Part shown: positions 1-64,000 of the stretch, in pieces
How positions within the stretch are numbered: the first letter of the stretch is position 1
How the letters are laid out: each line of letters opens with the position of its first letter
Source: a virus
IMG/VR virus record: IMGVR_UViG_3300047560_001714
Location: 1 to 64,000 of that record
DNA: 64,000 bases
Strand: one strand, 5' to 3'
Position numbers and translations under genes: made by a program
Notes under the pieces: model-generated
The model's input: only the letters and a program-made list of their open reading frames with translations
Told to the model about the DNA's origin: nothing
Databases searched by the model: none

Positions 1-404
1 ATTTCAATGTGTACGGTCGTTATATGCACACCAAAGGCGAATTCAAAGACATTATGTCACAATGGCGTGAACAAGCTAAGAAAGAAGGTAGAATAACTAT
101 CTGGGGCAATGCAGAGCATATCAAACGTGATTGGGTTTGGGTTGGTGATGTGTGCCGTCTTCACATTGATTTCATTAAACAAGTTAATGGGTCTGGTATT
201 TGGAATGTTGGGTCTGGACTATCCCATTCATACTTTGACATTGCTGAGGAAATTTCTATCCAAGAGGGAGTTGAGTTAAAATTAATTGACCCAAAGATAA
301 CTGAGCAATATAATACAAAAGCTGATCTACGCCATCTTAAAGAAACCATAGGTAAACGCAAATGGGCAAATGTATATGAGTGGCTAGACCGTGGAATAGA
401 ATAA
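1..404 (+). CDS. NAD-dependent epimerase/dehydratase, ADP-glyceromanno-heptose 6-epimerase (HldD/RfaD)-like; 5' truncated by window edge
   Basis: Frame is open from the edge: FNVYG (3-17), then RDWVWVGDV, GIWNVGSG and TKADL motifs typical of the extended-SDR C-terminal half. Confidence 0.75.
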   Translation, partial: FNVYGRYMHTKGEFKDIMSQWREQAKKEGRITIWGNAEHIKRDWVWVGDVCRLHIDFIKQVNGSGIWNVGSGLSHSYFDIAEEISIQEGVELKLIDPKITEQYNTKADLRHLKETIGKRKWANVYEWLDRGIE

Positions 405-427
405 ATACCAAGATACGGAGAATATTA

Positions 428-883
428 ATGAAAATACGCGAATTTATTGATGATTACGACGATGATGAAGATGATGAACCAAACTATGATGATCTTCCAT
501 CAGTAAAAGATGCAGAAGCACTACGCCCATTATTAGCAAATGCAGCACAACAAATATATGATAAATGGGATGAAGAAGATATTGATACTTATGCAGGTGG
601 TGGAATATGTCACTACATTGCCGATGCATTCGTTGATATATTATATTCAAGACTACATCTGAACTGTCAATCAGTAACATCAAGTCATGAGCAACACGTT
701 TATGTTGCCGCGCAATTCCAAGAAGGTGTCTATGTTATCGATTTACACCACAGTAATTATGAAACTGGTGGTGGATTTTCGTGGAAGAAAATACCAGATG
801 TCGAAATAGACCCACGAGATATTACTTTTTATAGATATTCAGCAAATCCAGGTGATTTTGATGAATATGTAGGAGATTATTAA
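428..883 (+). CDS. Hypothetical protein with possible Cys-His-Asp triad (GGICH...HVY...IDL)
   Basis: Start reassigned to ATG 428 (MKIREF), after TAAATA 402-407 and GGAG; acidic N-terminus. Confidence 0.6.
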   Translation: MKIREFIDDYDDDEDDEPNYDDLPSVKDAEALRPLLANAAQQIYDKWDEEDIDTYAGGGICHYIADAFVDILYSRLHLNCQSVTSSHEQHVYVAAQFQEGVYVIDLHHSNYETGGGFSWKKIPDVEIDPRDITFYRYSANPGDFDEYVGDY

Positions 884-1242
884 TGAGAGCACATGAATTT
901 TTAAATGAAGACAGCTTTGGTACTAATCCAAAGCGTAAAATGCGTGAAGGCAGTCGTCCAGCAAGAGGACACGCTGCGCAACCAACTTATAAAGAACAAG
1001 TCCAGAGTGAAGACTTTGACTTAGATGAAGCTGGAAAAGCACCTAAGAAACTCTGCTTATCTAAAAAAACTGATAAAGAATTAGGGGCAAGTCAATTATC
1101 ATCTTGTAAAGCACAAGGTTTACGTAAACGTGATACCAAACGTAAATTTAATATTGGCAATAAAGTCAAGAAAATTAAAGGTAAAATGGTTAAATCAAGT
1201 GATTACGGCGGTCCATTACCTAAATGGAAAGGGAATGAATAA
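883..1242 (+). CDS. Basic hypothetical protein (MRAHEF start)
   Basis: 119-aa ORF with start/stop overlaps on both sides. Confidence 0.7.
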   Translation: MRAHEFLNEDSFGTNPKRKMREGSRPARGHAAQPTYKEQVQSEDFDLDEAGKAPKKLCLSKKTDKELGASQLSSCKAQGLRKRDTKRKFNIGNKVKKIKGKMVKSSDYGGPLPKWKGNE

Positions 1243-2030
1243 TGAAAATTTTTGAACTGTTAGCACCTGCTACGTCACCATTTTCATTAAATGTGCCTTC
1301 GAGTAAAGAAGGCATGGATATTGCTGATTTACAAAAAGTATTGAAAGCACTTAGATATGACTTAGGCCCAACTGGTGTTGATGGAAAATTAGGTGACTAC
1401 ACATCTGCAGCTATAAAAGCAGCACAAGCCGACGTTGAGCAAGCATCAACTGGTGTACCAGATAGTGAATTTATCAATGTATTAAACCAAGTGTTATCGG
1501 CATACCCAGAGTTTACAGCATCACTGTCAAAAACAAATCCAGATGAATTAAAGCACTCAAAGGACTCTGGTTCATCCAACATTGAGTTAGATCCAGAATT
1601 CGATAAAGCATTGCATCAAGTTGCTGAAAAACTAGGTGTCAATGCAAACGATTTAAAAGCAATTATGTACAAAGAATCTAGGCTCAAACCAACCGCAGTA
1701 AACAAATATTCTGGGGCAACTGGGCTGATCCAATTTATGCCAAAAACGGCGGCGGCACTTGGTACCTCAACGAAAGAATTGTACAATATGTCTGCTGTTG
1801 AACAATTGCAATATGTCTATAAGTACTATAAACAATATGTGCGTCCTGGTGACGACCGTGGTACATTATACATGGCTACGTTCTATCCAGCACTTATGCA
1901 TCATGATGACAACCACGTAATTAGTTCTCGTGGTAAAGCAATATATGACCAGAACCGTGGTCTAGATGTTTCACACGATGGTGTTCTTACAGTTGGTGAT
2001 GTAAAACGAAGTGTGAATGCCTATGCTTAA
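1242..2030 (+). CDS. Peptidoglycan-binding domain + lytic transglycosylase (SLT/lysozyme-like)
   Basis: N-terminal LQKVL...GVDGKLGDYTSAAIKAAQ PG-binding motif; C-terminal ESRLKPTAVN..SGATGLIQFM catalytic motif. Confidence 0.85.
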   Translation: MKIFELLAPATSPFSLNVPSSKEGMDIADLQKVLKALRYDLGPTGVDGKLGDYTSAAIKAAQADVEQASTGVPDSEFINVLNQVLSAYPEFTASLSKTNPDELKHSKDSGSSNIELDPEFDKALHQVAEKLGVNANDLKAIMYKESRLKPTAVNKYSGATGLIQFMPKTAAALGTSTKELYNMSAVEQLQYVYKYYKQYVRPGDDRGTLYMATFYPALMHHDDNHVISSRGKAIYDQNRGLDVSHDGVLTVGDVKRSVNAYA

Positions 2031-2592
2031 GTTAAATAGGTACATGAATTTAACAGGTAATTTAATAATAGCACCACCAGCGGTCAAAGGAAACTTCTGG
2101 TATAAAACAGTTATAATGATAACTGAACATCATACTAATGGTAGTATTGGACTCATGCTTAATAAAAAAAGCAATATGTCCGTCGCCGAACTTGGTGATA
2201 AGTTAGGATACGATATAGATATCGATGATTTTGTATATGTGGGTGGTCCTATAAGTAAACAAAGTCTTTCACTACTACATAGCAATGAATGGCGATGCAA
2301 AAACACTATGAGAATAAATGATCAATTTTCTATTAGTTCAGCTGATGATATGCTTCCTAGATTTGCTAAGTATGATATGCCAAATCAATGGCGAATGTTT
2401 GTTGGTGTATGTGGGTGGGCACCTTGTCAACTAGAAAATGAAATTAAAGGTGTTGAACCATATATTCATGACAATAGTTGGTGTATCTCAACTGGTAGTT
2501 CTGATCTAGTATATAACTCAGATGGTAAAGAACAATGGTGGAATGCACTAGAACAATCTAGTATGGAATTCGCACGTGGGATTCTATCATGA
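2023..2592 (+). CDS. YqgE/AlgH family protein (DUF179)
   Basis: GNLIIAPP, F.KTVI...H...GSIGLMLNK, VYVGGP and FVGVCGWAPCQLENEI motifs; exact start uncertain (2017-2041). Confidence 0.85.
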   Translation: MLKLNRYMNLTGNLIIAPPAVKGNFWYKTVIMITEHHTNGSIGLMLNKKSNMSVAELGDKLGYDIDIDDFVYVGGPISKQSLSLLHSNEWRCKNTMRINDQFSISSADDMLPRFAKYDMPNQWRMFVGVCGWAPCQLENEIKGVEPYIHDNSWCISTGSSDLVYNSDGKEQWWNALEQSSMEFARGILS

Positions 2593-3026
2593 AGAAATGG
2601 CTATGGAAAATTGGTGGTTTTGTTTTATTAGGGATTGCATACTTAGGTGTAATAACACCAGGACTGCCATTTAGTCCATTCCTAGTTGGCGCGGCGGTAT
2701 GTTTTAGTAAAGGTAGCCCAAAAATGCATGCTTGGATTTATAATCATAAGCTATTTGGACCTTTTCTTACTAACTGGGTTGACCATAAGGTATTTCCTAC
2801 TAAAATGAAATATACTATGCTGATTGTAATGGGGTCATCTCTTTTAATACTATGGCTTAAAACATACAACGTTAAAGCACTATTAGGTAGTGGTATCTTT
2901 ATGGCATTGGTAGCAATATGGGCATGGCGATATCCTGGTAGCCTCGATGAATATGAATATAGAAAATCTAACGGAAAACGCATAGGATGGTTTAAAGTTT
3001 CGTTAAATAACGATATACAACAATAA
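2589..3026 (+). CDS. YbaN/DUF454 family membrane protein
   Basis: LGIAYLGVITPGLPFSPFLVGAAVCFSKGSPKMHAW..NHKLFGP matches the DUF454 signature. Confidence 0.85.
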   Translation: MKKWLWKIGGFVLLGIAYLGVITPGLPFSPFLVGAAVCFSKGSPKMHAWIYNHKLFGPFLTNWVDHKVFPTKMKYTMLIVMGSSLLILWLKTYNVKALLGSGIFMALVAIWAWRYPGSLDEYEYRKSNGKRIGWFKVSLNNDIQQ

Positions 3027-3034
3027 AGGATTTT

Positions 3035-3841
3035 ATGAGATTTTTATTATTAACATTTACATTATTAGCGGCATTCCAAGTAAAAGCATGGGATCAATGG
3101 GCACCATATCCAGTTGACAAATGTCAAGTGCAAGTACCATACGGCATACCAGCCGCATCAACACAAGGCACAACTATCTGTCGGGCCGGATATATTACAT
3201 TGAATGACCCTATTGCAAAATTACCAGTATGGGTAAGTTATCAATTATTTCCAGAATACGCATTAGGTTGTGTGCCCCGTTCAAATGGATTTGCACCGGA
3301 CAAAAGTTTACCTAAAGGTGCAAGAGCTGAATTAGAAGATTATGCAAAATCTGGATATGACATCGGACACGTTGCGCCAAACGCTGATATGAGTAGATTC
3401 GACCAGTTGGAACTCGAAAGTTTTTTGTTAACAAATATGATGCCGCAACTCCCTGGGCTAAATCGTGGGATTTGGAAGTTATTGGAAACCAATGTTCGTG
3501 GATGGACCGTGCAACGGAACCATTCGATTGTGGTATACGCTGGACCTATTTATGGCGCTGGTGATCCAGTAATCGGTCCTAATAAAATGGTGATTCCACA
3601 TGCATTTTATAAGATTGTAATCGATACCACCACAAACGAGGTTGCTGGGTTTTTATTCCCACATACCGGTAACCAAGGTAATGATTTAACTAAAGTTAGA
3701 GCCCCAGTTGCACAAATACAATCATTAACTGGTATAGCGTTTGCATACCCAGCTAATGCAGTTGAATTACCATTAGATTACTTATGGTCCGTTGATTATA
3801 AAGCATTGACTGATGCTAAGAAGGCGTCTTGTGGTAAATAA
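3035..3841 (+). CDS. Secreted DNA/RNA non-specific endonuclease (NucA/EndA beta-beta-alpha-metal family)
   Basis: Signal peptide; GYDIGHVAP, ESFLLTNMMPQLPGLNRGIWKLLE and IPHAFYKIV motifs. Confidence 0.9.
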   Translation: MRFLLLTFTLLAAFQVKAWDQWAPYPVDKCQVQVPYGIPAASTQGTTICRAGYITLNDPIAKLPVWVSYQLFPEYALGCVPRSNGFAPDKSLPKGARAELEDYAKSGYDIGHVAPNADMSRFDQLELESFLLTNMMPQLPGLNRGIWKLLETNVRGWTVQRNHSIVVYAGPIYGAGDPVIGPNKMVIPHAFYKIVIDTTTNEVAGFLFPHTGNQGNDLTKVRAPVAQIQSLTGIAFAYPANAVELPLDYLWSVDYKALTDAKKASCGK

Positions 3842-3903
3842 TATAATTACAGCCATCTTTGACGTATTAGCTTGGTATGGTTGTGGTTTGGAGGGAATTA
3901 TCT

Positions 3904-4125
3904 ATGAAATATGACTACTTGGCCGAACGCGCCCAATATCTTAGCCATACAAAAGAATTAGCAAAAGCACATTACGGCGACGTCGAAAATGAGGACGAAG
4001 CTGTGTTACAATTCTTAGCAAGAAGTGTTGCACATTCAAAAGAGGATGATGCAAGATTAACCGATGAGGTTGAACTTCTTAAAGATCGTATTACAAAAAT
4101 TGAAGATATTATCAACGCAAGATAA
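3904..4125 (+). CDS. Hypothetical protein
   Basis: ATG 3904 after GGAGGG; C-terminal coiled-coil. Confidence 0.6.
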
Positions 4126-5305
4126 GTGCTGTTAACGCATTCACTAAATCTTCAATCATACCGTCTGTGTGAAGAGGGGTTGGGGCAAATCTCAATCGTT
4201 CTTCACCAACTGGCACCGTTGGATACTGTATCGCTTGTGCATATATATTATACTCATTCAGTAACAAATCACTAATTTCTTTCGCACGTTTTGCATTACC
4301 AATTTTCACTGGAACTATATGTGTAAAACTTTCCATAACTGGTAATCTTGCCTTTATCATTTTATATTTTAATTTAGCCGCACGTTCTTGATGTGCCATC
4401 CGTAATTCATGATGTTCTTTTAAATACTTTACGGATGCCAATGCACCAGCCGCGATAACAGGACTTAGACTAGTGGTAAATATAAATCCATCGGCGACAC
4501 TTCTTATTGCATCTATTACCACTGAATCAGCCGCAATATAACCACCTTGTACACCATACGCCTTACCAAGAGTACCATTAACGATATCTATTCGATGTTG
4601 TAATCCATATTCTTCCAAAAATCCTGCACCAGTTGCACCTCGTACACCAACCGCATGGACCTCGTCTATATAAGTAATTGCATTATACTTTTCTGACAAC
4701 TCACAAATCGTAGCAATTGGGCTTATATCACCTTCCATCGAATATACACTTTCAAATACAATACAAGGTGTTGCTCCTCGACTAACCGCGTCAACTAAAC
4801 ATTCCTCTAAATGATCCATATCATTATGTTTAAATATCTGTTTCGGTGCCCGACTATGGCGCATTCCATTAATTAAACTGTTGTGATTTTTACTATCACT
4901 TATAAATTCGATATTGGGGACAATCTTAGCTAATGCAACCAAACTCCATTCATTAGCCGTATACGCGGAACTGAATAACAATGCGCGTTCTTTTTTATGC
5001 AATGATGCTAACTCGTGTTCTAACGCAACATGATAATGACAAGTTCCTGAAATATTTCTAGTACCACCTGAACCTGCACCAGTCATATCTAATGCTGTTC
5101 TCATTGCATCTAACACAACTTTATGCTGACCCATTCCTAAGTAATCATTACTGCACCAATTAACTATATTTTTAATAGCATACGGTCCATACCATATTGC
5201 ATTTGGATACTTACCTTGTTCACGTAATATATCGTTGAATACTCTATAGTTACCGTTGTCTTTTAATGTGGTTATAATTTTTTGAAATGGTTCTTTGTTT
5301 ATCAT
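4112..5305 (-). CDS. hemA: 5-aminolevulinate synthase (PLP-dependent, Shemin/C4 pathway)
   Basis: [30 protein letters not shown] and GTLGKAYG (PLP lysine) motifs; start reassigned to MINKEPF at 5305, next to a minus-strand TAAATA (5310-5315). Confidence 0.93.
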
Positions 5306-5342
5306 TTTGTATTTATGCCTAAATATAGGGAGAGGATTTAAA

Positions 5343-5558
5343 ATGGCAGCAAACGGCATATCCACACTTGCAACAAAAGCAGCAAGACAAAAAGCAAAAT
5401 TAGACTTAGCGCAAACTAAAAGAAGTACCACTGGAACTAATGGATATAGAACATTACATACATATGCATTGGCAGACTTACCAACACAATACTCTGGTAA
5501 CAATGTGATTGATAATCCAAATGTTGGTGGTCTTAAACAAGGCAGACCTTGGTCATAA
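5343..5558 (+). CDS. Small hypothetical protein (MAANGISTL...GRPW), probably virion-associated
   Basis: ATG 5343 after GGAGAGG and TAAATA 5320-5325. Confidence 0.7.
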
Positions 5559-5570
5559 GAGAGGCGCATA

Positions 5571-5828
5571 ATGACAATTGAAGAATTATTAAGATCCTTA
5601 ATGGATCGATTAGATAAGATAGAAAACGGTGATACGAAACAACCAGTAGTGGTACACGTTCATAATAATCTAAATGGCGAAACCTCTGAACATAATCCAA
5701 CCGAAATTGACGATGAACCTGGTACATTCACACCACCGCTCCAACAAAAAATTGAACTATTAAAAAAATCAGCCGGTCTTAAATCTATATTTGACCTTGC
5801 CGATGATGATGGTCCATTCGAGAGTTAA
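5571..5828 (+). CDS. Hypothetical protein, paralogue of 9633-9914
   Basis: Shares the PLQQ.(I/L)EL.K motif and its position directly upstream of a collagen fibre gene. Confidence 0.7.
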
Positions 5829-5830
5829 CC

Positions 5831-9601
<3,771 letters not shown>

Positions 9602-9632
9602 TATACGTAAATATATTAATAAAGGATTATAA

Positions 9633-9910
9633 ATGAGAGCAAGAGAATTTACAATAAATGTACCAATTAACATTAAAATTAATGGTGATGGTGATCCCGA
9701 AATAGATGTTCCATCATCGGATAGTGTTGATCCTAGTGAACTAGACCCAAATCCAATATATATCTCACCATTACAACAAGATTTAGAACTCCGTAAAGCT
9801 GAGGTTGGTAAAAATAGTGATGTTATCCAAGATCTCACACAAGATGAATTCAAAGATACCTTATCATCCGATGAACTAGTAAGAGTTAGAGAAATACTTG
9901 GAAAATTAGT

Positions 9911-9914
<4 letters not shown>
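9633..9914 (+). CDS. Hypothetical protein (MRAREF start), paralogue of 5571-5828
   Basis: TAAATA 9608-9613 and AAGGA upstream; shared PLQQ motif. Confidence 0.7.
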
Positions 9915-12481
<2,567 letters not shown>

Positions 12482-12532
12482 TAACTAAATACAACATAAT
12501 GGAATTATCCATAACAATTAGGAGAATAAAAA

Positions 12533-15500
12533 ATGGCAATAATTAGCGAACTAGGCAAAAATAGTGCTGTAATTACATACCAGTCAACTACAGGTGCCGA
12601 TGTTTTTGGTACATTTGGACTTATTGACAAGTGGATTCGAAATGATACATTACAAGGTACTGCATCGACATCCGGAACTACTGTTTTAGGTGCAAATTCA
12701 ATGTTCTTAACTCAATTAAGTTCAGGCGACATTATCATGCTTGGCGGTTACAAAAGAATAGTAGATACAATAGCATCTGATTCTAGCTTCACTGTTACAG
12801 TAGCATTTTCACCTGATATTTCAGCCGCTAATCCCGGAACAATCAAAGTATTAAATCCAGTGGTTGGTACAGGTACACAAAACACACAACTAGCCGGTAC
12901 TGCAAGTACATTAGATTTAGCGTATGCTAATAGTAATACTGCAGGCACCGTGTCAGTTAAAGCGGGCGATGTTACTGTTACTGGTTCATCAACATATTTT
13001 ACAAGCGAATGTACTAACTCAGTATCAACTTCTGCGGTAACTGGTACAGTTGCAGTTGATACATCTGGTAATATTACCGGGACAGGTACCTCATTCTTAA
13101 CAGCAGTACTAGATGCTGATAAATTAAAACCAGGCGATAGTATTTTAGTTGGAACAAACAACTATTTCGTTGTCGATACAGTAACAGGAGACCTTACCGC
13201 AACAGTACGCGTTCCACCTGCATCTGGAATTGCCGGAGGAGCAGCGATTGCAAAAGCTACAAATAGTGTGGTCGGACGTACTATAAACATAAATGGTCGT
13301 GTTCGTGTAATTACTGGAATAACTAATGACACTACACTAAATGTAAATGCTGCGTGGGATTTTACTGATACAAATCTTGAATTTAAAATGTATCCACGTG
13401 GTACAGTTGCAGTTACAGCAGCTAATACCGGTATAACTGGAACTAACACCTGTTTTTCTTGGGACATTCCATCAGGATGTCAAGCATGGGTTGGTGACGA
13501 ATTAAGAACGTTTACATATTTAGCAGGTGCAACTACTGCTGCGACAGCTGGGATTAGCGGGTATCCTATAGGTTATAGTGCAATATCAGCAAACTTTTCA
13601 ACAACAATGACCGGGTTAACATTTAGACGTGACGACACTGTTGTAACATATACTCCGTCAGGCGGCAATCTTCTTGCTAACGAAATTCGCGTTGGTGATG
13701 ATATTATCATTAACGGTAATGAAACAACTATTACTAAAATAATTTCGGCTACCCAATTTAAAGTTAGTACCGATTTACCGTACTTTGATGCTAAAACTGT
13801 ATATAAAAAGAAAAAATTACACGGTTTCACATTAGAAGGTACTCGTGAAGGAATTACATCAGATACGTCTGTCACTAGGTTAGGTACAACTACGTACATA
13901 ACTGCTAATGCACTAATTGGAACAAATACAATTACAATTACTGCGTTAACTGCTAATGTTCATGCTGTTAATAACATTGTTAAAATCCAAGGCGCCGGTG
14001 GTCCGCATGCGCTGTTAACAGGTACTGTAATTGTTAATACTAATAATACAATTTCCGGAACTAATACAAAATTCTTGTCAGAATTACATGTAGGTGCTGA
14101 AATTTTAGTTGGTAATGAGTTTACTTATATTACTGCAATTTCAAGTGACACTGGTGCAACTGTTGCACCATGGCCAAATGTTGGTTCTGCAAACGCAAAT
14201 CAAATTAACACTGGTTCGAATTCATTCCCGATTTACAGAACTACACCATTATATACATTTATTACGGGAACAAGTTCTAATACGTTTACAATTTATCATC
14301 CTTTAAAAAATTCATTGTATATTAACGGTACAGGTGGAACATTAGGTCCGGCAGTTATGTGTCCAACTACTACTGTTGCAACTAACTTTATTGAATTTGT
14401 GTACTCTGCGCCAAACAAAATGATTGAGACATCAATTACTGATATTAACAATAGTTACGATCGTAAATATTTTGGAATAAGGTATTACCCATTTGCAGGA
14501 ACAACAAATACCCTTATTGGTTCAGATGGGGCATACAACGTAACTGTATACGAAAGATGGGTCGCTAGTTGGGCTGGCGCTGGTGGTGTTGGTATTAACT
14601 TAGCTCACGGTAGTGACGGTATAACTGGACTCGGATTAAGTCAAAATACTACAGTAACTGATCAGACATCAATGACATTCCAAACAGGTGGATATTTATA
14701 TTTGTTTGCTAAACCAAGATACTTCATCGTACAAGGTAAAACATTTGGCGGTATTCAAAAACAATGGTTAGGTTGTATTGAATTTGAACGCGCTCAACCA
14801 GACGATTTACCATCCGGTTTAGGAACAGCTACCCCTGGATATTCGTATACCGGAACATTTAGTGGCAACTATTCAATTGCGCCAACAACTAGTCCGTTCC
14901 CGTGCTTTGCATATTTTAATTCAAATAGATTCCCAGTAGGAGCAACTCAAATTCCTACATTCCCAATTAATTATACAACTGCTGCACAAGGTGTTCACGG
15001 TAGTATTTTTTCAGTTCCTCGTATTAAGGGTAGTAGAGGTGATTTAGTTAATATTAACTCACATATCTATACTGCTGCAACTGTTACAACTGGAAGATGG
15101 GGCCATTTATTTGAACTTGGTGGGGCAGGTGCATATACTAATCCGACAGCATCTGGCGCAGCTTTTGTAAGTGGAACAATAGGTAATACCGCAAACACAT
15201 TGTTCCAGCCGCATTTAGGACAGATTATTCCTTATGCACCTAACGTTTATAATAGCAAACGGTTTATGTTTAGTCCTGTTATGATTTTAGGTCCTGCATG
15301 GGATCCCGATATTCGTGGAAGAATGTTCGGTCTTAAAATTATCCCAAGCAACTTAGGAACATTAATGGACACCGTAAATGTAACTATTGAATCCGATGAC
15401 TTTTATGATAAGAACGGAACTGCCACTGATCACTGGGTTATTACAGCGCCTGGGGTTACTACTTATACCTTTAGGGTTATTGGAACCGCAACAGCTTCAA

Positions 15501-15607
15501 CATATACCGCTACTAGTGGTATTAGAAGTCTTGAAGATGAAAGTACAACTTTTAGTTTAACACCTACTACATTTACAAACAACTTTAGATTTGCAATTCC
15601 AACTTAG
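12533..15607 (+). CDS. Large Thr/Gly-rich virion structural protein (1024 aa), repeated G(T/S)GT.F.....GD.I modules
   Basis: Composition and repeated beta modules; TAAATA 12486-12491 and AGGAG upstream; terminator downstream. Confidence 0.7.
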   Translation: MAIISELGKNSAVITYQSTTGADVFGTFGLIDKWIRNDTLQGTASTSGTTVLGANSMFLTQLSSGDIIMLGGYKRIVDTIASDSSFTVTVAFSPDISAANPGTIKVLNPVVGTGTQNTQLAGTASTLDLAYANSNTAGTVSVKAGDVTVTGSSTYFTSECTNSVSTSAVTGTVAVDTSGNITGTGTSFLTAVLDADKLKPGDSILVGTNNYFVVDTVTGDLTATVRVPPASGIAGGAAIAKATNSVVGRTININGRVRVITGITNDTTLNVNAAWDFTDTNLEFKMYPRGTVAVTAANTGITGTNTCFSWDIPSGCQAWVGDELRTFTYLAGATTAATAGISGYPIGYSAISANFSTTMTGLTFRRDDTVVTYTPSGGNLLANEIRVGDDIIINGNETTITKIISATQFKVSTDLPYFDAKTVYKKKKLHGFTLEGTREGITSDTSVTRLGTTTYITANALIGTNTITITALTANVHAVNNIVKIQGAGGPHALLTGTVIVNTNNTISGTNTKFLSELHVGAEILVGNEFTYITAISSDTGATVAPWPNVGSANANQINTGSNSFPIYRTTPLYTFITGTSSNTFTIYHPLKNSLYINGTGGTLGPAVMCPTTTVATNFIEFVYSAPNKMIETSITDINNSYDRKYFGIRYYPFAGTTNTLIGSDGAYNVTVYERWVASWAGAGGVGINLAHGSDGITGLGLSQNTTVTDQTSMTFQTGGYLYLFAKPRYFIVQGKTFGGIQKQWLGCIEFERAQPDDLPSGLGTATPGYSYTGTFSGNYSIAPTTSPFPCFAYFNSNRFPVGATQIPTFPINYTTAAQGVHGSIFSVPRIKGSRGDLVNINSHIYTAATVTTGRWGHLFELGGAGAYTNPTASGAAFVSGTIGNTANTLFQPHLGQIIPYAPNVYNSKRFMFSPVMILGPAWDPDIRGRMFGLKIIPSNLGTLMDTVNVTIESDDFYDKNGTATDHWVITAPGVTTYTFRVIGTATASTYTATSGIRSLEDESTTFSLTPTTFTNNFRFAIPT

Positions 15608-15635
15608 CGCAAACTAAGTAATAAAATTTTAAATA

Positions 15636-15662
15636 GCTGCCTGACCCGCAGCTATTTTTTTA
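15636..15662 (+). terminator. Rho-independent terminator
   Basis: ATAGCTGC-ctgaccc-GCAGCTAT followed by a T-run. Confidence 0.8.
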
Positions 15663-15675
15663 GGTAAATATTAGT

Positions 15676-18600
15676 ATGATTATTAACTTCCCTGCTCCAG
15701 GTTCTGAAACCGCAACACAGTTAAATACTGTTTTTGAAAACTTTACTGTACCGTCAAATAGTGGTGCATTATCGTATATTGATACTACCGATATTGAAAT
15801 TGGTACTCCGATTTACATTACAAATTATAAAGTATCCTTTAATGTCGCAGATTGGTATGCTAAAGAATTAAATATTTTATCTAGATCAGTAACAGTGCCT
15901 TCCGGCTCACAAACTTTAAATTTTAACAATAAGTCGGCTAGCTCGTTAATATTACAAGTTGGATATAAAATAAAAATAACCGACTTAGTTTTAAATACTA
16001 GCACAATTGTGACTATTTCTGCTGCTACTATATCAGGTATTACTATTCCAGTGATACCAGGATTTCCGCTATACGGTAACCGATCTATTAGGATTGTAAA
16101 CGTTACAACTGAAATATATCCAAAAACTGCGGTATCTCAAAAAAATGTATCATTGGGGTTAATAATTGCTAATATTATAGCACCTAGAGATAATTTGTTT
16201 TTGTCAGAAACTGCGCCATCAGTTCGCGGCATAAAACTACCGATTAGTCAATCCTTAATATCTAGCCAAATACCAGTTGTTCCGTCTAGACTTAACACAT
16301 ATTCTAATGTTAATATTAAAGGTGACATATTAGTCAATATTACTGATCAGTCAACTAATTTAAAAACTACCTCATCTAATATTATAAACTGGTATGCAAC
16401 AGAAGAGCCTATACTAAAAATTACCACAACATTGCCATCAACTAAAATACTGTATTTTTCTCAACAGTCATATATTCCGTTTTTTAAAGGCAGTACAGTA
16501 CGAGTATCAGCAACACATGGGTTTATTGGGACATTTACTGTATTAGACTGTTCACTGACATCAGTAACTTTGGATAACTGCGCAATCTTTGGTACTGTTG
16601 GAACAACTGTTGATAACATAACAACTACTGTGCGTAAGGTTAGAGATCAAGTTGAATTACCAGCACTACCATTACGTAATTTACTTTATAGTTTAGTTAA
16701 ATCCACTAGTAGTTTTATTGGAAGTACGCCCGTTGTTACACAATTTGAACCTGCAGTAATTAATCAATCACTATCTGTAAGAGAAGTTTCCCCGATAATA
16801 GTAAGTGCAAAACTAAGCACATACGATAACGTTGGTCTTACCGAAGGCGCAGCAGTTACTATTAATAGTATTGTTGAAAACATTTTACCAATTACCGGAA
16901 TGTTAAGTAATGCATCATCCAATGTAGTTAATTGGTATACTAATGAATTGAATATTCTTACTACTACATATACCAATCCTTCAACAGTGACATTGTTCTT
17001 TAATAAACCGACCACAATTGGATCGGATATTGTATTATCAAATTCACAAAGATCGTATATTAGTAAAATTACAGTAATATCATCAACTTTAAATAGTGTA
17101 ACTATTGCAAGACCGGCATTTGATATTAATTTTACCGGATTCTTTACTGGATTCTTTATCTATGTATCTTCAACATTAAATTTCACTTCCACATCATCTA
17201 TTCTGTATAATAGTGGCGGATTTGTTAAATTAAATGCACCAGGGTACTCAACAGTTGTACCTATAATTAGCGGAAATAACTCATCGATCACGGTTGAAGT
17301 CCCATTACAATCACTAACCATGAGTTATACTAGTTTTGAAAATGCAAGTTTATCAGTATATCCAAGTGTAATGGCGTCATCAATGTCGCATACTAGAGAA
17401 AAAATATTCTTAGTTTCCTCTAGAATCGCGGATACGAGCAATGCAGCATCGTTGGATAGAATTGCGTCAGCTGATATCGTACCTAAAATAAAATCAGTAA
17501 ACTTAATTGAACCGTTTTATAATGTTCCTAACTTTGTTGAAAATGTAATAGTATCAACTGGGTCAGTTGACACTGTAATACCAATTACGTTTAGTATACA
17601 GGCATACACTAATAACGTGGTACAATGGTACGAACAAGACCTTAATATCTTAAAGCAAACCGCAATTACACAAACCACATTAATACTATATTTTAATAAT
17701 TCGATTGGGGTTGTCGCGGGTTCAACTATTCGTGTAATAGAATATACCTCTAAACTATATAGATTGTTAACCGTTATTTCTGCAAATTCGTATAGTGCAA
17801 CTGTTGCGTATGATTCATCTCTTATAATTAATAATTTATATGTATATGTCAAAACTACCCAATCGTTTACACAAAAATCGTTTATTCCATATATTATTAC
17901 AGGTATTGTATCATTAAAATTACCAAATAGTACAATAGTGATTAATACAAGTATTATCAACAGTACATCATCATCGATTGAGTTTGTTAAAACATCAGTA
18001 ATAAATACTGCCGGGGCAACTATATCTGATGCTAATCCATCATACTATCCTCAAATTAAAGTTGCTACAACACAACTACCTTTAACCCCAAGAGAGAACT
18101 TATATTATGCGGTGGTATTGCCATATTATAGAACAGCACAAACTGTAAAACCGGCAACAGAAGAACCAAGAACATTTAGTAATTTTGGAAAAATATCTGC
18201 ATTTAAAACAGATCAGTATCAAGGCTTTATTGTTCCTAAGAATGATAAAGTTCAAACTGTTAAATTTACTGCATCTGCAACTAGTGTATCAGTCGGCGAC
18301 GTTACGTCATTACCTAAATTTTCAACAGTACCAACTGCAATAACTGCATCTGCAGTAGGACAAACAGTTTACAACGTACCAACTTGGTATGGGTTTGAAT
18401 TAAACATATTGCAACGACAGTCTACCGTAAGTTCAACAACACGATTGGTCTTTAATAACGCCAGCAGTTATAATTACTTATTTTCGGTCGGCGACACTGT
18501 AAAACTATACAGATTAAATTATTACGTGTATGTTGAAATCCTAAGCGCAACACTAACGACTATTACGTTTATAACTCCAAACGGATTTCCTAATGACACA

Positions 18601-19131
18601 TCAGGTTTGACTATTCAAAATTATTCGTCAACGATATATCCAAAAGATGTAACATACGCAGAGATGGCACCACTTGGTATGCCGCGTGATGTACAGATAC
18701 CTCGTCAAAACTTAATATCTGCTGAATACATAAAACCAAATCAAAGAGGTTCTACTGATTTTAATATTGATAGAACCGAAAGTGCGGTAATTACGAGTGG
18801 GTTACTTGGCAAATTTAAAGTTGATATAATTGCGGTCGAACCTATTAACAAGGCCAACACCCTTAATAAACCATTATTTACAGTAGTTAATATTGCTGCT
18901 AAGATTAATGTTGGTAAAGTTACCCAATTTGCTAAAATTGCAGGAGACGCAGTTTCAGTTTCTAACAGTAAGGGTGTTATAATTAAAAACGATAAACTAA
19001 CATCGATTGATCAGATTATATCCAGCGAAGGTATAATTAAACAATTTAAAGTAGATCGTATTGCGGGGATAACATCAGAACCAGCAAAAATTATAGTAAC
19101 ACCATTATCTCCGATACAGTTTTGGAATTAG
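15676..19131 (+). CDS. Large Ser/Thr/Ile/Val-rich virion protein (1151 aa) with five internal repeats
   Basis: W-Y-x3-(L/P)-(N)-I-L motif recurs five times; TAAATA 15665-15670 upstream. Confidence 0.7.
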   Translation: MIINFPAPGSETATQLNTVFENFTVPSNSGALSYIDTTDIEIGTPIYITNYKVSFNVADWYAKELNILSRSVTVPSGSQTLNFNNKSASSLILQVGYKIKITDLVLNTSTIVTISAATISGITIPVIPGFPLYGNRSIRIVNVTTEIYPKTAVSQKNVSLGLIIANIIAPRDNLFLSETAPSVRGIKLPISQSLISSQIPVVPSRLNTYSNVNIKGDILVNITDQSTNLKTTSSNIINWYATEEPILKITTTLPSTKILYFSQQSYIPFFKGSTVRVSATHGFIGTFTVLDCSLTSVTLDNCAIFGTVGTTVDNITTTVRKVRDQVELPALPLRNLLYSLVKSTSSFIGSTPVVTQFEPAVINQSLSVREVSPIIVSAKLSTYDNVGLTEGAAVTINSIVENILPITGMLSNASSNVVNWYTNELNILTTTYTNPSTVTLFFNKPTTIGSDIVLSNSQRSYISKITVISSTLNSVTIARPAFDINFTGFFTGFFIYVSSTLNFTSTSSILYNSGGFVKLNAPGYSTVVPIISGNNSSITVEVPLQSLTMSYTSFENASLSVYPSVMASSMSHTREKIFLVSSRIADTSNAASLDRIASADIVPKIKSVNLIEPFYNVPNFVENVIVSTGSVDTVIPITFSIQAYTNNVVQWYEQDLNILKQTAITQTTLILYFNNSIGVVAGSTIRVIEYTSKLYRLLTVISANSYSATVAYDSSLIINNLYVYVKTTQSFTQKSFIPYIITGIVSLKLPNSTIVINTSIINSTSSSIEFVKTSVINTAGATISDANPSYYPQIKVATTQLPLTPRENLYYAVVLPYYRTAQTVKPATEEPRTFSNFGKISAFKTDQYQGFIVPKNDKVQTVKFTASATSVSVGDVTSLPKFSTVPTAITASAVGQTVYNVPTWYGFELNILQRQSTVSSTTRLVFNNASSYNYLFSVGDTVKLYRLNYYVYVEILSATLTTITFITPNGFPNDTSGLTIQNYSSTIYPKDVTYAEMAPLGMPRDVQIPRQNLISAEYIKPNQRGSTDFNIDRTESAVITSGLLGKFKVDIIAVEPINKANTLNKPLFTVVNIAAKINVGKVTQFAKIAGDAVSVSNSKGVIIKNDKLTSIDQIISSEGIIKQFKVDRIAGITSEPAKIIVTPLSPIQFWN

Positions 19132-19168
19132 CTAAATATAATATAAACATTAACACGAGGACAACACT

Positions 19169-19420
19169 ATGTTTGACGATTTAAATTCGGCATTCCCAGA
19201 TCATGACTACTTTTATGAAGTATCTGGTCTTACATTGAATGAAGCAATGGAATACTGCGCACGACTTTCAGCAGGTAACCCGCATATTTTTAACTTCAAC
19301 GGCAAAGTTATATTTGCTTCACAACAACCGGTGTCAACGACTGATATTTCATGGTTAACAGAAGTACCAGGTTCACCAACTATTTTAGCAGAAGATGTTT
19401 CTGCTACACCATCTGAATAA
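19169..19420 (+). CDS. Hypothetical protein
   Basis: TAAATA 19133-19138 and GAGGA upstream; 83 aa. Confidence 0.65.
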   Translation: MFDDLNSAFPDHDYFYEVSGLTLNEAMEYCARLSAGNPHIFNFNGKVIFASQQPVSTTDISWLTEVPGSPTILAEDVSATPSE

Positions 19421-19432
19421 TAGGAGAGGCTG

Positions 19433-22400
19433 ATGGCAAAACGAATAGTCTTAGAATCATATTCATTTGACAAAGTTAACAAAATTGTTACAATTAACAA
19501 TAGATATCTGCGTAGAGAACAACTGATATTAATCACAAATATTGATAAAAATACCGTAATTTATAATTTTGCAGATACCACATTTTCAATTGATACTTGG
19601 GAAACCTCAGTAACACCAAATGCAGAATATACAAAAATTACATTAAAAAACACTGGAAACCCACTAGCGTTTGATAATATGAGTAATACAGATAAACTAT
19701 CCATTTTAGTTGAAGAAACTAATGAATCGTTTCAACCTGATGAAGCAAGAATGGACCCAGTTGGTAAACTCAGAGTGAGTACTCCACAGTCATTAATCGA
19801 CACTGACTTTGAATACGGTCCACAACCTACAAAATGGGAAACGGTTGGATTAGTAAATAATCGTCCATCAGCATATTACGACCCTACTGTCTTTTTTCAA
19901 GCAGGTATTAGTAATATTACTGCAACTAACGCTAGCAGAACTGTAACCGTTTCATTACCATCATCAGCGGTATATTCTGCATCGTGTACACCGGCGGTTG
20001 GTTCAAACTCACTAGCTGTTACATCAACTGCTGGTTTGCAAGTAGGTATGTATTTAATAGCTGCATCATCAGGCCTTCCACTTGGCGCTATGGTTACTAG
20101 TATTACTTCTACAACTGCATTTACAGTAAACTATGTAGCAAACACTACAACTGCGGCAACTATGAACTTTGCGTTAGTAAGTCCAATTGCACCAATATAT
20201 ATTCAAGACACAACAGTGCCAATGTTAAACGGTTGGACAATACCAACATCAGTAACTTATGTTGCAGCAACCACCTCATCGTTTACATACACAGCTCGTG
20301 AAAACTTTACAGGTACTACAGGTAACGTTAACGACACTAGCAAAACATATATATACCCTGGATATTTCTTCAGTGGTGCAGGTATTCCGGTTTCCACTGC
20401 GGCTACTGTAACTAATTCATTTACAAACTCAGGTACTATTGTATCAGTTACTACATTAACTGCACACGGATTAAGTATTGGACAAGGAATTTATGTTACA
20501 AATTTAACGGCTACCACTAACCCTCCAAATGGTGCATGGATTGTTAAAACAACTCCTACTGCAAACACATTCACATACGAAGTAATCAATGCTCCAACTG
20601 GTACTATAGTTGCAGGGTGGGTAAGTGCAGCACAGTCAACTGCATTAACACTTAATGTAACTTCAGTATCTGGTGGTACTATTGTTTCTATTGGTGGGCC
20701 AGTAACCGCAGGTACAAATTACAACGTTGGAGACATTGTTCCAATTAGTACAGGTACTGGCGGATTGGCTAAAATCTTGTCAATTACTGGTGGCGGTGTA
20801 GTTAATCAGGTTGGTATTTTACATGCCGGGACCGCTTCTTACACAACTGGCACACTAGCAACTACTGCGGCAACTTATGCGTGTAATGTATTATTCCCTA
20901 GATCATGGGGAACAGCAGTGCATCGTGCTTTTGACGGTGGGGTTTCATTCTCAGCTGGTTTACCGTATCATGGTAATCAAACAATTCGCCAAACACGTCG
21001 TTACTTTAGATATCAATCTGGTAAAGGTATTCAATTTAATACAGGCACAAATATGTGTTCACCTTTCCAACTTGATAGTATTGTAGTTTCTGGTACTAAC
21101 TTAGTAACAGTAACTACTAAGTACTCACATAATTTGTACATGAATAATTCCGCTACGGCAAATGGTCCAACTGTTAGAATCTCAGGCGCTGGTGCACCGC
21201 ATACCGCATTAAATGGTGACTGGGTAGTGACAGGTGTCACTAGCGATACAACATTTACATTTTCAGTAAGTTCATTTTCCAACGGGCAAGTTGTTAATGC
21301 CGCTGGTGGCTCATTAACTGTTCAACCATATAAATGGTACGGTGCTAGTACACGTATCGGAATGTTTGATCAACAAAATGGTTTCTTCTTTCAATACGAC
21401 GGCGCTAACGTGTCAGTTAATCGCAGATCTAGTACATATCAGTTACCTGGTGCAATTAGTAACTTATGCTGCGGTTCAGCTACTGTAACAGGTGTTGGTT
21501 CAAGATGGAATGTTGATTTAGTGCCGTATGATTTTATTGTTATTCGCGGTCAAAGCTATATGGTACTTAGTATCGAATCAGCAACATCAATGACAATATG
21601 CCCAGAGTACAAAGGAACTGCAATTCTTGCTCCAACATTGGCTGTTATTAGTAAAACGGTTGACTATAAAGTAAATCAAGCATCTTGGAATATTGATAAA
21701 TGCGATGGTACTGGTGCAAGTGGGTTCAATCTTGATATTTCAAAAATGCAAATGTGGATGATGGATTATTCATGGTATGGGGCAGGTGCTATTAGATTTG
21801 GTTTTAAAAATCAAAGAGGTGAAATTATGTATGTTCACCGTATGGCACACGGTAACCAACAAACTGAAGCATTTATGCGTAGTGGTAACTTACCGGCACG
21901 ATATGAAGTTAATACATTTTGGCCTGTTACTAAATTAGTTCCAATGGCTGCTAGTCCAAGTACGTTTACATTAGCAAATAACGGAGCATCGTTTACTGTT
22001 AGTGATGCAACTGGTTTCCCTCCAGCCGGTTATGTTACCTTTAGTGGACATACTACTGCATCACCTCTTGCAGGTGCGATGCCTACGATCGAATATGTTA
22101 AATATACATCATTAACTGGTAACGTGTTTAGTGGTCTTACACGAGGATGTACGGTAGGGTCAAATCCAATTATCGGTCCAGGCGGGTTAACAGCAGCTGG
22201 CGGTAGTGCTGCAACTACATATGATTTTACTAACGCACCATGTGCGGTTTCATTATGGGCGCCGCAATCTTCTACTACATTAAGTCACTGGGGTTCTGCA
22301 GTTGTAATGGATGGTAGATTTGACGACGATAAAGCGTTTATATTTAACTATGGTAATTCTGCATCTGCAACGTATGCAACTTCGGGTACTAGATATCCGG

Positions 22401-22876
22401 TGTTTAGTATCAGATTGGCACCTAGTGTTGATGCTGGCTTAACTGGTTTATTAGGTGCTAGAGAGATTATTAATAGAATGCAATTAACACCAGTATCTTG
22501 CGGTGTGTTTTCAACTAGTGCCGCTGCGGTTAGAGTTGAATTGTTCTTAAACTCTAGAGTTAATACCGGTACGTTTGTACCAGTCGGTGGTTCAAGTTTA
22601 GCACAATATGCAACTCATGGTACTTCTGGGGTATTATCAGGTGGTGAATGTATATTTACGTTCTTTGCACCTGCTGGTAGTGTTAGTTCTCAAGATTTAT
22701 CTAAAGTACGTGACTTAGGTACAAGTATTTTAGGTGGCGGAAATACATTAGCATATCCAACGACTCCGTTAAACATATACCCAGACGGTCCAGACGTATT
22801 AACATTATGTGTTACACCATTAGCGGCTAATGCCGTTGTAGCTGCTCGTATTAACTGGTCCGAGGCCCAAGCTTAG
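19433..22876 (+). CDS. Large virion/tail structural protein (1147 aa)
   Basis: AGGAG RBS; N-terminal LILITN...IYNFAD and DPVGKLRVSTPQSLIDTDFEYG segments typical of large-phage tail proteins; Thr-rich. Confidence 0.7.
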   Translation: MAKRIVLESYSFDKVNKIVTINNRYLRREQLILITNIDKNTVIYNFADTTFSIDTWETSVTPNAEYTKITLKNTGNPLAFDNMSNTDKLSILVEETNESFQPDEARMDPVGKLRVSTPQSLIDTDFEYGPQPTKWETVGLVNNRPSAYYDPTVFFQAGISNITATNASRTVTVSLPSSAVYSASCTPAVGSNSLAVTSTAGLQVGMYLIAASSGLPLGAMVTSITSTTAFTVNYVANTTTAATMNFALVSPIAPIYIQDTTVPMLNGWTIPTSVTYVAATTSSFTYTARENFTGTTGNVNDTSKTYIYPGYFFSGAGIPVSTAATVTNSFTNSGTIVSVTTLTAHGLSIGQGIYVTNLTATTNPPNGAWIVKTTPTANTFTYEVINAPTGTIVAGWVSAAQSTALTLNVTSVSGGTIVSIGGPVTAGTNYNVGDIVPISTGTGGLAKILSITGGGVVNQVGILHAGTASYTTGTLATTAATYACNVLFPRSWGTAVHRAFDGGVSFSAGLPYHGNQTIRQTRRYFRYQSGKGIQFNTGTNMCSPFQLDSIVVSGTNLVTVTTKYSHNLYMNNSATANGPTVRISGAGAPHTALNGDWVVTGVTSDTTFTFSVSSFSNGQVVNAAGGSLTVQPYKWYGASTRIGMFDQQNGFFFQYDGANVSVNRRSSTYQLPGAISNLCCGSATVTGVGSRWNVDLVPYDFIVIRGQSYMVLSIESATSMTICPEYKGTAILAPTLAVISKTVDYKVNQASWNIDKCDGTGASGFNLDISKMQMWMMDYSWYGAGAIRFGFKNQRGEIMYVHRMAHGNQQTEAFMRSGNLPARYEVNTFWPVTKLVPMAASPSTFTLANNGASFTVSDATGFPPAGYVTFSGHTTASPLAGAMPTIEYVKYTSLTGNVFSGLTRGCTVGSNPIIGPGGLTAAGGSAATTYDFTNAPCAVSLWAPQSSTTLSHWGSAVVMDGRFDDDKAFIFNYGNSASATYATSGTRYPVFSIRLAPSVDAGLTGLLGAREIINRMQLTPVSCGVFSTSAAAVRVELFLNSRVNTGTFVPVGGSSLAQYATHGTSGVLSGGECIFTFFAPAGSVSSQDLSKVRDLGTSILGGGNTLAYPTTPLNIYPDGPDVLTLCVTPLAANAVVAARINWSEAQA

Positions 22877-22885
22877 TCCATTGAA

Positions 22886-22914
22886 ATCCCCAGTTCGCTG
22901 GGGATTTTCTTTTG
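22886..22914 (+). terminator. Rho-independent terminator
   Basis: AAATCCCCAG-ttcg-CTGGGGATTT followed by a T-rich tract. Confidence 0.8.
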
Positions 22915-22933
22915 TATTATCCTAAATACTAGT

Positions 22934-23335
22934 ATGAAACTTAGAGAACTATTATCAGAAGGATTACAGCAAGATAGTGCAATAAAAATTATTGACAAAT
23001 TTTTAAAATTTGCTGCATCCGAACTTGAATTACCACAGTTACCAAAGATTGATCTCCAACGGGATAACGGGCGTTCCATAGAACACCGCAGTTTTGGTGG
23101 GTATGGTGGCCATAGCATTACTGTAACATTGACTAATCGTCATATTATGGATGTATGTCGTACTTTGGCGCATGAATTAGTACACTATAAACAAGATCTT
23201 AACGACCAGTTAAATCCAGATAGTGGTAAAGATGGTAGTCCAGAAGAAAATGAAGCTAATGCGATGGCGGCGGTGGTTATGAGGAAATGGGGTAAGAAAC
23301 ATCCCACTTTGTTTAGTAAACAAGCTGTTGAATAA
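22934..23335 (+). CDS. Zincin-like metallopeptidase (HExxH)
   Basis: TLAHELVHYKQ and downstream ENEANA motif; MKLRELL start; TAAATA 22923-22928. Confidence 0.7.
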   Translation: MKLRELLSEGLQQDSAIKIIDKFLKFAASELELPQLPKIDLQRDNGRSIEHRSFGGYGGHSITVTLTNRHIMDVCRTLAHELVHYKQDLNDQLNPDSGKDGSPEENEANAMAAVVMRKWGKKHPTLFSKQAVE

Positions 23336-23337
23336 AT

Positions 23338-23362
23338 AAAAGGCCCTTTACGGGCCTTTTTG
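23338..23362. terminator. Bidirectional terminator between convergent genes
   Basis: AAAAGGCCC-ttta-CGGGCCTTTTT hairpin flanked by A- and T-runs. Confidence 0.75.
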
Positions 23363-23545
23363 TTATTTGTTTGAAACAAACGTATTCATCTTAGATGCGG
23401 TGTTTAAAATATCTTCAATCGTCGGCACGGTTGCATCAAGCCCGACACCGTGTTCTGTGTTAAATTTAGAAAACTCAAAATCAAATGCTAATTTTATTAA
23501 ATCTGCTCTAATATCAAATCCTGTGCGTCCTGCTTTATGTTCCAT
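23363..23545 (-). CDS. Small hypothetical protein (GFDIRADLIKLA...PTIEDILNTASKMNTFVS)
   Basis: AGGAG RBS and its own TTGACA-N16-TATAAT promoter on the minus strand (about 23576-23603). Confidence 0.75.
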   Translation of the reverse strand: MEHKAGRTGFDIRADLIKLAFDFEFSKFNTEHGVGLDATVPTIEDILNTASKMNTFVSNK

Positions 23546-23661
23546 GATGGATCTCCTGTGTTGTTATGTGGTATATTATACCATTATAATATAAAATGTC
23601 AAGATATATTTTAAAATTACCATAAATACTGTATAAGCAATACTACTATACGGAAACAATA

Positions 23662-23916
23662 ATGCGTAAAAGTACAAGAAGCATTTTGCAAGAATTAAGT
23701 AATATTAACATGAGCCGCGATACCGATATGTTAGTTGAAAATCGTGGATATAACATTATTCAAAGTGCTATCAATTTATTAGAATCAATAAGAGAAAACT
23801 ATGATGAAGAAATTGCGTCCGATTTAGAACGTAGATTCATTAGTAGTATTAAAGCTGGAAATACGGCTAAATTTAAACGTGGTATTAAAAAAATACAAGA
23901 AAATAAGCAAAAATAA
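23662..23916 (+). CDS. Hypothetical protein (MRKSTRSILQEL...)
   Basis: TAAATA 23623-23628 upstream; 84 aa helical. Confidence 0.7.
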   Translation: MRKSTRSILQELSNINMSRDTDMLVENRGYNIIQSAINLLESIRENYDEEIASDLERRFISSIKAGNTAKFKRGIKKIQENKQK

Positions 23917-23994
23917 TACCTTTTTTCATTTTAAGATAAATAATATTACAAGCTCACAGAGTAGTGAGTTAAAAAGCATATAGGAGAAAATATT

Positions 23995-24510
23995 ATGCCT
24001 TCATTAATTGGTACAACCGTTACCGCAAACTATTTAAAAACTACACCAACAACACAATTTGGTACACGTGCATTACGTATCTTGAAAGTCGTTGCTAACA
24101 ATGCTGGCGACAGTGACATCGATTTCACAGCACAAAAATATGCTGTAACTGGTGCAACAACTGGTGCATTCACTGGTGCATATACTGACAGTGCAAGCTA
24201 CTATTCAGTGGCAGTTCGTGCAATTCAAACATGCGCAGAAATCTATGCAATTGGTCAACCAGATGCAACTTCATTCATTGCGGTCGTTTCATATGACACA
24301 AACAATGATTCAGATGGTAGTTCAAACGTTCCAGGTGCATGGGGTGATTTGGAAACAGCTATTCAAGACGCAGTTCAAGCAATGTTAGGTAACAAAACAC
24401 CTGTTGCTAGTGCTGGATTCGCAGCTAATACAACTATTACAGTAACAGCAATCGATGTTGCTGGTGGTGCACAAAACTTCGTTGGTGGTTCAATTGGTAA
24501 TTTAGTTTAA
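23995..24510 (+). CDS. Probable small virion structural protein (Ala/Thr-rich)
   Basis: TAAATA 23937-23942, AGGAG RBS, terminator after; resembles 29090-29503 in size and composition. Confidence 0.7.
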   Translation: MPSLIGTTVTANYLKTTPTTQFGTRALRILKVVANNAGDSDIDFTAQKYAVTGATTGAFTGAYTDSASYYSVAVRAIQTCAEIYAIGQPDATSFIAVVSYDTNNDSDGSSNVPGAWGDLETAIQDAVQAMLGNKTPVASAGFAANTTITVTAIDVAGGAQNFVGGSIGNLV

Positions 24511-24537
24511 TAACTAATTATCCATCATACTAAAAGT

Positions 24538-24568
24538 GGGGCTTACATTTTGTAAGCCCTATTTTTTT
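24538..24568 (+). terminator. Rho-independent terminator
   Basis: GGGCTTACA-ttt-TGTAAGCCC followed by a T-run. Confidence 0.75.
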
Positions 24569-24586
24569 GTCTAGTGTAAATACAAT

Positions 24587-24991
24587 ATGCAATATAAACT
24601 TTATACATTAGTAGATATAACACATACCGGTCAGTACCGTAACGAACCAGGTAAAGAACGACTGAGATGGAAAGAACAAAATTACAATACTGTGTTGCAA
24701 ACACTAGGCATACGTGCGAACTTATCATACATTTCAGAACCGCTAATGACTGAAGTTAAAGGTAGTTTAGTTGGGTTTGATACAAATGAAATTATCAGAG
24801 TTTGGCGGTTTGATTTTGAAACAGAACGTGATGATACGTATGATTCAGGGGATGATCCAGTTGGGTTTTTGAAAGATGACTTTGATATGGTGCCATATAT
24901 AGATGGTCTGGATGAATTACTTCAACAAAACTATGCGGTATTCGTAACTGATGGAAAACACAAAAATATTGTTTTCTATAAAAAGCAATAA
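24587..24991 (+). CDS. Hypothetical protein
   Basis: TAAATA 24577-24582 upstream. Confidence 0.7.
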   Translation: MQYKLYTLVDITHTGQYRNEPGKERLRWKEQNYNTVLQTLGIRANLSYISEPLMTEVKGSLVGFDTNEIIRVWRFDFETERDDTYDSGDDPVGFLKDDFDMVPYIDGLDELLQQNYAVFVTDGKHKNIVFYKKQ

Positions 24992-25018
24992 ATATAATTA
25001 ATATATTGGAGCAATATA

Positions 25019-25255
25019 ATGGCTAGTGATACAACAGAGATTGAAAAATCAAATTTAGAAACGCATGTTGAATTATGCGCATTACGATACAAAAACCTAG
25101 AAACCCGATTATCAACAATCGAATCTAAAGTCGAAGTCCTCTCACTTAAAATCGAGGAAAGTAAGTCCAGTATGAGTAAAGTAATTATAGGGGCAACCGC
25201 AACTATAATAGCAGGACTTTTATCAACCGTTGTAACAATTCTAATAAAATTTTAA
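25019..25255 (+). CDS. Coiled-coil protein with C-terminal transmembrane helix
   Basis: LETHVELCALRY...LETRL coil; hydrophobic C-terminus; TAAATA 24989-24994. Confidence 0.65.
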   Translation: MASDTTEIEKSNLETHVELCALRYKNLETRLSTIESKVEVLSLKIEESKSSMSKVIIGATATIIAGLLSTVVTILIKF

Positions 25256-25257
25256 TA

Positions 25258-25962
25258 ATGAAATTCACAGAGTTATCTATCAATCCTATTCCGTATAATG
25301 AAACTTTGAACCCAGTATTATGGGACGGGGATTCATTAAAAACTGATATCAGGTATAGGCTGATGTTAATAGCAAATCATTTTCAACAATTTGTCAATAT
25401 TAAAAAACCAATAATCACTGACATAACAATAAGTGGTTCTAACGCAAGTTATGGTTATTCTGAATATTCTGACATTGATCTACATATTGTAGTAAAAATG
25501 GATAAAAAATTATCCAGCTACTATACCGCAAAAAAGAACGAATATAATACAAAATACAATATAAAAATAAAAAATATTGATGTTGAGTTATACGTTCAAG
25601 ACAAAAATCAACCACATTTTTCTGCTGGTATATACAGTATAATGCATGATAAATGGATAACTAAACCTAAACACACTGCACCAAAAGTATCAGACCAAGA
25701 AGTTGAAGATAAAGCAAAAAACTATGCCGGTAAAATAATCACTGCGATGAAATCAAAGGATTTGAAAGTTGCTGAAGATACACTAGAAGATATATACAAA
25801 TTAAGAAAGGCTGGTTTAGAAAGTGGTGGTGAAGGTAGTGTTGAAAACTTAGCATTTAAGCTGTTACGTTCATACGGTGGTATTACCAACTTCAGAAAAT
25901 TTATAGATAAACTCCAGAGTGATGAGCTTAGTCTTAAAGAAAAAACAAGGAATATACAATGA
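25258..25962 (+). CDS. Nucleotidyltransferase (Pol-beta superfamily)
   Basis: ISGSNASYGYSEYSDIDLHIV = GS...DxD motif; third Asp in IDVELYVQD. Confidence 0.75.
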   Translation: MKFTELSINPIPYNETLNPVLWDGDSLKTDIRYRLMLIANHFQQFVNIKKPIITDITISGSNASYGYSEYSDIDLHIVVKMDKKLSSYYTAKKNEYNTKYNIKIKNIDVELYVQDKNQPHFSAGIYSIMHDKWITKPKHTAPKVSDQEVEDKAKNYAGKIITAMKSKDLKVAEDTLEDIYKLRKAGLESGGEGSVENLAFKLLRSYGGITNFRKFIDKLQSDELSLKEKTRNIQ

Positions 25963-26516
25963 AAATTAAAGAAATAATGGATAACTTTAAGGTAACTCAA
26001 AACAACCAACAAGGGGTGGAGCTTACCGGCGCTGATGGGACTAAAATGATAATCCCACAAGAAAAAATGGCGGCGTTTCAGGCTGATCCAACCAATCCAA
26101 ATAAATTCTCAATGAACCCCCAAGCAATGCAAGCGCAAACCAACCCAAATGAACCAGCTGGTCCTAAAGTTGGTGCTGAGGTGACGCTACCGCCAGAGTT
26201 ATCCCAAAATAACAATACAATGGGTTCAAACAATCCAAACCAAACACAGCAACCAAGCACTACCCCAGAACAAACAATGGGTGAAACGCAAGATGAATAC
26301 GAACAAGAACAAAATGACTTAATTGGTTCTGGAAAAGATGGTGATATTGGCGGCTTAGGTGACAAAACCGATGATCTAATTTCAGATGTTGAGGATAAAA
26401 AATTTACTCGTGCTTCAAGAGGTTCAGTACCAGAATCACGTACAAACAGCAATGTTAAGAAACTTGCAGAGGATGATGAATTGTCACGATGGTTAACCAT
26501 TGCGAGATTAAAATGA
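25959..26516 (+). CDS. Low-complexity Q/N/P/acidic hypothetical protein (MKIKEI start)
   Basis: ATGA overlaps on both sides. Confidence 0.7.
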   Translation: MKIKEIMDNFKVTQNNQQGVELTGADGTKMIIPQEKMAAFQADPTNPNKFSMNPQAMQAQTNPNEPAGPKVGAEVTLPPELSQNNNTMGSNNPNQTQQPSTTPEQTMGETQDEYEQEQNDLIGSGKDGDIGGLGDKTDDLISDVEDKKFTRASRGSVPESRTNSNVKKLAEDDELSRWLTIARLK

Positions 26517-26938
26517 CAGTAATTTCTGAATTAGCCAAGTATTTTGATCAAGAGTTACAACGAACCCTGCCTATTGTAATATTACCAAATGGGTCACTTG
26601 GGTATCATAACTTCTTAATTAAAAAATTGCCTAGTAATAGATGGGGTGTTTTTAACGTTAAAAGTAAAGAACTCATCAACGAATATTATTTGAAAAGTTG
26701 TGCGCTAATGTCAGCCAAGTTTTATAACCATTATCAATTTAATTTATGTCACGAAGTAAAAGATCTGGATAACAAATATTGGTCACACTATAGCGATAAT
26801 TTAGTATTTAAAATGAATATTGAAAACGCACCAGATGAGAAATATGCAATACTAGAGGCTAGACTATCAGAAAGCAGCCATAAATCAGCACATTATCAGA
26901 AAAGAATTTCTCAGCTATTTAAAACGACTTTCAGATAA
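26513..26938 (+). CDS. Hypothetical protein
   Basis: Start reassigned to the ATGA overlap at 26513. Confidence 0.65.
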   Translation: MTVISELAKYFDQELQRTLPIVILPNGSLGYHNFLIKKLPSNRWGVFNVKSKELINEYYLKSCALMSAKFYNHYQFNLCHEVKDLDNKYWSHYSDNLVFKMNIENAPDEKYAILEARLSESSHKSAHYQKRISQLFKTTFR

Positions 26939-26977
26939 ATACAAGCATAGATAACTAATGTTAAAAGGAACACTAAC

Positions 26978-27937
26978 ATGCAAATTAAAGATTTATCACA
27001 AAAAGTAACCAGCAAAAAGTTAAATGAAAGTTTAGCAAAAACCTTTGGATATAAATTAAAATTAGAACAATTCTCAGATATCCAATTGGAAGACGTCCGT
27101 AATAAATTACGTACTGAATTAAGCCAAATGGAAATGAACGAAAGTTATGATAATATTTTGGAAAATTCAAAATATCAAAAAACCCGTGCATTATTGGACG
27201 TTGTAAATCAAGCTATTTTTGAAAGAGAAGAAGCTGCTAGTATTGAAGTACCAGTGACTAAACAAGTTAGCGAACATGCAATGGCGACCGCAATTAGTCA
27301 ACGTGCTAAAAAATTATCAGTACCAGAAAGCTGGATTAAGAATGCAATTAAACGTATTCAATTAGGGGAGTCTGATCGTGCTGAATTGTCAGCAGAAGTT
27401 CGTTTACGTTACGACTTATCAGCCGAACAAGCTAGTTGGATGTTGTTAGAAGGCGAAGAACAAAAAGCTGAAAACATTTTAGCAACAAAAGACATGGTTA
27501 GTAAAGTTACTAACTGGATCGAAGATACCGCAGCTATGAAAGCGGATCAATTATTAGAACTGTTAGACTCTATAAGAGCAGAACAAGGCAGTGCAGTTTC
27601 AACACAATTCAACCAAGTTGCATCACAGGCATTAGAAGGTGTTTATACAGCATTAGTATCAGCACGTGAAGGATTATCACAGGCATTAGCATTAGTGTCA
27701 GGCGAACAAGAAGAAACAATGGGCGCAGAAGTACCAGGTGCCGGTATGCCAGGTGCGGAACCAGGGTTACCAGGTGAAGAACCAGGTGCAGAAATACCAA
27801 GTGCTGGTGGTCCAGAAGGCATCCCCGGTGAGGAAGAAGCATTACCTCCACCAGCCGATGAAGCTGGCCGTATGAAACGTGAAAGCATTGAATACAGCCG
27901 TAAACTAGGCCTTTTACTCAGCTCAAAAAAAAAGTAA
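26978..27937 (+). CDS. Acidic helical protein, putative prohead core/scaffold-like; ends SSKKK at a slippery site
   Basis: TAAATA 26936-26941 and AAGGA RBS; E/P/G-rich C-terminal linker; function inferred only. Confidence 0.65.
   Translation: MQIKDLSQKVTSKKLNESLAKTFGYKLKLEQFSDIQLEDVRNKLRTELSQMEMNESYDNILENSKYQKTRALLDVVNQAIFEREEAASIEVPVTKQVSEHAMATAISQRAKKLSVPESWIKNAIKRIQLGESDRAELSAEVRLRYDLSAEQASWMLLEGEEQKAENILATKDMVSKVTNWIEDTAAMKADQLLELLDSIRAEQGSAVSTQFNQVASQALEGVYTALVSAREGLSQALALVSGEQEETMGAEVPGAGMPGAEPGLPGEEPGAEIPSAGGPEGIPGEEEALPPPADEAGRMKRESIEYSRKLGLLLSSKKK
27925..27934 (+). other. Probable -1 programmed ribosomal frameshift site (A AAA AAA AAG, then TAA)
   Basis: Nine As then G immediately before the stop; the -1 frame stays open for 124 codons to 28308 with no ATG until 28120. 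Confidence 0.7.
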
Positions 27938-28308
27938 CTGAAAACTCTGAATTAGATGATCCATTAGTAAAAATCTTACTGTGGTTCAAAAACAAAGCCG
28001 CAAGAACTGGCGAAAGAACGCCAGTTCCTTGGGCAGCTATCAATAATGCATTATCGGCATTTGGCGCACCAGTTCTTGGTATATCAGATGAGGAATCATA
28101 TCAATCATTTGATAAAAGAATGCAATCAACTCAAGGTGGGGCACTTCACACAATTGCGGACGAAGGCGCATCATATGACACACATGGTATTTCTTTTAAT
28201 TCACCCACCGAACCAAATGATATGGTAAATGACCAAGAAGTTATTGACCAATCACATAGCAATGTTAAAGCTATGGCCGCATCTGAATTAAACCGTTCAA
28301 AAAAATAA
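27934..28308 (+). CDS. -1 frame extension (VTENSELDDPLVKILLWF...ELNRSKK) of the 26978 protein
   Basis: Translated by hand: no stop from 27922 to 28308; the track shows only the last 62 aa. Confidence 0.65.
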   Translation, partial: VTENSELDDPLVKILLWFKNKAARTGERTPVPWAAINNALSAFGAPVLGISDEESYQSFDKRMQSTQGGALHTIADEGASYDTHGISFNSPTEPNDMVNDQEVIDQSHSNVKAMAASELNRSKK

Positions 28309-28309
28309 C

Positions 28310-28338
28310 TTGACTTTATATTAATATGTCACTATACT
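28310..28338 (+). promoter_or_regulatory. sigma70-type early promoter
   Basis: TTGACT-N17-TATACT. Confidence 0.75.
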
Positions 28339-28344
28339 AATCAT

Positions 28345-29061
28345 ATGACATTATTAACAGAAAGATATCAATATACAGAAATAGACAGAACATCAGTTGA
28401 GGGCAAACGATTATATCTTTGCCCCGACGGTTCTAAAGTCCCCTCAGTTACCACAATCCTATCGGCAACTCAATCCCCAGAAAAAAAAGAAGCATTAGCA
28501 AATTGGCGCAAGTCAGTTGGTGAGGCAAAAGCAACACAAATAACAACCGAGGCAGCTGGGCGTGGAACTAGAATGCACAAGTACTTAGAGGATTACATAT
28601 TAAATGGTGAGTTAACTCCACCTGGAAGTAATCCATATAGTCATCAAAGCCATAAAATGGCTGCTAAAGTCGTATCAGATGGATTTCCTAATATAAATGA
28701 AATATGGGGGTCTGAGGTTGGGTTATATTACCCAGAATTATATGCCGGTACCGCTGATGCGTTAGGAGTTCATAACAATATCCCATCAATATTTGATTAC
28801 AAACAATCTAATAAACCAAAAAATAAAAACCAAATTGAAGATTACTTCTTGCAATTAACAGCATATGCAATCGCACATAATAAAGTCCACGGAACTAATA
28901 TTAATCAAGGTGTGATCCTAATGTGTGTTAAACCAGCAGAAATCTCCCCAGGAAAATGGGGTGAACCACAGTATCAAGAATTTATTATGACTGCTGATGA
29001 TTTCAAAATATGGGAGAATAAGTGGTGGGATAAAGTAGAACAGTACTATAAGGTTAACTGA
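28345..29061 (+). CDS. PD-(D/E)xK exonuclease (Cas4/lambda-exo-like)
   Basis: PSVTTIL, RGTRMHKYLE, YAGTADA...IFDYKQS and YFLQLTAYA motifs. Confidence 0.85.
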   Translation: MTLLTERYQYTEIDRTSVEGKRLYLCPDGSKVPSVTTILSATQSPEKKEALANWRKSVGEAKATQITTEAAGRGTRMHKYLEDYILNGELTPPGSNPYSHQSHKMAAKVVSDGFPNINEIWGSEVGLYYPELYAGTADALGVHNNIPSIFDYKQSNKPKNKNQIEDYFLQLTAYAIAHNKVHGTNINQGVILMCVKPAEISPGKWGEPQYQEFIMTADDFKIWENKWWDKVEQYYKVN

Positions 29062-29089
29062 TAAATACAAGATAATATGGAGAATTTTT

Positions 29090-29503
29090 ATGGTTCAAAC
29101 AGTAACAAGAGTAAATGGTTCGTCAACGCGAGTTGCAACATTATTCAACCCAAATGTAAACTTATATCTTATCACAGTACAAAATAGCAGCAATACCGCG
29201 ATCAACCTACAATTAGAAGACAGTTATGATGGTGATGGCGCGGGGGCGGATGTTGCATTAGTCGATGGCGTAATCGAATCTATTGTTAAAGAGATTAGTC
29301 CACTAGCGTGGTTTGCAAAAGCTGACACAACAGGTGTAATCTATGTTGTAATGGACAAAGCGATTAACGATGCGACCGAATTAAGAACACGTATTCGTAG
29401 AATTGGCTTAGTGGCCGGTGGAACTACAACGGCAGTCGGTCCCAATGCGGTTGATATTAGTGGTACGACCGTTACAGCGGCAACATCATTTACAGTAGCA
29501 TAA
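29090..29503 (+). CDS. Probable small virion structural protein
   Basis: TAAATA 29062-29067, GGAG RBS, terminator after. Confidence 0.7.
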   Translation: MVQTVTRVNGSSTRVATLFNPNVNLYLITVQNSSNTAINLQLEDSYDGDGAGADVALVDGVIESIVKEISPLAWFAKADTTGVIYVVMDKAINDATELRTRIRRIGLVAGGTTTAVGPNAVDISGTTVTAATSFTVA

Positions 29504-29506
29504 TAT

Positions 29507-29532
29507 AAAGCCCTAGTAACTAGGGCTTTTTT
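29507..29532 (+). terminator. Rho-independent terminator
   Basis: AAAGCCCTAG-taa-CTAGGGCTTT followed by a T-run. Confidence 0.8.
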
Positions 29533-29571
29533 ATATCCAAAATGTCATAAATATATTAAAGAGGATATATT

Positions 29572-31248
29572 ATGGCAGTCTATCAAGTATCAAAAATACA
29601 AATACGTCGTGGCAAAACCTATGGTGGCACAGGTTTACCACAATTAGCAAGTGGGGAATTGGCATGGTCCATAGATACCGCTGAATTATTCATTGGAAAT
29701 GGCTCTGTTGCTGAAGGTGCGCCACAGGTTGGAAATACAAAAATTCTAACGCAAAATGATCTACTTTCGCAAGGGAATCTTCTAAATCTTGCCTCCTATG
29801 CGTACAGAAGCAATACATTAATAACTGGAACTGGGGCAAATTTCCCCACAGTTCGAACAGTTCAAGTGGTATTAGACGATCACGTTAATACCGATGATTT
29901 TGGAACTACTAGAAACGGTATCAATGACGATACTGAGGCATTACAACGTGCAATATTTCAATTATTTTTAAACGAGGCAAACCCATCGTATGGCACTAGC
30001 ATTTCGTCAATAAAATCTCGCGTTGTATTAAACATGTTACCAGGAAAATACTTAATAACTAGTACAATTTATATACCTAGTTACACCACTATAGTTGGTG
30101 CTGGTGCTGACAAAACAATTATAAACTTTACTGGCACTGGTCCAGTTTTTCAATACATAAATGATTCGTCAACTATGGACGTGATCAGTCCAATTACTGC
30201 AACATTGGGTATCACTCAACCTAGAAACATTGTTATTGATGGCGTTGGCGTCAATATAACTAACAATTCAGCAATTGGGTTTAAACTAGATGCCACCAAA
30301 AATTGCATTTTACAAAACATAGCATTATACGGGAATTGGAATAATGTGGTAAATGTATCACATAGCGCAATCCAGTTAAATGCGTTTAGTGATATCGTGA
30401 CTTGTGAAAATAATACATTTAAGAATATAACAATAAATGGATTTACCTATGGCGTATACGCAAAACAAGACATATACAATAACACATTTGATAATATCAT
30501 TATTTCAGACAGTAATATGGGCTTTGGGTTAGGTATTGCGGCAAATGGTGGTTCAACTGGGGAAACATATGGACCCCGTCAAACAACTATATCTAATTGT
30601 AAATTTACCAATATTAAAAAACAAGCGATATTCATTAATCGTGGCAATGCTAATGTACTATCTAATATTAAAATGGTAAACGTTGGTAATGATGGTGGTT
30701 CAGCACCATTATATCCTCAAATATATTCAACCTACGCTGGAAATAGCATTTCACAAATTCAATCAGACAGATATGCCATATTATCTCTAACTACATCTAA
30801 TTACAAATATATTCCAGAAGTTAGTGGTCATGGTGAGTACTCGTCTGGTGCAACAATTACGGCATATATCGGGCAACTATCTAGTTATCAACCGTTATTA
30901 CGGTTACCAGTCACCACCGATGTATATGGGGTTGCTGGTGGTTCTGTGTTATTTGATATTTCATACATTTATAACAGTATCGGTAATTTTACTAGAAAAG
31001 GTACAATATCAATAACGGCTGACGTGGACCACGGGGCTATACAATTAAGTGATGATTACTTATTTGCGGGTACTGGTTCGAGTTCAACACAACTTTCCCT
31101 TGATTTCAAAGCTGGATTCTTAGATGAACTCGGTGCGGTTTATACTGGTGCGGTAGGCCAGATTGCAAGCACTATTGTATTATCATATATCAATACCTTA
31201 TCAGGCGACGCTGGTACATTAAATTTTTCATACAAAATGATGTGTTAA
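29572..31248 (+). CDS. Tail spike/fibre with pectate-lyase-like beta-helix
   Basis: N-terminal IQIRRG...LPQLASGELAWSIDTAELFIGNG anchor; DFG...NGINDDTEALQRAI and PGKYLIT beta-helix start. Confidence 0.75.
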   Translation: MAVYQVSKIQIRRGKTYGGTGLPQLASGELAWSIDTAELFIGNGSVAEGAPQVGNTKILTQNDLLSQGNLLNLASYAYRSNTLITGTGANFPTVRTVQVVLDDHVNTDDFGTTRNGINDDTEALQRAIFQLFLNEANPSYGTSISSIKSRVVLNMLPGKYLITSTIYIPSYTTIVGAGADKTIINFTGTGPVFQYINDSSTMDVISPITATLGITQPRNIVIDGVGVNITNNSAIGFKLDATKNCILQNIALYGNWNNVVNVSHSAIQLNAFSDIVTCENNTFKNITINGFTYGVYAKQDIYNNTFDNIIISDSNMGFGLGIAANGGSTGETYGPRQTTISNCKFTNIKKQAIFINRGNANVLSNIKMVNVGNDGGSAPLYPQIYSTYAGNSISQIQSDRYAILSLTTSNYKYIPEVSGHGEYSSGATITAYIGQLSSYQPLLRLPVTTDVYGVAGGSVLFDISYIYNSIGNFTRKGTISITADVDHGAIQLSDDYLFAGTGSSSTQLSLDFKAGFLDELGAVYTGAVGQIASTIVLSYINTLSGDAGTLNFSYKMMC

Positions 31249-31250
31249 AC

Positions 31251-31279
31251 TTGACATTATCATAATAATAGTATATAAT
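31251..31279 (+). promoter_or_regulatory. sigma70-type early promoter of nrdA
   Basis: TTGACA-N17-TATAAT; a second, late TAAATA motif at 31372-31377. Confidence 0.85.
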
Positions 31280-31287
31280 TCACAATA

Positions 31288-31315
31288 GTTCTTGGATATA
31301 CCTATATCCAAGAAC
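31288..31315. repeat. Perfect 13-bp inverted repeat in nrdA leader
   Basis: GTTCTTGGATATA-cc-TATATCCAAGAAC. Confidence 0.9.
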
Positions 31316-31417
31316 CTCACCCCAATTCTGACAGGATTGCCAGATTTACATCAATTCTCTAATATAACCACTAAATACTTTCACCGAATTTATATAGTGA
31401 ATAGAGAGCAACATCAT

Positions 31418-33736
31418 ATGGATATGAATAAAATTACAGTAATCAAAAGAAACGGGCAAAAAGCACCGTTGACCATTGAAAAATGGCAAGCTCAAATAGC
31501 TAATGTATGCAGTGGTATCGCAGACGTTAGCCAATCAATGATTGAAATCAAAAGTCAACCACATTATTATGACGGTATCACAACACGAGAGATCGATGAG
31601 GTAACCTTACGAGCAATCGTGGATTTAATCGATGTCGAGGCTAATCCAGATATCGGACATACAAATTACCAATACGTAGCAGGCAAGCACAGATTGTCTA
31701 TGTTACGTAAAGATGTATATGGTCAGTATGAACCATTACATATATATGACATAGTTCAAAAAAATATTAAATTAGGATTATATACCCCTGAACTTTTAGA
31801 ATGGTATTCTAAAGAGGAATGGGATAAAATTGAAAGTTTTATTGATCACTCAAAAGATGAACAATACTCGTATGCGGCAATTGAACAACTAATTGAAAAA
31901 TACTTAGTTCGCAATCGTGCAACAAACGAGGTGTTCGAAACTCCACAAATCAGATACATGATAGCAGCAGCAACGGTATTCCACAAAGAGGAGCCGAACT
32001 CTGCTAGAATGAAATTTATTAAGGAATATTATAATGCAGCGTCGGATGGTCTCTTCACTCTTGCCACTCCTGTTCTTGCTGGTCTTGGAACTCCAACAAA
32101 ACAATTTTCTTCTTGCGTCCTTATTAGGAGTGCCGACGATCTTGACAGTATATTTGCTTCTGGTGAGATGATGGCAAAATATGCTAGCAAGCGTGCTGGC
32201 ATAGGTTTAGAAGTCGGCAGATTACGTCCACTTGGCTCACCAATTCGTAATGGTGAAATCATGCACACTGGTTACATTCCATTTTTAAAGAAATGGTTAG
32301 GTGACCTCAAATCTTGCTCACAGGGCGGAATTCGTAACGCAAGTTGTACGACATTCTACCCAATTTGGCATTACCAATTTGACGACTTAATTGTTCTCAA
32401 AAATAACCAAGGAACTGAGGAAACTCGTGTTAGACACCTTGATTACGGGGTTGTCCTATCTGGATTTTTCTGGCGTAGATTTAAAAATCGTGAAAATATC
32501 ACATTCTTTGATCCAAACCAAGTACCAGATTTATATGAAGCATTCTATCAAGATTCTAATTTATTTGAGGAACTTTATGTAAAGTATGAAAAACGTAAAG
32601 ACCTTCGTAAAAAAACAATGAGTGCCGAGGAGGTATTCAAAGGTGGTGTATTAAAAGAACGCTCTGATACTGGTCGCATTTACTTAGTCAATATTGACAA
32701 CGTAATGAACCAAGGTGCGTTTGATCCATTAGTGCATACAGTATACCAATCCAATCTCTGTGTTGAAATTGTATTACCAACCAAACCATTTAAACGGTTA
32801 GACGATGCCGATGGGCGTATTGCTTTATGCACGTTGGGAAGTATTAATTGGGGTGCTTTCAGAAACCCAGAAGATATGCGCCGTTCAGCTAGATTGTTAC
32901 ACCGCAGTTTAAACAATATCTTAGATTACCAAGATTTCCTAAGTATTCAAAGTGAGCTTAGTAACCTAGAAATTAGACCAATTGGTATTGGTATCACTAA
33001 CTTAGCATACTGGGCAGCTAAACGTAATTACAAATACGGCGAAGCTGATATGCTAGCCGAAGTTAAAACATGGATTGAACATCAAATGTTCTATTTGACT
33101 GAATCTAGTGTTGAATTAGCTGAAGATCGTGGACCGTGTTTACATAGCCATTTGACTCGATATGGACAAGGTATTTTTCCGTGGGAAAATCGTGCCGCTG
33201 GTGTAAATGAGTTAACCGATTTCACACCAGAAATTGACTGGGAACCATTACGCGAAAGAATGAAAAAATCTGGTGTACGCAACGCTGTTAATGGTGCAAT
33301 TGCGCCTGTTGAATCTAGCTCAGTTGTTATCAATTCAACCAATGGTATCGAAATGCCTATGCAATTGATTCAAACAAAAGAATCAAAAGCCGCTTCGTTA
33401 ACACAAGTTGTTCCAGAATTCCATAAACTAAAAAACAAGTATCAATTGTTATGGGACCAAACTGATTGTATAGGTTATTTGAAAACTGCAGCCGTATTAG
33501 CAGCATACATCGACCAAAGTATTTCTACTAATACGTTCTATAATCCAGCACATTTTGAAAATAGAAAAGTCCCAGCAACCCTAATTGCTAAAAACTTAAT
33601 GTTATTCCAAAAATGGGGCGGAAAAACTGTATACTACAGTCTTATCAATAAACAAGGTTCAAAAGCCGATGACGTTGAATTACCAAGCAGTGTTGTTGAT
33701 GATTTTGATGATGATTGTGAAGCATGTAAATTATGA
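31418..33736 (+). CDS. nrdA: Ribonucleoside-diphosphate reductase class Ia alpha subunit
   Basis: N-terminal ATP cone (VIKRNG); TPTKQFSSCVL, QSNLCVEI, LCTLGSINW, APVESSS and C-terminal CEACKL; start reassigned to 31418/31424. Confidence 0.95.
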   Translation: MDMNKITVIKRNGQKAPLTIEKWQAQIANVCSGIADVSQSMIEIKSQPHYYDGITTREIDEVTLRAIVDLIDVEANPDIGHTNYQYVAGKHRLSMLRKDVYGQYEPLHIYDIVQKNIKLGLYTPELLEWYSKEEWDKIESFIDHSKDEQYSYAAIEQLIEKYLVRNRATNEVFETPQIRYMIAAATVFHKEEPNSARMKFIKEYYNAASDGLFTLATPVLAGLGTPTKQFSSCVLIRSADDLDSIFASGEMMAKYASKRAGIGLEVGRLRPLGSPIRNGEIMHTGYIPFLKKWLGDLKSCSQGGIRNASCTTFYPIWHYQFDDLIVLKNNQGTEETRVRHLDYGVVLSGFFWRRFKNRENITFFDPNQVPDLYEAFYQDSNLFEELYVKYEKRKDLRKKTMSAEEVFKGGVLKERSDTGRIYLVNIDNVMNQGAFDPLVHTVYQSNLCVEIVLPTKPFKRLDDADGRIALCTLGSINWGAFRNPEDMRRSARLLHRSLNNILDYQDFLSIQSELSNLEIRPIGIGITNLAYWAAKRNYKYGEADMLAEVKTWIEHQMFYLTESSVELAEDRGPCLHSHLTRYGQGIFPWENRAAGVNELTDFTPEIDWEPLRERMKKSGVRNAVNGAIAPVESSSVVINSTNGIEMPMQLIQTKESKAASLTQVVPEFHKLKNKYQLLWDQTDCIGYLKTAAVLAAYIDQSISTNTFYNPAHFENRKVPATLIAKNLMLFQKWGGKTVYYSLINKQGSKADDVELPSSVVDDFDDDCEACKL

Positions 33737-33756
33737 AAACTATATCATAGGATAAT

Positions 33757-34041
33757 ATGAAATTCTTTTCAACCCAAACTCGTCGTGAAGGCGATGTTTT
33801 AAAAATTAACTCAATTTTTACTTGGGGCAGGAGTATCAGCCCAACCAACGAACCAGATGGATGGTACTTTATAGTATCATTCCCATTTGGGATTACTAGA
33901 AACTATACCGACCCATGCACGTTTAAACCAAAGATTGGTAAATGTTATTATACTATTATGTTTAGACGTAGATACAAATATGAACAAATATTTGTAGCTA
34001 AGATGTGGCGACCACTTACACAGGAACTTGCAAATGGATGA
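33757..34041 (+). CDS. Hypothetical protein between nrdA and nrdB
   Basis: AGGA RBS; overlap with next ORF. Confidence 0.55.
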   Translation: MKFFSTQTRREGDVLKINSIFTWGRSISPTNEPDGWYFIVSFPFGITRNYTDPCTFKPKIGKCYYTIMFRRRYKYEQIFVAKMWRPLTQELANG

Positions 34042-34225
34042 CGCAGAAAATTTAGCAGAAATCGCAAAACAATTAAAAGATAAATTAAAATACTGGGGAG
34101 TACCCGATGATTTCTATATAGAAGATGAAGCAAAAGAGTTTATTCTGACTGCACTATCATCGGAAAAGATATCAAGTGTTTACATAGACAAAGACAATGG
34201 ACTTTGCATCGACGAATTTGAATAA
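34028..34225 (+). CDS. Hypothetical acidic protein
   Basis: 65-aa ORF in operon order. Confidence 0.55.
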   Translation: MQMDDAENLAEIAKQLKDKLKYWGVPDDFYIEDEAKEFILTALSSEKISSVYIDKDNGLCIDEFE

Positions 34226-34235
34226 AGGAATATAC

Positions 34236-35336
34236 ATGTCAGATCAACAATACGATTTAAATACAAAAACTGATTATCTTCAACGTAAGATGTTCCTTGA
34301 CCCAGCTGGTCCAGTAACCATTCAACGCTTTGAAGAAGTTAAGTACAACAAACTTGCAAAGTTTGAGCAAACTCAACGTGGATTCTTTTGGATTCCAGAA
34401 GAAATCAATTTGTCAAAAGATGCCAATGATTTCAAAGATGCAAGCGACGCGGTTAAACATATTTTTACCAGTAACTTACTACGCCAAACCGCACTAGATA
34501 GTCTACAAGGCCGCGCACCTGTTCAAATTTTCAGTCCAGTTGCTAGTATCCCAGAACTTGAGGCATTAGTATCTATATGGTCGATGTTTGAAACCAACAT
34601 CCATAGTCGTAGTTATAGTCATATTATTAGAAATATCTATTCAATACCAAAAGACGTATTTAATACTATTCACAATACACAAGAAATCATTGATATGGCA
34701 TCTAGTGTTGGTAAATACTATAACAGACTACACAAACTTAATTGTCAAAAAGAATGTGGAATTGATGTTCCTATTAAAGAACATATTAAAGCAATTTGGT
34801 TGGCACTTCATGCAAGTTATGCGTTAGAAGCATTCAGATTTATGGTTTCATTTGCAACTAGTTTAGCAATGGTGGAAAACAAATTATTCATCGGCAATGG
34901 TAATATTATTGCGCTGATCTTACAAGATGAATTATTACATCGAGACTGGACTGCGTTTCTTATTAACCAAGTCATCAAAGAAGATAACAGATTCTTAGAA
35001 ATTAAAGATGAATGCGAAGCTGAGGTATATGGGATGTACATGGATGTTATCCGTGAAGAAAAAGCATGGGCAGATTACCTGTTCCAGAAAGGTCCAGTTA
35101 TTGGACTTAACGCAAACATTTTATGTGATTTTGTTGATTACACCGCTGTTGCAGCATTAAAAGAGGTTGGTATTAAATATTTAGGCACAGCACCTAAAAC
35201 AACACCAATCCCTTGGTTCAATAAGCATAGTGATCCAAGCAAAAAACAAACTGCACTCCAAGAAAGTGAGAGTGTAAACTACGTCATTGGCGTAATGAGC
35301 GACGAACTTGATTACGACGCTCTACCAGCAATATAA
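34236..35336 (+). CDS. nrdB: Ribonucleoside-diphosphate reductase class Ia beta subunit
   Basis: FFWIPEEINL, ETNIHSRSYSH, ALEAFRFMVSF and DELLH di-iron/tyrosyl-radical motifs; start MSDQQY at 34236 after AAGGA. Confidence 0.95.
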   Translation: MSDQQYDLNTKTDYLQRKMFLDPAGPVTIQRFEEVKYNKLAKFEQTQRGFFWIPEEINLSKDANDFKDASDAVKHIFTSNLLRQTALDSLQGRAPVQIFSPVASIPELEALVSIWSMFETNIHSRSYSHIIRNIYSIPKDVFNTIHNTQEIIDMASSVGKYYNRLHKLNCQKECGIDVPIKEHIKAIWLALHASYALEAFRFMVSFATSLAMVENKLFIGNGNIIALILQDELLHRDWTAFLINQVIKEDNRFLEIKDECEAEVYGMYMDVIREEKAWADYLFQKGPVIGLNANILCDFVDYTAVAALKEVGIKYLGTAPKTTPIPWFNKHSDPSKKQTALQESESVNYVIGVMSDELDYDALPAI

Positions 35337-35345
35337 GGAAATAAT

Positions 35346-35816
35346 ATGGCTAATTTTAAAAGTGAATTACTTGTCGAAAAAAGTAAATTAGAAAAAATGA
35401 TTGCAGAATGTTCTGCAAGCGATGCCGCGTGGGAGCTGCATAGAGTGGCTGGATTAAAAGCCAACTTAGCTGCGTGTGAGAAAAAACTTAAAATTATCGA
35501 AGATGACGCACACCAAGTGGTGGTGGATGAAATGAAATATTTTGTCAACCTTAACCGCGAACTTGATTCAAAATATAGTTGCAGAACCGTTCGTGCATTA
35601 TATGCAATCGCTGAGTGGTGTGAAAAACCACGTTCTCATAGTATCGCTACTTGGTGCCGTGATTTTGCTATGAAAAAAATTCATGCACCAGTTTGCTCGA
35701 TTGGTAAACCACCAGCTGCTAAATACAAGAAACCAGAAATTATTGGTACTATCTCTGATAGGGAAAAAGATGCCCTTATTGCCAGAGATATAATTGATAT
35801 AGTAGCAAAAGGATAA
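35346..35816 (+). CDS. Hypothetical protein
   Basis: AAGGA RBS, 156 aa. Confidence 0.6.
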   Translation: MANFKSELLVEKSKLEKMIAECSASDAAWELHRVAGLKANLAACEKKLKIIEDDAHQVVVDEMKYFVNLNRELDSKYSCRTVRALYAIAEWCEKPRSHSIATWCRDFAMKKIHAPVCSIGKPPAAKYKKPEIIGTISDREKDALIARDIIDIVAKG

Positions 35817-35825
35817 GGAAAAATT

Positions 35826-35993
35826 ATGGCAAAGATTCAAGAAGAAATTTATGTTTTACGTTTAAGCAAATTAGTTAGAGATGATACTAACGATGTATCA
35901 AAAATTGCGGATATCAACTTTAATGATAATATCGCAGCAGTTGCACAAGAATTACTTGGCGCTGGTGTAATGGTTGAAGTGATTAAAGAATAG
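35826..35993 (+). CDS. Small hypothetical protein MAKIQEEIYVLRLSKLV...VEVIKE (55 aa, not in ORF track)
   Basis: AAGGA RBS, hand-translated, fills the gap before the glutaredoxin. Confidence 0.7.
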   Translation: MAKIQEEIYVLRLSKLVRDDTNDVSKIADINFNDNIAAVAQELLGAGVMVEVIKE

Positions 35994-36001
35994 AGGGTAA
36001 C

Positions 36002-36241
36002 GTGTCAGAAACCTTTATTATTTGGGGCAAAGATCAATGCCCAATGTGTGACCAAGCAAAGAATTTACTTAAATCAAAAGGTTTAAGTTATGAGGAACGT
36101 AACCTGTCAGCTGGCGTATGGACCAGAGAACAATTATTAGAAGCTGTCCCAGATGCGCGTTCCGTTCCACAAATTTTCGTTAACGAAACCCACCTAGGTG
36201 GGTTTTCAGAATTAAGACAATACTTACAAGAGGCTGTATAA
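36002..36241 (+). CDS. Glutaredoxin
   Basis: CPMC active site; ARSVPQIFV and HLGGF motifs; downstream of nrdAB. Confidence 0.92.
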   Translation: MSETFIIWGKDQCPMCDQAKNLLKSKGLSYEERNLSAGVWTREQLLEAVPDARSVPQIFVNETHLGGFSELRQYLQEAV

Positions 36242-36528
36242 TGTTAATCAATAAAGGTGCGTCAGTTGGTGACGTGGTAACTATGAAATTAGTGTCAGGT
36301 GAGGAATTACTTGGAACATTACGTGAGGAAACTGATTCATACGTCAAGGTTTCTAAACTAAAAGCGCTTACCTCGACCAAAGAAGGGCTTGGTATGATGC
36401 AATATGTTTTAACGGTTGATCCCGAACAAGACATCAAAGTAAATCGTGCAGTAATTATTATGATGGAACCAACTGATAAAGAGTTTGCGTCATCATATAC
36501 TAAAGCAACAACCGGATTGATACTATAA
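36241..36528 (+). CDS. Hypothetical protein (possible Sm-like fold)
   Basis: GDVVTMKLVSGEELLG pattern; overlap-coupled to neighbours. Confidence 0.6.
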   Translation: MLINKGASVGDVVTMKLVSGEELLGTLREETDSYVKVSKLKALTSTKEGLGMMQYVLTVDPEQDIKVNRAVIIMMEPTDKEFASSYTKATTGLIL

Positions 36529-36830
36529 TGGCGGAGGTTGCGCGTGGTAGTAGCACTGATACTGTAGCAACTGGCCACGGGTGTACAAGTACAACCAAAA
36601 CCGACAAATGCTCAACTAATGTTTTTGCCAATAGCAAAGGTATTTGTCGAAAAGGGGATGCAATTTTATCCCATACCAAACCATCTGGCAATAACTGTGT
36701 ATCTCACAGTGCAAATATATCCGGTGGGTCTAACAATGTGTTTGTAAATAATATAGCATTATCTAGAAAAGGCGATGCCGCTGATTTAGGGTCAATTTCG
36801 TCTGGTAGTGCTAATGTATTCGCAAACTAA
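36528..36830 (+). CDS. PAAR-like spike tip protein (T4 gp5.4-like)
   Basis: VARG..D...TGHGC, NVFANS...RKGD...H, GSNNVFVN...RKGD, SGSANVFAN. Confidence 0.88.
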   Translation: MAEVARGSSTDTVATGHGCTSTTKTDKCSTNVFANSKGICRKGDAILSHTKPSGNNCVSHSANISGGSNNVFVNNIALSRKGDAADLGSISSGSANVFAN

Positions 36831-36839
36831 ATATTTTTA

Positions 36840-36868
36840 TTGACATACTAATTATATATTAGTATAAT
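36840..36868 (+). promoter_or_regulatory. sigma70-type early promoter
   Basis: TTGACA-N17-TATAAT; late TAAATA at 36886-36891. Confidence 0.85.
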
Positions 36869-36874
36869 TACTAA

Positions 36875-37136
36875 TCATTGGATATTAAATATTTAATGAT
36901 ATAAACTGTTTCGTAAGAAACTAAGATAGATGGACTGAATAGAGGTATCGTTCAGTCCGCGAGTCTTGGCCAATGAAGGAACCCGAAGTCGGGAAGCCAT
37001 ACTCGCCTAAGCATTTAAGTGCAAGTTGAATGCTGATGGAGAAAACGCCACTAACGAAGGGTTAGCAACCTTGGCTGTTATCTCCCTTAATGTAATGTGT
37101 TGCTGTTTTAGAACACACCAAGTGAAAGGAGAAAAA
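36875..37136 (+). ncRNA. Candidate structured RNA / long 5' leader of the rlpA-like gene
   Basis: At least six helices visible (see finding); no convincing ORF; richer in G+C than its flanks. Confidence 0.55.
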
Positions 37137-37715
37137 ATGAAAAATTCACTTATACCACTGGTTATTTCAATCGGTGTTGCTTTACCGTCTGTTGCTTATA
37201 CGAACAATGTTTCTCCAAGCAAACAGATTGAAAATGTTGCACATAAAAAAAGTGCAACCACAAAAAAAGATGTTAAAGCGGTACATAAAAAATTCAAAGT
37301 ACCACATAAACATCATCGACATATCCACAATGCAGTTGTGTCAAAAAGAAAAACCCGCCATCAAGATAAAGTCGCAAGAAAACAACGTGGGCATTCCTTT
37401 AAAGTGGTTGATGCTATTATGGACCCATCTAGTTTATTAGTTGGCACCGCATCATATTATGGTGGTGCGTTCCAAGGTAAAAAAACTGCATCTGGCGAGC
37501 GATTCAATCAAAGAGTTTTGACTGCTGCACATAGAACTATTCCGTTAAACTCATTAGTCGAGGTTACTAATTTGAAAAATAATAAAAAGGTAATTGTTCG
37601 TATTAATGACAGAGGTCCTTGGATTAAAAATAGGATTATCGATTTGTCAAAAGCGTCAGCGGACAGATTAGGAATTGGTGGAATAGCACAAGTTTCATTA
37701 AGAGTTTTAGAATGA
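37137..37715 (+). CDS. RlpA-like septal lytic transglycosylase (double-psi beta-barrel)
   Basis: GTASYYG...TASGERFNQ..LTAAHRTIP...VEVTNLKN.K.VIVRINDRGPW...RIIDLS; signal peptide; start 37137 after AAGGAG. Confidence 0.9.
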   Translation: MKNSLIPLVISIGVALPSVAYTNNVSPSKQIENVAHKKSATTKKDVKAVHKKFKVPHKHHRHIHNAVVSKRKTRHQDKVARKQRGHSFKVVDAIMDPSSLLVGTASYYGGAFQGKKTASGERFNQRVLTAAHRTIPLNSLVEVTNLKNNKKVIVRINDRGPWIKNRIIDLSKASADRLGIGGIAQVSLRVLE

Positions 37716-38767
37716 ATAAATCACTAACTGGCGATTATATAACAGGATACTTAACATTAATAAGTGGATTGTCAATCTCATCAGTTGCTATATATTATTC
37801 GGTAATTGGGTTAGTCAGTATATTTTCATCCGCAGCTATGCCTATTATGATTATGGGCATAGTGTTGGAAATAAGTAAACTCATAGCCACAGTATGGCTT
37901 AAACGTCATTGGTCTGATGGGCCAGTGATGTTTAAGTCATTTTTTATTATAGCTGTTTTAATTTTTATGTTTATCACATCAATGGGGATTTTTGGGTTTT
38001 TATCACGGGCACATTCCGACCAAGCGGTTCCATTTGGTGACACCATAGAAAAAATTGAAATTATCGATGAAAAAATCAAGACACAACAAGAGAATATCAC
38101 TATAGCACGTAAAGCAATTTCCCAAATGAATGAGGCGGTCGATCAAACTATGGCTAGATCCACTTCAGAGGGCGGTGCTGCAAAAGCTATACAAATTCGG
38201 AAAGTTCAAGCAAAAGAACGTATCCAACTACAAAATGATATTACCACCGCACAAAATGAAATTTCAAACTTGCATACATTAAAAGAACCACTAGCGGCAG
38301 CAATGCGTCGAGCGGAAGCTGAGGTGGGTCCAATAAAATATATTGCGGCAATGATATATGGTGATACCTTAGATGCATCACTTTTGGAACATGCTGTTAG
38401 ATGGGTTATAATATTAATTGTTGTGGTATTTGACCCAATGGCTGTGATGTTGTTACTTGCGTGTCAACATACCTTTAATCAAATTCATATTAAGCAACAG
38501 GTGGAAATTCCGACAGTCGAATTACCCAGTATAAAAGCGAAACCTATTGTAAAAGAACCTATTGTACACGAATCAATTGTACAAGAACCAATTACTGAAA
38601 ATGATAGTATTTCTAATGTTTTTATTGACGAAATAGTAAATACAGGTGATGCGTTTCCAATCTCAGCAGAGATTGGCCAAGAGTTTACCAGAATAGATTA
38701 CAATCCACCACGCTCGTTCATATTCAATGGCGATCAATGGGTTGACGCAGAAAATTACAAAGTATAG
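37712..38767 (+). CDS. Membrane protein with long coiled-coil
   Basis: Three N-terminal TM segments, a coil, then a further TM (WVIILIVVVFDP). Confidence 0.7.
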   Translation: MNKSLTGDYITGYLTLISGLSISSVAIYYSVIGLVSIFSSAAMPIMIMGIVLEISKLIATVWLKRHWSDGPVMFKSFFIIAVLIFMFITSMGIFGFLSRAHSDQAVPFGDTIEKIEIIDEKIKTQQENITIARKAISQMNEAVDQTMARSTSEGGAAKAIQIRKVQAKERIQLQNDITTAQNEISNLHTLKEPLAAAMRRAEAEVGPIKYIAAMIYGDTLDASLLEHAVRWVIILIVVVFDPMAVMLLLACQHTFNQIHIKQQVEIPTVELPSIKAKPIVKEPIVHESIVQEPITENDSISNVFIDEIVNTGDAFPISAEIGQEFTRIDYNPPRSFIFNGDQWVDAENYKV

Positions 38768-38775
38768 AAGGGTTT

Positions 38776-39195
38776 ATGAACTTAGGAAATATCACAATTT
38801 TAACACCACCAGATAAAATATTTAATTTAAATATAAGTTACTTACTGGTAAGTCCATCGATGACTGTTAAACAACAATTCCAAACAATTCTGAGTAAAAT
38901 TCCAGATGCAATAAATGTGTTTATGTACGAATCGGACGAAACAGATATTGATTGGTTGTTAAGTGTCGGAATGATGGCTGATGTTGTTATTATTGACATA
39001 GATAATTGTAACCAAATTACAAAAACATTTATTTCAGTGTTGTTAGCACAACCAAATGTTCATTACATTACAACAGATGAAATAACCCCATACGGTCTAG
39101 TATCCAAGAATAGAATATATAACTTGGACTGGATAGTTGAAAATATAGACGATATTATAGATGAGGATAACGATGATAATCAATCAGAAGACTAG
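38776..39195 (+). CDS. Hypothetical protein
   Basis: 139-aa ORF in operon order. Confidence 0.65.
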   Translation: MNLGNITILTPPDKIFNLNISYLLVSPSMTVKQQFQTILSKIPDAINVFMYESDETDIDWLLSVGMMADVVIIDIDNCNQITKTFISVLLAQPNVHYITTDEITPYGLVSKNRIYNLDWIVENIDDIIDEDNDDNQSED

Positions 39196-39403
39196 AACAG
39201 GTGTGTTAGTACGTGAAAGTGATAACATTAACCAATCACTTAGAAAATTCAAAAAGAAAGTTGAGGAATCTGGTAAATTAGATGACTTGCGAAAAAATGA
39301 ATTTTACGAAAAGCCAACCACCACTCGTAAACGTGCCAAAGGCGCGGCTCGTGCTAGACTTAAGAAAAAACTTCTGAAAGAAGCCCTTCCAAAAAAACAT
39401 TGA
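39173..39403 (+). CDS. rpsU: 30S ribosomal protein bS21
   Basis: V.VRESDNINQSLRKFKKKV...G.L..LRKNEFYEKPTT.RKR motif; ATG 39173 has GAGGA RBS. Confidence 0.9.
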   Translation: MIINQKTRTGVLVRESDNINQSLRKFKKKVEESGKLDDLRKNEFYEKPTTTRKRAKGAARARLKKKLLKEALPKKH

Positions 39404-39428
39404 CATATTACATACCCTCTGATAGAAT
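39400..39428 (+). promoter_or_regulatory. sigma70-type early promoter
   Basis: TTGACA-N17-TAGAAT, overlapped by inverted repeat ATACCCTCT...AGAGGGTAT. Confidence 0.8.
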
Positions 39429-39458
39429 ATATTTTTTATATTCATAGAGGGTATTTTT

Positions 39459-39746
39459 ATGGCAACATTAAGCAGTTTTTCCTATACACTAGTTCTAATC
39501 ATCAACAATGTTCAAGGTTCTCCAATATATGCGGAGACTTTAAAAGTATGTGAAACTAACGCAAAAATAATTGTTGAGGCGTTAAAAAAAGATGGTAATC
39601 AACATAGTACTATTAAAACTGTTTGTTTGCCATTGTTTGAAGCAAAGAGCAGAGAACAACAACCGACCACTGCACCAAAAGAAATTAACATATCAAAACA
39701 GCCAATTGTCGCGTTACTATCCAAACCAAACACAATGGTGAAATGA
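39459..39746 (+). CDS. Hypothetical, possibly exported protein
   Basis: ORF after promoter; two Cys residues. Confidence 0.55.
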   Translation: MATLSSFSYTLVLIINNVQGSPIYAETLKVCETNAKIIVEALKKDGNQHSTIKTVCLPLFEAKSREQQPTTAPKEINISKQPIVALLSKPNTMVK

Positions 39747-39928
39747 TGTTCATCGCTTTCGTATGGTTGACAATAGGGTTTTGTATCTTATTAAGTGGAT
39801 TGGTTTGCTTGGTCATTGACTATAATAAAAAAATATCATTCCAATTAATACATGCGGGAATCGTGTCAATGATTCTTAGTATTATATACCATTTCTATAT
39901 AGGAGAATACCAAGTATGGATGACATAA
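39743..39928 (+). CDS. Small two-TM membrane protein
   Basis: Hydrophobic 61-aa ORF, overlap-coupled. Confidence 0.55.
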   Translation: MMFIAFVWLTIGFCILLSGLVCLVIDYNKKISFQLIHAGIVSMILSIIYHFYIGEYQVWMT

Positions 39929-40476
39929 TGATAGATTTAGAAACATTATCCACTGCTACCAATGCGGCAATATTAACAATCGGGGCGGTTAGATTTAATC
40001 CATATGGTGATGAAACAACAACTCCCGAAATGATCGAATTCTATTATAAAATAGATTTAGATTCGTGCGAAGAATTAGATTTAGATATTGACGAAAATAC
40101 CATCAACTGGTGGGCACGTCAATGCACCGAAGCCAAAGATGAGGCATTCAGTGAGCATAACCGGATTAAACTAGAAGAAGTGTTCAAAGAATTATCGAAA
40201 TTCTGCAAAGGTGCAAAACGAATCTGGTCAAATGGTGCTGGGTTCGATGTTGTAATATGTGAAACAATATTCAAGCGGCTATGCCTTCCAATTCCTTGGA
40301 AATTTTGGAACATTCGTGATTGTAGAACATATTATGATCTAGGAATCGATCCAAAAATGCCAAGTATCACGGCACATAACGCACTTGCTGATGCTAAGGC
40401 ACAAGCAATTGCAATTCAGAATGTCTCGCGTATAATGAAATACGCAAGTTTTAAACCATTACAAAAAAATTCATAA
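39916..40476 (+). CDS. DEDDh 3'-5' exoribonuclease (RNase AS/DUF5051-like)
   Basis: IMIDLETL, IWSNGAGFD, FWNIRDCRT and HNALADA motifs. Confidence 0.85.
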   Translation: MDDIMIDLETLSTATNAAILTIGAVRFNPYGDETTTPEMIEFYYKIDLDSCEELDLDIDENTINWWARQCTEAKDEAFSEHNRIKLEEVFKELSKFCKGAKRIWSNGAGFDVVICETIFKRLCLPIPWKFWNIRDCRTYYDLGIDPKMPSITAHNALADAKAQAIAIQNVSRIMKYASFKPLQKNS

Positions 40477-40481
40477 AGTTG

Positions 40482-40509
40482 TTGCATTTTTTACAACAAC
40501 TGGTATAAT
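40482..40509 (+). promoter_or_regulatory. sigma70-type promoter with downstream hairpin CCGTGGA...TCCACGG
   Basis: TTGCAT-N16-TATAAT. Confidence 0.65.
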
Positions 40510-40562
40510 TTAACCCGTGGAGGATAGACTTCCACGGTTTCTTAACTAAAAGGGGTTCTTTT

Positions 40563-41603
40563 ATGAAAAAATTAAAAACAATCGTCTACATCGGTAGATT
40601 TAGCCCATTTCATAATGGTCACGCAAATACCATTATAGAGGCAATGGAACAATGCGAACAACTAATCATAATCATCGGTTCATCTGATGCGCCACGATCA
40701 TTCAAGAATCCGTGGACATACGAAGAAAGATGGCAAATGATTAGAACTGCAATAACCGATGATCTTGATCTAAGATTTGAAAACATCATTATCAAACGTG
40801 CGGTTGATTACAAATACAACGATACTCGATGGGCAACCCAAATCCAAGATATTGTGTCACAGTTTAATTCCGATGACAAATCAATCGGTATCATTGGGTA
40901 TGAAAAAGACGAATCATCTTTCTACATTAAGATGTTTCCACAATGGAAACGTGTCAATGTTCCAGCATTCGAATCCAACGGGAAAGTAATTAATGGCACC
41001 GATATCAGACAAGTTGTCGAAGAAGGTTGGGATTTTAAAAAAATAGTTGACATTGTTCCATATTCCGTGTATTCTTTCCTTCAACAATACAGTACTTGGC
41101 CTGCAAGAGATAACCTAAAAAAAGAACGGGCTTTTATTAACCTGTATAAAGAACAGTTTAGCAAATGTCCATATCCACCAGTATTTGTCACCGCTGATGC
41201 GATGGTGATTCAAAGCGGTCATGTTCTGATGGTTAAACGAAAAGATTATCCAGGTAAGGGTCTTTGGGCATTACCAGGCGGGTTCTTGAATGCAGGTACC
41301 GATAAAAGTATCGTGGATTGCATGATACGGGAACTAAAAGAGGAAACAAAAATTAAATTACCAGAGGCGGTTTTACGTGGTAATATAATTGACGAACATG
41401 TGTTTGACGCAATCGATAGGTCCGCACGTGGCAGAACTATAACACACGCGTTCTATATCGATTTACCAAACTCAGGCGATTTTCCAAAAATCAAGGGGTC
41501 TGATGATGCTGAAAAAGCTAAATTTATCCCATTACGCGAAGTGGCTAGAAATAAATGTTTTGAGGACCACTTTGATATTATCTCATATTTTACAGGTATC
41601 TAA
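40563..41603 (+). CDS. Bifunctional NMN adenylyltransferase / Nudix ADP-ribose pyrophosphatase (NadM-Nudix, NatV-like)
   Basis: IGRFSPFHNGH (HxGH) and KNPWTYEER; Nudix box GGFL...CMIRELKEETK; R.ARGRTITHA. Confidence 0.92.
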   Translation: MKKLKTIVYIGRFSPFHNGHANTIIEAMEQCEQLIIIIGSSDAPRSFKNPWTYEERWQMIRTAITDDLDLRFENIIIKRAVDYKYNDTRWATQIQDIVSQFNSDDKSIGIIGYEKDESSFYIKMFPQWKRVNVPAFESNGKVINGTDIRQVVEEGWDFKKIVDIVPYSVYSFLQQYSTWPARDNLKKERAFINLYKEQFSKCPYPPVFVTADAMVIQSGHVLMVKRKDYPGKGLWALPGGFLNAGTDKSIVDCMIRELKEETKIKLPEAVLRGNIIDEHVFDAIDRSARGRTITHAFYIDLPNSGDFPKIKGSDDAEKAKFIPLREVARNKCFEDHFDIISYFTGI

Positions 41604-41605
41604 TT

Positions 41606-41836
41606 ATGGATTTACCCATTGTACTAGCATTATCAATCGCTGCAGTCAGTGCGGTTGGAGTATTGCTGTATCGTTCTAAAATGTTTCACCAAAATCTTTA
41701 CGAAGCAATCATAGTATTATTGTTGCTTATAGCAATAGATTATCTAAGTTACACTAGAACTAGACTTTCTATTGAACAAGCGTTTGCCGATGTAACTATT
41801 TGCGAGAAAAAAGCAGATAACGGTATTAACGCTTAA
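41606..41836 (+). CDS. Small membrane protein
   Basis: Two hydrophobic segments. Confidence 0.55.
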   Translation: MDLPIVLALSIAAVSAVGVLLYRSKMFHQNLYEAIIVLLLLIAIDYLSYTRTRLSIEQAFADVTICEKKADNGINA

Positions 41837-41869
41837 TAAAAATCCCGGCAATATTTTTTTGCCGGGTAC

Positions 41870-41898
41870 TTGACAACCTAGTTTGGTTGTTGTAGAAT
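41870..41898 (+). promoter_or_regulatory. sigma70-type early promoter preceded by a terminator-like hairpin (CCCGGCAA...TTGCCGGG)
   Basis: TTGACA-N17-TAGAAT. Confidence 0.8.
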
Positions 41899-41946
41899 AG
41901 ACACACTTGAAAATGATTTTCAATTACACACATAAAAGGATTTATA

Positions 41947-44900
41947 ATGTCGATTTCGATAAACGGCAAGAATGCCGAAATACACGTATTTTCAACCCAC
42001 AACTTTTCAGGAAAATTAAACGCTAACCAAGTATTGTTGTATCTTACACCATTCAAGCTTGGGAAAGTATCAAGAAATTCATCAGCTGGTTTAACACCAG
42101 ATCGTGCTTTTAGGGAACGTTATAAAAATCAACGTTCATCAATGGCTGGAAATATGATAGCATCAGATTTCTTTGTCGTTGATAAGAATAAAGGTGAAGA
42201 ATATGATTATGATGAAGCATTTCGCAAATATATTCATATATTATTTAAAGCTGGATTAATTCCTTTCGATGCATTGTACAAAGGATATCAAAAACCTGGG
42301 CAAAATGCCGAAGCATTAATTAATTTTGACAGAGACAGCGACCTCGAAACACTTAAAGAAGTGCTCAGAAATTTCTGTGGACTTTCTGATTCGTTCAACT
42401 CAAAAGAAAGTATTAGCTGGAGATATAAACAGTTTGAGGATGCTATCGAAATTGTGGAAAAATTAGAAACACATTCTATTTGTTTATACGCAGCACATAC
42501 CGCGAGAGGGAAAACTAAAATTGCATCTGAAGTTGCCGCTAGATTATTACCAACTGGTGGTATTGTTTTAGTAACAACGCCTATCACTGATACCAAAAAA
42601 TCGTTTGAGGATAATATCAAAAACTATCATTTTGGTCCAAATAGAGATATGTCAGCAATATATCTCGATAATGCGGAATTCAATAAGTATTCTATTTCGG
42701 AATTACGTGATAAAGCAAATAATGGCGAATTAGTGTATGTTGTTCTAACAGTACAAGATGCTCGATATAACGATTCATATGATTTATCGGATGATGTGCT
42801 TCGTGAAAAATATGCGGAACTTTCTGATAACATTGATTTGTGGATTCGAGATGAACGCCATTTTCAATACAATGGTGATAAAACTAGTAAACGTCTAGCA
42901 AACATTGATGCACGATATATTCTTGACTTAACAGCAACACCATATAACGTATTAGATAAATATTCAGCAGATCAAATTATCGCTAGAACGTTACCTTGGG
43001 GATTACAACATAAAAATCATACAAAATTGCCAAATATTGCAATTAACGCAATTAACACACCATTTTGTAATGTAAATAATAATATTTCACATTTGTTTTC
43101 GACAGAGGAAGGGTTTACACCAATTAAACTATTCTTACGTCAAAATAATCAATTTTTGATGCAATCTGATATCGTTGAAACCTTTGATAGATTTTATCAT
43201 AGCCCAATAAGCCGTAATAAAAATCCATTAAGTATTATCAATGATCCAGAATTAAGTATGGTTTCAAAAAACTGTGGACTTGTTGTATTACCAGCTGGTC
43301 AAGGAAATGATAGTGCTAACAGTTATATTCCGGCGTTAGCAAAAATGTTAAACGCATCATCCAAAACATTTTTCATTGATAGTTATTCATTAGAAAAAAT
43401 GTGCCCAGATGATACCAGCATTGGCGATTATGTTGATACCTTAATTAGTAAACACGGTCGTGTGATTATTCTAACTTGTGGTAAATTTCTCACCGGTACC
43501 GATATTCCAGCTCTTGGACATATTGTACTGTTTGATAAAATGGATAGTATTTCTAGTTTTGAGCAATTACTAGGTAGAATGATTCGAAACTATGATGGAA
43601 AAGATGATGTAAAATTATATGCACTTTCACCAGGGGCATCATTACAAATAGTATTAGGTCGGTTAGCTAAGTCAAATGCTATATTAAATGAAGGCACCGA
43701 ATATGACTTTTTAGACTGCATTCCGTTAAGTGAATATGTGGCCGATAAATATGTTGTTGTTGATCCAGACACTATTATGGACTCGACCCGTGCTTGGTGT
43801 AAAGACCAAGTTAGTGTTACTTTATCAACGACACAATTGCAGTCAGCGTTAAAAAACATTGATCTTAGTTTTTTTCGTTATTCAAACTTACAGTCAGGAA
43901 TACAATCAACTGAAACCACGCTTACTGATGTGACTGGGGCGGTTGATAAAGTTCAAACCAAACCTGACCGTAAAGAATCATCGGATGACAAAATATCAAA
44001 CAATGATCTCGAAAAAGCAATTACTTTAATAAAAGCGATCTCATTAGAAGCATCTTGGGTCGCATATAGTATGAACAATTACAACTTTGAGGATGTATAT
44101 ACATCTGATGCAATCACTGGTATGTTTGGTTCCGATATCATTCAGCATTTACTTATCGTTATAAGTAATAGTGAAAAATTAGAACAACTTATCAGATCAG
44201 ATTTACTAAAAAAGCAGCAAGCATTTGCTGCGTTACCACCTAGAGAGGTTTATTCAGACCTTTTTAAAAATTCAGCAATGAAACAAAAACTAGGGTTAGT
44301 TTATGTCGATTTCGAGGTGGCCGATAAGTTAGTATCAGAAATCCCATTTGTTGACACGGATGAGTCGATAACTGTGGATCTGGTCGTATTTAATGCGTTA
44401 AATGGGACAATCCCACTGGCGATTAAAGATCGATACAGTAATGTTAATGTAACTTGTGTTGAAACATTCCCATATTTCAACGCACATTTATCACAACTCG
44501 GATTTAATGTAATTCCGTGGGATGATTTTATAACTATGAACAAGGAGGTTCATTTGAGTAAGTTTTCAGTATACGTGGGGAATCCACCATATCAACAACA
44601 AGATGGTGGGAATGGCTCTAGTGCTAAACCTATATATCAATTATTTGTAAATAAAGCAATCGAGGATGATCCCGAACACATCTTAATGATTACTCCGTCG
44701 AGATGGATGACTGGTGGTAAAGGATTAGATAAGTTTCGCGCACAAATGTTAGCCGATACTAGAATAAATGTGATTCATGATTACCATAGTTCAAAGGAAC
44801 TATTCCCAAATGTCGAAATCAAAGGTGGCGTTTGCTATTTTAGATGGGATCGAGATGGGTCAGGTGATTGCCAAATATTCCAACACTATTCAAATGGTGT

Positions 44901-45510
44901 TGTTTCTGAGGCAACCCGGCCATTAAAAGAACCCGGTAACAAGGTGTTTATTAGAAATAATGATGCAATTCAAATTTTGAAGAAAGTGCAAGCACTGAAA
45001 GAACAGTCAATGTTTGAAACAGTACACCCACGTAACCCATTTGGGCTTGTGAGTAATTTTACAAACTTTCACGAAAATGAATTTCCAAATTCAGTTAAAA
45101 CATACGCAAGACATAAAATCAGATATACCGATTATGCTGTGATTCCTAAAAATCACGAGTTAATTGAAAAGCATAAGGTTTTAGTTCCAAATGCCACTGG
45201 TTCTGGCGATGGTCTCAAAGACGTACTCAAACCAATATATGGCGAACCAGGGTCTTGCTGTACTGAAACATATATTGTAACTGGTGCATTTGATACCGAG
45301 GATGAAGCAAGAAATCTTATTTCGTATATCAATACTAAATTCTTTCATTTCATGCTTACCTTGAAAAAGAATACCCACGTAACATCTAGAAAAGAATATA
45401 TGTTTATTCCTGTTCAAGATTTTACAAAACCTTGGACCGACGAGGAATTGTTCAATAAATACGGACTAACTGATGATGAGGTCGCAAACTTGTTAGGGTC
45501 GGTAAGATGA
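41947..45510 (+). CDS. SF2 helicase fused to Eco57I-like N6-adenine methyltransferase/TRD (restriction-modification-like)
   Basis: Walker A-like HTARGKT, DERH, LTATP and QLLGRMIR; C-terminal VGNPPY, ITPSRW and ELFPNVEIKGGVCYF. Confidence 0.8.
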   Translation: MSISINGKNAEIHVFSTHNFSGKLNANQVLLYLTPFKLGKVSRNSSAGLTPDRAFRERYKNQRSSMAGNMIASDFFVVDKNKGEEYDYDEAFRKYIHILFKAGLIPFDALYKGYQKPGQNAEALINFDRDSDLETLKEVLRNFCGLSDSFNSKESISWRYKQFEDAIEIVEKLETHSICLYAAHTARGKTKIASEVAARLLPTGGIVLVTTPITDTKKSFEDNIKNYHFGPNRDMSAIYLDNAEFNKYSISELRDKANNGELVYVVLTVQDARYNDSYDLSDDVLREKYAELSDNIDLWIRDERHFQYNGDKTSKRLANIDARYILDLTATPYNVLDKYSADQIIARTLPWGLQHKNHTKLPNIAINAINTPFCNVNNNISHLFSTEEGFTPIKLFLRQNNQFLMQSDIVETFDRFYHSPISRNKNPLSIINDPELSMVSKNCGLVVLPAGQGNDSANSYIPALAKMLNASSKTFFIDSYSLEKMCPDDTSIGDYVDTLISKHGRVIILTCGKFLTGTDIPALGHIVLFDKMDSISSFEQLLGRMIRNYDGKDDVKLYALSPGASLQIVLGRLAKSNAILNEGTEYDFLDCIPLSEYVADKYVVVDPDTIMDSTRAWCKDQVSVTLSTTQLQSALKNIDLSFFRYSNLQSGIQSTETTLTDVTGAVDKVQTKPDRKESSDDKISNNDLEKAITLIKAISLEASWVAYSMNNYNFEDVYTSDAITGMFGSDIIQHLLIVISNSEKLEQLIRSDLLKKQQAFAALPPREVYSDLFKNSAMKQKLGLVYVDFEVADKLVSEIPFVDTDESITVDLVVFNALNGTIPLAIKDRYSNVNVTCVETFPYFNAHLSQLGFNVIPWDDFITMNKEVHLSKFSVYVGNPPYQQQDGGNGSSAKPIYQLFVNKAIEDDPEHILMITPSRWMTGGKGLDKFRAQMLADTRINVIHDYHSSKELFPNVEIKGGVCYFRWDRDGSGDCQIFQHYSNGVVSEATRPLKEPGNKVFIRNNDAIQILKKVQALKEQSMFETVHPRNPFGLVSNFTNFHENEFPNSVKTYARHKIRYTDYAVIPKNHELIEKHKVLVPNATGSGDGLKDVLKPIYGEPGSCCTETYIVTGAFDTEDEARNLISYINTKFFHFMLTLKKNTHVTSRKEYMFIPVQDFTKPWTDEELFNKYGLTDDEVANLLGSVR

Positions 45511-45914
45511 ACATAGAACAGATTATAGAACATTGCAGAAACCATGGTTATATGTCTGGGGTTGATCGTGAAGCAAGTCGTATCAGAGAAACCGCTGAGG
45601 TATTTACACCATACTTTTTAGTTAGTGAGATGTTAGATACCTTACCACAAGAACTGTTTAGTGATGCCAGTAAAACATTTATTGACAATTCGTGTGGGGA
45701 TGGGCAGTTTTTATCCGAAGTATTGATACGCAAAGTTTCAAATGGTATTGATTTTGAAACCGCATTATCGTCAATTTATGGGGTGGATTTAATGCCAGAT
45801 AATATTGAATTATGCCGAAACCGATTACTTTGCGGTCAAGAACATCTCAGACATATCGTTGAAAAAAATATAGTATGTCATGATGCATTGACATATGACT
45901 ATTCATTTAACTAA
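45507..45914 (+). CDS. Small N6-adenine methyltransferase-like subunit (SAM-binding motif I only)
   Basis: EVFTP..LVSEMLD, FIDNSCGDGQFL and IYGVDL; no NPPY; ATGA-coupled to the upstream gene. Confidence 0.75.
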   Translation: MNIEQIIEHCRNHGYMSGVDREASRIRETAEVFTPYFLVSEMLDTLPQELFSDASKTFIDNSCGDGQFLSEVLIRKVSNGIDFETALSSIYGVDLMPDNIELCRNRLLCGQEHLRHIVEKNIVCHDALTYDYSFN

Positions 45915-45957
45915 GATAAATAATGATGGATTTAGAAATAAATCCATCAAATATTTC

Positions 45958-45986
45958 TTGACAAAATTTATTAATTATTTTATAAT
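45958..45986 (+). promoter_or_regulatory. sigma70-type promoter of the dnaK operon
   Basis: TTGACA-N17-TATAAT; late TAAATA just downstream (about 45992-45997). Confidence 0.85.
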
Positions 45987-46069
45987 AATGATAAATAAAA
46001 TTAGTAAACGCCGATTGGGTTTACAAAACTGGCATAGTGCCAAACAACTCGCTTAATAGGAGAATTACA

Positions 46070-47980
46070 ATGAGTAAAATTATAGGTATTGACTTAGGTA
46101 CAACAAATTCGTGTGTTGCCATTTTAGAAAATGGTGTTTCAAAAGTTATTGAAAATTCTGAAGGCACGAGAACAACCCCCTCAATCATTGCATATACTGA
46201 CAATGAAATCTTAGTTGGTGCTGCGGCGAAACGCCAAGCAGTTACTAACCCAAAAAATACAATTTATGCTGCAAAACGCTTAATTGGACGTAAGTTCGAA
46301 GAAGATGCAGTTCAAAAAGACATCTCACTTATGCCATATGCAATCGTCAAAGCCGACAACGGTGACGCTTGGATTGAAGCAAATGGTGAAAAACTTGCAC
46401 CCCCACAAATTTCCGCTGAAGTACTTCGTAAAATGAAAAAAACCGCTGAGGATTATCTTGGCACCGAGGTCACTCAAGCTGTTATTACTGTTCCTGCTTA
46501 CTTTAACGATTCACAACGCCAAGCAACAAAAGATGCTGGTCGTATCGCTGGATTAGAAGTATTACGTATTATCAATGAACCAACTGCGGCGGCATTGGCC
46601 TATGGTGTTGACAAAACTGATAATAAAGATCGTAAGATTGCGGTTTACGATTTGGGTGGTGGTACATTTGACATCTCAATCATTGAAATCGCTAACATCG
46701 ATGGTGAAAAACAAATCGAGGTATTATCAACAAACGGTGATACTTTCTTAGGTGGTGAGGATTTTGATCAAAGACTAATGGATTATTTGGTCGATGAATT
46801 CAAAAAAGACACCGCTGTCGATTTAAAAAATGATACGATGGCATTGCAACGATTAAAAGAGGCTGCTGAAAAAGCAAAAATCGAATTATCGTCATCAGAA
46901 CAAACTGATGTAAATTTACCATACATCACAGCAGATGCATCTGGTCCAAAACATCTAAACGTCAAAATCACTCGTGCTAAATTCGAAGCACTGGTTGAAG
47001 ATTTGATCGAACGTAGTATTACACCATGTAAAATCGCTATCAAAGATGCTAAAGTTAGTTTAAGTGATATCGATGAAGTTATTTTAGTCGGTGGTCAAAC
47101 TCGTATGCCAAAAGTACAAGCGGCGGTTGAAGCGTTGTTTGGAAAATCCCCACGTAAAGATGTTAATCCAGATGAAGCTGTCGCGGCTGGTGCAGCTGTA
47201 CAAGGTGCGGTATTAGCTGGCGATAAAACAGACGTGTTATTGTTAGACGTAACACCATTAAGTTTGGGTATTGAAACAATGGGCGGTGTATTCACCAAAT
47301 TGATTCAAAAAAATACCACTATCCCAACTAAAGCAAGTCAAACCTTCTCGACAGCCGATGATAATCAACCAGCGGTAACTATCAAAGTTGCGCAAGGTGA
47401 ACGTGAGTTATATCAATATAACAAACAGCTCGGTGAATTCAACCTTGACGGTATCAACCCAGCACCCCGTGGTGTACCACAAATTGAGGTAACGTTCGAT
47501 ATCGATGCAAATGGTATTATGCACATTTCAGCATCCGATAAAGCAACTGGAAAGAAAAACCATATTACTATTAAATCAGATTCTGGCTTATCAGAGGACG
47601 AAATTACACGTATGGTTAGAGATGCTGAGGAAAACGCGGAGGCTGATAAAAAAGCTAAAGAATTGATTGAAGCTCGCAACCAAACAGAAGCACAACTTCA
47701 TAGTATTCAAAAAGATTACAATGAAGTTAAAGATGAACTATCTGATGATGAAAAAGCGGCGATTGATGAAGCTATCACCAACGTGAATACTGCGGTAACT
47801 AGCGATGATATTGAGAAAATGAAAGAGTCAACATCAAAGCTAATGGAATCAGCAACCCCAGTTTTTGCTAAAAAGCAAGAAAAAGCCTCAGCACAAGAGC
47901 CAACATCATCCGATGAGGTTCCTATCCAAGCTGAGTTTACTGAGGTTGAAACCCCAAATTCTACTGAAGATAAAAAATAA
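46070..47980 (+). CDS. dnaK: Chaperone DnaK (Hsp70)
   Basis: [28 protein letters not shown] and [14 protein letters not shown]; start MSKIIG at 46070 after AGGAG. Confidence 0.97.
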
Positions 47981-48045
47981 TACCAAGTGTAATATTGCCC
48001 CTAGAATGGGTATTCTAGGGGTTCTCTTGTAAAGGATTTTTAGTT

Positions 48046-48474
48046 ATGACTCCAACAGTAAAGGTAATCGATACCGCAACATTAGCACAATTAAGCAGAG
48101 CACTTATCGGATTTGACCGTATATTTAATAATATAGAATCAAGAAACTCATCGAGTAATTATCCACCATATAACATTCTTAAATATGATGAAAACAACTA
48201 CGAAATTGAAATCGCGGTTGCCGGATATGATAGAGATGAAATCGAGGTATTAGTCGATCAAGATCAATTAATAATTCGTGGTGACCGTCGTAAAGATGAA
48301 GACCCATCATTGTATATTCATCGTGGATTGGCATCACGCGCATTTGAAAAGTCATTTACACTTCCACAATATATGGAAGTCGTAAATGTAGGGTTGACGA
48401 ATGGAATTTTATATGTTAAACTGCTCCTCGAAGTTCCAGAAACGCTTAAACCGCGTATTTTAAAAATACAATAA
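48046..48474 (+). CDS. Small heat-shock protein Hsp20 (IbpA-like)
   Basis: NYPPYNI, IEIAVAG, YIHRGLASRAF..SFTL and NGILYV motifs. Confidence 0.92.
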   Translation: MTPTVKVIDTATLAQLSRALIGFDRIFNNIESRNSSSNYPPYNILKYDENNYEIEIAVAGYDRDEIEVLVDQDQLIIRGDRRKDEDPSLYIHRGLASRAFEKSFTLPQYMEVVNVGLTNGILYVKLLLEVPETLKPRILKIQ

Positions 48475-48484
48475 TTTTTTCAAC

Positions 48485-48510
48485 TGAGGGGGATTTCCCC
48501 CTCACCTTTT
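48485..48510 (+). terminator. Hairpin/terminator after hsp20
   Basis: TGAGGGG-gattt-CCCCTCA followed by CCTTTT. Confidence 0.6.
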
Positions 48511-48525
48511 ATGGGGATACACATT

Positions 48526-48828
48526 ATGTCTACTGACATCGCAGTTAAAGAACGCACACGAATTAAAATCTCAGAACCTAAAAAATGGAGTGTAATCATT
48601 TTAAATGATGACCACACCTCATTTGAATTTGTTATTTCCATGTTAATTCAAGTTTTCAACCATTCTATCGATTCGGCAAATGAAGTAACAAAATCAGTAC
48701 ACGAACAAGGCGCTGGTGTAGCTGGGGTTTATGATTTTGAAATTGCGGAGGTTAAAGCCGTTGAAGCAACTAAAATGGCACGTGAAAATGGGTTTCCATT
48801 GCAAATTAAAATCGAAAGCGAGGGTTAA
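48526..48828 (+). CDS. clpS: ATP-dependent Clp protease adaptor ClpS
   Basis: PKKWSVIILNDDHTSFEFVISML, VHEQGAGVAG and ARENGFPLQI. Confidence 0.92.
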   Translation: MSTDIAVKERTRIKISEPKKWSVIILNDDHTSFEFVISMLIQVFNHSIDSANEVTKSVHEQGAGVAGVYDFEIAEVKAVEATKMARENGFPLQIKIESEG

Positions 48829-49362
48829 ATGAGTTTAAAAGAAATCACAAAAGAATTGCACACAGAAGCCGAGAAATCGGCTTTTGCTAAACTATTGTTA
48901 AGTGGTAATATTACCAAAGAAAAGTATGTGCAATACTTAACAGAAATGCAACCAATTTATCAGTTGATTGAAAAACACGCATCCGCACAAGGGATATTAG
49001 ACACCTTGCCTGGTATTAAACGTGCTAATGCTATTTTAGAAGATATCAGAGAGCTGTCAGATGTTGTACCATCCTCTGTGTTAAAACCAACCGTTGATTA
49101 TCTTATATACTTAGATAAATTATGTGAGGACGTGGCGACTAAACACCTAATTAAAGCTCATCTATATGTCAGACATATGGGCGACTTATTTGGTGGTCAA
49201 TTCATTGCAAAAAAAGTTCCGGGTTCTGGTAAGTTTTACCAATTTGATAACCCAGATGAACTGAAAGTTGCCATTAGAGAGTTGCTCACAGATGATCTAG
49301 GGGATGAAGCGAAAGTTGCATTCCAATGGGCAATAAAAATTATGGATGCGCTCGGTGAGTAA
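48829..49362 (+). CDS. Heme oxygenase (biliverdin-producing, HemO/Ho1-like)
   Basis: LKEITKELHTEAE (proximal His) and AHLYVRHMGDLFGGQ distal-helix motif. Confidence 0.9.
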   Translation: MSLKEITKELHTEAEKSAFAKLLLSGNITKEKYVQYLTEMQPIYQLIEKHASAQGILDTLPGIKRANAILEDIRELSDVVPSSVLKPTVDYLIYLDKLCEDVATKHLIKAHLYVRHMGDLFGGQFIAKKVPGSGKFYQFDNPDELKVAIRELLTDDLGDEAKVAFQWAIKIMDALGE

Positions 49363-50032
49363 CGTTTGGGATACCTTAGTATCAATTCAAATACATTTTG
49401 AAAAAATGATTGGTACTAACGGTATAGAAATCAACGAAAAAGGCATGGATAGATTCAACCAACCTGGTTGGATTAACCGTGTCTGGACCAGTGAAGCATT
49501 TCGTAGAGCGCACATTGATGTTGTGGATGCTAGAGAGAGTAAAGGGTTGTGGATGATGCATTGTTGTATTTTTCCACACACTCATAATGCGGCACCAATA
49601 TTTGGGTTTGACGTTGTTGCAGGTCGAAATAAAATCACTGGCTGTTTTTATGATTTTAGCCCATCTGGTTCATCAAATCACGAAATGGCGGAATGGTTTG
49701 ATGAAAGTGTTAAAGATCTTGAGTGGAAAAAGACACGCGAATTACCACCTTGGGCTGAACGTATTTTTAGTCATAATATGATTGCGGCAAGTAATGTTCA
49801 ATCAGATGATGAATTAAAACAGATCCACGAAATGGCAACATCTGGTATTGATTTCTATCTACAACAAGTTGGTACGTATAACAATACCACAAAAGATGTT
49901 ACCGCGTTGCATAACTTTTATGCACAGAACCAAAAACAAAATCCACATACCCCAAAAGTTATGGCAGCACTTGGGTTAGATGAGGATGATGTTAAGGTGT
50001 TCATCAATGACTGTCTGTTCCCAGAACTCTAA
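49355..50032 (+). CDS. Ferredoxin-dependent bilin reductase (PcyA/PcyX family)
   Basis: FRRAHIDVVD, LWMMHCCIFP, PIFGFDVVAG, RELPPWA..IFS and QKQNPHT motifs; directly after heme oxygenase; start GTG 49355 or ATG 49346. Confidence 0.85.
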   Translation: MSNVWDTLVSIQIHFEKMIGTNGIEINEKGMDRFNQPGWINRVWTSEAFRRAHIDVVDARESKGLWMMHCCIFPHTHNAAPIFGFDVVAGRNKITGCFYDFSPSGSSNHEMAEWFDESVKDLEWKKTRELPPWAERIFSHNMIAASNVQSDDELKQIHEMATSGIDFYLQQVGTYNNTTKDVTALHNFYAQNQKQNPHTPKVMAALGLDEDDVKVFINDCLFPEL

Positions 50033-50054
50033 TTAACTACTAGTTTTATTATAT

Positions 50055-50088
50055 AAAGCTCCTTCTTAAATAATTAAGAAGGAGCTTT
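50055..50088 (+). promoter_or_regulatory. 15-bp perfect hairpin with late promoter TAAATA at its apex and the csgF Shine-Dalgarno in its 3' arm
   Basis: AAAGCTCCTTCTTAA-ATAA-TTAAGAAGGAGCTTT, then T-run and ATG 50093. Confidence 0.8.
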
Positions 50089-50092
50089 TTTT

Positions 50093-50572
50093 ATGACTAA
50101 AATTATAGGTTTATTACTTATACTTGTTTGTTCGCAAGCACTATCCGCCGAATTGGTACATCAATTTAATAGTCCATCATTTAGTGGTATTGGTTACAGT
50201 GCGCACGTACTTACTATAAACCAATTAGAAAATCAAGCGGCAGATAAAAATAAAGCATTAGCTGATTCTATAAAAGCAAAGGCGGAGGCGGCAGCATTGA
50301 ATACCCCCGAAGCTAAATTCTTGGCTAACTTAGAATCTAGAATATACTCACAACTCGCAAAACAATTAACTGATACTATGTTTAGCGAGGGAAATACTTG
50401 TAATATCCCAGGAACAGTTTGTGGCTCAATACCAGATTTGGGCGGAAACCATGTTACATGGAGTTTGGGCGCAGGGACTGATCAAGGAATGATAATCATT
50501 GATATTGTCAATAACTCTAACCCAGCGCAAACAACGTCGATGAAGGTACCATCCGGTTCATTTTACTTTTAA
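50093..50572 (+). CDS. csgF: Curli assembly protein CsgF-like
   Basis: Signal peptide; AELVHQFNSPSFSGIG and FLANLESRIYSQLAKQL. Confidence 0.8.
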   Translation: MTKIIGLLLILVCSQALSAELVHQFNSPSFSGIGYSAHVLTINQLENQAADKNKALADSIKAKAEAAALNTPEAKFLANLESRIYSQLAKQLTDTMFSEGNTCNIPGTVCGSIPDLGGNHVTWSLGAGTDQGMIIIDIVNNSNPAQTTSMKVPSGSFYF

Positions 50573-50574
50573 CT

Positions 50575-51405
50575 ATGAAAAAAATTATACTATTATTCGT
50601 TATATTAATATTACAAGGGTGTGCAACAACAAGTGAATTGCATAAATTAATTACTGGCGATCAATTCGATGATCCAGTGATTGAAAAGCAATCTTATCTT
50701 ATCAAAGACGAAAGTTGGATTGCACCACCAACAAATGGGGCAATTCCAATTGCAGTGTATGGGTTTGTGGATAAAACTGGGCAACGTAAAGCTGTCCCTA
50801 ATATCGCATCCTTAAGTTCGGCTGTTACACAAGGTGCAGAAAGTTATTTGATTAAGTCGTTACAAGACGTGGGTGAATCAAAATGGTTCACTGTGGTTGA
50901 ACGAGTTGGTCTGGATAATTTAATTAAAGAACGACAAATGATTCGTCAGACTAGAGAACAATTCCAAGGCCGTGATGCACAACAATTACCAGCAATGACA
51001 TTTGCGGGAATAATTGCCGAAGGTGCTATCGTCGGTTATGATTCTAACACAACCACTGGTGGTGCTGGCGTCAGATTATTTGGAATCGGTGGTGAAACTC
51101 AGTATCAAAGCGACACAGTCACTGTTAGTTTAAGAACAGTATCAGTTACGTCTGGTGAAATATTAACATCAGTGTTAGTAACAAAAACAGTATTGAGTTA
51201 CGTGGATAAAGCTGGTGTATTAAAATTTGCTGCATCAGGTACATCAGCAATAGAGGCCGAGGTCGGTGGAAGTATAAATGAAAGTATAAACAGAGCAACC
51301 AATAAAGCGATCCAAGCTGCAGTACTCGATACAATTAAAGAAGGGGCGCGTAAAGGTCACTGGGCAATTCAATCTGTTCCAAATCCTTACGTATTAAACC
51401 ATTAA
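50575..51405 (+). CDS. csgG: Curli secretion channel CsgG/HfaB-like lipoprotein
   Basis: Lipobox LQGC; IAVYGFVDKTGQRK, SSAVTQGA, WFTVVERVGLDNLIKERQMIR and GAIVGYDSN. Confidence 0.9.
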   Translation: MKKIILLFVILILQGCATTSELHKLITGDQFDDPVIEKQSYLIKDESWIAPPTNGAIPIAVYGFVDKTGQRKAVPNIASLSSAVTQGAESYLIKSLQDVGESKWFTVVERVGLDNLIKERQMIRQTREQFQGRDAQQLPAMTFAGIIAEGAIVGYDSNTTTGGAGVRLFGIGGETQYQSDTVTVSLRTVSVTSGEILTSVLVTKTVLSYVDKAGVLKFAASGTSAIEAEVGGSINESINRATNKAIQAAVLDTIKEGARKGHWAIQSVPNPYVLNH

Positions 51406-51441
51406 GGAGCATTGGCAAATAATATTGTTCAATGATAATAA

Positions 51442-52221
51442 ATGAAAACATTAACATTATTTCTACTTTCGATTTTATTTTTTTCTAACGCGTATGGCGC
51501 GGCAGCTGGTGAAAATAAAGTATATATAGAGCAAGCTGGTAACACCAATACCATTACAATAGACCAAATAGGTGGTGGTAATATGGTCGGAGGTACAACC
51601 TCAACAACAATAGCCGTGAATGGCGCAGGGGTGACAACTATCACACCTGCTAGTCCTAGTTCATCTAACTACGCGTTGATAACTGGGAATACAAATAGTT
51701 TAACATTAAACCACTTAGGTGATACTAACTGGGCTCAATATGTCATTACTGGGAGTAATAATATCTACTCTAATAAAATTACTGGGAATAGTAATATATC
51801 AATTCTAACAATCGGAAAAGTATTACCAACTCCTATGGCAAATCTTAGAAATAATATAAATGAAGAAATAATTGGTAATACTAATTATACAATCCAATCT
51901 ATTTCCAATGATGATATTATTAGTAACTTAAAAATAACCGGCGATCAAAACCAAGTTACCACAGACTTAGGTTCTAGTTTTGGAAAAGTAAATACAGTTA
52001 TCACAGGCGGAAATAATATTCTATTCAATACTCAAGCTGGTGTTGCTACTGGTCATGATCTTACTCAAGATATTCTAGGCAGTTTTAACTCAATATCAAC
52101 TCAACAGTTGGGTGTAAATGATTCCATAATAGATATTAAAGTTAATGGCGATCATAATACGATTACAGTTCATTCAAGTGATAGCACTATTGCGTCACCA
52201 TTAATTGCAACACCACGATAA
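51442..52221 (+). CDS. Curlin-like repeat secreted protein
   Basis: Signal peptide; VYIEQAGNTNTITIDQIG and repeated x-x-G-x-x-N strands; N/T/G/I-rich. Confidence 0.7.
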   Translation: MKTLTLFLLSILFFSNAYGAAAGENKVYIEQAGNTNTITIDQIGGGNMVGGTTSTTIAVNGAGVTTITPASPSSSNYALITGNTNSLTLNHLGDTNWAQYVITGSNNIYSNKITGNSNISILTIGKVLPTPMANLRNNINEEIIGNTNYTIQSISNDDIISNLKITGDQNQVTTDLGSSFGKVNTVITGGNNILFNTQAGVATGHDLTQDILGSFNSISTQQLGVNDSIIDIKVNGDHNTITVHSSDSTIASPLIATPR

Positions 52222-53306
52222 TGTACATTATAGCCTTATTATTTTTGTTTATTTCTAATTCATACGCTGGTATTGGTACCGTTGTTGATGCAACTGGTAC
52301 CAATTGCACAATAGAGCGTAGTTCTAAAAAAATCTCTGGTGAAAAAGGGGCGATAGTTGAAAGTATGGATACCTATATTACTGGTAGTTGTGTAAGTAAT
52401 ATAACTTTTGACGATGGTACCAAAGTTAAAGTAAACGAAAATAGTAAGCTATTCATAGATGAATTTGTTTACGATCCAAAACAATCAGATGCAGGTAAAC
52501 TAGCTATCAAAGTCGGAATGGGTACTGTTCGTTATGCATCTGGTCAAATAGCTAAAAACAATCCACAAAAAGTTGATATAAAAACACCGACGGCAGCAGT
52601 TGCAGTGCGTGGTACTGACTTTACTATGACTGTCGATGAGATTGGTCAAAGCTTAGTGGTACTTGTTCCAAGTTGTAAAGATGAAAAAGATGTAAAAAAG
52701 TATGAACTACAAGAAAACACTTGCCAAGTTGGTAGAATAATAGTTTCAAATGGTATGGGTTCTGTTGAACTATCCGAGGCATACCAAGCTACTTTTGTTA
52801 ACAGCAATGTGGTGCAACCAACACCACCAGTTGTAATCAATATGACTGAGGGGCAAATTGGGAATAATCTTATCATATTGAAACCAGCGGAAATTCAAAA
52901 AGCGGTTAAAGAAAATACCAGAACCCAAAAAGACTCCGAGAATGATGCAGCTGAGGATGAAACCGCCAGACGCTCAACTAGTATGGCACTGAAATCCGCC
53001 GAACTAAATGATGCAAAAATATCCTCATCTAAAAAACTACAAATTGATAAATCTTGTAACCCATCCTCATCAGTATGTGTGGCTTGGGAAAATAAAGATG
53101 CCGAGGGGCAAGCAAAAGGAATTGGGGTAGCGTATAGATTCCAACCGGATGAACATTATACTGAAATAAAGACACAAGGTTATACCTCTAATACCTCAAT
53201 ATCAATAACACAAAACGATGAATTCGCATCGACCGTCATAGGGGATGGTGCCGCCGGTGGAAACATCATTACTATCAAACAACAAAATGGAGTGTTAAAT
53301 AAATGA
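52221..53306 (+). CDS. FecR-domain secreted protein
   Basis: ITFDDGTKVKVNENSKLFIDEFVYDP, GTVRYASG and IKTPTAAVAVRGTDF motifs. Confidence 0.85.
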   Translation: MYIIALLFLFISNSYAGIGTVVDATGTNCTIERSSKKISGEKGAIVESMDTYITGSCVSNITFDDGTKVKVNENSKLFIDEFVYDPKQSDAGKLAIKVGMGTVRYASGQIAKNNPQKVDIKTPTAAVAVRGTDFTMTVDEIGQSLVVLVPSCKDEKDVKKYELQENTCQVGRIIVSNGMGSVELSEAYQATFVNSNVVQPTPPVVINMTEGQIGNNLIILKPAEIQKAVKENTRTQKDSENDAAEDETARRSTSMALKSAELNDAKISSSKKLQIDKSCNPSSSVCVAWENKDAEGQAKGIGVAYRFQPDEHYTEIKTQGYTSNTSISITQNDEFASTVIGDGAAGGNIITIKQQNGVLNK

Positions 53307-53764
53307 GACATTTGTTACTTTTTCTTTTATGCTCTATATGTTACGCTGATAATTTAACATCAGTTAACCAAATTGGTAATAGCAACGATATTGAAATTAA
53401 CCAAATAGGTGATGTAAATAATATATCGTATTCTGGTAATGGTTCCTTTAATACCGTCAATGTTGAACAAATCGGTAATCAAAAAACTGCAAACTTAACT
53501 GTTATTAATAATAACAATATCATAGACGTATCACAAAGTGGTACTGGGATTGATTCGGCAACAATAGCGGTTAGTGGTGGACTTAAAAATATATCAGTAA
53601 CACAAGAAGGTTCCGGGTCACATTCAGCAACCATAAACTTATCTGGAACACCTATTACATTTGATCTAACTCAATCTGGAGTTAATAATCAAACATTTTC
53701 AATCACGGCAAATTGTGCCCTAGTGGGCGGTTGCGCCGCAGTTCAAGTCATTCAAAATCAATAA
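53303..53764 (+). CDS. Curlin-like (CsgA/CsgB-type) repeat protein
   Basis: Signal peptide; repeats NQIGNSN / NQIGDVN / EQIGNQK / SQSGTG / TQEGSGS / TQSGVN. Confidence 0.75.
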   Translation: MRHLLLFLLCSICYADNLTSVNQIGNSNDIEINQIGDVNNISYSGNGSFNTVNVEQIGNQKTANLTVINNNNIIDVSQSGTGIDSATIAVSGGLKNISVTQEGSGSHSATINLSGTPITFDLTQSGVNNQTFSITANCALVGGCAAVQVIQNQ

Positions 53765-53802
53765 TCGATAAATACAATAGCTAGTTCAGCAAGGAGGCAG
53801 CT

Positions 53803-53877
53803 ATGAAGTGGACCACACCAACATTCGTTGATATTCGATTAGGGTTTGAAGTAACACTGTATATCTATAACCGCTAA
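53803..53877 (+). CDS. pqqA: Pyrroloquinoline quinone precursor peptide PqqA (24 aa; not in ORF track)
   Basis: Hand translation MKWTTPTFVDIRLGFEVTLYIYNR carries the W.TP...D.R.GFEVT.Y..NR family pattern with the ExxxY core; AGGAGG RBS; TAAATA 53769-53774; hairpin 53884-53903 downstream. Confidence 0.93.
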   Translation: MKWTTPTFVDIRLGFEVTLYIYNR

Positions 53878-53920
53878 TCTTTTGTGCTGGATGTTTCTAG
53901 CACCAATAATAAGGATAGCA

Positions 53921-54793
53921 ATGTCAGTTATAATACTAACAAAACCCGATAAAAACGATTTTGAAACTAACAAACTTATAGAGGAATTTGAAAATCGGCA
54001 AATCCAAGTTCGGGTTTGCCAATTCAAACACTTTGACGTAATAATTAATAAAGGTATATTTTACAAAGGCAAACATATTGAACCACCAAAAGTTGTATTA
54101 GTAAGACTAGGCGCAGGAATCACTCGTAAAGAATTAGCAGTAATACGGTACTTTGAGTTATCTGGTATTAAATGTTTCAATTCTAGACATAGTATCAATT
54201 TAGTTCAAGATAAATTACATACTAGTGAAATCTTAGCACAATCAGGTATCGCAGTACCCACAACAATGGTTGTCAAATTTCCAGTAAAACATAACTTAGT
54301 TCAAACTCACATAGGATTTCCTTGTATTGTAAAAGTTGTGGTTGGGAGTTTTGGCGAAGGTGTATATATGTGCCAGACAGAACAAGAATATAATAGAATT
54401 ATAGAATTTGTGGATAGTCTTAGTACAGATAAAACTCTGATCGTTCAAGAATACTTAGGTGATAACCCAGGTACAGATTTACGAGTGTTCGTTATTGGGG
54501 GTAAGGTTATCGGTGCAATGAAAAGAACCGCACCAGTCGGTGATTTCCGGGCGAATATCACAATAGGCGGTTCTGGTGAATCATACCCAGTAAATAAAGA
54601 AATCGAAGATATTGTTCTTAATACCACTAAAATCCTTGGGTTAGATATTGCTGGCATTGACCTATTATTTGATAACCGTGGTTTCCGTGTTTGCGAAGCC
54701 AATTCGAATCCAGGATTCTCTGGGTTTAACAAATACTGCGATGTTAATATCCAAGAACACATCGTTGATTTTATACAAGGACACTTACCGTGA
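53921..54793 (+). CDS. RimK-family ATP-grasp ligase
   Basis: DKLHTSEIL, PCIVKVVVGSFGEGVY, IVQEYL, DLRVFVIGG, DFRANITIGG, AGIDLL and VCEANSNPGF; start MSVII at 53921 after AAGGA. Confidence 0.9.
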   Translation: MSVIILTKPDKNDFETNKLIEEFENRQIQVRVCQFKHFDVIINKGIFYKGKHIEPPKVVLVRLGAGITRKELAVIRYFELSGIKCFNSRHSINLVQDKLHTSEILAQSGIAVPTTMVVKFPVKHNLVQTHIGFPCIVKVVVGSFGEGVYMCQTEQEYNRIIEFVDSLSTDKTLIVQEYLGDNPGTDLRVFVIGGKVIGAMKRTAPVGDFRANITIGGSGESYPVNKEIEDIVLNTTKILGLDIAGIDLLFDNRGFRVCEANSNPGFSGFNKYCDVNIQEHIVDFIQGHLP

Positions 54794-54948
54794 AACAGAA
54801 AAAATTATTAAAAAAAGTAATGAAAGCGTCTTTAGAAAATGACACTAAAGCAATCGATAAGCTTAGAATGGAAGAATATGAAAAAATATTTGAACGTAAA
54901 GCACAAAACAAACCATTCACAACACGTTGGACACTTGTGTCAATTTAG
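54790..54948 (+). CDS. Small basic hypothetical protein MKQKKLLKKVMKAS...RWTLVSI (52 aa; not in ORF track)
   Basis: GTGA overlap with the RimK-like stop; hand-translated. Confidence 0.6.
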   Translation: MKQKKLLKKVMKASLENDTKAIDKLRMEEYEKIFERKAQNKPFTTRWTLVSI

Positions 54949-54956
54949 GATAATGC

Positions 54957-56303
54957 ATGAGAATTAAAGAATTTCTATTTGAATCAGCGGGTGGTAATAT
55001 GTTAATTAAAAATGGATTAACATACTTACCATTGGCATCTTGGTTAAAACAAGAACTCGGTGATTCACCTGATACCGAAATGGACGAAGCATTTGGGAAG
55101 TTAAACGCACCTGGTAAAGAGGTATCAGATACCAGTATTGGTGATTTCTTAAAAACGATTAAAGATGAACAATTATTAAAAATCACCAAAGAAAAATTAA
55201 ACCCAAATAATGCAAAATTCAAAAATAATCCCAAGAAATATAACGCAGCAGTCGAGAGAAAACAAGCGGCTATCGCTGAATTAGAAAAACGTGATATACA
55301 ACCAACTAATCGGTCGCCAGAACAATATAAAAAAGATTTTATTACAAAACCACATGTTCACGCAACCCCAATTAAATTCATAGATAATGGTACAGAGGTT
55401 GACGTTGAACATATTCGTAATATCATTCTTCAACGCCCAGCTGAAATACTTGGTTCAAATGCAAAAATGGACCATAGTGGCGGCGTTGACCAAGTATACT
55501 TTAAAGTCGGATTACCCGCACTTAGAGGAATGGCAATCGATGAGGAAACTGGTAAATTCATTTACGTAAACACTTGCCCAGGTGCAGGAAGTTGTAAAGT
55601 TGATTGTTTTGCTAAGAAAGGAAACTATGTGGTATTCCCAGGGGTTTGGCAGCATTCGACACAAGTGTTGAATTATTTAATAAATGATCCAGATGGATTC
55701 ATGCAACAATTACACAATGAGATATTAAAAAAAGTTAAGTTATATGAACCACAAAATATTAAAGTTGGTATAAGATGGCATGATTCCGGTGATTTCTTTA
55801 GTCCAGAATACGCTGATATGGCATACAAGTTAGCCAGAAGTCTTCCAAACGTGGATTTCTTTGCTTATACTAAATTTGCATCAGCAATGACTGCCGATAA
55901 ACCTGATAACTTTATTACTAACTGGTCAGAAGGTGCAACACCGGCACAAGATAAAGCGGTTGCATCGCACGCGGCGGAATTGGGTGATAAGTTTAAGCGT
56001 TCAATCATTGTCCCAAAAGAGGCATTTAAACACTTAGTACACAAAGTTACTCCAGTACATGCTAAGGGCAAAAAGAATGAGGTCCTTCAATCAGAGTGGA
56101 ACTCGCCCGAAGCTGAACAAGAATTTAAACAGTGGATGGCACACGCTTACAATTTACCAATTGAATCCATTATTTCATATAATGATTTGGTAAAAATGCC
56201 AAAAACTAATGAACCTAAATGGAACGTAATCGTTAAAACTGGCGACGGTGACATCAGTGCTAATCGCAGAGATGTAATCGGTACTTACCTATTTGCACAT
56301 TAA
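54957..56303 (+). CDS. GP88-like protein with Cys cluster (possible Fe-S/radical-SAM-like)
   Basis: TCPGAGSCKVDCFA and IRWHDSGDF, FFAYTK motifs; MRIKEF start. Confidence 0.65.
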   Translation: MRIKEFLFESAGGNMLIKNGLTYLPLASWLKQELGDSPDTEMDEAFGKLNAPGKEVSDTSIGDFLKTIKDEQLLKITKEKLNPNNAKFKNNPKKYNAAVERKQAAIAELEKRDIQPTNRSPEQYKKDFITKPHVHATPIKFIDNGTEVDVEHIRNIILQRPAEILGSNAKMDHSGGVDQVYFKVGLPALRGMAIDEETGKFIYVNTCPGAGSCKVDCFAKKGNYVVFPGVWQHSTQVLNYLINDPDGFMQQLHNEILKKVKLYEPQNIKVGIRWHDSGDFFSPEYADMAYKLARSLPNVDFFAYTKFASAMTADKPDNFITNWSEGATPAQDKAVASHAAELGDKFKRSIIVPKEAFKHLVHKVTPVHAKGKKNEVLQSEWNSPEAEQEFKQWMAHAYNLPIESIISYNDLVKMPKTNEPKWNVIVKTGDGDISANRRDVIGTYLFAH

Positions 56304-56317
56304 TTTAAAATAAAGAT

Positions 56318-57319
56318 ATGATTAAGAAAATACTACTCAGCCATTGGACAGCACTAATAACACTAACCTTAGTTGTGCTAGTTCGCGTAATAGATCCATC
56401 ATTTGTTGAAAGTATCCGTTTAAGATACTTCGATACATTGATAACAGCTAAAGCACCCACAGAAAACAATATTATTTCTGTTAATATAGACGAGGATGCT
56501 CTTGATAAGTATGGCCAATGGCCATTTAGTCGAGATATATACGGTTCTATAATCGAGGATTTATACCAGCGAAATGCTGGGTTAGTGGTATTCAATGTCT
56601 TAATGCCAGAAAAGGATAGACTAGGTGGTGATGCGGCATTGGCAAAAACAATCGCTAATAATCCCGTTATCATTCCAAGCGTTGCATCTATAAAATCAAA
56701 AAATACACCAAAAAACCCAGGGGCATCTGTCATTGGTGCGGATTATGCTGATATGATAGTCCAGTTTCCAGGTATAATTTCATCGATTGATATTATCAGT
56801 GAACATGCGGCTGGTGTTGGTATCATCAATACATTACCGGAAATAGATGGCGTCAATAGACGTTTACCTATGTTAGTAACCGCCAAACATACGTTGTATC
56901 CATCACTAAGTATGGAGGTTCTTCGTGTGGTGGCCGGTGATCCATCGTTTCAAGTCAAACTGAATAACTTTGGTGTTGAAAAAATGCGTATACCAGCGTT
57001 TGGTGTAATATCAACCGATTCGTTAAGTCGTGTGTGGATTGATTGGAGTCAACATAATCAAAGTATTAGTTTATCACAGCTACCAAATGATTTTGGTGGT
57101 GCGATAGTAATAGTCGGACCAACCGCCGCTGGTATTAGTAACCCAATCTCTACTCCAAAAGGTCCAATCTTCCCAAATGATATTCAAGCGGCGATGATTG
57201 GTACTATGATGAATAAAGTAACCATCAACAGACCGGACTATTCGGACGGTGCTGAAATTTTAGTTGGTGCCGTTTGTGGTATCTTGTTAATTATAGGTTC
57301 GTTATGGCGGAAGAGATAG
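56318..57319 (+). CDS. CHASE2 sensor domain + first TM; N-terminal half of a split adenylate cyclase
   Basis: IDEDALDKYGQWPFSR, VVFNVLMPEKDRLGGD, PEIDGVNRRLP and IVIVGPTAAG; ends after a single TM helix. Confidence 0.88.
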   Translation: MIKKILLSHWTALITLTLVVLVRVIDPSFVESIRLRYFDTLITAKAPTENNIISVNIDEDALDKYGQWPFSRDIYGSIIEDLYQRNAGLVVFNVLMPEKDRLGGDAALAKTIANNPVIIPSVASIKSKNTPKNPGASVIGADYADMIVQFPGIISSIDIISEHAAGVGIINTLPEIDGVNRRLPMLVTAKHTLYPSLSMEVLRVVAGDPSFQVKLNNFGVEKMRIPAFGVISTDSLSRVWIDWSQHNQSISLSQLPNDFGGAIVIVGPTAAGISNPISTPKGPIFPNDIQAAMIGTMMNKVTINRPDYSDGAEILVGAVCGILLIIGSLWRKR

Positions 57320-57349
57320 TAAATCCACTAACATTTGATAAATAATATT

Positions 57350-57922
57350 ATGAGAATATATATTATTACAAATTTATCAAACAATCATCGATATGTCGGA
57401 ATGACTACTAAAACATTAGCAGAACGGTGGGCGCAACATAAAGCGGATGCTAAGAGAAATAAACCTTGGATTTTACATAAAGCATTGCGAAAATATGGGT
57501 ATGAGAATTTCAAAATAGAATTATTAGAGGAATGTAATGCTAATTCACTGACAGAATTAGGACTTATTGAAACTAATTACATAACAACACTAAAACCAGA
57601 ATATAATATGACATCTGGTGGTGAAGGGCATAGTGGTATTTCAGCAAAAGGTGAAAAGAACGGGATGTTTAATAAAAAGCACAGTGAAGAAACAAAAGAA
57701 AAAATAAGTATCAACCGAAAAGGAAAAGGAGGACAAGTTGGGGAATTAAATCCTCGATATGGTAAACCTGGTACATTTCTCGGATGTCAGCATTCCGATG
57801 AAACTAAATCAAAAATGCGAAAACCTAAATCAATACCTAGACAACGTGTTTCTTGTGAATTCTGTGGTAGAGAAATAGCCATAAATGCAATCGGGCAGCA
57901 TAAGAGAGCACACCATGAATAA
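57350..57922 (+). mobile_element. Free-standing GIY-YIG homing endonuclease with NUMOD3 repeats, inserted in the cyclase gene
   Basis: IYIITN...RYVGMT and E...I motifs; HSEETKEKIS and HSDETKSKM repeats; own TAAATA at 57339-57344. Confidence 0.88.
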
Positions 57923-58982
57923 ACATCTAAGTTATATATTACCACTATTTTTTATTATTATAATATCATTTTTCAGTTTTCATGAATACCAAAATGAACA
58001 CATTCTGTTCGATGTAACATTTCCAGTTATAACAATTGTTCTAGTTACACTACATATTAACACTGTTCGATTTATTACAGAATTAACCCTTAAATTACAA
58101 ATAAAAAAACAATTTGGCACATACCTAAGTGCAGCATTAGTTGAAAAATTGCAGAAAAACCCAGATTTACTCCATTTAGGGGGCGACAGTAGAGAATTAT
58201 CCATTCTCTTTTCCGACGTAAGAGGATTCACATCTATCTCTGAACACTATGGCGAAGATGTCCAAGGGCTTACAAAGATTATGAATAGATATATGACAGC
58301 AATGACAGCAGAAATATTAACAAATGATGGCACACTTGACAAATATATTGGTGATGCTAAAATGGCTTTCTGGAATGCTCCACTTGATGATCCACATCAT
58401 GCAAAAAATGCTGTAAAAACCGCATTACAAATGTTAAAGAACTTGGAGAAGTTTAATAATGAAATCGAAAAAGAAGGAGTTCCAGCTTTCGGGATGGGCC
58501 TTGGTGTTAACACTGCCACTGTGGTTGTTGGCAATATGGGTAGTGATCAGCGTTTCGATTATACCTGCCTTGGTGATGGGGTTAACCTCGCGTCACGGCT
58601 TGAAGGACAATCAAAATCGTATGGGGTTAAAATCGTTCTGGGTCCGAAAACAGCCGACTATGTCAAAGACGAATACTTAGTTCTTGAACTAGACCTACTT
58701 GCAGTTAAAGGTAAAAAACAAGGTGTCACAATCTTTACGGTCTTAGGTGAGAATGATCCCAAATATACAACGCATGATATAAAAATGCATAATAGAATGC
58801 TTGAGTTATATCGCAAACAACGTTGGGATGAAGTTATTCATGCTTGCAATCCATTAAAAAAAGCTTTCAGTGGCGAAATGAAAAAGTATTATGAAATGAT
58901 GCAAGAACGTGCTACTGAATATAGCCAAACTAATAAATTTATTGAAAACTGGGATGGCGTGTACGTTGCCACAAGCAAATAG
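57915..58982 (+). CDS. Two TM helices + class III adenylate/guanylate cyclase; C-terminal half of the split gene
   Basis: ILFSDVRGFT, LDKYIGDA.MAFWNAP, GMGLGVNT...VGNMGSDQRFDYTCLGDGVNLASRLEG; restart MNKHL overlaps the endonuclease stop. Confidence 0.9.
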   Translation: MNKHLSYILPLFFIIIISFFSFHEYQNEHILFDVTFPVITIVLVTLHINTVRFITELTLKLQIKKQFGTYLSAALVEKLQKNPDLLHLGGDSRELSILFSDVRGFTSISEHYGEDVQGLTKIMNRYMTAMTAEILTNDGTLDKYIGDAKMAFWNAPLDDPHHAKNAVKTALQMLKNLEKFNNEIEKEGVPAFGMGLGVNTATVVVGNMGSDQRFDYTCLGDGVNLASRLEGQSKSYGVKIVLGPKTADYVKDEYLVLELDLLAVKGKKQGVTIFTVLGENDPKYTTHDIKMHNRMLELYRKQRWDEVIHACNPLKKAFSGEMKKYYEMMQERATEYSQTNKFIENWDGVYVATSK

Positions 58983-58990
58983 GATTATTC

Positions 58991-59857
58991 ATGAGAGCAT
59001 ACGAATTCAGCATTATAAAAGAACTAATTGAACCAAAAGCACCTGGTAATTTAAAGAAATCGACTATTACCAAAGCTGGTACTCAAGGTTCACCTGTTAA
59101 AATAAATCAACGGCAATTTACAACGTCTAAAGGAAATGTTGTAAAAGTACATTTCAAACCATTTATCGAAGATAATTTGAAAGCTGTCGATGTATCGTTT
59201 TTTGTAAATGATACAATGGATGATGAAGCAAGTGGACAACGCGATTCAGAAATTTTACCACAAGTGTTACATACTGTTCTTGCATATGCGAAAACATCAA
59301 AGGTACAACGAATTACATTTTCAGCGGTCGCTGGTAGTGGTGATACAAAAACAAAGTTCAATATACCATTAGACCGACATGTTGCATCACTTAAATCAGC
59401 AATAGCGGTATTTTATAAAAAACTGATAGCAATTGAAATTACACCAGAAATGGAAAAAGATGAATTAGATCGTGTTAATGCCATATACGCAAAAATAGGA
59501 AAGCCATTAAAAACATCAGCTACAGTAATGTACAAAGATGAATTAATCGCAGTGTTAAAACAAATCATGGATTTCATTGATAATCTAACGCCATCTGAAA
59601 ATTCTGGTAACGAATTTAATGCGTTATATCAAGAATTTATGAAATATATTAAACGAACTGATAATTGGCCCGAATTTCATGCATTGCTTAAAGAATTCAG
59701 CAATATGGCCGCAGTTCTTTATAGTTATACAAAACATGGTGCTATGATTAGCAAGAATAGAAGATTAGATCTTTATACCAAGCTGGTTCAAAGATACTTT
59801 GCAAAGGATTGGGATATTTCTATCACTGGGACGTCATTTGGACTGACTAGAAAATAA
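58991..59857 (+). CDS. Hypothetical protein (MRAYEF start)
   Basis: 288-aa ORF with AGGA RBS. Confidence 0.7.
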   Translation: MRAYEFSIIKELIEPKAPGNLKKSTITKAGTQGSPVKINQRQFTTSKGNVVKVHFKPFIEDNLKAVDVSFFVNDTMDDEASGQRDSEILPQVLHTVLAYAKTSKVQRITFSAVAGSGDTKTKFNIPLDRHVASLKSAIAVFYKKLIAIEITPEMEKDELDRVNAIYAKIGKPLKTSATVMYKDELIAVLKQIMDFIDNLTPSENSGNEFNALYQEFMKYIKRTDNWPEFHALLKEFSNMAAVLYSYTKHGAMISKNRRLDLYTKLVQRYFAKDWDISITGTSFGLTRK

Positions 59858-59867
59858 TTCTACACTT

Positions 59868-59901
59868 CGTGGGATATTGGTAGCGAATCAATATCCCACA
59901 G
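59868..59901. terminator. Hairpin between convergent transcription units
   Basis: GTGGGATATTG-gtagcgaat-CAATATCCCAC. Confidence 0.65.
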
Positions 59902-59934
59902 GTGGTAGACACCTCGCCTGCCCGTAGGCTATTA

Positions 59935-60339
59935 TTATTTATCTGTTTCACTAAAAACCTTAGACTTAGATGTAAAATCCGCTTTCCGCATAATAGACTT
60001 CAACACGACATTTCTTTCAGAACCTTTATCCCCTATAATAACAAACATAAGATTAAGATTAGATGTTGGGTCTTTCATTACTGCATGATAAGGGTTAGGT
60101 AATTTAGTGATCGCTTTAAGAGCATTGGATTTTATTCTATGCAACAATTGTAGAACTTCGTTTACTTCGATAGCTGGTTTATTACGTGGGTCATTTAACC
60201 GCTGTGCAAAATGTGTACCAAAACTTACTTTAACACCAAATGGTGACCACTGTCGATTCACATGATTTACCAATTCTTCCATTTCATAATCAGAAATATT
60301 ATTGGCATTCATATTTTCAAATAATTCACGTAACTTCAT
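59935..60339 (-). CDS. Hypothetical protein (MKLRELF start; HFAQRLNDPRN motif)
   Basis: 134-aa ORF in the minus-strand operon. Confidence 0.65.
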   Translation of the reverse strand: MKLRELFENMNANNISDYEMEELVNHVNRQWSPFGVKVSFGTHFAQRLNDPRNKPAIEVNEVLQLLHRIKSNALKAITKLPNPYHAVMKDPTSNLNLMFVIIGDKGSERNVVLKSIMRKADFTSKSKVFSETDK

Positions 60340-60725
60340 TTCTTTACTCGTCTATTGGTTGGTTTTTTAGCCAACTCTTCTTTTAATTCTTCTTTTATTT
60401 CTTCAGCTAAATCTTCTTTGGCCTCTTTCTTTTCTTTGTCATGGAAATTTTGATTGATTAAATACTCAGCCTCAATACGTTCCCATTCAAGTGTTTTTCC
60501 ACGAAGGTGTAAAACTGTATTAACTTTTTGATTTAGACGAATAAGGTCATTATCCAATACTCTGATACGATCAATCAATGCCACTAGTACGGTATTTGCT
60601 TCACCAATTACTGGCTTTACTTCTTTGGTTGACCATTCCCAGACATATTTGATAATATATCCCATTCCAACCGCCATAACAATTGGGAATCCAAACTTAT
60701 TAATTAGATCGGTGACTTTTTCCAT
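60336..60725 (-). CDS. Single-TM membrane protein with coiled-coil, paralogue of 61133-61414
   Basis: LINKFGFPIVMA / LIDRIRVLDNDLIR parallels LISELGMPIVAA / LDNRVRTMTHEVVR. Confidence 0.7.
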   Translation of the reverse strand: MEKVTDLINKFGFPIVMAVGMGYIIKYVWEWSTKEVKPVIGEANTVLVALIDRIRVLDNDLIRLNQKVNTVLHLRGKTLEWERIEAEYLINQNFHDKEKKEAKEDLAEEIKEELKEELAKKPTNRRVKK

Positions 60726-61129
60726 TATTCACAGTTCCATCTGCTTCTAGCTTTACAGATTGGTTTATCTGGCGTGGATGAACAATCGATGTGGTGCATT
60801 TTCTTTTGACCATTTGATCTTGCACAAAAGCTACTTCTACGTTTTGAATCCTTACTACCTTTTTTTAATTTACTTGGATCAGTGGTCACTGCTGTTTTTA
60901 ACTTTGAACCAGGGTTTTCTTTTTTATACGCGTTGACCGCTTTTTTACTCATCCCATCAGTGTTATCTTTCTTATTAACAGATTGCCAATCTTCCTCAAT
61001 CCCTTCGTTACTTGGTACACAGTTTGGAACAGTTTTACCACTTTTCTTTTTTGTACCAACTGGATGATACCCTTTCCAACAAGGGTTTTTAGTTTTTAAA
61101 CTTTCTGTAATTATTTCTGCAACTTTCAT
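60725..61129 (-). CDS. Basic hypothetical protein with KNPCWKGY...VPNCVP and RRSSFCAR motifs
   Basis: Motifs recurrent in large-phage head-associated proteins; MKVAEI start. Confidence 0.65.
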   Translation of the reverse strand: MKVAEIITESLKTKNPCWKGYHPVGTKKKSGKTVPNCVPSNEGIEEDWQSVNKKDNTDGMSKKAVNAYKKENPGSKLKTAVTTDPSKLKKGSKDSKRRSSFCARSNGQKKMHHIDCSSTPDKPICKARSRWNCE

Positions 61130-61132
61130 ATT

Positions 61133-61414
61133 CTAATCTCGTCTGGAATCTGTTTTACCGTCAGAACGTGCAATACGCTCTAAATCGGGCTTTAACCCAA
61201 TTGCACTACTAATCAAAGCATCAACCCGAACAACCTCATGTGTCATAGTTCTAACACGATTATCAAGGCCAGTAATAATCCCAGCCATTCCTTTGATAGA
61301 ACCAAGCACCCCTTGTAACAATAATTTTATGGTTAGATACACAAAATATCCACCAGCTAATGCCGCTACGATTGGCATACCCAATTCTGAAATTAGTTTA
61401 AATATATCATCCAT
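61133..61414 (-). CDS. Single-TM membrane protein
   Basis: See paralogue 60336-60725. Confidence 0.7.
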   Translation of the reverse strand: MDDIFKLISELGMPIVAALAGGYFVYLTIKLLLQGVLGSIKGMAGIITGLDNRVRTMTHEVVRVDALISSAIGLKPDLERIARSDGKTDSRRD

Positions 61415-61419
61415 ATCAA

Positions 61420-62004
61420 TTACTCCGTAATATCGTATTTATCGTTCTTACCGAGTTTTCTAAATGCCCATATACGCTCGTTACATTGCCAACACATATT
61501 ACACGGCGTTAATGCCTGTTCCGTACAAGAATGGGTTATGTTCAACAACGGTTCAATATTATATGCATATACCATCTCAATAATATGTGTTTTATATAGA
61601 TCAAAAAACGGAACTTTTAAATTTTCAACATTAGATGTATCAACCCTTACCGGTGCTAGACCCACTAACGGTTCTGGTGGGATTGCATTAGTTCCCATAT
61701 ATATCACATCGATCTCTGGGTGGGATTCTATAATATCAAAATATGCCGAACGAGTTTGCTGGGTATGATGTAATATACTGTCGCCAACTGGGATAGTTGG
61801 TGGTAAGCTGATACCAAACATATCATTAAAGTAATCTAAAATCTTTGGTACAAACTCATATGATCTATCAGATTTCTCAATAGTAAATGGTTGAATATAT
61901 GGCGTTATCTGTTTATTTTTACATTCTAGTAACATCAAATAAAGTAACACAGCACTATCAAGCCCACCACTTAACAGTATTCCATATTTCAAATCAGCTG
62001 TCAT
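61420..62004 (-). CDS. QueC-like PP-loop ATPase (7-cyano-7-deazaguanine synthase family)
   Basis: LLSGGLDS PP-loop; C-terminal HSC...PCNMCWQC zinc site; start reassigned to MTADLKY at 62004. Confidence 0.75.
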   Translation of the reverse strand: MTADLKYGILLSGGLDSAVLLYLMLLECKNKQITPYIQPFTIEKSDRSYEFVPKILDYFNDMFGISLPPTIPVGDSILHHTQQTRSAYFDIIESHPEIDVIYMGTNAIPPEPLVGLAPVRVDTSNVENLKVPFFDLYKTHIIEMVYAYNIEPLLNITHSCTEQALTPCNMCWQCNERIWAFRKLGKNDKYDITE

Positions 62005-62062
62005 GTCTATAGTTATATTCATATAAATATTTATATCTATCACTATTACCATTAATAACATC

Positions 62063-62218
62063 ATGAAAAAATTATTATCATTATTATCCAGCATTGGTAC
62101 TATCTTATTGTTCATCGTATTCTTCGTTGCGGCATATGTATCATTTACATCGTGTTACCACATAATAGCCGATCAACAAAAAAATGAAATAAAAATTGTG
62201 TTGTTTAAAAGGTCTTGA
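62063..62218 (+). CDS. Small membrane protein MKKLLSLLSSIGTILLF... (51 aa; not in ORF track)
   Basis: Hand-translated; TAAATA 62024-62029 upstream. Confidence 0.5.
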   Translation: MKKLLSLLSSIGTILLFIVFFVAAYVSFTSCYHIIADQQKNEIKIVLFKRS

Positions 62219-62277
62219 TTTGTATATCATTGACATAAATACTCCCATCAATGCATTGAGAAATATTTAAAAAGTCG

Positions 62278-62305
62278 TTGACAATTAGTTTTATTCGTGT
62301 ATAAT
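62278..62305 (+). promoter_or_regulatory. sigma70-type promoter of ssrA
   Basis: TTGACA-N16-TATAAT. Confidence 0.8.
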
Positions 62306-62311
62306 ATACTC

Positions 62312-62710
62312 AACTTAGCAACAATAAGCATATTAGATTTATTAGTGTGCTTATTATTGTTGTAATTCCTTCAAAGTGAAGGCATTCAAGACGGGGGTTC
62401 GACTCCCCCCAGTTCCACCATAAAACACATTAGAGGTATCAGAGTGGGGCCATAGCCATAAACTTCCTGCCCCCCCCTAAAAGGGAAGTGCTAGTGTGTT
62501 TTATAATGGGGCTGTCATGGTTTCGATTGGGTGAGATAATGGAGACGGCAACAGGTGAGGTGACTGTCCTAAACAGCGCAAAACAAGTAATCGCAAACGA
62601 TTCAAATTTCGAATTCTATACATTAGATAACATCGATTTAGATGTTATGGCTGCTTAATAACCAGCCGATTCCGGGGCATGTATGCCCTGTTACCTAAAA
62701 TACAACTAAG
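62312..62710 (+). ncRNA. ssrA: Circularly permuted (two-piece) tmRNA
   Basis: Acceptor piece ends GGGGGTTCGACTCCCCCCAGTTCCACCA (to 62420); hairpin-closed spacer 62421-62507; coding piece starts GGGGCTG at 62508 with G3.U70; tag ANDSNFEFYTLDNIDLDVMAA* at 62593-62658; outer ends approximate. Confidence 0.92.
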
Positions 62711-62733
62711 CTGCCTTCGGGCAGCTTTTTTTA
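62709..62733 (+). terminator. Rho-independent terminator after ssrA
   Basis: AGCTGCC-ttcg-GGCAGCT followed by a T-run. Confidence 0.88.
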
Positions 62734-62748
62734 CATCAAATATCATAG

Positions 62749-63117
62749 GTGTCAGACAATATGAACAGAAAAATTACACCAGAAACATACAGTTATATCA
62801 ATTCAACATTAGAAAAGTTGAGATATGAAATAATGTATATAGATCACGGTGCAACACGCATAGCATTAATGGAACACCGTGACGCTATGAAACGTATTAT
62901 TGACGGGCATCCGTTTAAGACGATGTCCCCTCCTCTTCCACCACACAAACCGCAATATCGCAATCAAAACGGAATGACTGGATTTAATCCTCCACCTCCA
63001 TTAAAATCACTATATGAACTTCCTGATCCACCTGCAGGATTAGAGAGTTGTGATGCTTTTTGTAATGAACCTGTATTTCCACGTTGGATGTACGCACTAA
63101 TGGGGAGATTAAAATGA
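62749..63117 (+). CDS. Pro-rich hypothetical protein
   Basis: 122-aa ORF; start may be ATG 62761. Confidence 0.55.
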   Translation: MSDNMNRKITPETYSYINSTLEKLRYEIMYIDHGATRIALMEHRDAMKRIIDGHPFKTMSPPLPPHKPQYRNQNGMTGFNPPPPLKSLYELPDPPAGLESCDAFCNEPVFPRWMYALMGRLK

Positions 63118-63127
63118 GGATAGTAAG

Positions 63128-63358
63128 ATGAATTCTGATGTAATAGCATTTATAAGTGTATGGTGTGCTTATTTCTTTTTAAGCACGTGTGCCCTAGATT
63201 TCTTAAACATATTCGATGACAAGATTAAAGCGAAATGGTATTTTAAACCATTAACTATATTTTGTTTTTTCGTGTGGCCGGTACCAGTTGCATTATTGAT
63301 GGTGTATGCAATTGCGATTGTTCCTTTTGTCAAACTTTTTAAAACATTGAGAGGTTAA
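63128..63358 (+). CDS. Small two-TM membrane protein
   Basis: GAGGA RBS; hydrophobic. Confidence 0.6.
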   Translation: MNSDVIAFISVWCAYFFLSTCALDFLNIFDDKIKAKWYFKPLTIFCFFVWPVPVALLMVYAIAIVPFVKLFKTLRG

Positions 63359-63360
63359 TT

Positions 63361-63465
63361 ATGCCTTTAGTACCGATAGCGTTAGTAGTTGGAACCTTAT
63401 TTGGGGTTGCAATATCAAAAACAATAGATTCTTTCAAGAACATCGATAAGGTGAAAAAGAAATGA
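63361..63465 (+). CDS. Small single-TM protein MPLVPIALVVGTLFGVAISK... (34 aa; not in ORF track)
   Basis: GAGG RBS; ATGA overlap with the macrodomain gene. Confidence 0.55.
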   Translation: MPLVPIALVVGTLFGVAISKTIDSFKNIDKVKKK

Positions 63466-63902
63466 GAGTAATAACCGGAGATTTAATACAACTTGCATTA
63501 CAAGAACGATTTGATGTTATTGTGCATGGTTGTAATTGTTTTAATACAATGGGCGCAGGTATTGCTAAACAACTTGCAATGCGATGGCCACAAGTAGCAG
63601 AAGTTGATCGTACTACTAGCATGGCTGACAAAGCTAAACTTGGAACATTCACTGTTGCAGAAACTCCATGTTGTAAAGTAGTTAATGCGTATACGCAATA
63701 TCATTATGGACAAGCATTTGGTGTTCCTTTTGATTACCAAGCATTTGAAGAAGTATTACACAAGATAGGAAAACACTTTCCTAAAGATACTAAGTTTGGA
63801 TTTCCTATAGGCTGCGGATTAGCAGGTGGCGATCCAATTAAAGTAATGCTCATACTTTCTGAATGGGCAATCGACAGAGATGTTATCTTGGTACGATTGT
63901 AA
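63462..63902 (+). CDS. Macrodomain (ADP-ribose binding/hydrolase) protein
   Basis: ITGDL, IVHGCNCFNTMGAGIAKQLA, VVNAYTQY and FPIGCGLAGG motifs. Confidence 0.88.
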   Translation: MRVITGDLIQLALQERFDVIVHGCNCFNTMGAGIAKQLAMRWPQVAEVDRTTSMADKAKLGTFTVAETPCCKVVNAYTQYHYGQAFGVPFDYQAFEEVLHKIGKHFPKDTKFGFPIGCGLAGGDPIKVMLILSEWAIDRDVILVRL

Positions 63903-63911
63903 GGAACCAGT

Positions 63912-64000
63912 ATGGAATCTCATAAAAGAACCGCAATAAAAACTATAACCTATCGTTTTTTCGCTTGGTTATTAACTATCGCGTTAACATTTTTCTATAC
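63912..64000 (+). CDS. DUF2061-like small membrane protein, 3' truncated
   Basis: MESHKRTAIKTITYRFFAWLLT; AAGGA RBS. Confidence 0.6.
   Translation, partial: MESHKRTAIKTITYRFFAWLLTIALTFFY

What the first reader, a model, noticed from the sequence alone, without database searches (positions are those of the whole stretch)
53761..53905. Phage-encoded PqqA: a hidden 24-aa PQQ precursor gene with its own late promoter and strong RBS
Seen: a 75-nt ORF below the ORF-track cutoff reads MKWTTPTFVDIRLGFEVTLYIYNR. It has AGGAGG, TAAATA and a downstream hairpin, so it looks like a stand-alone expressed gene. Known: PqqA is the ribosomal precursor whose Glu and Tyr (ExxxY) are cross-linked by PqqE/PqqD and excised to make PQQ, one peptide consumed per cofactor. 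PQQ serves methanol, alcohol and glucose dehydrogenases. No pqqB-E are in this window. Inference: the phage supplies only the stoichiometric substrate to the host pathway, to boost periplasmic oxidation and energy supply in a PQQ-using, possibly methylotrophic, host. I do not recall pqqA as a characterised phage auxiliary metabolic gene, and standard gene callers would miss it.
Basis: partly seen in the sequence, partly recalled or inferred. Interest (0 to 1): 0.88.

Follow-up and report, generated by a model that had tools for sequence, protein, structure and literature searches.

The report
Phage-borne PQQ precursor gene pqqA
A giant phage that most likely infects methane-eating bacteria carries an intact 24-codon copy of pqqA, the peptide bacteria use up to make the cofactor PQQ; the gene is real and under selection, but viral pqqA has been reported before.

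Summary
Window 53803-53877 (+) encodes a 24-aa peptide that scores twice the curated cut-offs of both PqqA models and keeps the Glu16/Tyr20 cross-link pair. An ATAAATA late-promoter-like box, an AAGGAGG ribosome-binding site and a stable 3' hairpin flank it.

The DNA is phage: the window opens a 188-kb IMG/VR record collinear with a complete 372-kb phage genome. Neither genome holds pqqB, C, D or E, nor a PQQ-dependent dehydrogenase.

The record also carries pmoC, 43 kb downstream of pqqA.

A diverged relative keeps the same curlin-pqqA-RimK order, with synonymous change far above non-synonymous. The complete relative has pqqA at another locus, so the RimK neighbour is probably incidental.

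The function, resupplying the consumed substrate to host PqqBCDE, is inferred and untested.

It is not new in kind. Viral PqqA was reported by Coutinho et al. 2020 and in a 2026 AEM paper, and it sits in a supplementary table of the pmoC-phage paper. This scan has noted phage pqqA before on other DNA (169 notes, at least 114 genomes). The carriage of pqqA with pmoC in one giant-phage lineage is not discussed in the papers I read.

The parts
53768..53774 (+). ATAAATA box, a T4-type late-promoter-like motif 28 nt upstream of the pqqA ATG
   Evidence: Sequence. In the whole record, 19 of 65 ATAAATA occurrences end 10-60 nt upstream of a >=100-aa ORF start. The 20 same-composition permutations give 2-6%. 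The box ATAAATACAA is conserved in relative L251 (alignment A1). Promoter function is inferred.
53791..53797 (+). Shine-Dalgarno AAGGAGG, 5 nt before the start codon
   Evidence: Sequence. Every one of about 130 viral pqqA copies examined has a purine-rich GGAG or AGGA box at this position.
53803..53877 (+). pqqA: 24 codons plus stop, with the Glu16-x-x-x-Tyr20 cross-link motif
   Evidence: PF08042 41.4 bits and TIGR02107 45.2 bits. Against syntenic relative L251, pS = 0.68 and pN = 0.16, and the core DIRLGFEVTLY is unchanged despite 5 synonymous changes.
53884..53903 (+). 8-bp stem, 4-nt loop hairpin 7 nt after the pqqA stop; no U-run
   Evidence: -11.7 kcal/mol, z = -4.3. L251 has a hairpin of different sequence at the same place: -12.5 kcal/mol, z = -2.6. 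It is not a canonical terminator. Its role, as a 3' stabiliser or a weak terminator, is inferred.
53921..54793 (+). RimK-family ATP-grasp ligase gene: a neighbour, probably not a functional partner of pqqA
   Evidence: TIGR00768 230.6 bits and PF08443 159 bits. Homologues occur in T4-like cyanophages and Pelagibacter phage Mosig, which gave no PqqA match. It lies 37 kb from pqqA in the complete relative G407. It is absent from the 120 other viral pqqA loci.
53303..53764 (+). Upstream curlin-repeat gene, the last gene of the csgF-csgG-FecR-curlin block; context only
   Evidence: PF07012 and CsgA/CsgB models. The block is conserved in G407 and L251.

Best explanation
This is a functional, phage-encoded pqqA. 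The phage transcribes it from its own late-type promoter and translates it from a strong ribosome-binding site. The peptide is then handed to the host's PqqD/PqqE/PqqB/PqqC enzymes, which cross-link Glu16 to Tyr20 and excise PQQ. PqqA is the only pathway component consumed, one peptide per cofactor. It is also a short peptide made from a short mRNA, so it is the component most likely to run out once the phage shuts down host transcription. The phage copy would keep PQQ flowing to the host's periplasmic methanol dehydrogenase. The same genome carries pmoC, a subunit of particulate methane monooxygenase, so the phage appears to prop up the first two steps of methane oxidation, methane to methanol and methanol to formaldehyde. 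Shown here: gene identity, phage context, orphan status, purifying selection, recurrence in the lineage and in other C1-host phages, and presence of the full pathway in host-like genomes. Inferred: late transcription, processing to PQQ, and any benefit to the phage. The confidence of 0.65 is for the functional reading; that this is a genuine, selected pqqA gene on a phage is about 0.95.
For: Identity: both PqqA models score at twice their cut-offs. W3, P6, R12, G14, F15, E16, T18 and Y20 are invariant across the 24-codon viral copies.

Phage context: baseplate hub, tail fibres and RNR are present. The record is an IMG/VR virus record. It is collinear with G407, a 372,173-bp genome with direct terminal repeats, over 116 ORFs at median 57% aa identity.

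Orphan status: no pqqB, C, D or E in G000. None in complete G407 or in G404, which is 96% complete. The PqqC search was validated on genomes that have the gene. No PQQ-dependent dehydrogenase is found in these phages.

Selection: against L251, pS = 0.68 and pN = 0.16. Across 106 unique 23-codon viral genes, pN/pS = 0.19.

Recurrence: at least 120 IMG/VR contigs carry an intact copy with an SD box, and none has pqqB-E nearby. All cultured Methylophilales phages returned by tblastn carry it. Within this lineage it sits at two different loci, in G000/G402 versus G407/G409.

Host: pmoC is at G000:C1:96972-97688 with 402 bits. It is 87% identical to the PmoC of gammaproteobacterial genome G341. G341 also has adjacent pqqA and pqqC and two methanol/ethanol-type PQQ dehydrogenases.

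Expression signals.
Against: There is no expression or biochemical data. The record covers only about half of the phage genome, so the absence of pqqB-E rests partly on relatives that share about 57% aa identity. The host is not identified directly. The closest cellular PqqA (20/24) is from Ca. Spongiihabitans (Arenicellales), in whose genome the phage PmoC query found no match; a 24-aa peptide cannot place a host. pqqA is not a general partner of pmoC: only 5 of 44 pmoC-bearing viral records of at least 17 kb have it, and four complete pmoC phages of about 170 kb lack it. It is not established that PqqA supply limits PQQ synthesis in infected cells. Late timing leaves less time for new cofactor to matter.
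Confidence: 0.65

Rival explanations
1. The peptide is a decoy or regulator. It occupies host PqqD/PqqE, or a PqqA-sensing step, to throttle or retime PQQ synthesis rather than feed it.
For: A stand-alone leader-like peptide could in principle titrate PqqD. Nothing here measures the direction of the effect.
Against: The cross-link residues Glu16 and Tyr20 and the whole core are invariant under saturated synonymous change. A binding decoy would not need that. Co-carriage with pmoC points to support of C1 oxidation, not its shutdown.
Confidence: 0.06
2. The peptide is a substrate for phage enzymes and yields something other than PQQ. The candidates are the adjacent RimK-type ATP-grasp ligase and the record's radical SAM operon.
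For: pqqA lies 43 nt upstream of RimK, and this order is kept in relative L251/G402.
Against: None of the 120 other viral pqqA loci has RimK. RimK occurs in cyanophages that gave no PqqA match. No PqqD/RRE partner is found in the phage. The peptide ends in Asn-Arg, not the Glu-rich tail that RimK extends on ribosomal protein S6 (textbook knowledge).
Confidence: 0.05
3. It is a neutral passenger: a recently captured scrap of host DNA with no role for the phage.
For: Orphan pqqA copies are common in C1 bacteria, with up to 8 matches per genome, so capture is easy.
Against: Strong purifying selection acts between phage copies. The copy has its own conserved promoter box, SD and hairpin. It is retained in four members of the lineage at two loci. 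It recurs in unrelated phage types of C1 hosts.
Confidence: 0.04
4. It is a genuine PQQ precursor, but the pay-off is not methanol oxidation. PQQ would serve other quinoproteins, such as glucose, alcohol or aldehyde dehydrogenases, or a redox-protective role, possibly in a non-methanotroph host.
For: The closest cellular peptide (20/24) is from a genome in which the phage PmoC query found no match. Similar peptide types occur in Halomonas, Vibrio and Shewanella. A 2026 paper files viral pqqA under phosphate solubilisation.
Against: The phage carries pmoC that is 87% identical to that of a gammaproteobacterial genome with methanol dehydrogenases. Four of the ten genomes with the most similar PqqA are among the 7 of 401 that carry a close PmoC: p = 7e-6, or 0.007 among PqqA carriers.
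Confidence: 0.12

Closest known systems
Virus-encoded PqqA of Lake Baikal methylotroph phages (population VP_266; Coutinho et al. 2020, Microbiome 8:163, PMC7678222)
   Same: A stand-alone PqqA gene on a viral contig, proposed as an auxiliary metabolic gene that supports PQQ-dependent methanol oxidation.
   Different: The Baikal viruses were assigned to methylotrophs (Methylophilaceae-like), and some carry methanol dehydrogenase itself. This phage is a jumbo pmoC phage of about 370 kb. Its peptide is a different type, 58% identical to the Methylophilales-phage copies, and no dehydrogenase gene was found.
pmoC-phages (Chen et al. 2020, Nat Microbiol 5:1504, PMC7674155)
   Same: A large phage with a pmoC homologue (PF04896, 402 bits). 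The predicted hosts are methanotrophs, and the phages are related to T4-like cyanophages.
   Different: The paper's main text never mentions PQQ or pqqA. PqqA appears only as family fam2590, present in one genome, in a supplementary table. Here pqqA is shown in four members of one lineage of about 370 kb, at two loci. I did not test whether pmoA and pmoB are absent from the record.
Orphan pqqA copies in chromosomes of C1-utilising Gammaproteobacteria
   Same: Same length, same motif and the same stand-alone arrangement. Many sampled genomes hold 2-8 dispersed copies.
   Different: The cellular copies sit in genomes that also encode pqqB-E. The phage copy depends on enzymes encoded elsewhere.
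Unannotated pqqA of cultured Methylophilales phages (Melnitz, Venkman, MEP301, MEP401/402, P19250A)
   Same: An intact pqqA of 23-24 codons with an SD box and no pqqB-E nearby, missed or called on the wrong strand.
   Different: Those peptides are the Methylophilaceae type (ATEMRFGFEVTMYVMNK), and most of those phages are small. The Melnitz and MEP papers do not mention the gene.
Cyanophage psbA (D1), as a functional analogy only
   Same: The phage re-supplies the fastest-consumed component of a host energy pathway and leaves the rest to the host. This rests on established knowledge, not on a test here.
   Different: D1 is a structural subunit. PqqA is a consumable biosynthetic substrate.

Membership tests
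PqqA (PF08042 / TIGR02107) | Match to the family profile above the curated cut-off | tested here: met
   PF08042 41.4 bits (cut-off 21.1) and TIGR02107 45.2 bits (cut-off 20), covering the full model.
PqqA (PF08042 / TIGR02107) | Small ribosomal peptide of about 20-40 aa with Glu-x-x-x-Tyr, the two residues that become PQQ | tested here: met
   The peptide is 24 aa with E16-V-T-L-Y20. E and Y are invariant in all viral copies examined.
PqqA (PF08042 / TIGR02107) | Encoded with pqqB, C, D and E (the usual operon context) | tested here: not met
   No pqqB-E in the 188-kb record or in complete relative G407. This feature is not strictly defining, because orphan copies are common in bacteria.
PqqA (PF08042 / TIGR02107) | Bound by PqqD, cross-linked by PqqE and converted to PQQ | not testable with these tools
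   This needs complementation or in vitro assays.
Phage auxiliary metabolic gene | Located on a bona fide phage genome, not on host contamination or a prophage flank | tested here: met
   Structural and replication genes lie on both sides. The record is collinear with a DTR-bounded 372-kb phage genome.
Phage auxiliary metabolic gene | Maintained by selection in phages | tested here: met
   pN/pS is 0.19-0.32 across viral copies, and pS = 0.68 versus pN = 0.16 against the syntenic relative.
Phage auxiliary metabolic gene | The host has the rest of the pathway | tested here: inconclusive
   The host is not identified. The genome with the closest PmoC (G341, 87%) has pqqA, pqqC and methanol-type PQQ dehydrogenases.
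pmoC-phages (Chen et al. 2020) | Phage genome carrying a pmoC homologue | tested here: met
   PF04896 402 bits at G000:C1:96972-97688. Copies 92-96% identical occur in other large IMG/VR phage contigs.
pmoC-phages (Chen et al. 2020) | pmoC stands alone, without pmoA or pmoB | not tested
   I did not search the record for pmoA or pmoB.
RimK-type ligase with a dedicated peptide substrate | Conserved pairing of the ligase gene with the peptide gene | tested here: not met
   The two are adjacent only in G000 and G402. They are 37 kb apart in G407. RimK is absent from the 120 other viral pqqA loci, and the cyanophages that carry RimK gave no PqqA match.

The most novel reading that the evidence does not exclude
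One lineage of methanotroph phages of about 370 kb carries both pmoC and pqqA, and it acquired or relocated pqqA to two different loci. This would mean phages re-supply the quickly exhausted components of two successive steps of methane oxidation, a pMMO subunit and the consumable precursor of the methanol dehydrogenase cofactor. In that case PqqA supply would be a real bottleneck in infected C1 bacteria. The pmoC-pqqA combination is not discussed in the papers I could read.
Probability: 0.4. Interest if true: 0.6.

Novelty: new member of a known kind. Interest (0 to 1): 0.4.

Why it matters
Phage pqqA is a clean example of a virus carrying only the consumable substrate of a cofactor pathway. 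It is systematically missed by gene callers, so viral influence on methanol and methane oxidation is under-counted in metagenome surveys. In this phage it accompanies pmoC, which suggests coordinated support of the first two steps of methane oxidation in lake methanotrophs, organisms that limit methane emission. A simple complementation experiment would turn a repeatedly inferred role into a demonstrated one.

Tried and rejected
- The 24-aa peptide is too short for the search for homologous proteins and the search for related loci, so I used degenerate DNA patterns instead.
- A single-protein scan with RimK found no relative in IMG/VR. The syntenic relative came from the peptide pattern instead.
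- The Gp23 capsid Pfam model found nothing in the half-genome record.
- The 647-aa ORF I chose as a phage marker turned out to be DnaK, so it said nothing about phage taxonomy.
- The GenBank phage collection holds no PmoC homologue, so the published pmoC-phage genomes could not be checked directly.
- Rfam found nothing at 53300-54300. No canonical intrinsic terminator was found.
- I considered host DNA or prophage-flank contamination and rejected it.
- I considered the 'Acinetobacter phage MD-2021a' hits as phage examples and rejected them. They are bacterial contigs with pqqABCDE.
- Host calling from the peptide alone was abandoned as unreliable. The best match, Ca. Spongiihabitans at 20/24, comes from a genome in which the phage PmoC query found no match.
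- G handles carry no organism names, so G341 could only be described by its gene content.

Full report
**Observation.** Window 53803-53877 (+) is an ATG-to-TAA ORF of 24 codons. Its peptide matches Pfam PF08042 at 41.4 bits (gathering cut-off 21.1). It matches NCBIfam TIGR02107 at 45.2 bits (cut-off 20) over the whole model. A six-frame search of the whole record finds this one copy only.
- It carries the Glu16-x-x-x-Tyr20 pair that becomes PQQ.
- AAGGAGG lies at 53791-53797, 5 nt before the ATG.
- ATAAATA lies at 53768-53774, 28 nt before the ATG and directly after the stop of the upstream curlin-like gene.
- An 8-bp hairpin lies at 53884-53903, 7 nt after the stop codon. It folds at -11.7 kcal/mol, z = -4.3, with 0 of 200 shuffles as stable.
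- The hairpin has no U-run, and the terminator scan reports nothing.
- Rfam finds no known RNA here.

**Is it a phage?** Yes.
- The window is the first 64 kb of an IMG/VR virus record of 187,935 bp, which CheckV rates 51% complete.
- It encodes a baseplate hub, collagen-like tail fibres and ribonucleotide reductase.
- It also holds a heme oxygenase/bilin reductase pair, a csgF-csgG-curlin block and a CHASE2 cyclase.
- The record is collinear with IMGVR_UViG_3300043410_001892 (G407). G407 is 372,173 bp, has direct terminal repeats and is rated 100% complete. 116 ORFs match at a median 57% amino-acid identity.
- 188 kb is about half of 372 kb, which fits the CheckV figure.

**Is it an orphan?** Profile searches find no pqqB, pqqC, pqqD or pqqE in the record. 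The only PqqE-model hit is a generic radical SAM match of 26 bits against a cut-off of 381.
- None is found in complete G407 or in four further pqqA-bearing phage records.
- None is found in G404, a 356-kb pqqA-bearing phage rated 96% complete.
- The PqqC search does find the gene at 350-370 bits in cellular genomes that carry pqqA, so these negatives are meaningful.
- No methanol/ethanol-type PQQ dehydrogenase is encoded in these phages.
- Any use of the peptide must therefore go through host enzymes.

**Is it under selection?** A second pattern scan found L251/G402 (IMGVR_UViG_3300044568_003994, 41 kb). It keeps the same gene order: FecR (58% identity), curlin (40%), pqqA (19/24) and RimK (64%).
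- The DNA alignment shows that the ATAAATACAA box, the SD-ATG arrangement and the RimK start are all conserved.
- Nine codons differ synonymously and five differ in amino acid.
- The core DIRLGFEVTLY is unchanged despite five synonymous substitutions.
- By Nei-Gojobori counting, pS = 0.68 and pN = 0.16.
- L251 has a hairpin of different sequence at the same position: -12.5 kcal/mol, z = -2.6.
- Across 106 unique 23-codon viral pqqA genes, pN/pS is 0.19. Across 19 24-codon genes it is 0.32.
- In the 24-codon set, W3, P6, R12, G14, F15, E16, T18 and Y20 are invariant.

**Expression signals.** In the whole record, 19 of 65 ATAAATA occurrences end 10-60 nt upstream of a >=100-aa ORF start.
- All 20 permutations of the same seven letters give only 2-6%, and ATAAATA is also the rarest of them.
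- The motif therefore behaves like the T4-type late promoter; that comparison is established knowledge about T4-like phages.
- In G407, pqqA is the last gene after a PAAR-like gene and is followed by a canonical GC-stem plus T-run terminator.
- Late expression is thus plausible in both phages, but it is inferred.

**How widespread is it?**
- tblastn against GenBank phages returned 12 records.
- Two records named 'Acinetobacter phage MD-2021a' matched. The one I fetched is a bacterial contig with pqqABCDE, and I read the second the same way.
- The other ten are four Melnitz isolates, Venkman, MEP301, MEP401, MEP402, P19250A and one spring-water podovirus.
- Each copy I extracted has an intact 23-24-codon pqqA with an SD box.
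- None of the ten annotates it on the correct strand.
- All 120 are intact, and none has pqqB-E or RimK in the fetched flanks.
- Most are the Methylophilaceae type. The window's peptide is a different type, 58% identical to the Melnitz copy.

**Host.** The record carries a pmoC homologue at G000:C1:96972-97688, 43 kb beyond pqqA, scoring 402 bits on PF04896. I looked for it after an earlier scan note reported pqqA beside pmoC in another phage.
- The phage PmoC is 87% identical to that of G341, a 5.1-Mb genome in the class-level sample drawn around a gammaproteobacterial reference.
- G341 also has adjacent pqqA and pqqC and two methanol/ethanol-type PQQ dehydrogenases (762 and 681 bits).
- In a 401-genome sample of that class, 7 genomes have PmoC at least 66% identical to the phage's, and all 7 have a PqqA match.
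- Four of those 7 are among the ten genomes with the most similar PqqA. The hypergeometric p is 7e-6, or 0.007 when conditioned on the 69 PqqA carriers.
- Three of the 7 (G040, G142, G309) are unpublished genomes, so the enrichment count rests partly on them. The G341 result does not.
- The closest cellular peptide overall (20/24) is from Ca. Spongiihabitans (Arenicellales), in whose genome the phage PmoC query found no match. The peptide alone cannot name the host.
- The best reading is a gammaproteobacterial methanotroph, as for the pmoC-phages of Chen et al. 2020 (PMC7674155).

**The RimK neighbour.** The gene 43 nt downstream is a RimK-family ATP-grasp ligase (TIGR00768, 230.6 bits).
- Homologues at about 40% identity occur in T4-like cyanophages (S-RIM8, S-RIM12, S-RIM32, S-CAM8), and at 31% in Pelagibacter phage Mosig. 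None of these gave a PqqA match.
- In G407, RimK lies between the bilin reductase gene and csgF, 37 kb from pqqA.
- I therefore treat the adjacency as lineage-specific and probably incidental.
- G407 gave no tblastn match to the G000 ORFs at about 105-115 kb, where an earlier scan note places a radical SAM operon. That operon is therefore not tied to pqqA either.

**Mechanism.** The phage supplies only the consumed substrate, and host PqqD/E/B/C turn it into PQQ for periplasmic methanol dehydrogenase. With pmoC in the same genome, the phage would support methane-to-methanol and methanol-to-formaldehyde oxidation. That PqqA becomes limiting after host shut-off is inference. No tool here can show processing or benefit.

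**What is known.**
- Coutinho et al. 2020 reported PqqA on a Lake Baikal methylotroph virus and proposed this same role.
- A 2026 AEM paper lists viral pqqA among phosphate-solubilisation genes.
- The main text of the pmoC-phage paper does not mention PQQ. Its supplementary protein-family table has PqqA (fam2590) in one genome.
- The Melnitz and MEP papers do not mention the gene.
- This scan has already noted phage pqqA on other DNA: 169 notes in at least 114 genomes, including one beside pmoC.

The finding is therefore a real new member of a known kind. Two points are modestly new. pqqA recurs at two loci within one pmoC jumbo-phage lineage. It is not a general partner of pmoC: 5 of 44 pmoC records of at least 17 kb have it, and four complete pmoC phages of about 170 kb lack it.

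Noticed in passing
outside the window: G000:C1:96972-97688 (locus L265:1501-2217): The same phage record carries a pmoC homologue (PF04896, 402 bits). It is 87% identical to that of a gammaproteobacterial genome that also has methanol dehydrogenases, and 92-96% identical to copies on other large IMG/VR phage contigs.
   Followed up: partly
window 56318-58982: The CHASE2 sensor and the adenylate/guanylate cyclase domain are separate genes here, with a GIY-YIG/NUMOD3 endonuclease gene between them. In complete relative G407 the homologous region is one uninterrupted 698-aa ORF without the endonuclease, so the split looks like a homing-endonuclease gene insertion.
   Followed up: partly
window 46037-47980: The phage encodes a full-length DnaK (Hsp70). 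It is 81% identical to the G407 copy and 65-72% identical to gammaproteobacterial DnaK found on mislabelled 'phage' records.
   Followed up: partly
window 48829-53764: Heme oxygenase plus a ferredoxin-dependent bilin reductase are followed by csgF, csgG, an unassigned gene, a FecR-domain gene and a curlin-repeat gene. The whole block is conserved in G407 at 34-76% identity.
   Followed up: partly
window 62328-62749: ARAGORN calls a permuted (two-piece) tmRNA with a 21-residue tag, as described for Melnitz and the pelagimyophages.
   Followed up: no
whole record G000 (window included): ATAAATA is both depleted overall and concentrated 10-60 nt upstream of ORF starts: 29% of occurrences, against 2-6% for same-composition permutations. 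This is a usable late-promoter marker for annotating this phage.
   Followed up: yes
L357-L375 (G407), pqqA at 321756-321818 (-): In the complete relative, pqqA sits at a different locus. It follows a PAAR-like gene and is followed by a canonical GC-stem plus T-run terminator. RimK is 37 kb away, between the bilin reductase gene and csgF.
   Followed up: yes
L004 (GenBank CAKLQF020000010.1) and CAKLQH020000055.1: In the record I fetched (CAKLQF020000010.1), labelled 'Acinetobacter phage MD-2021a', the DNA is bacterial chromosome with pqqABCDE, fur, ppk and similar genes. CAKLQH020000055.1 carries the same label and gave the same match but was not fetched. Such records contaminate phage database searches.
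   Followed up: partly
L003, L005-L009 (GenBank Melnitz, P19250A, MEP402, Venkman, MEP301, MW202481): Intact pqqA ORFs are unannotated in all of these records. In Melnitz-1 and MW202481 a spurious opposite-strand ORF is annotated over them.
   Followed up: yes
window 54957-56303: A GP88-family (PF17338) gene lies between RimK and the CHASE2 gene. It has no counterpart in G407, so the pqqA-RimK-GP88 stretch looks like an insertion between the curlin gene and the CHASE2 gene.
   Followed up: no
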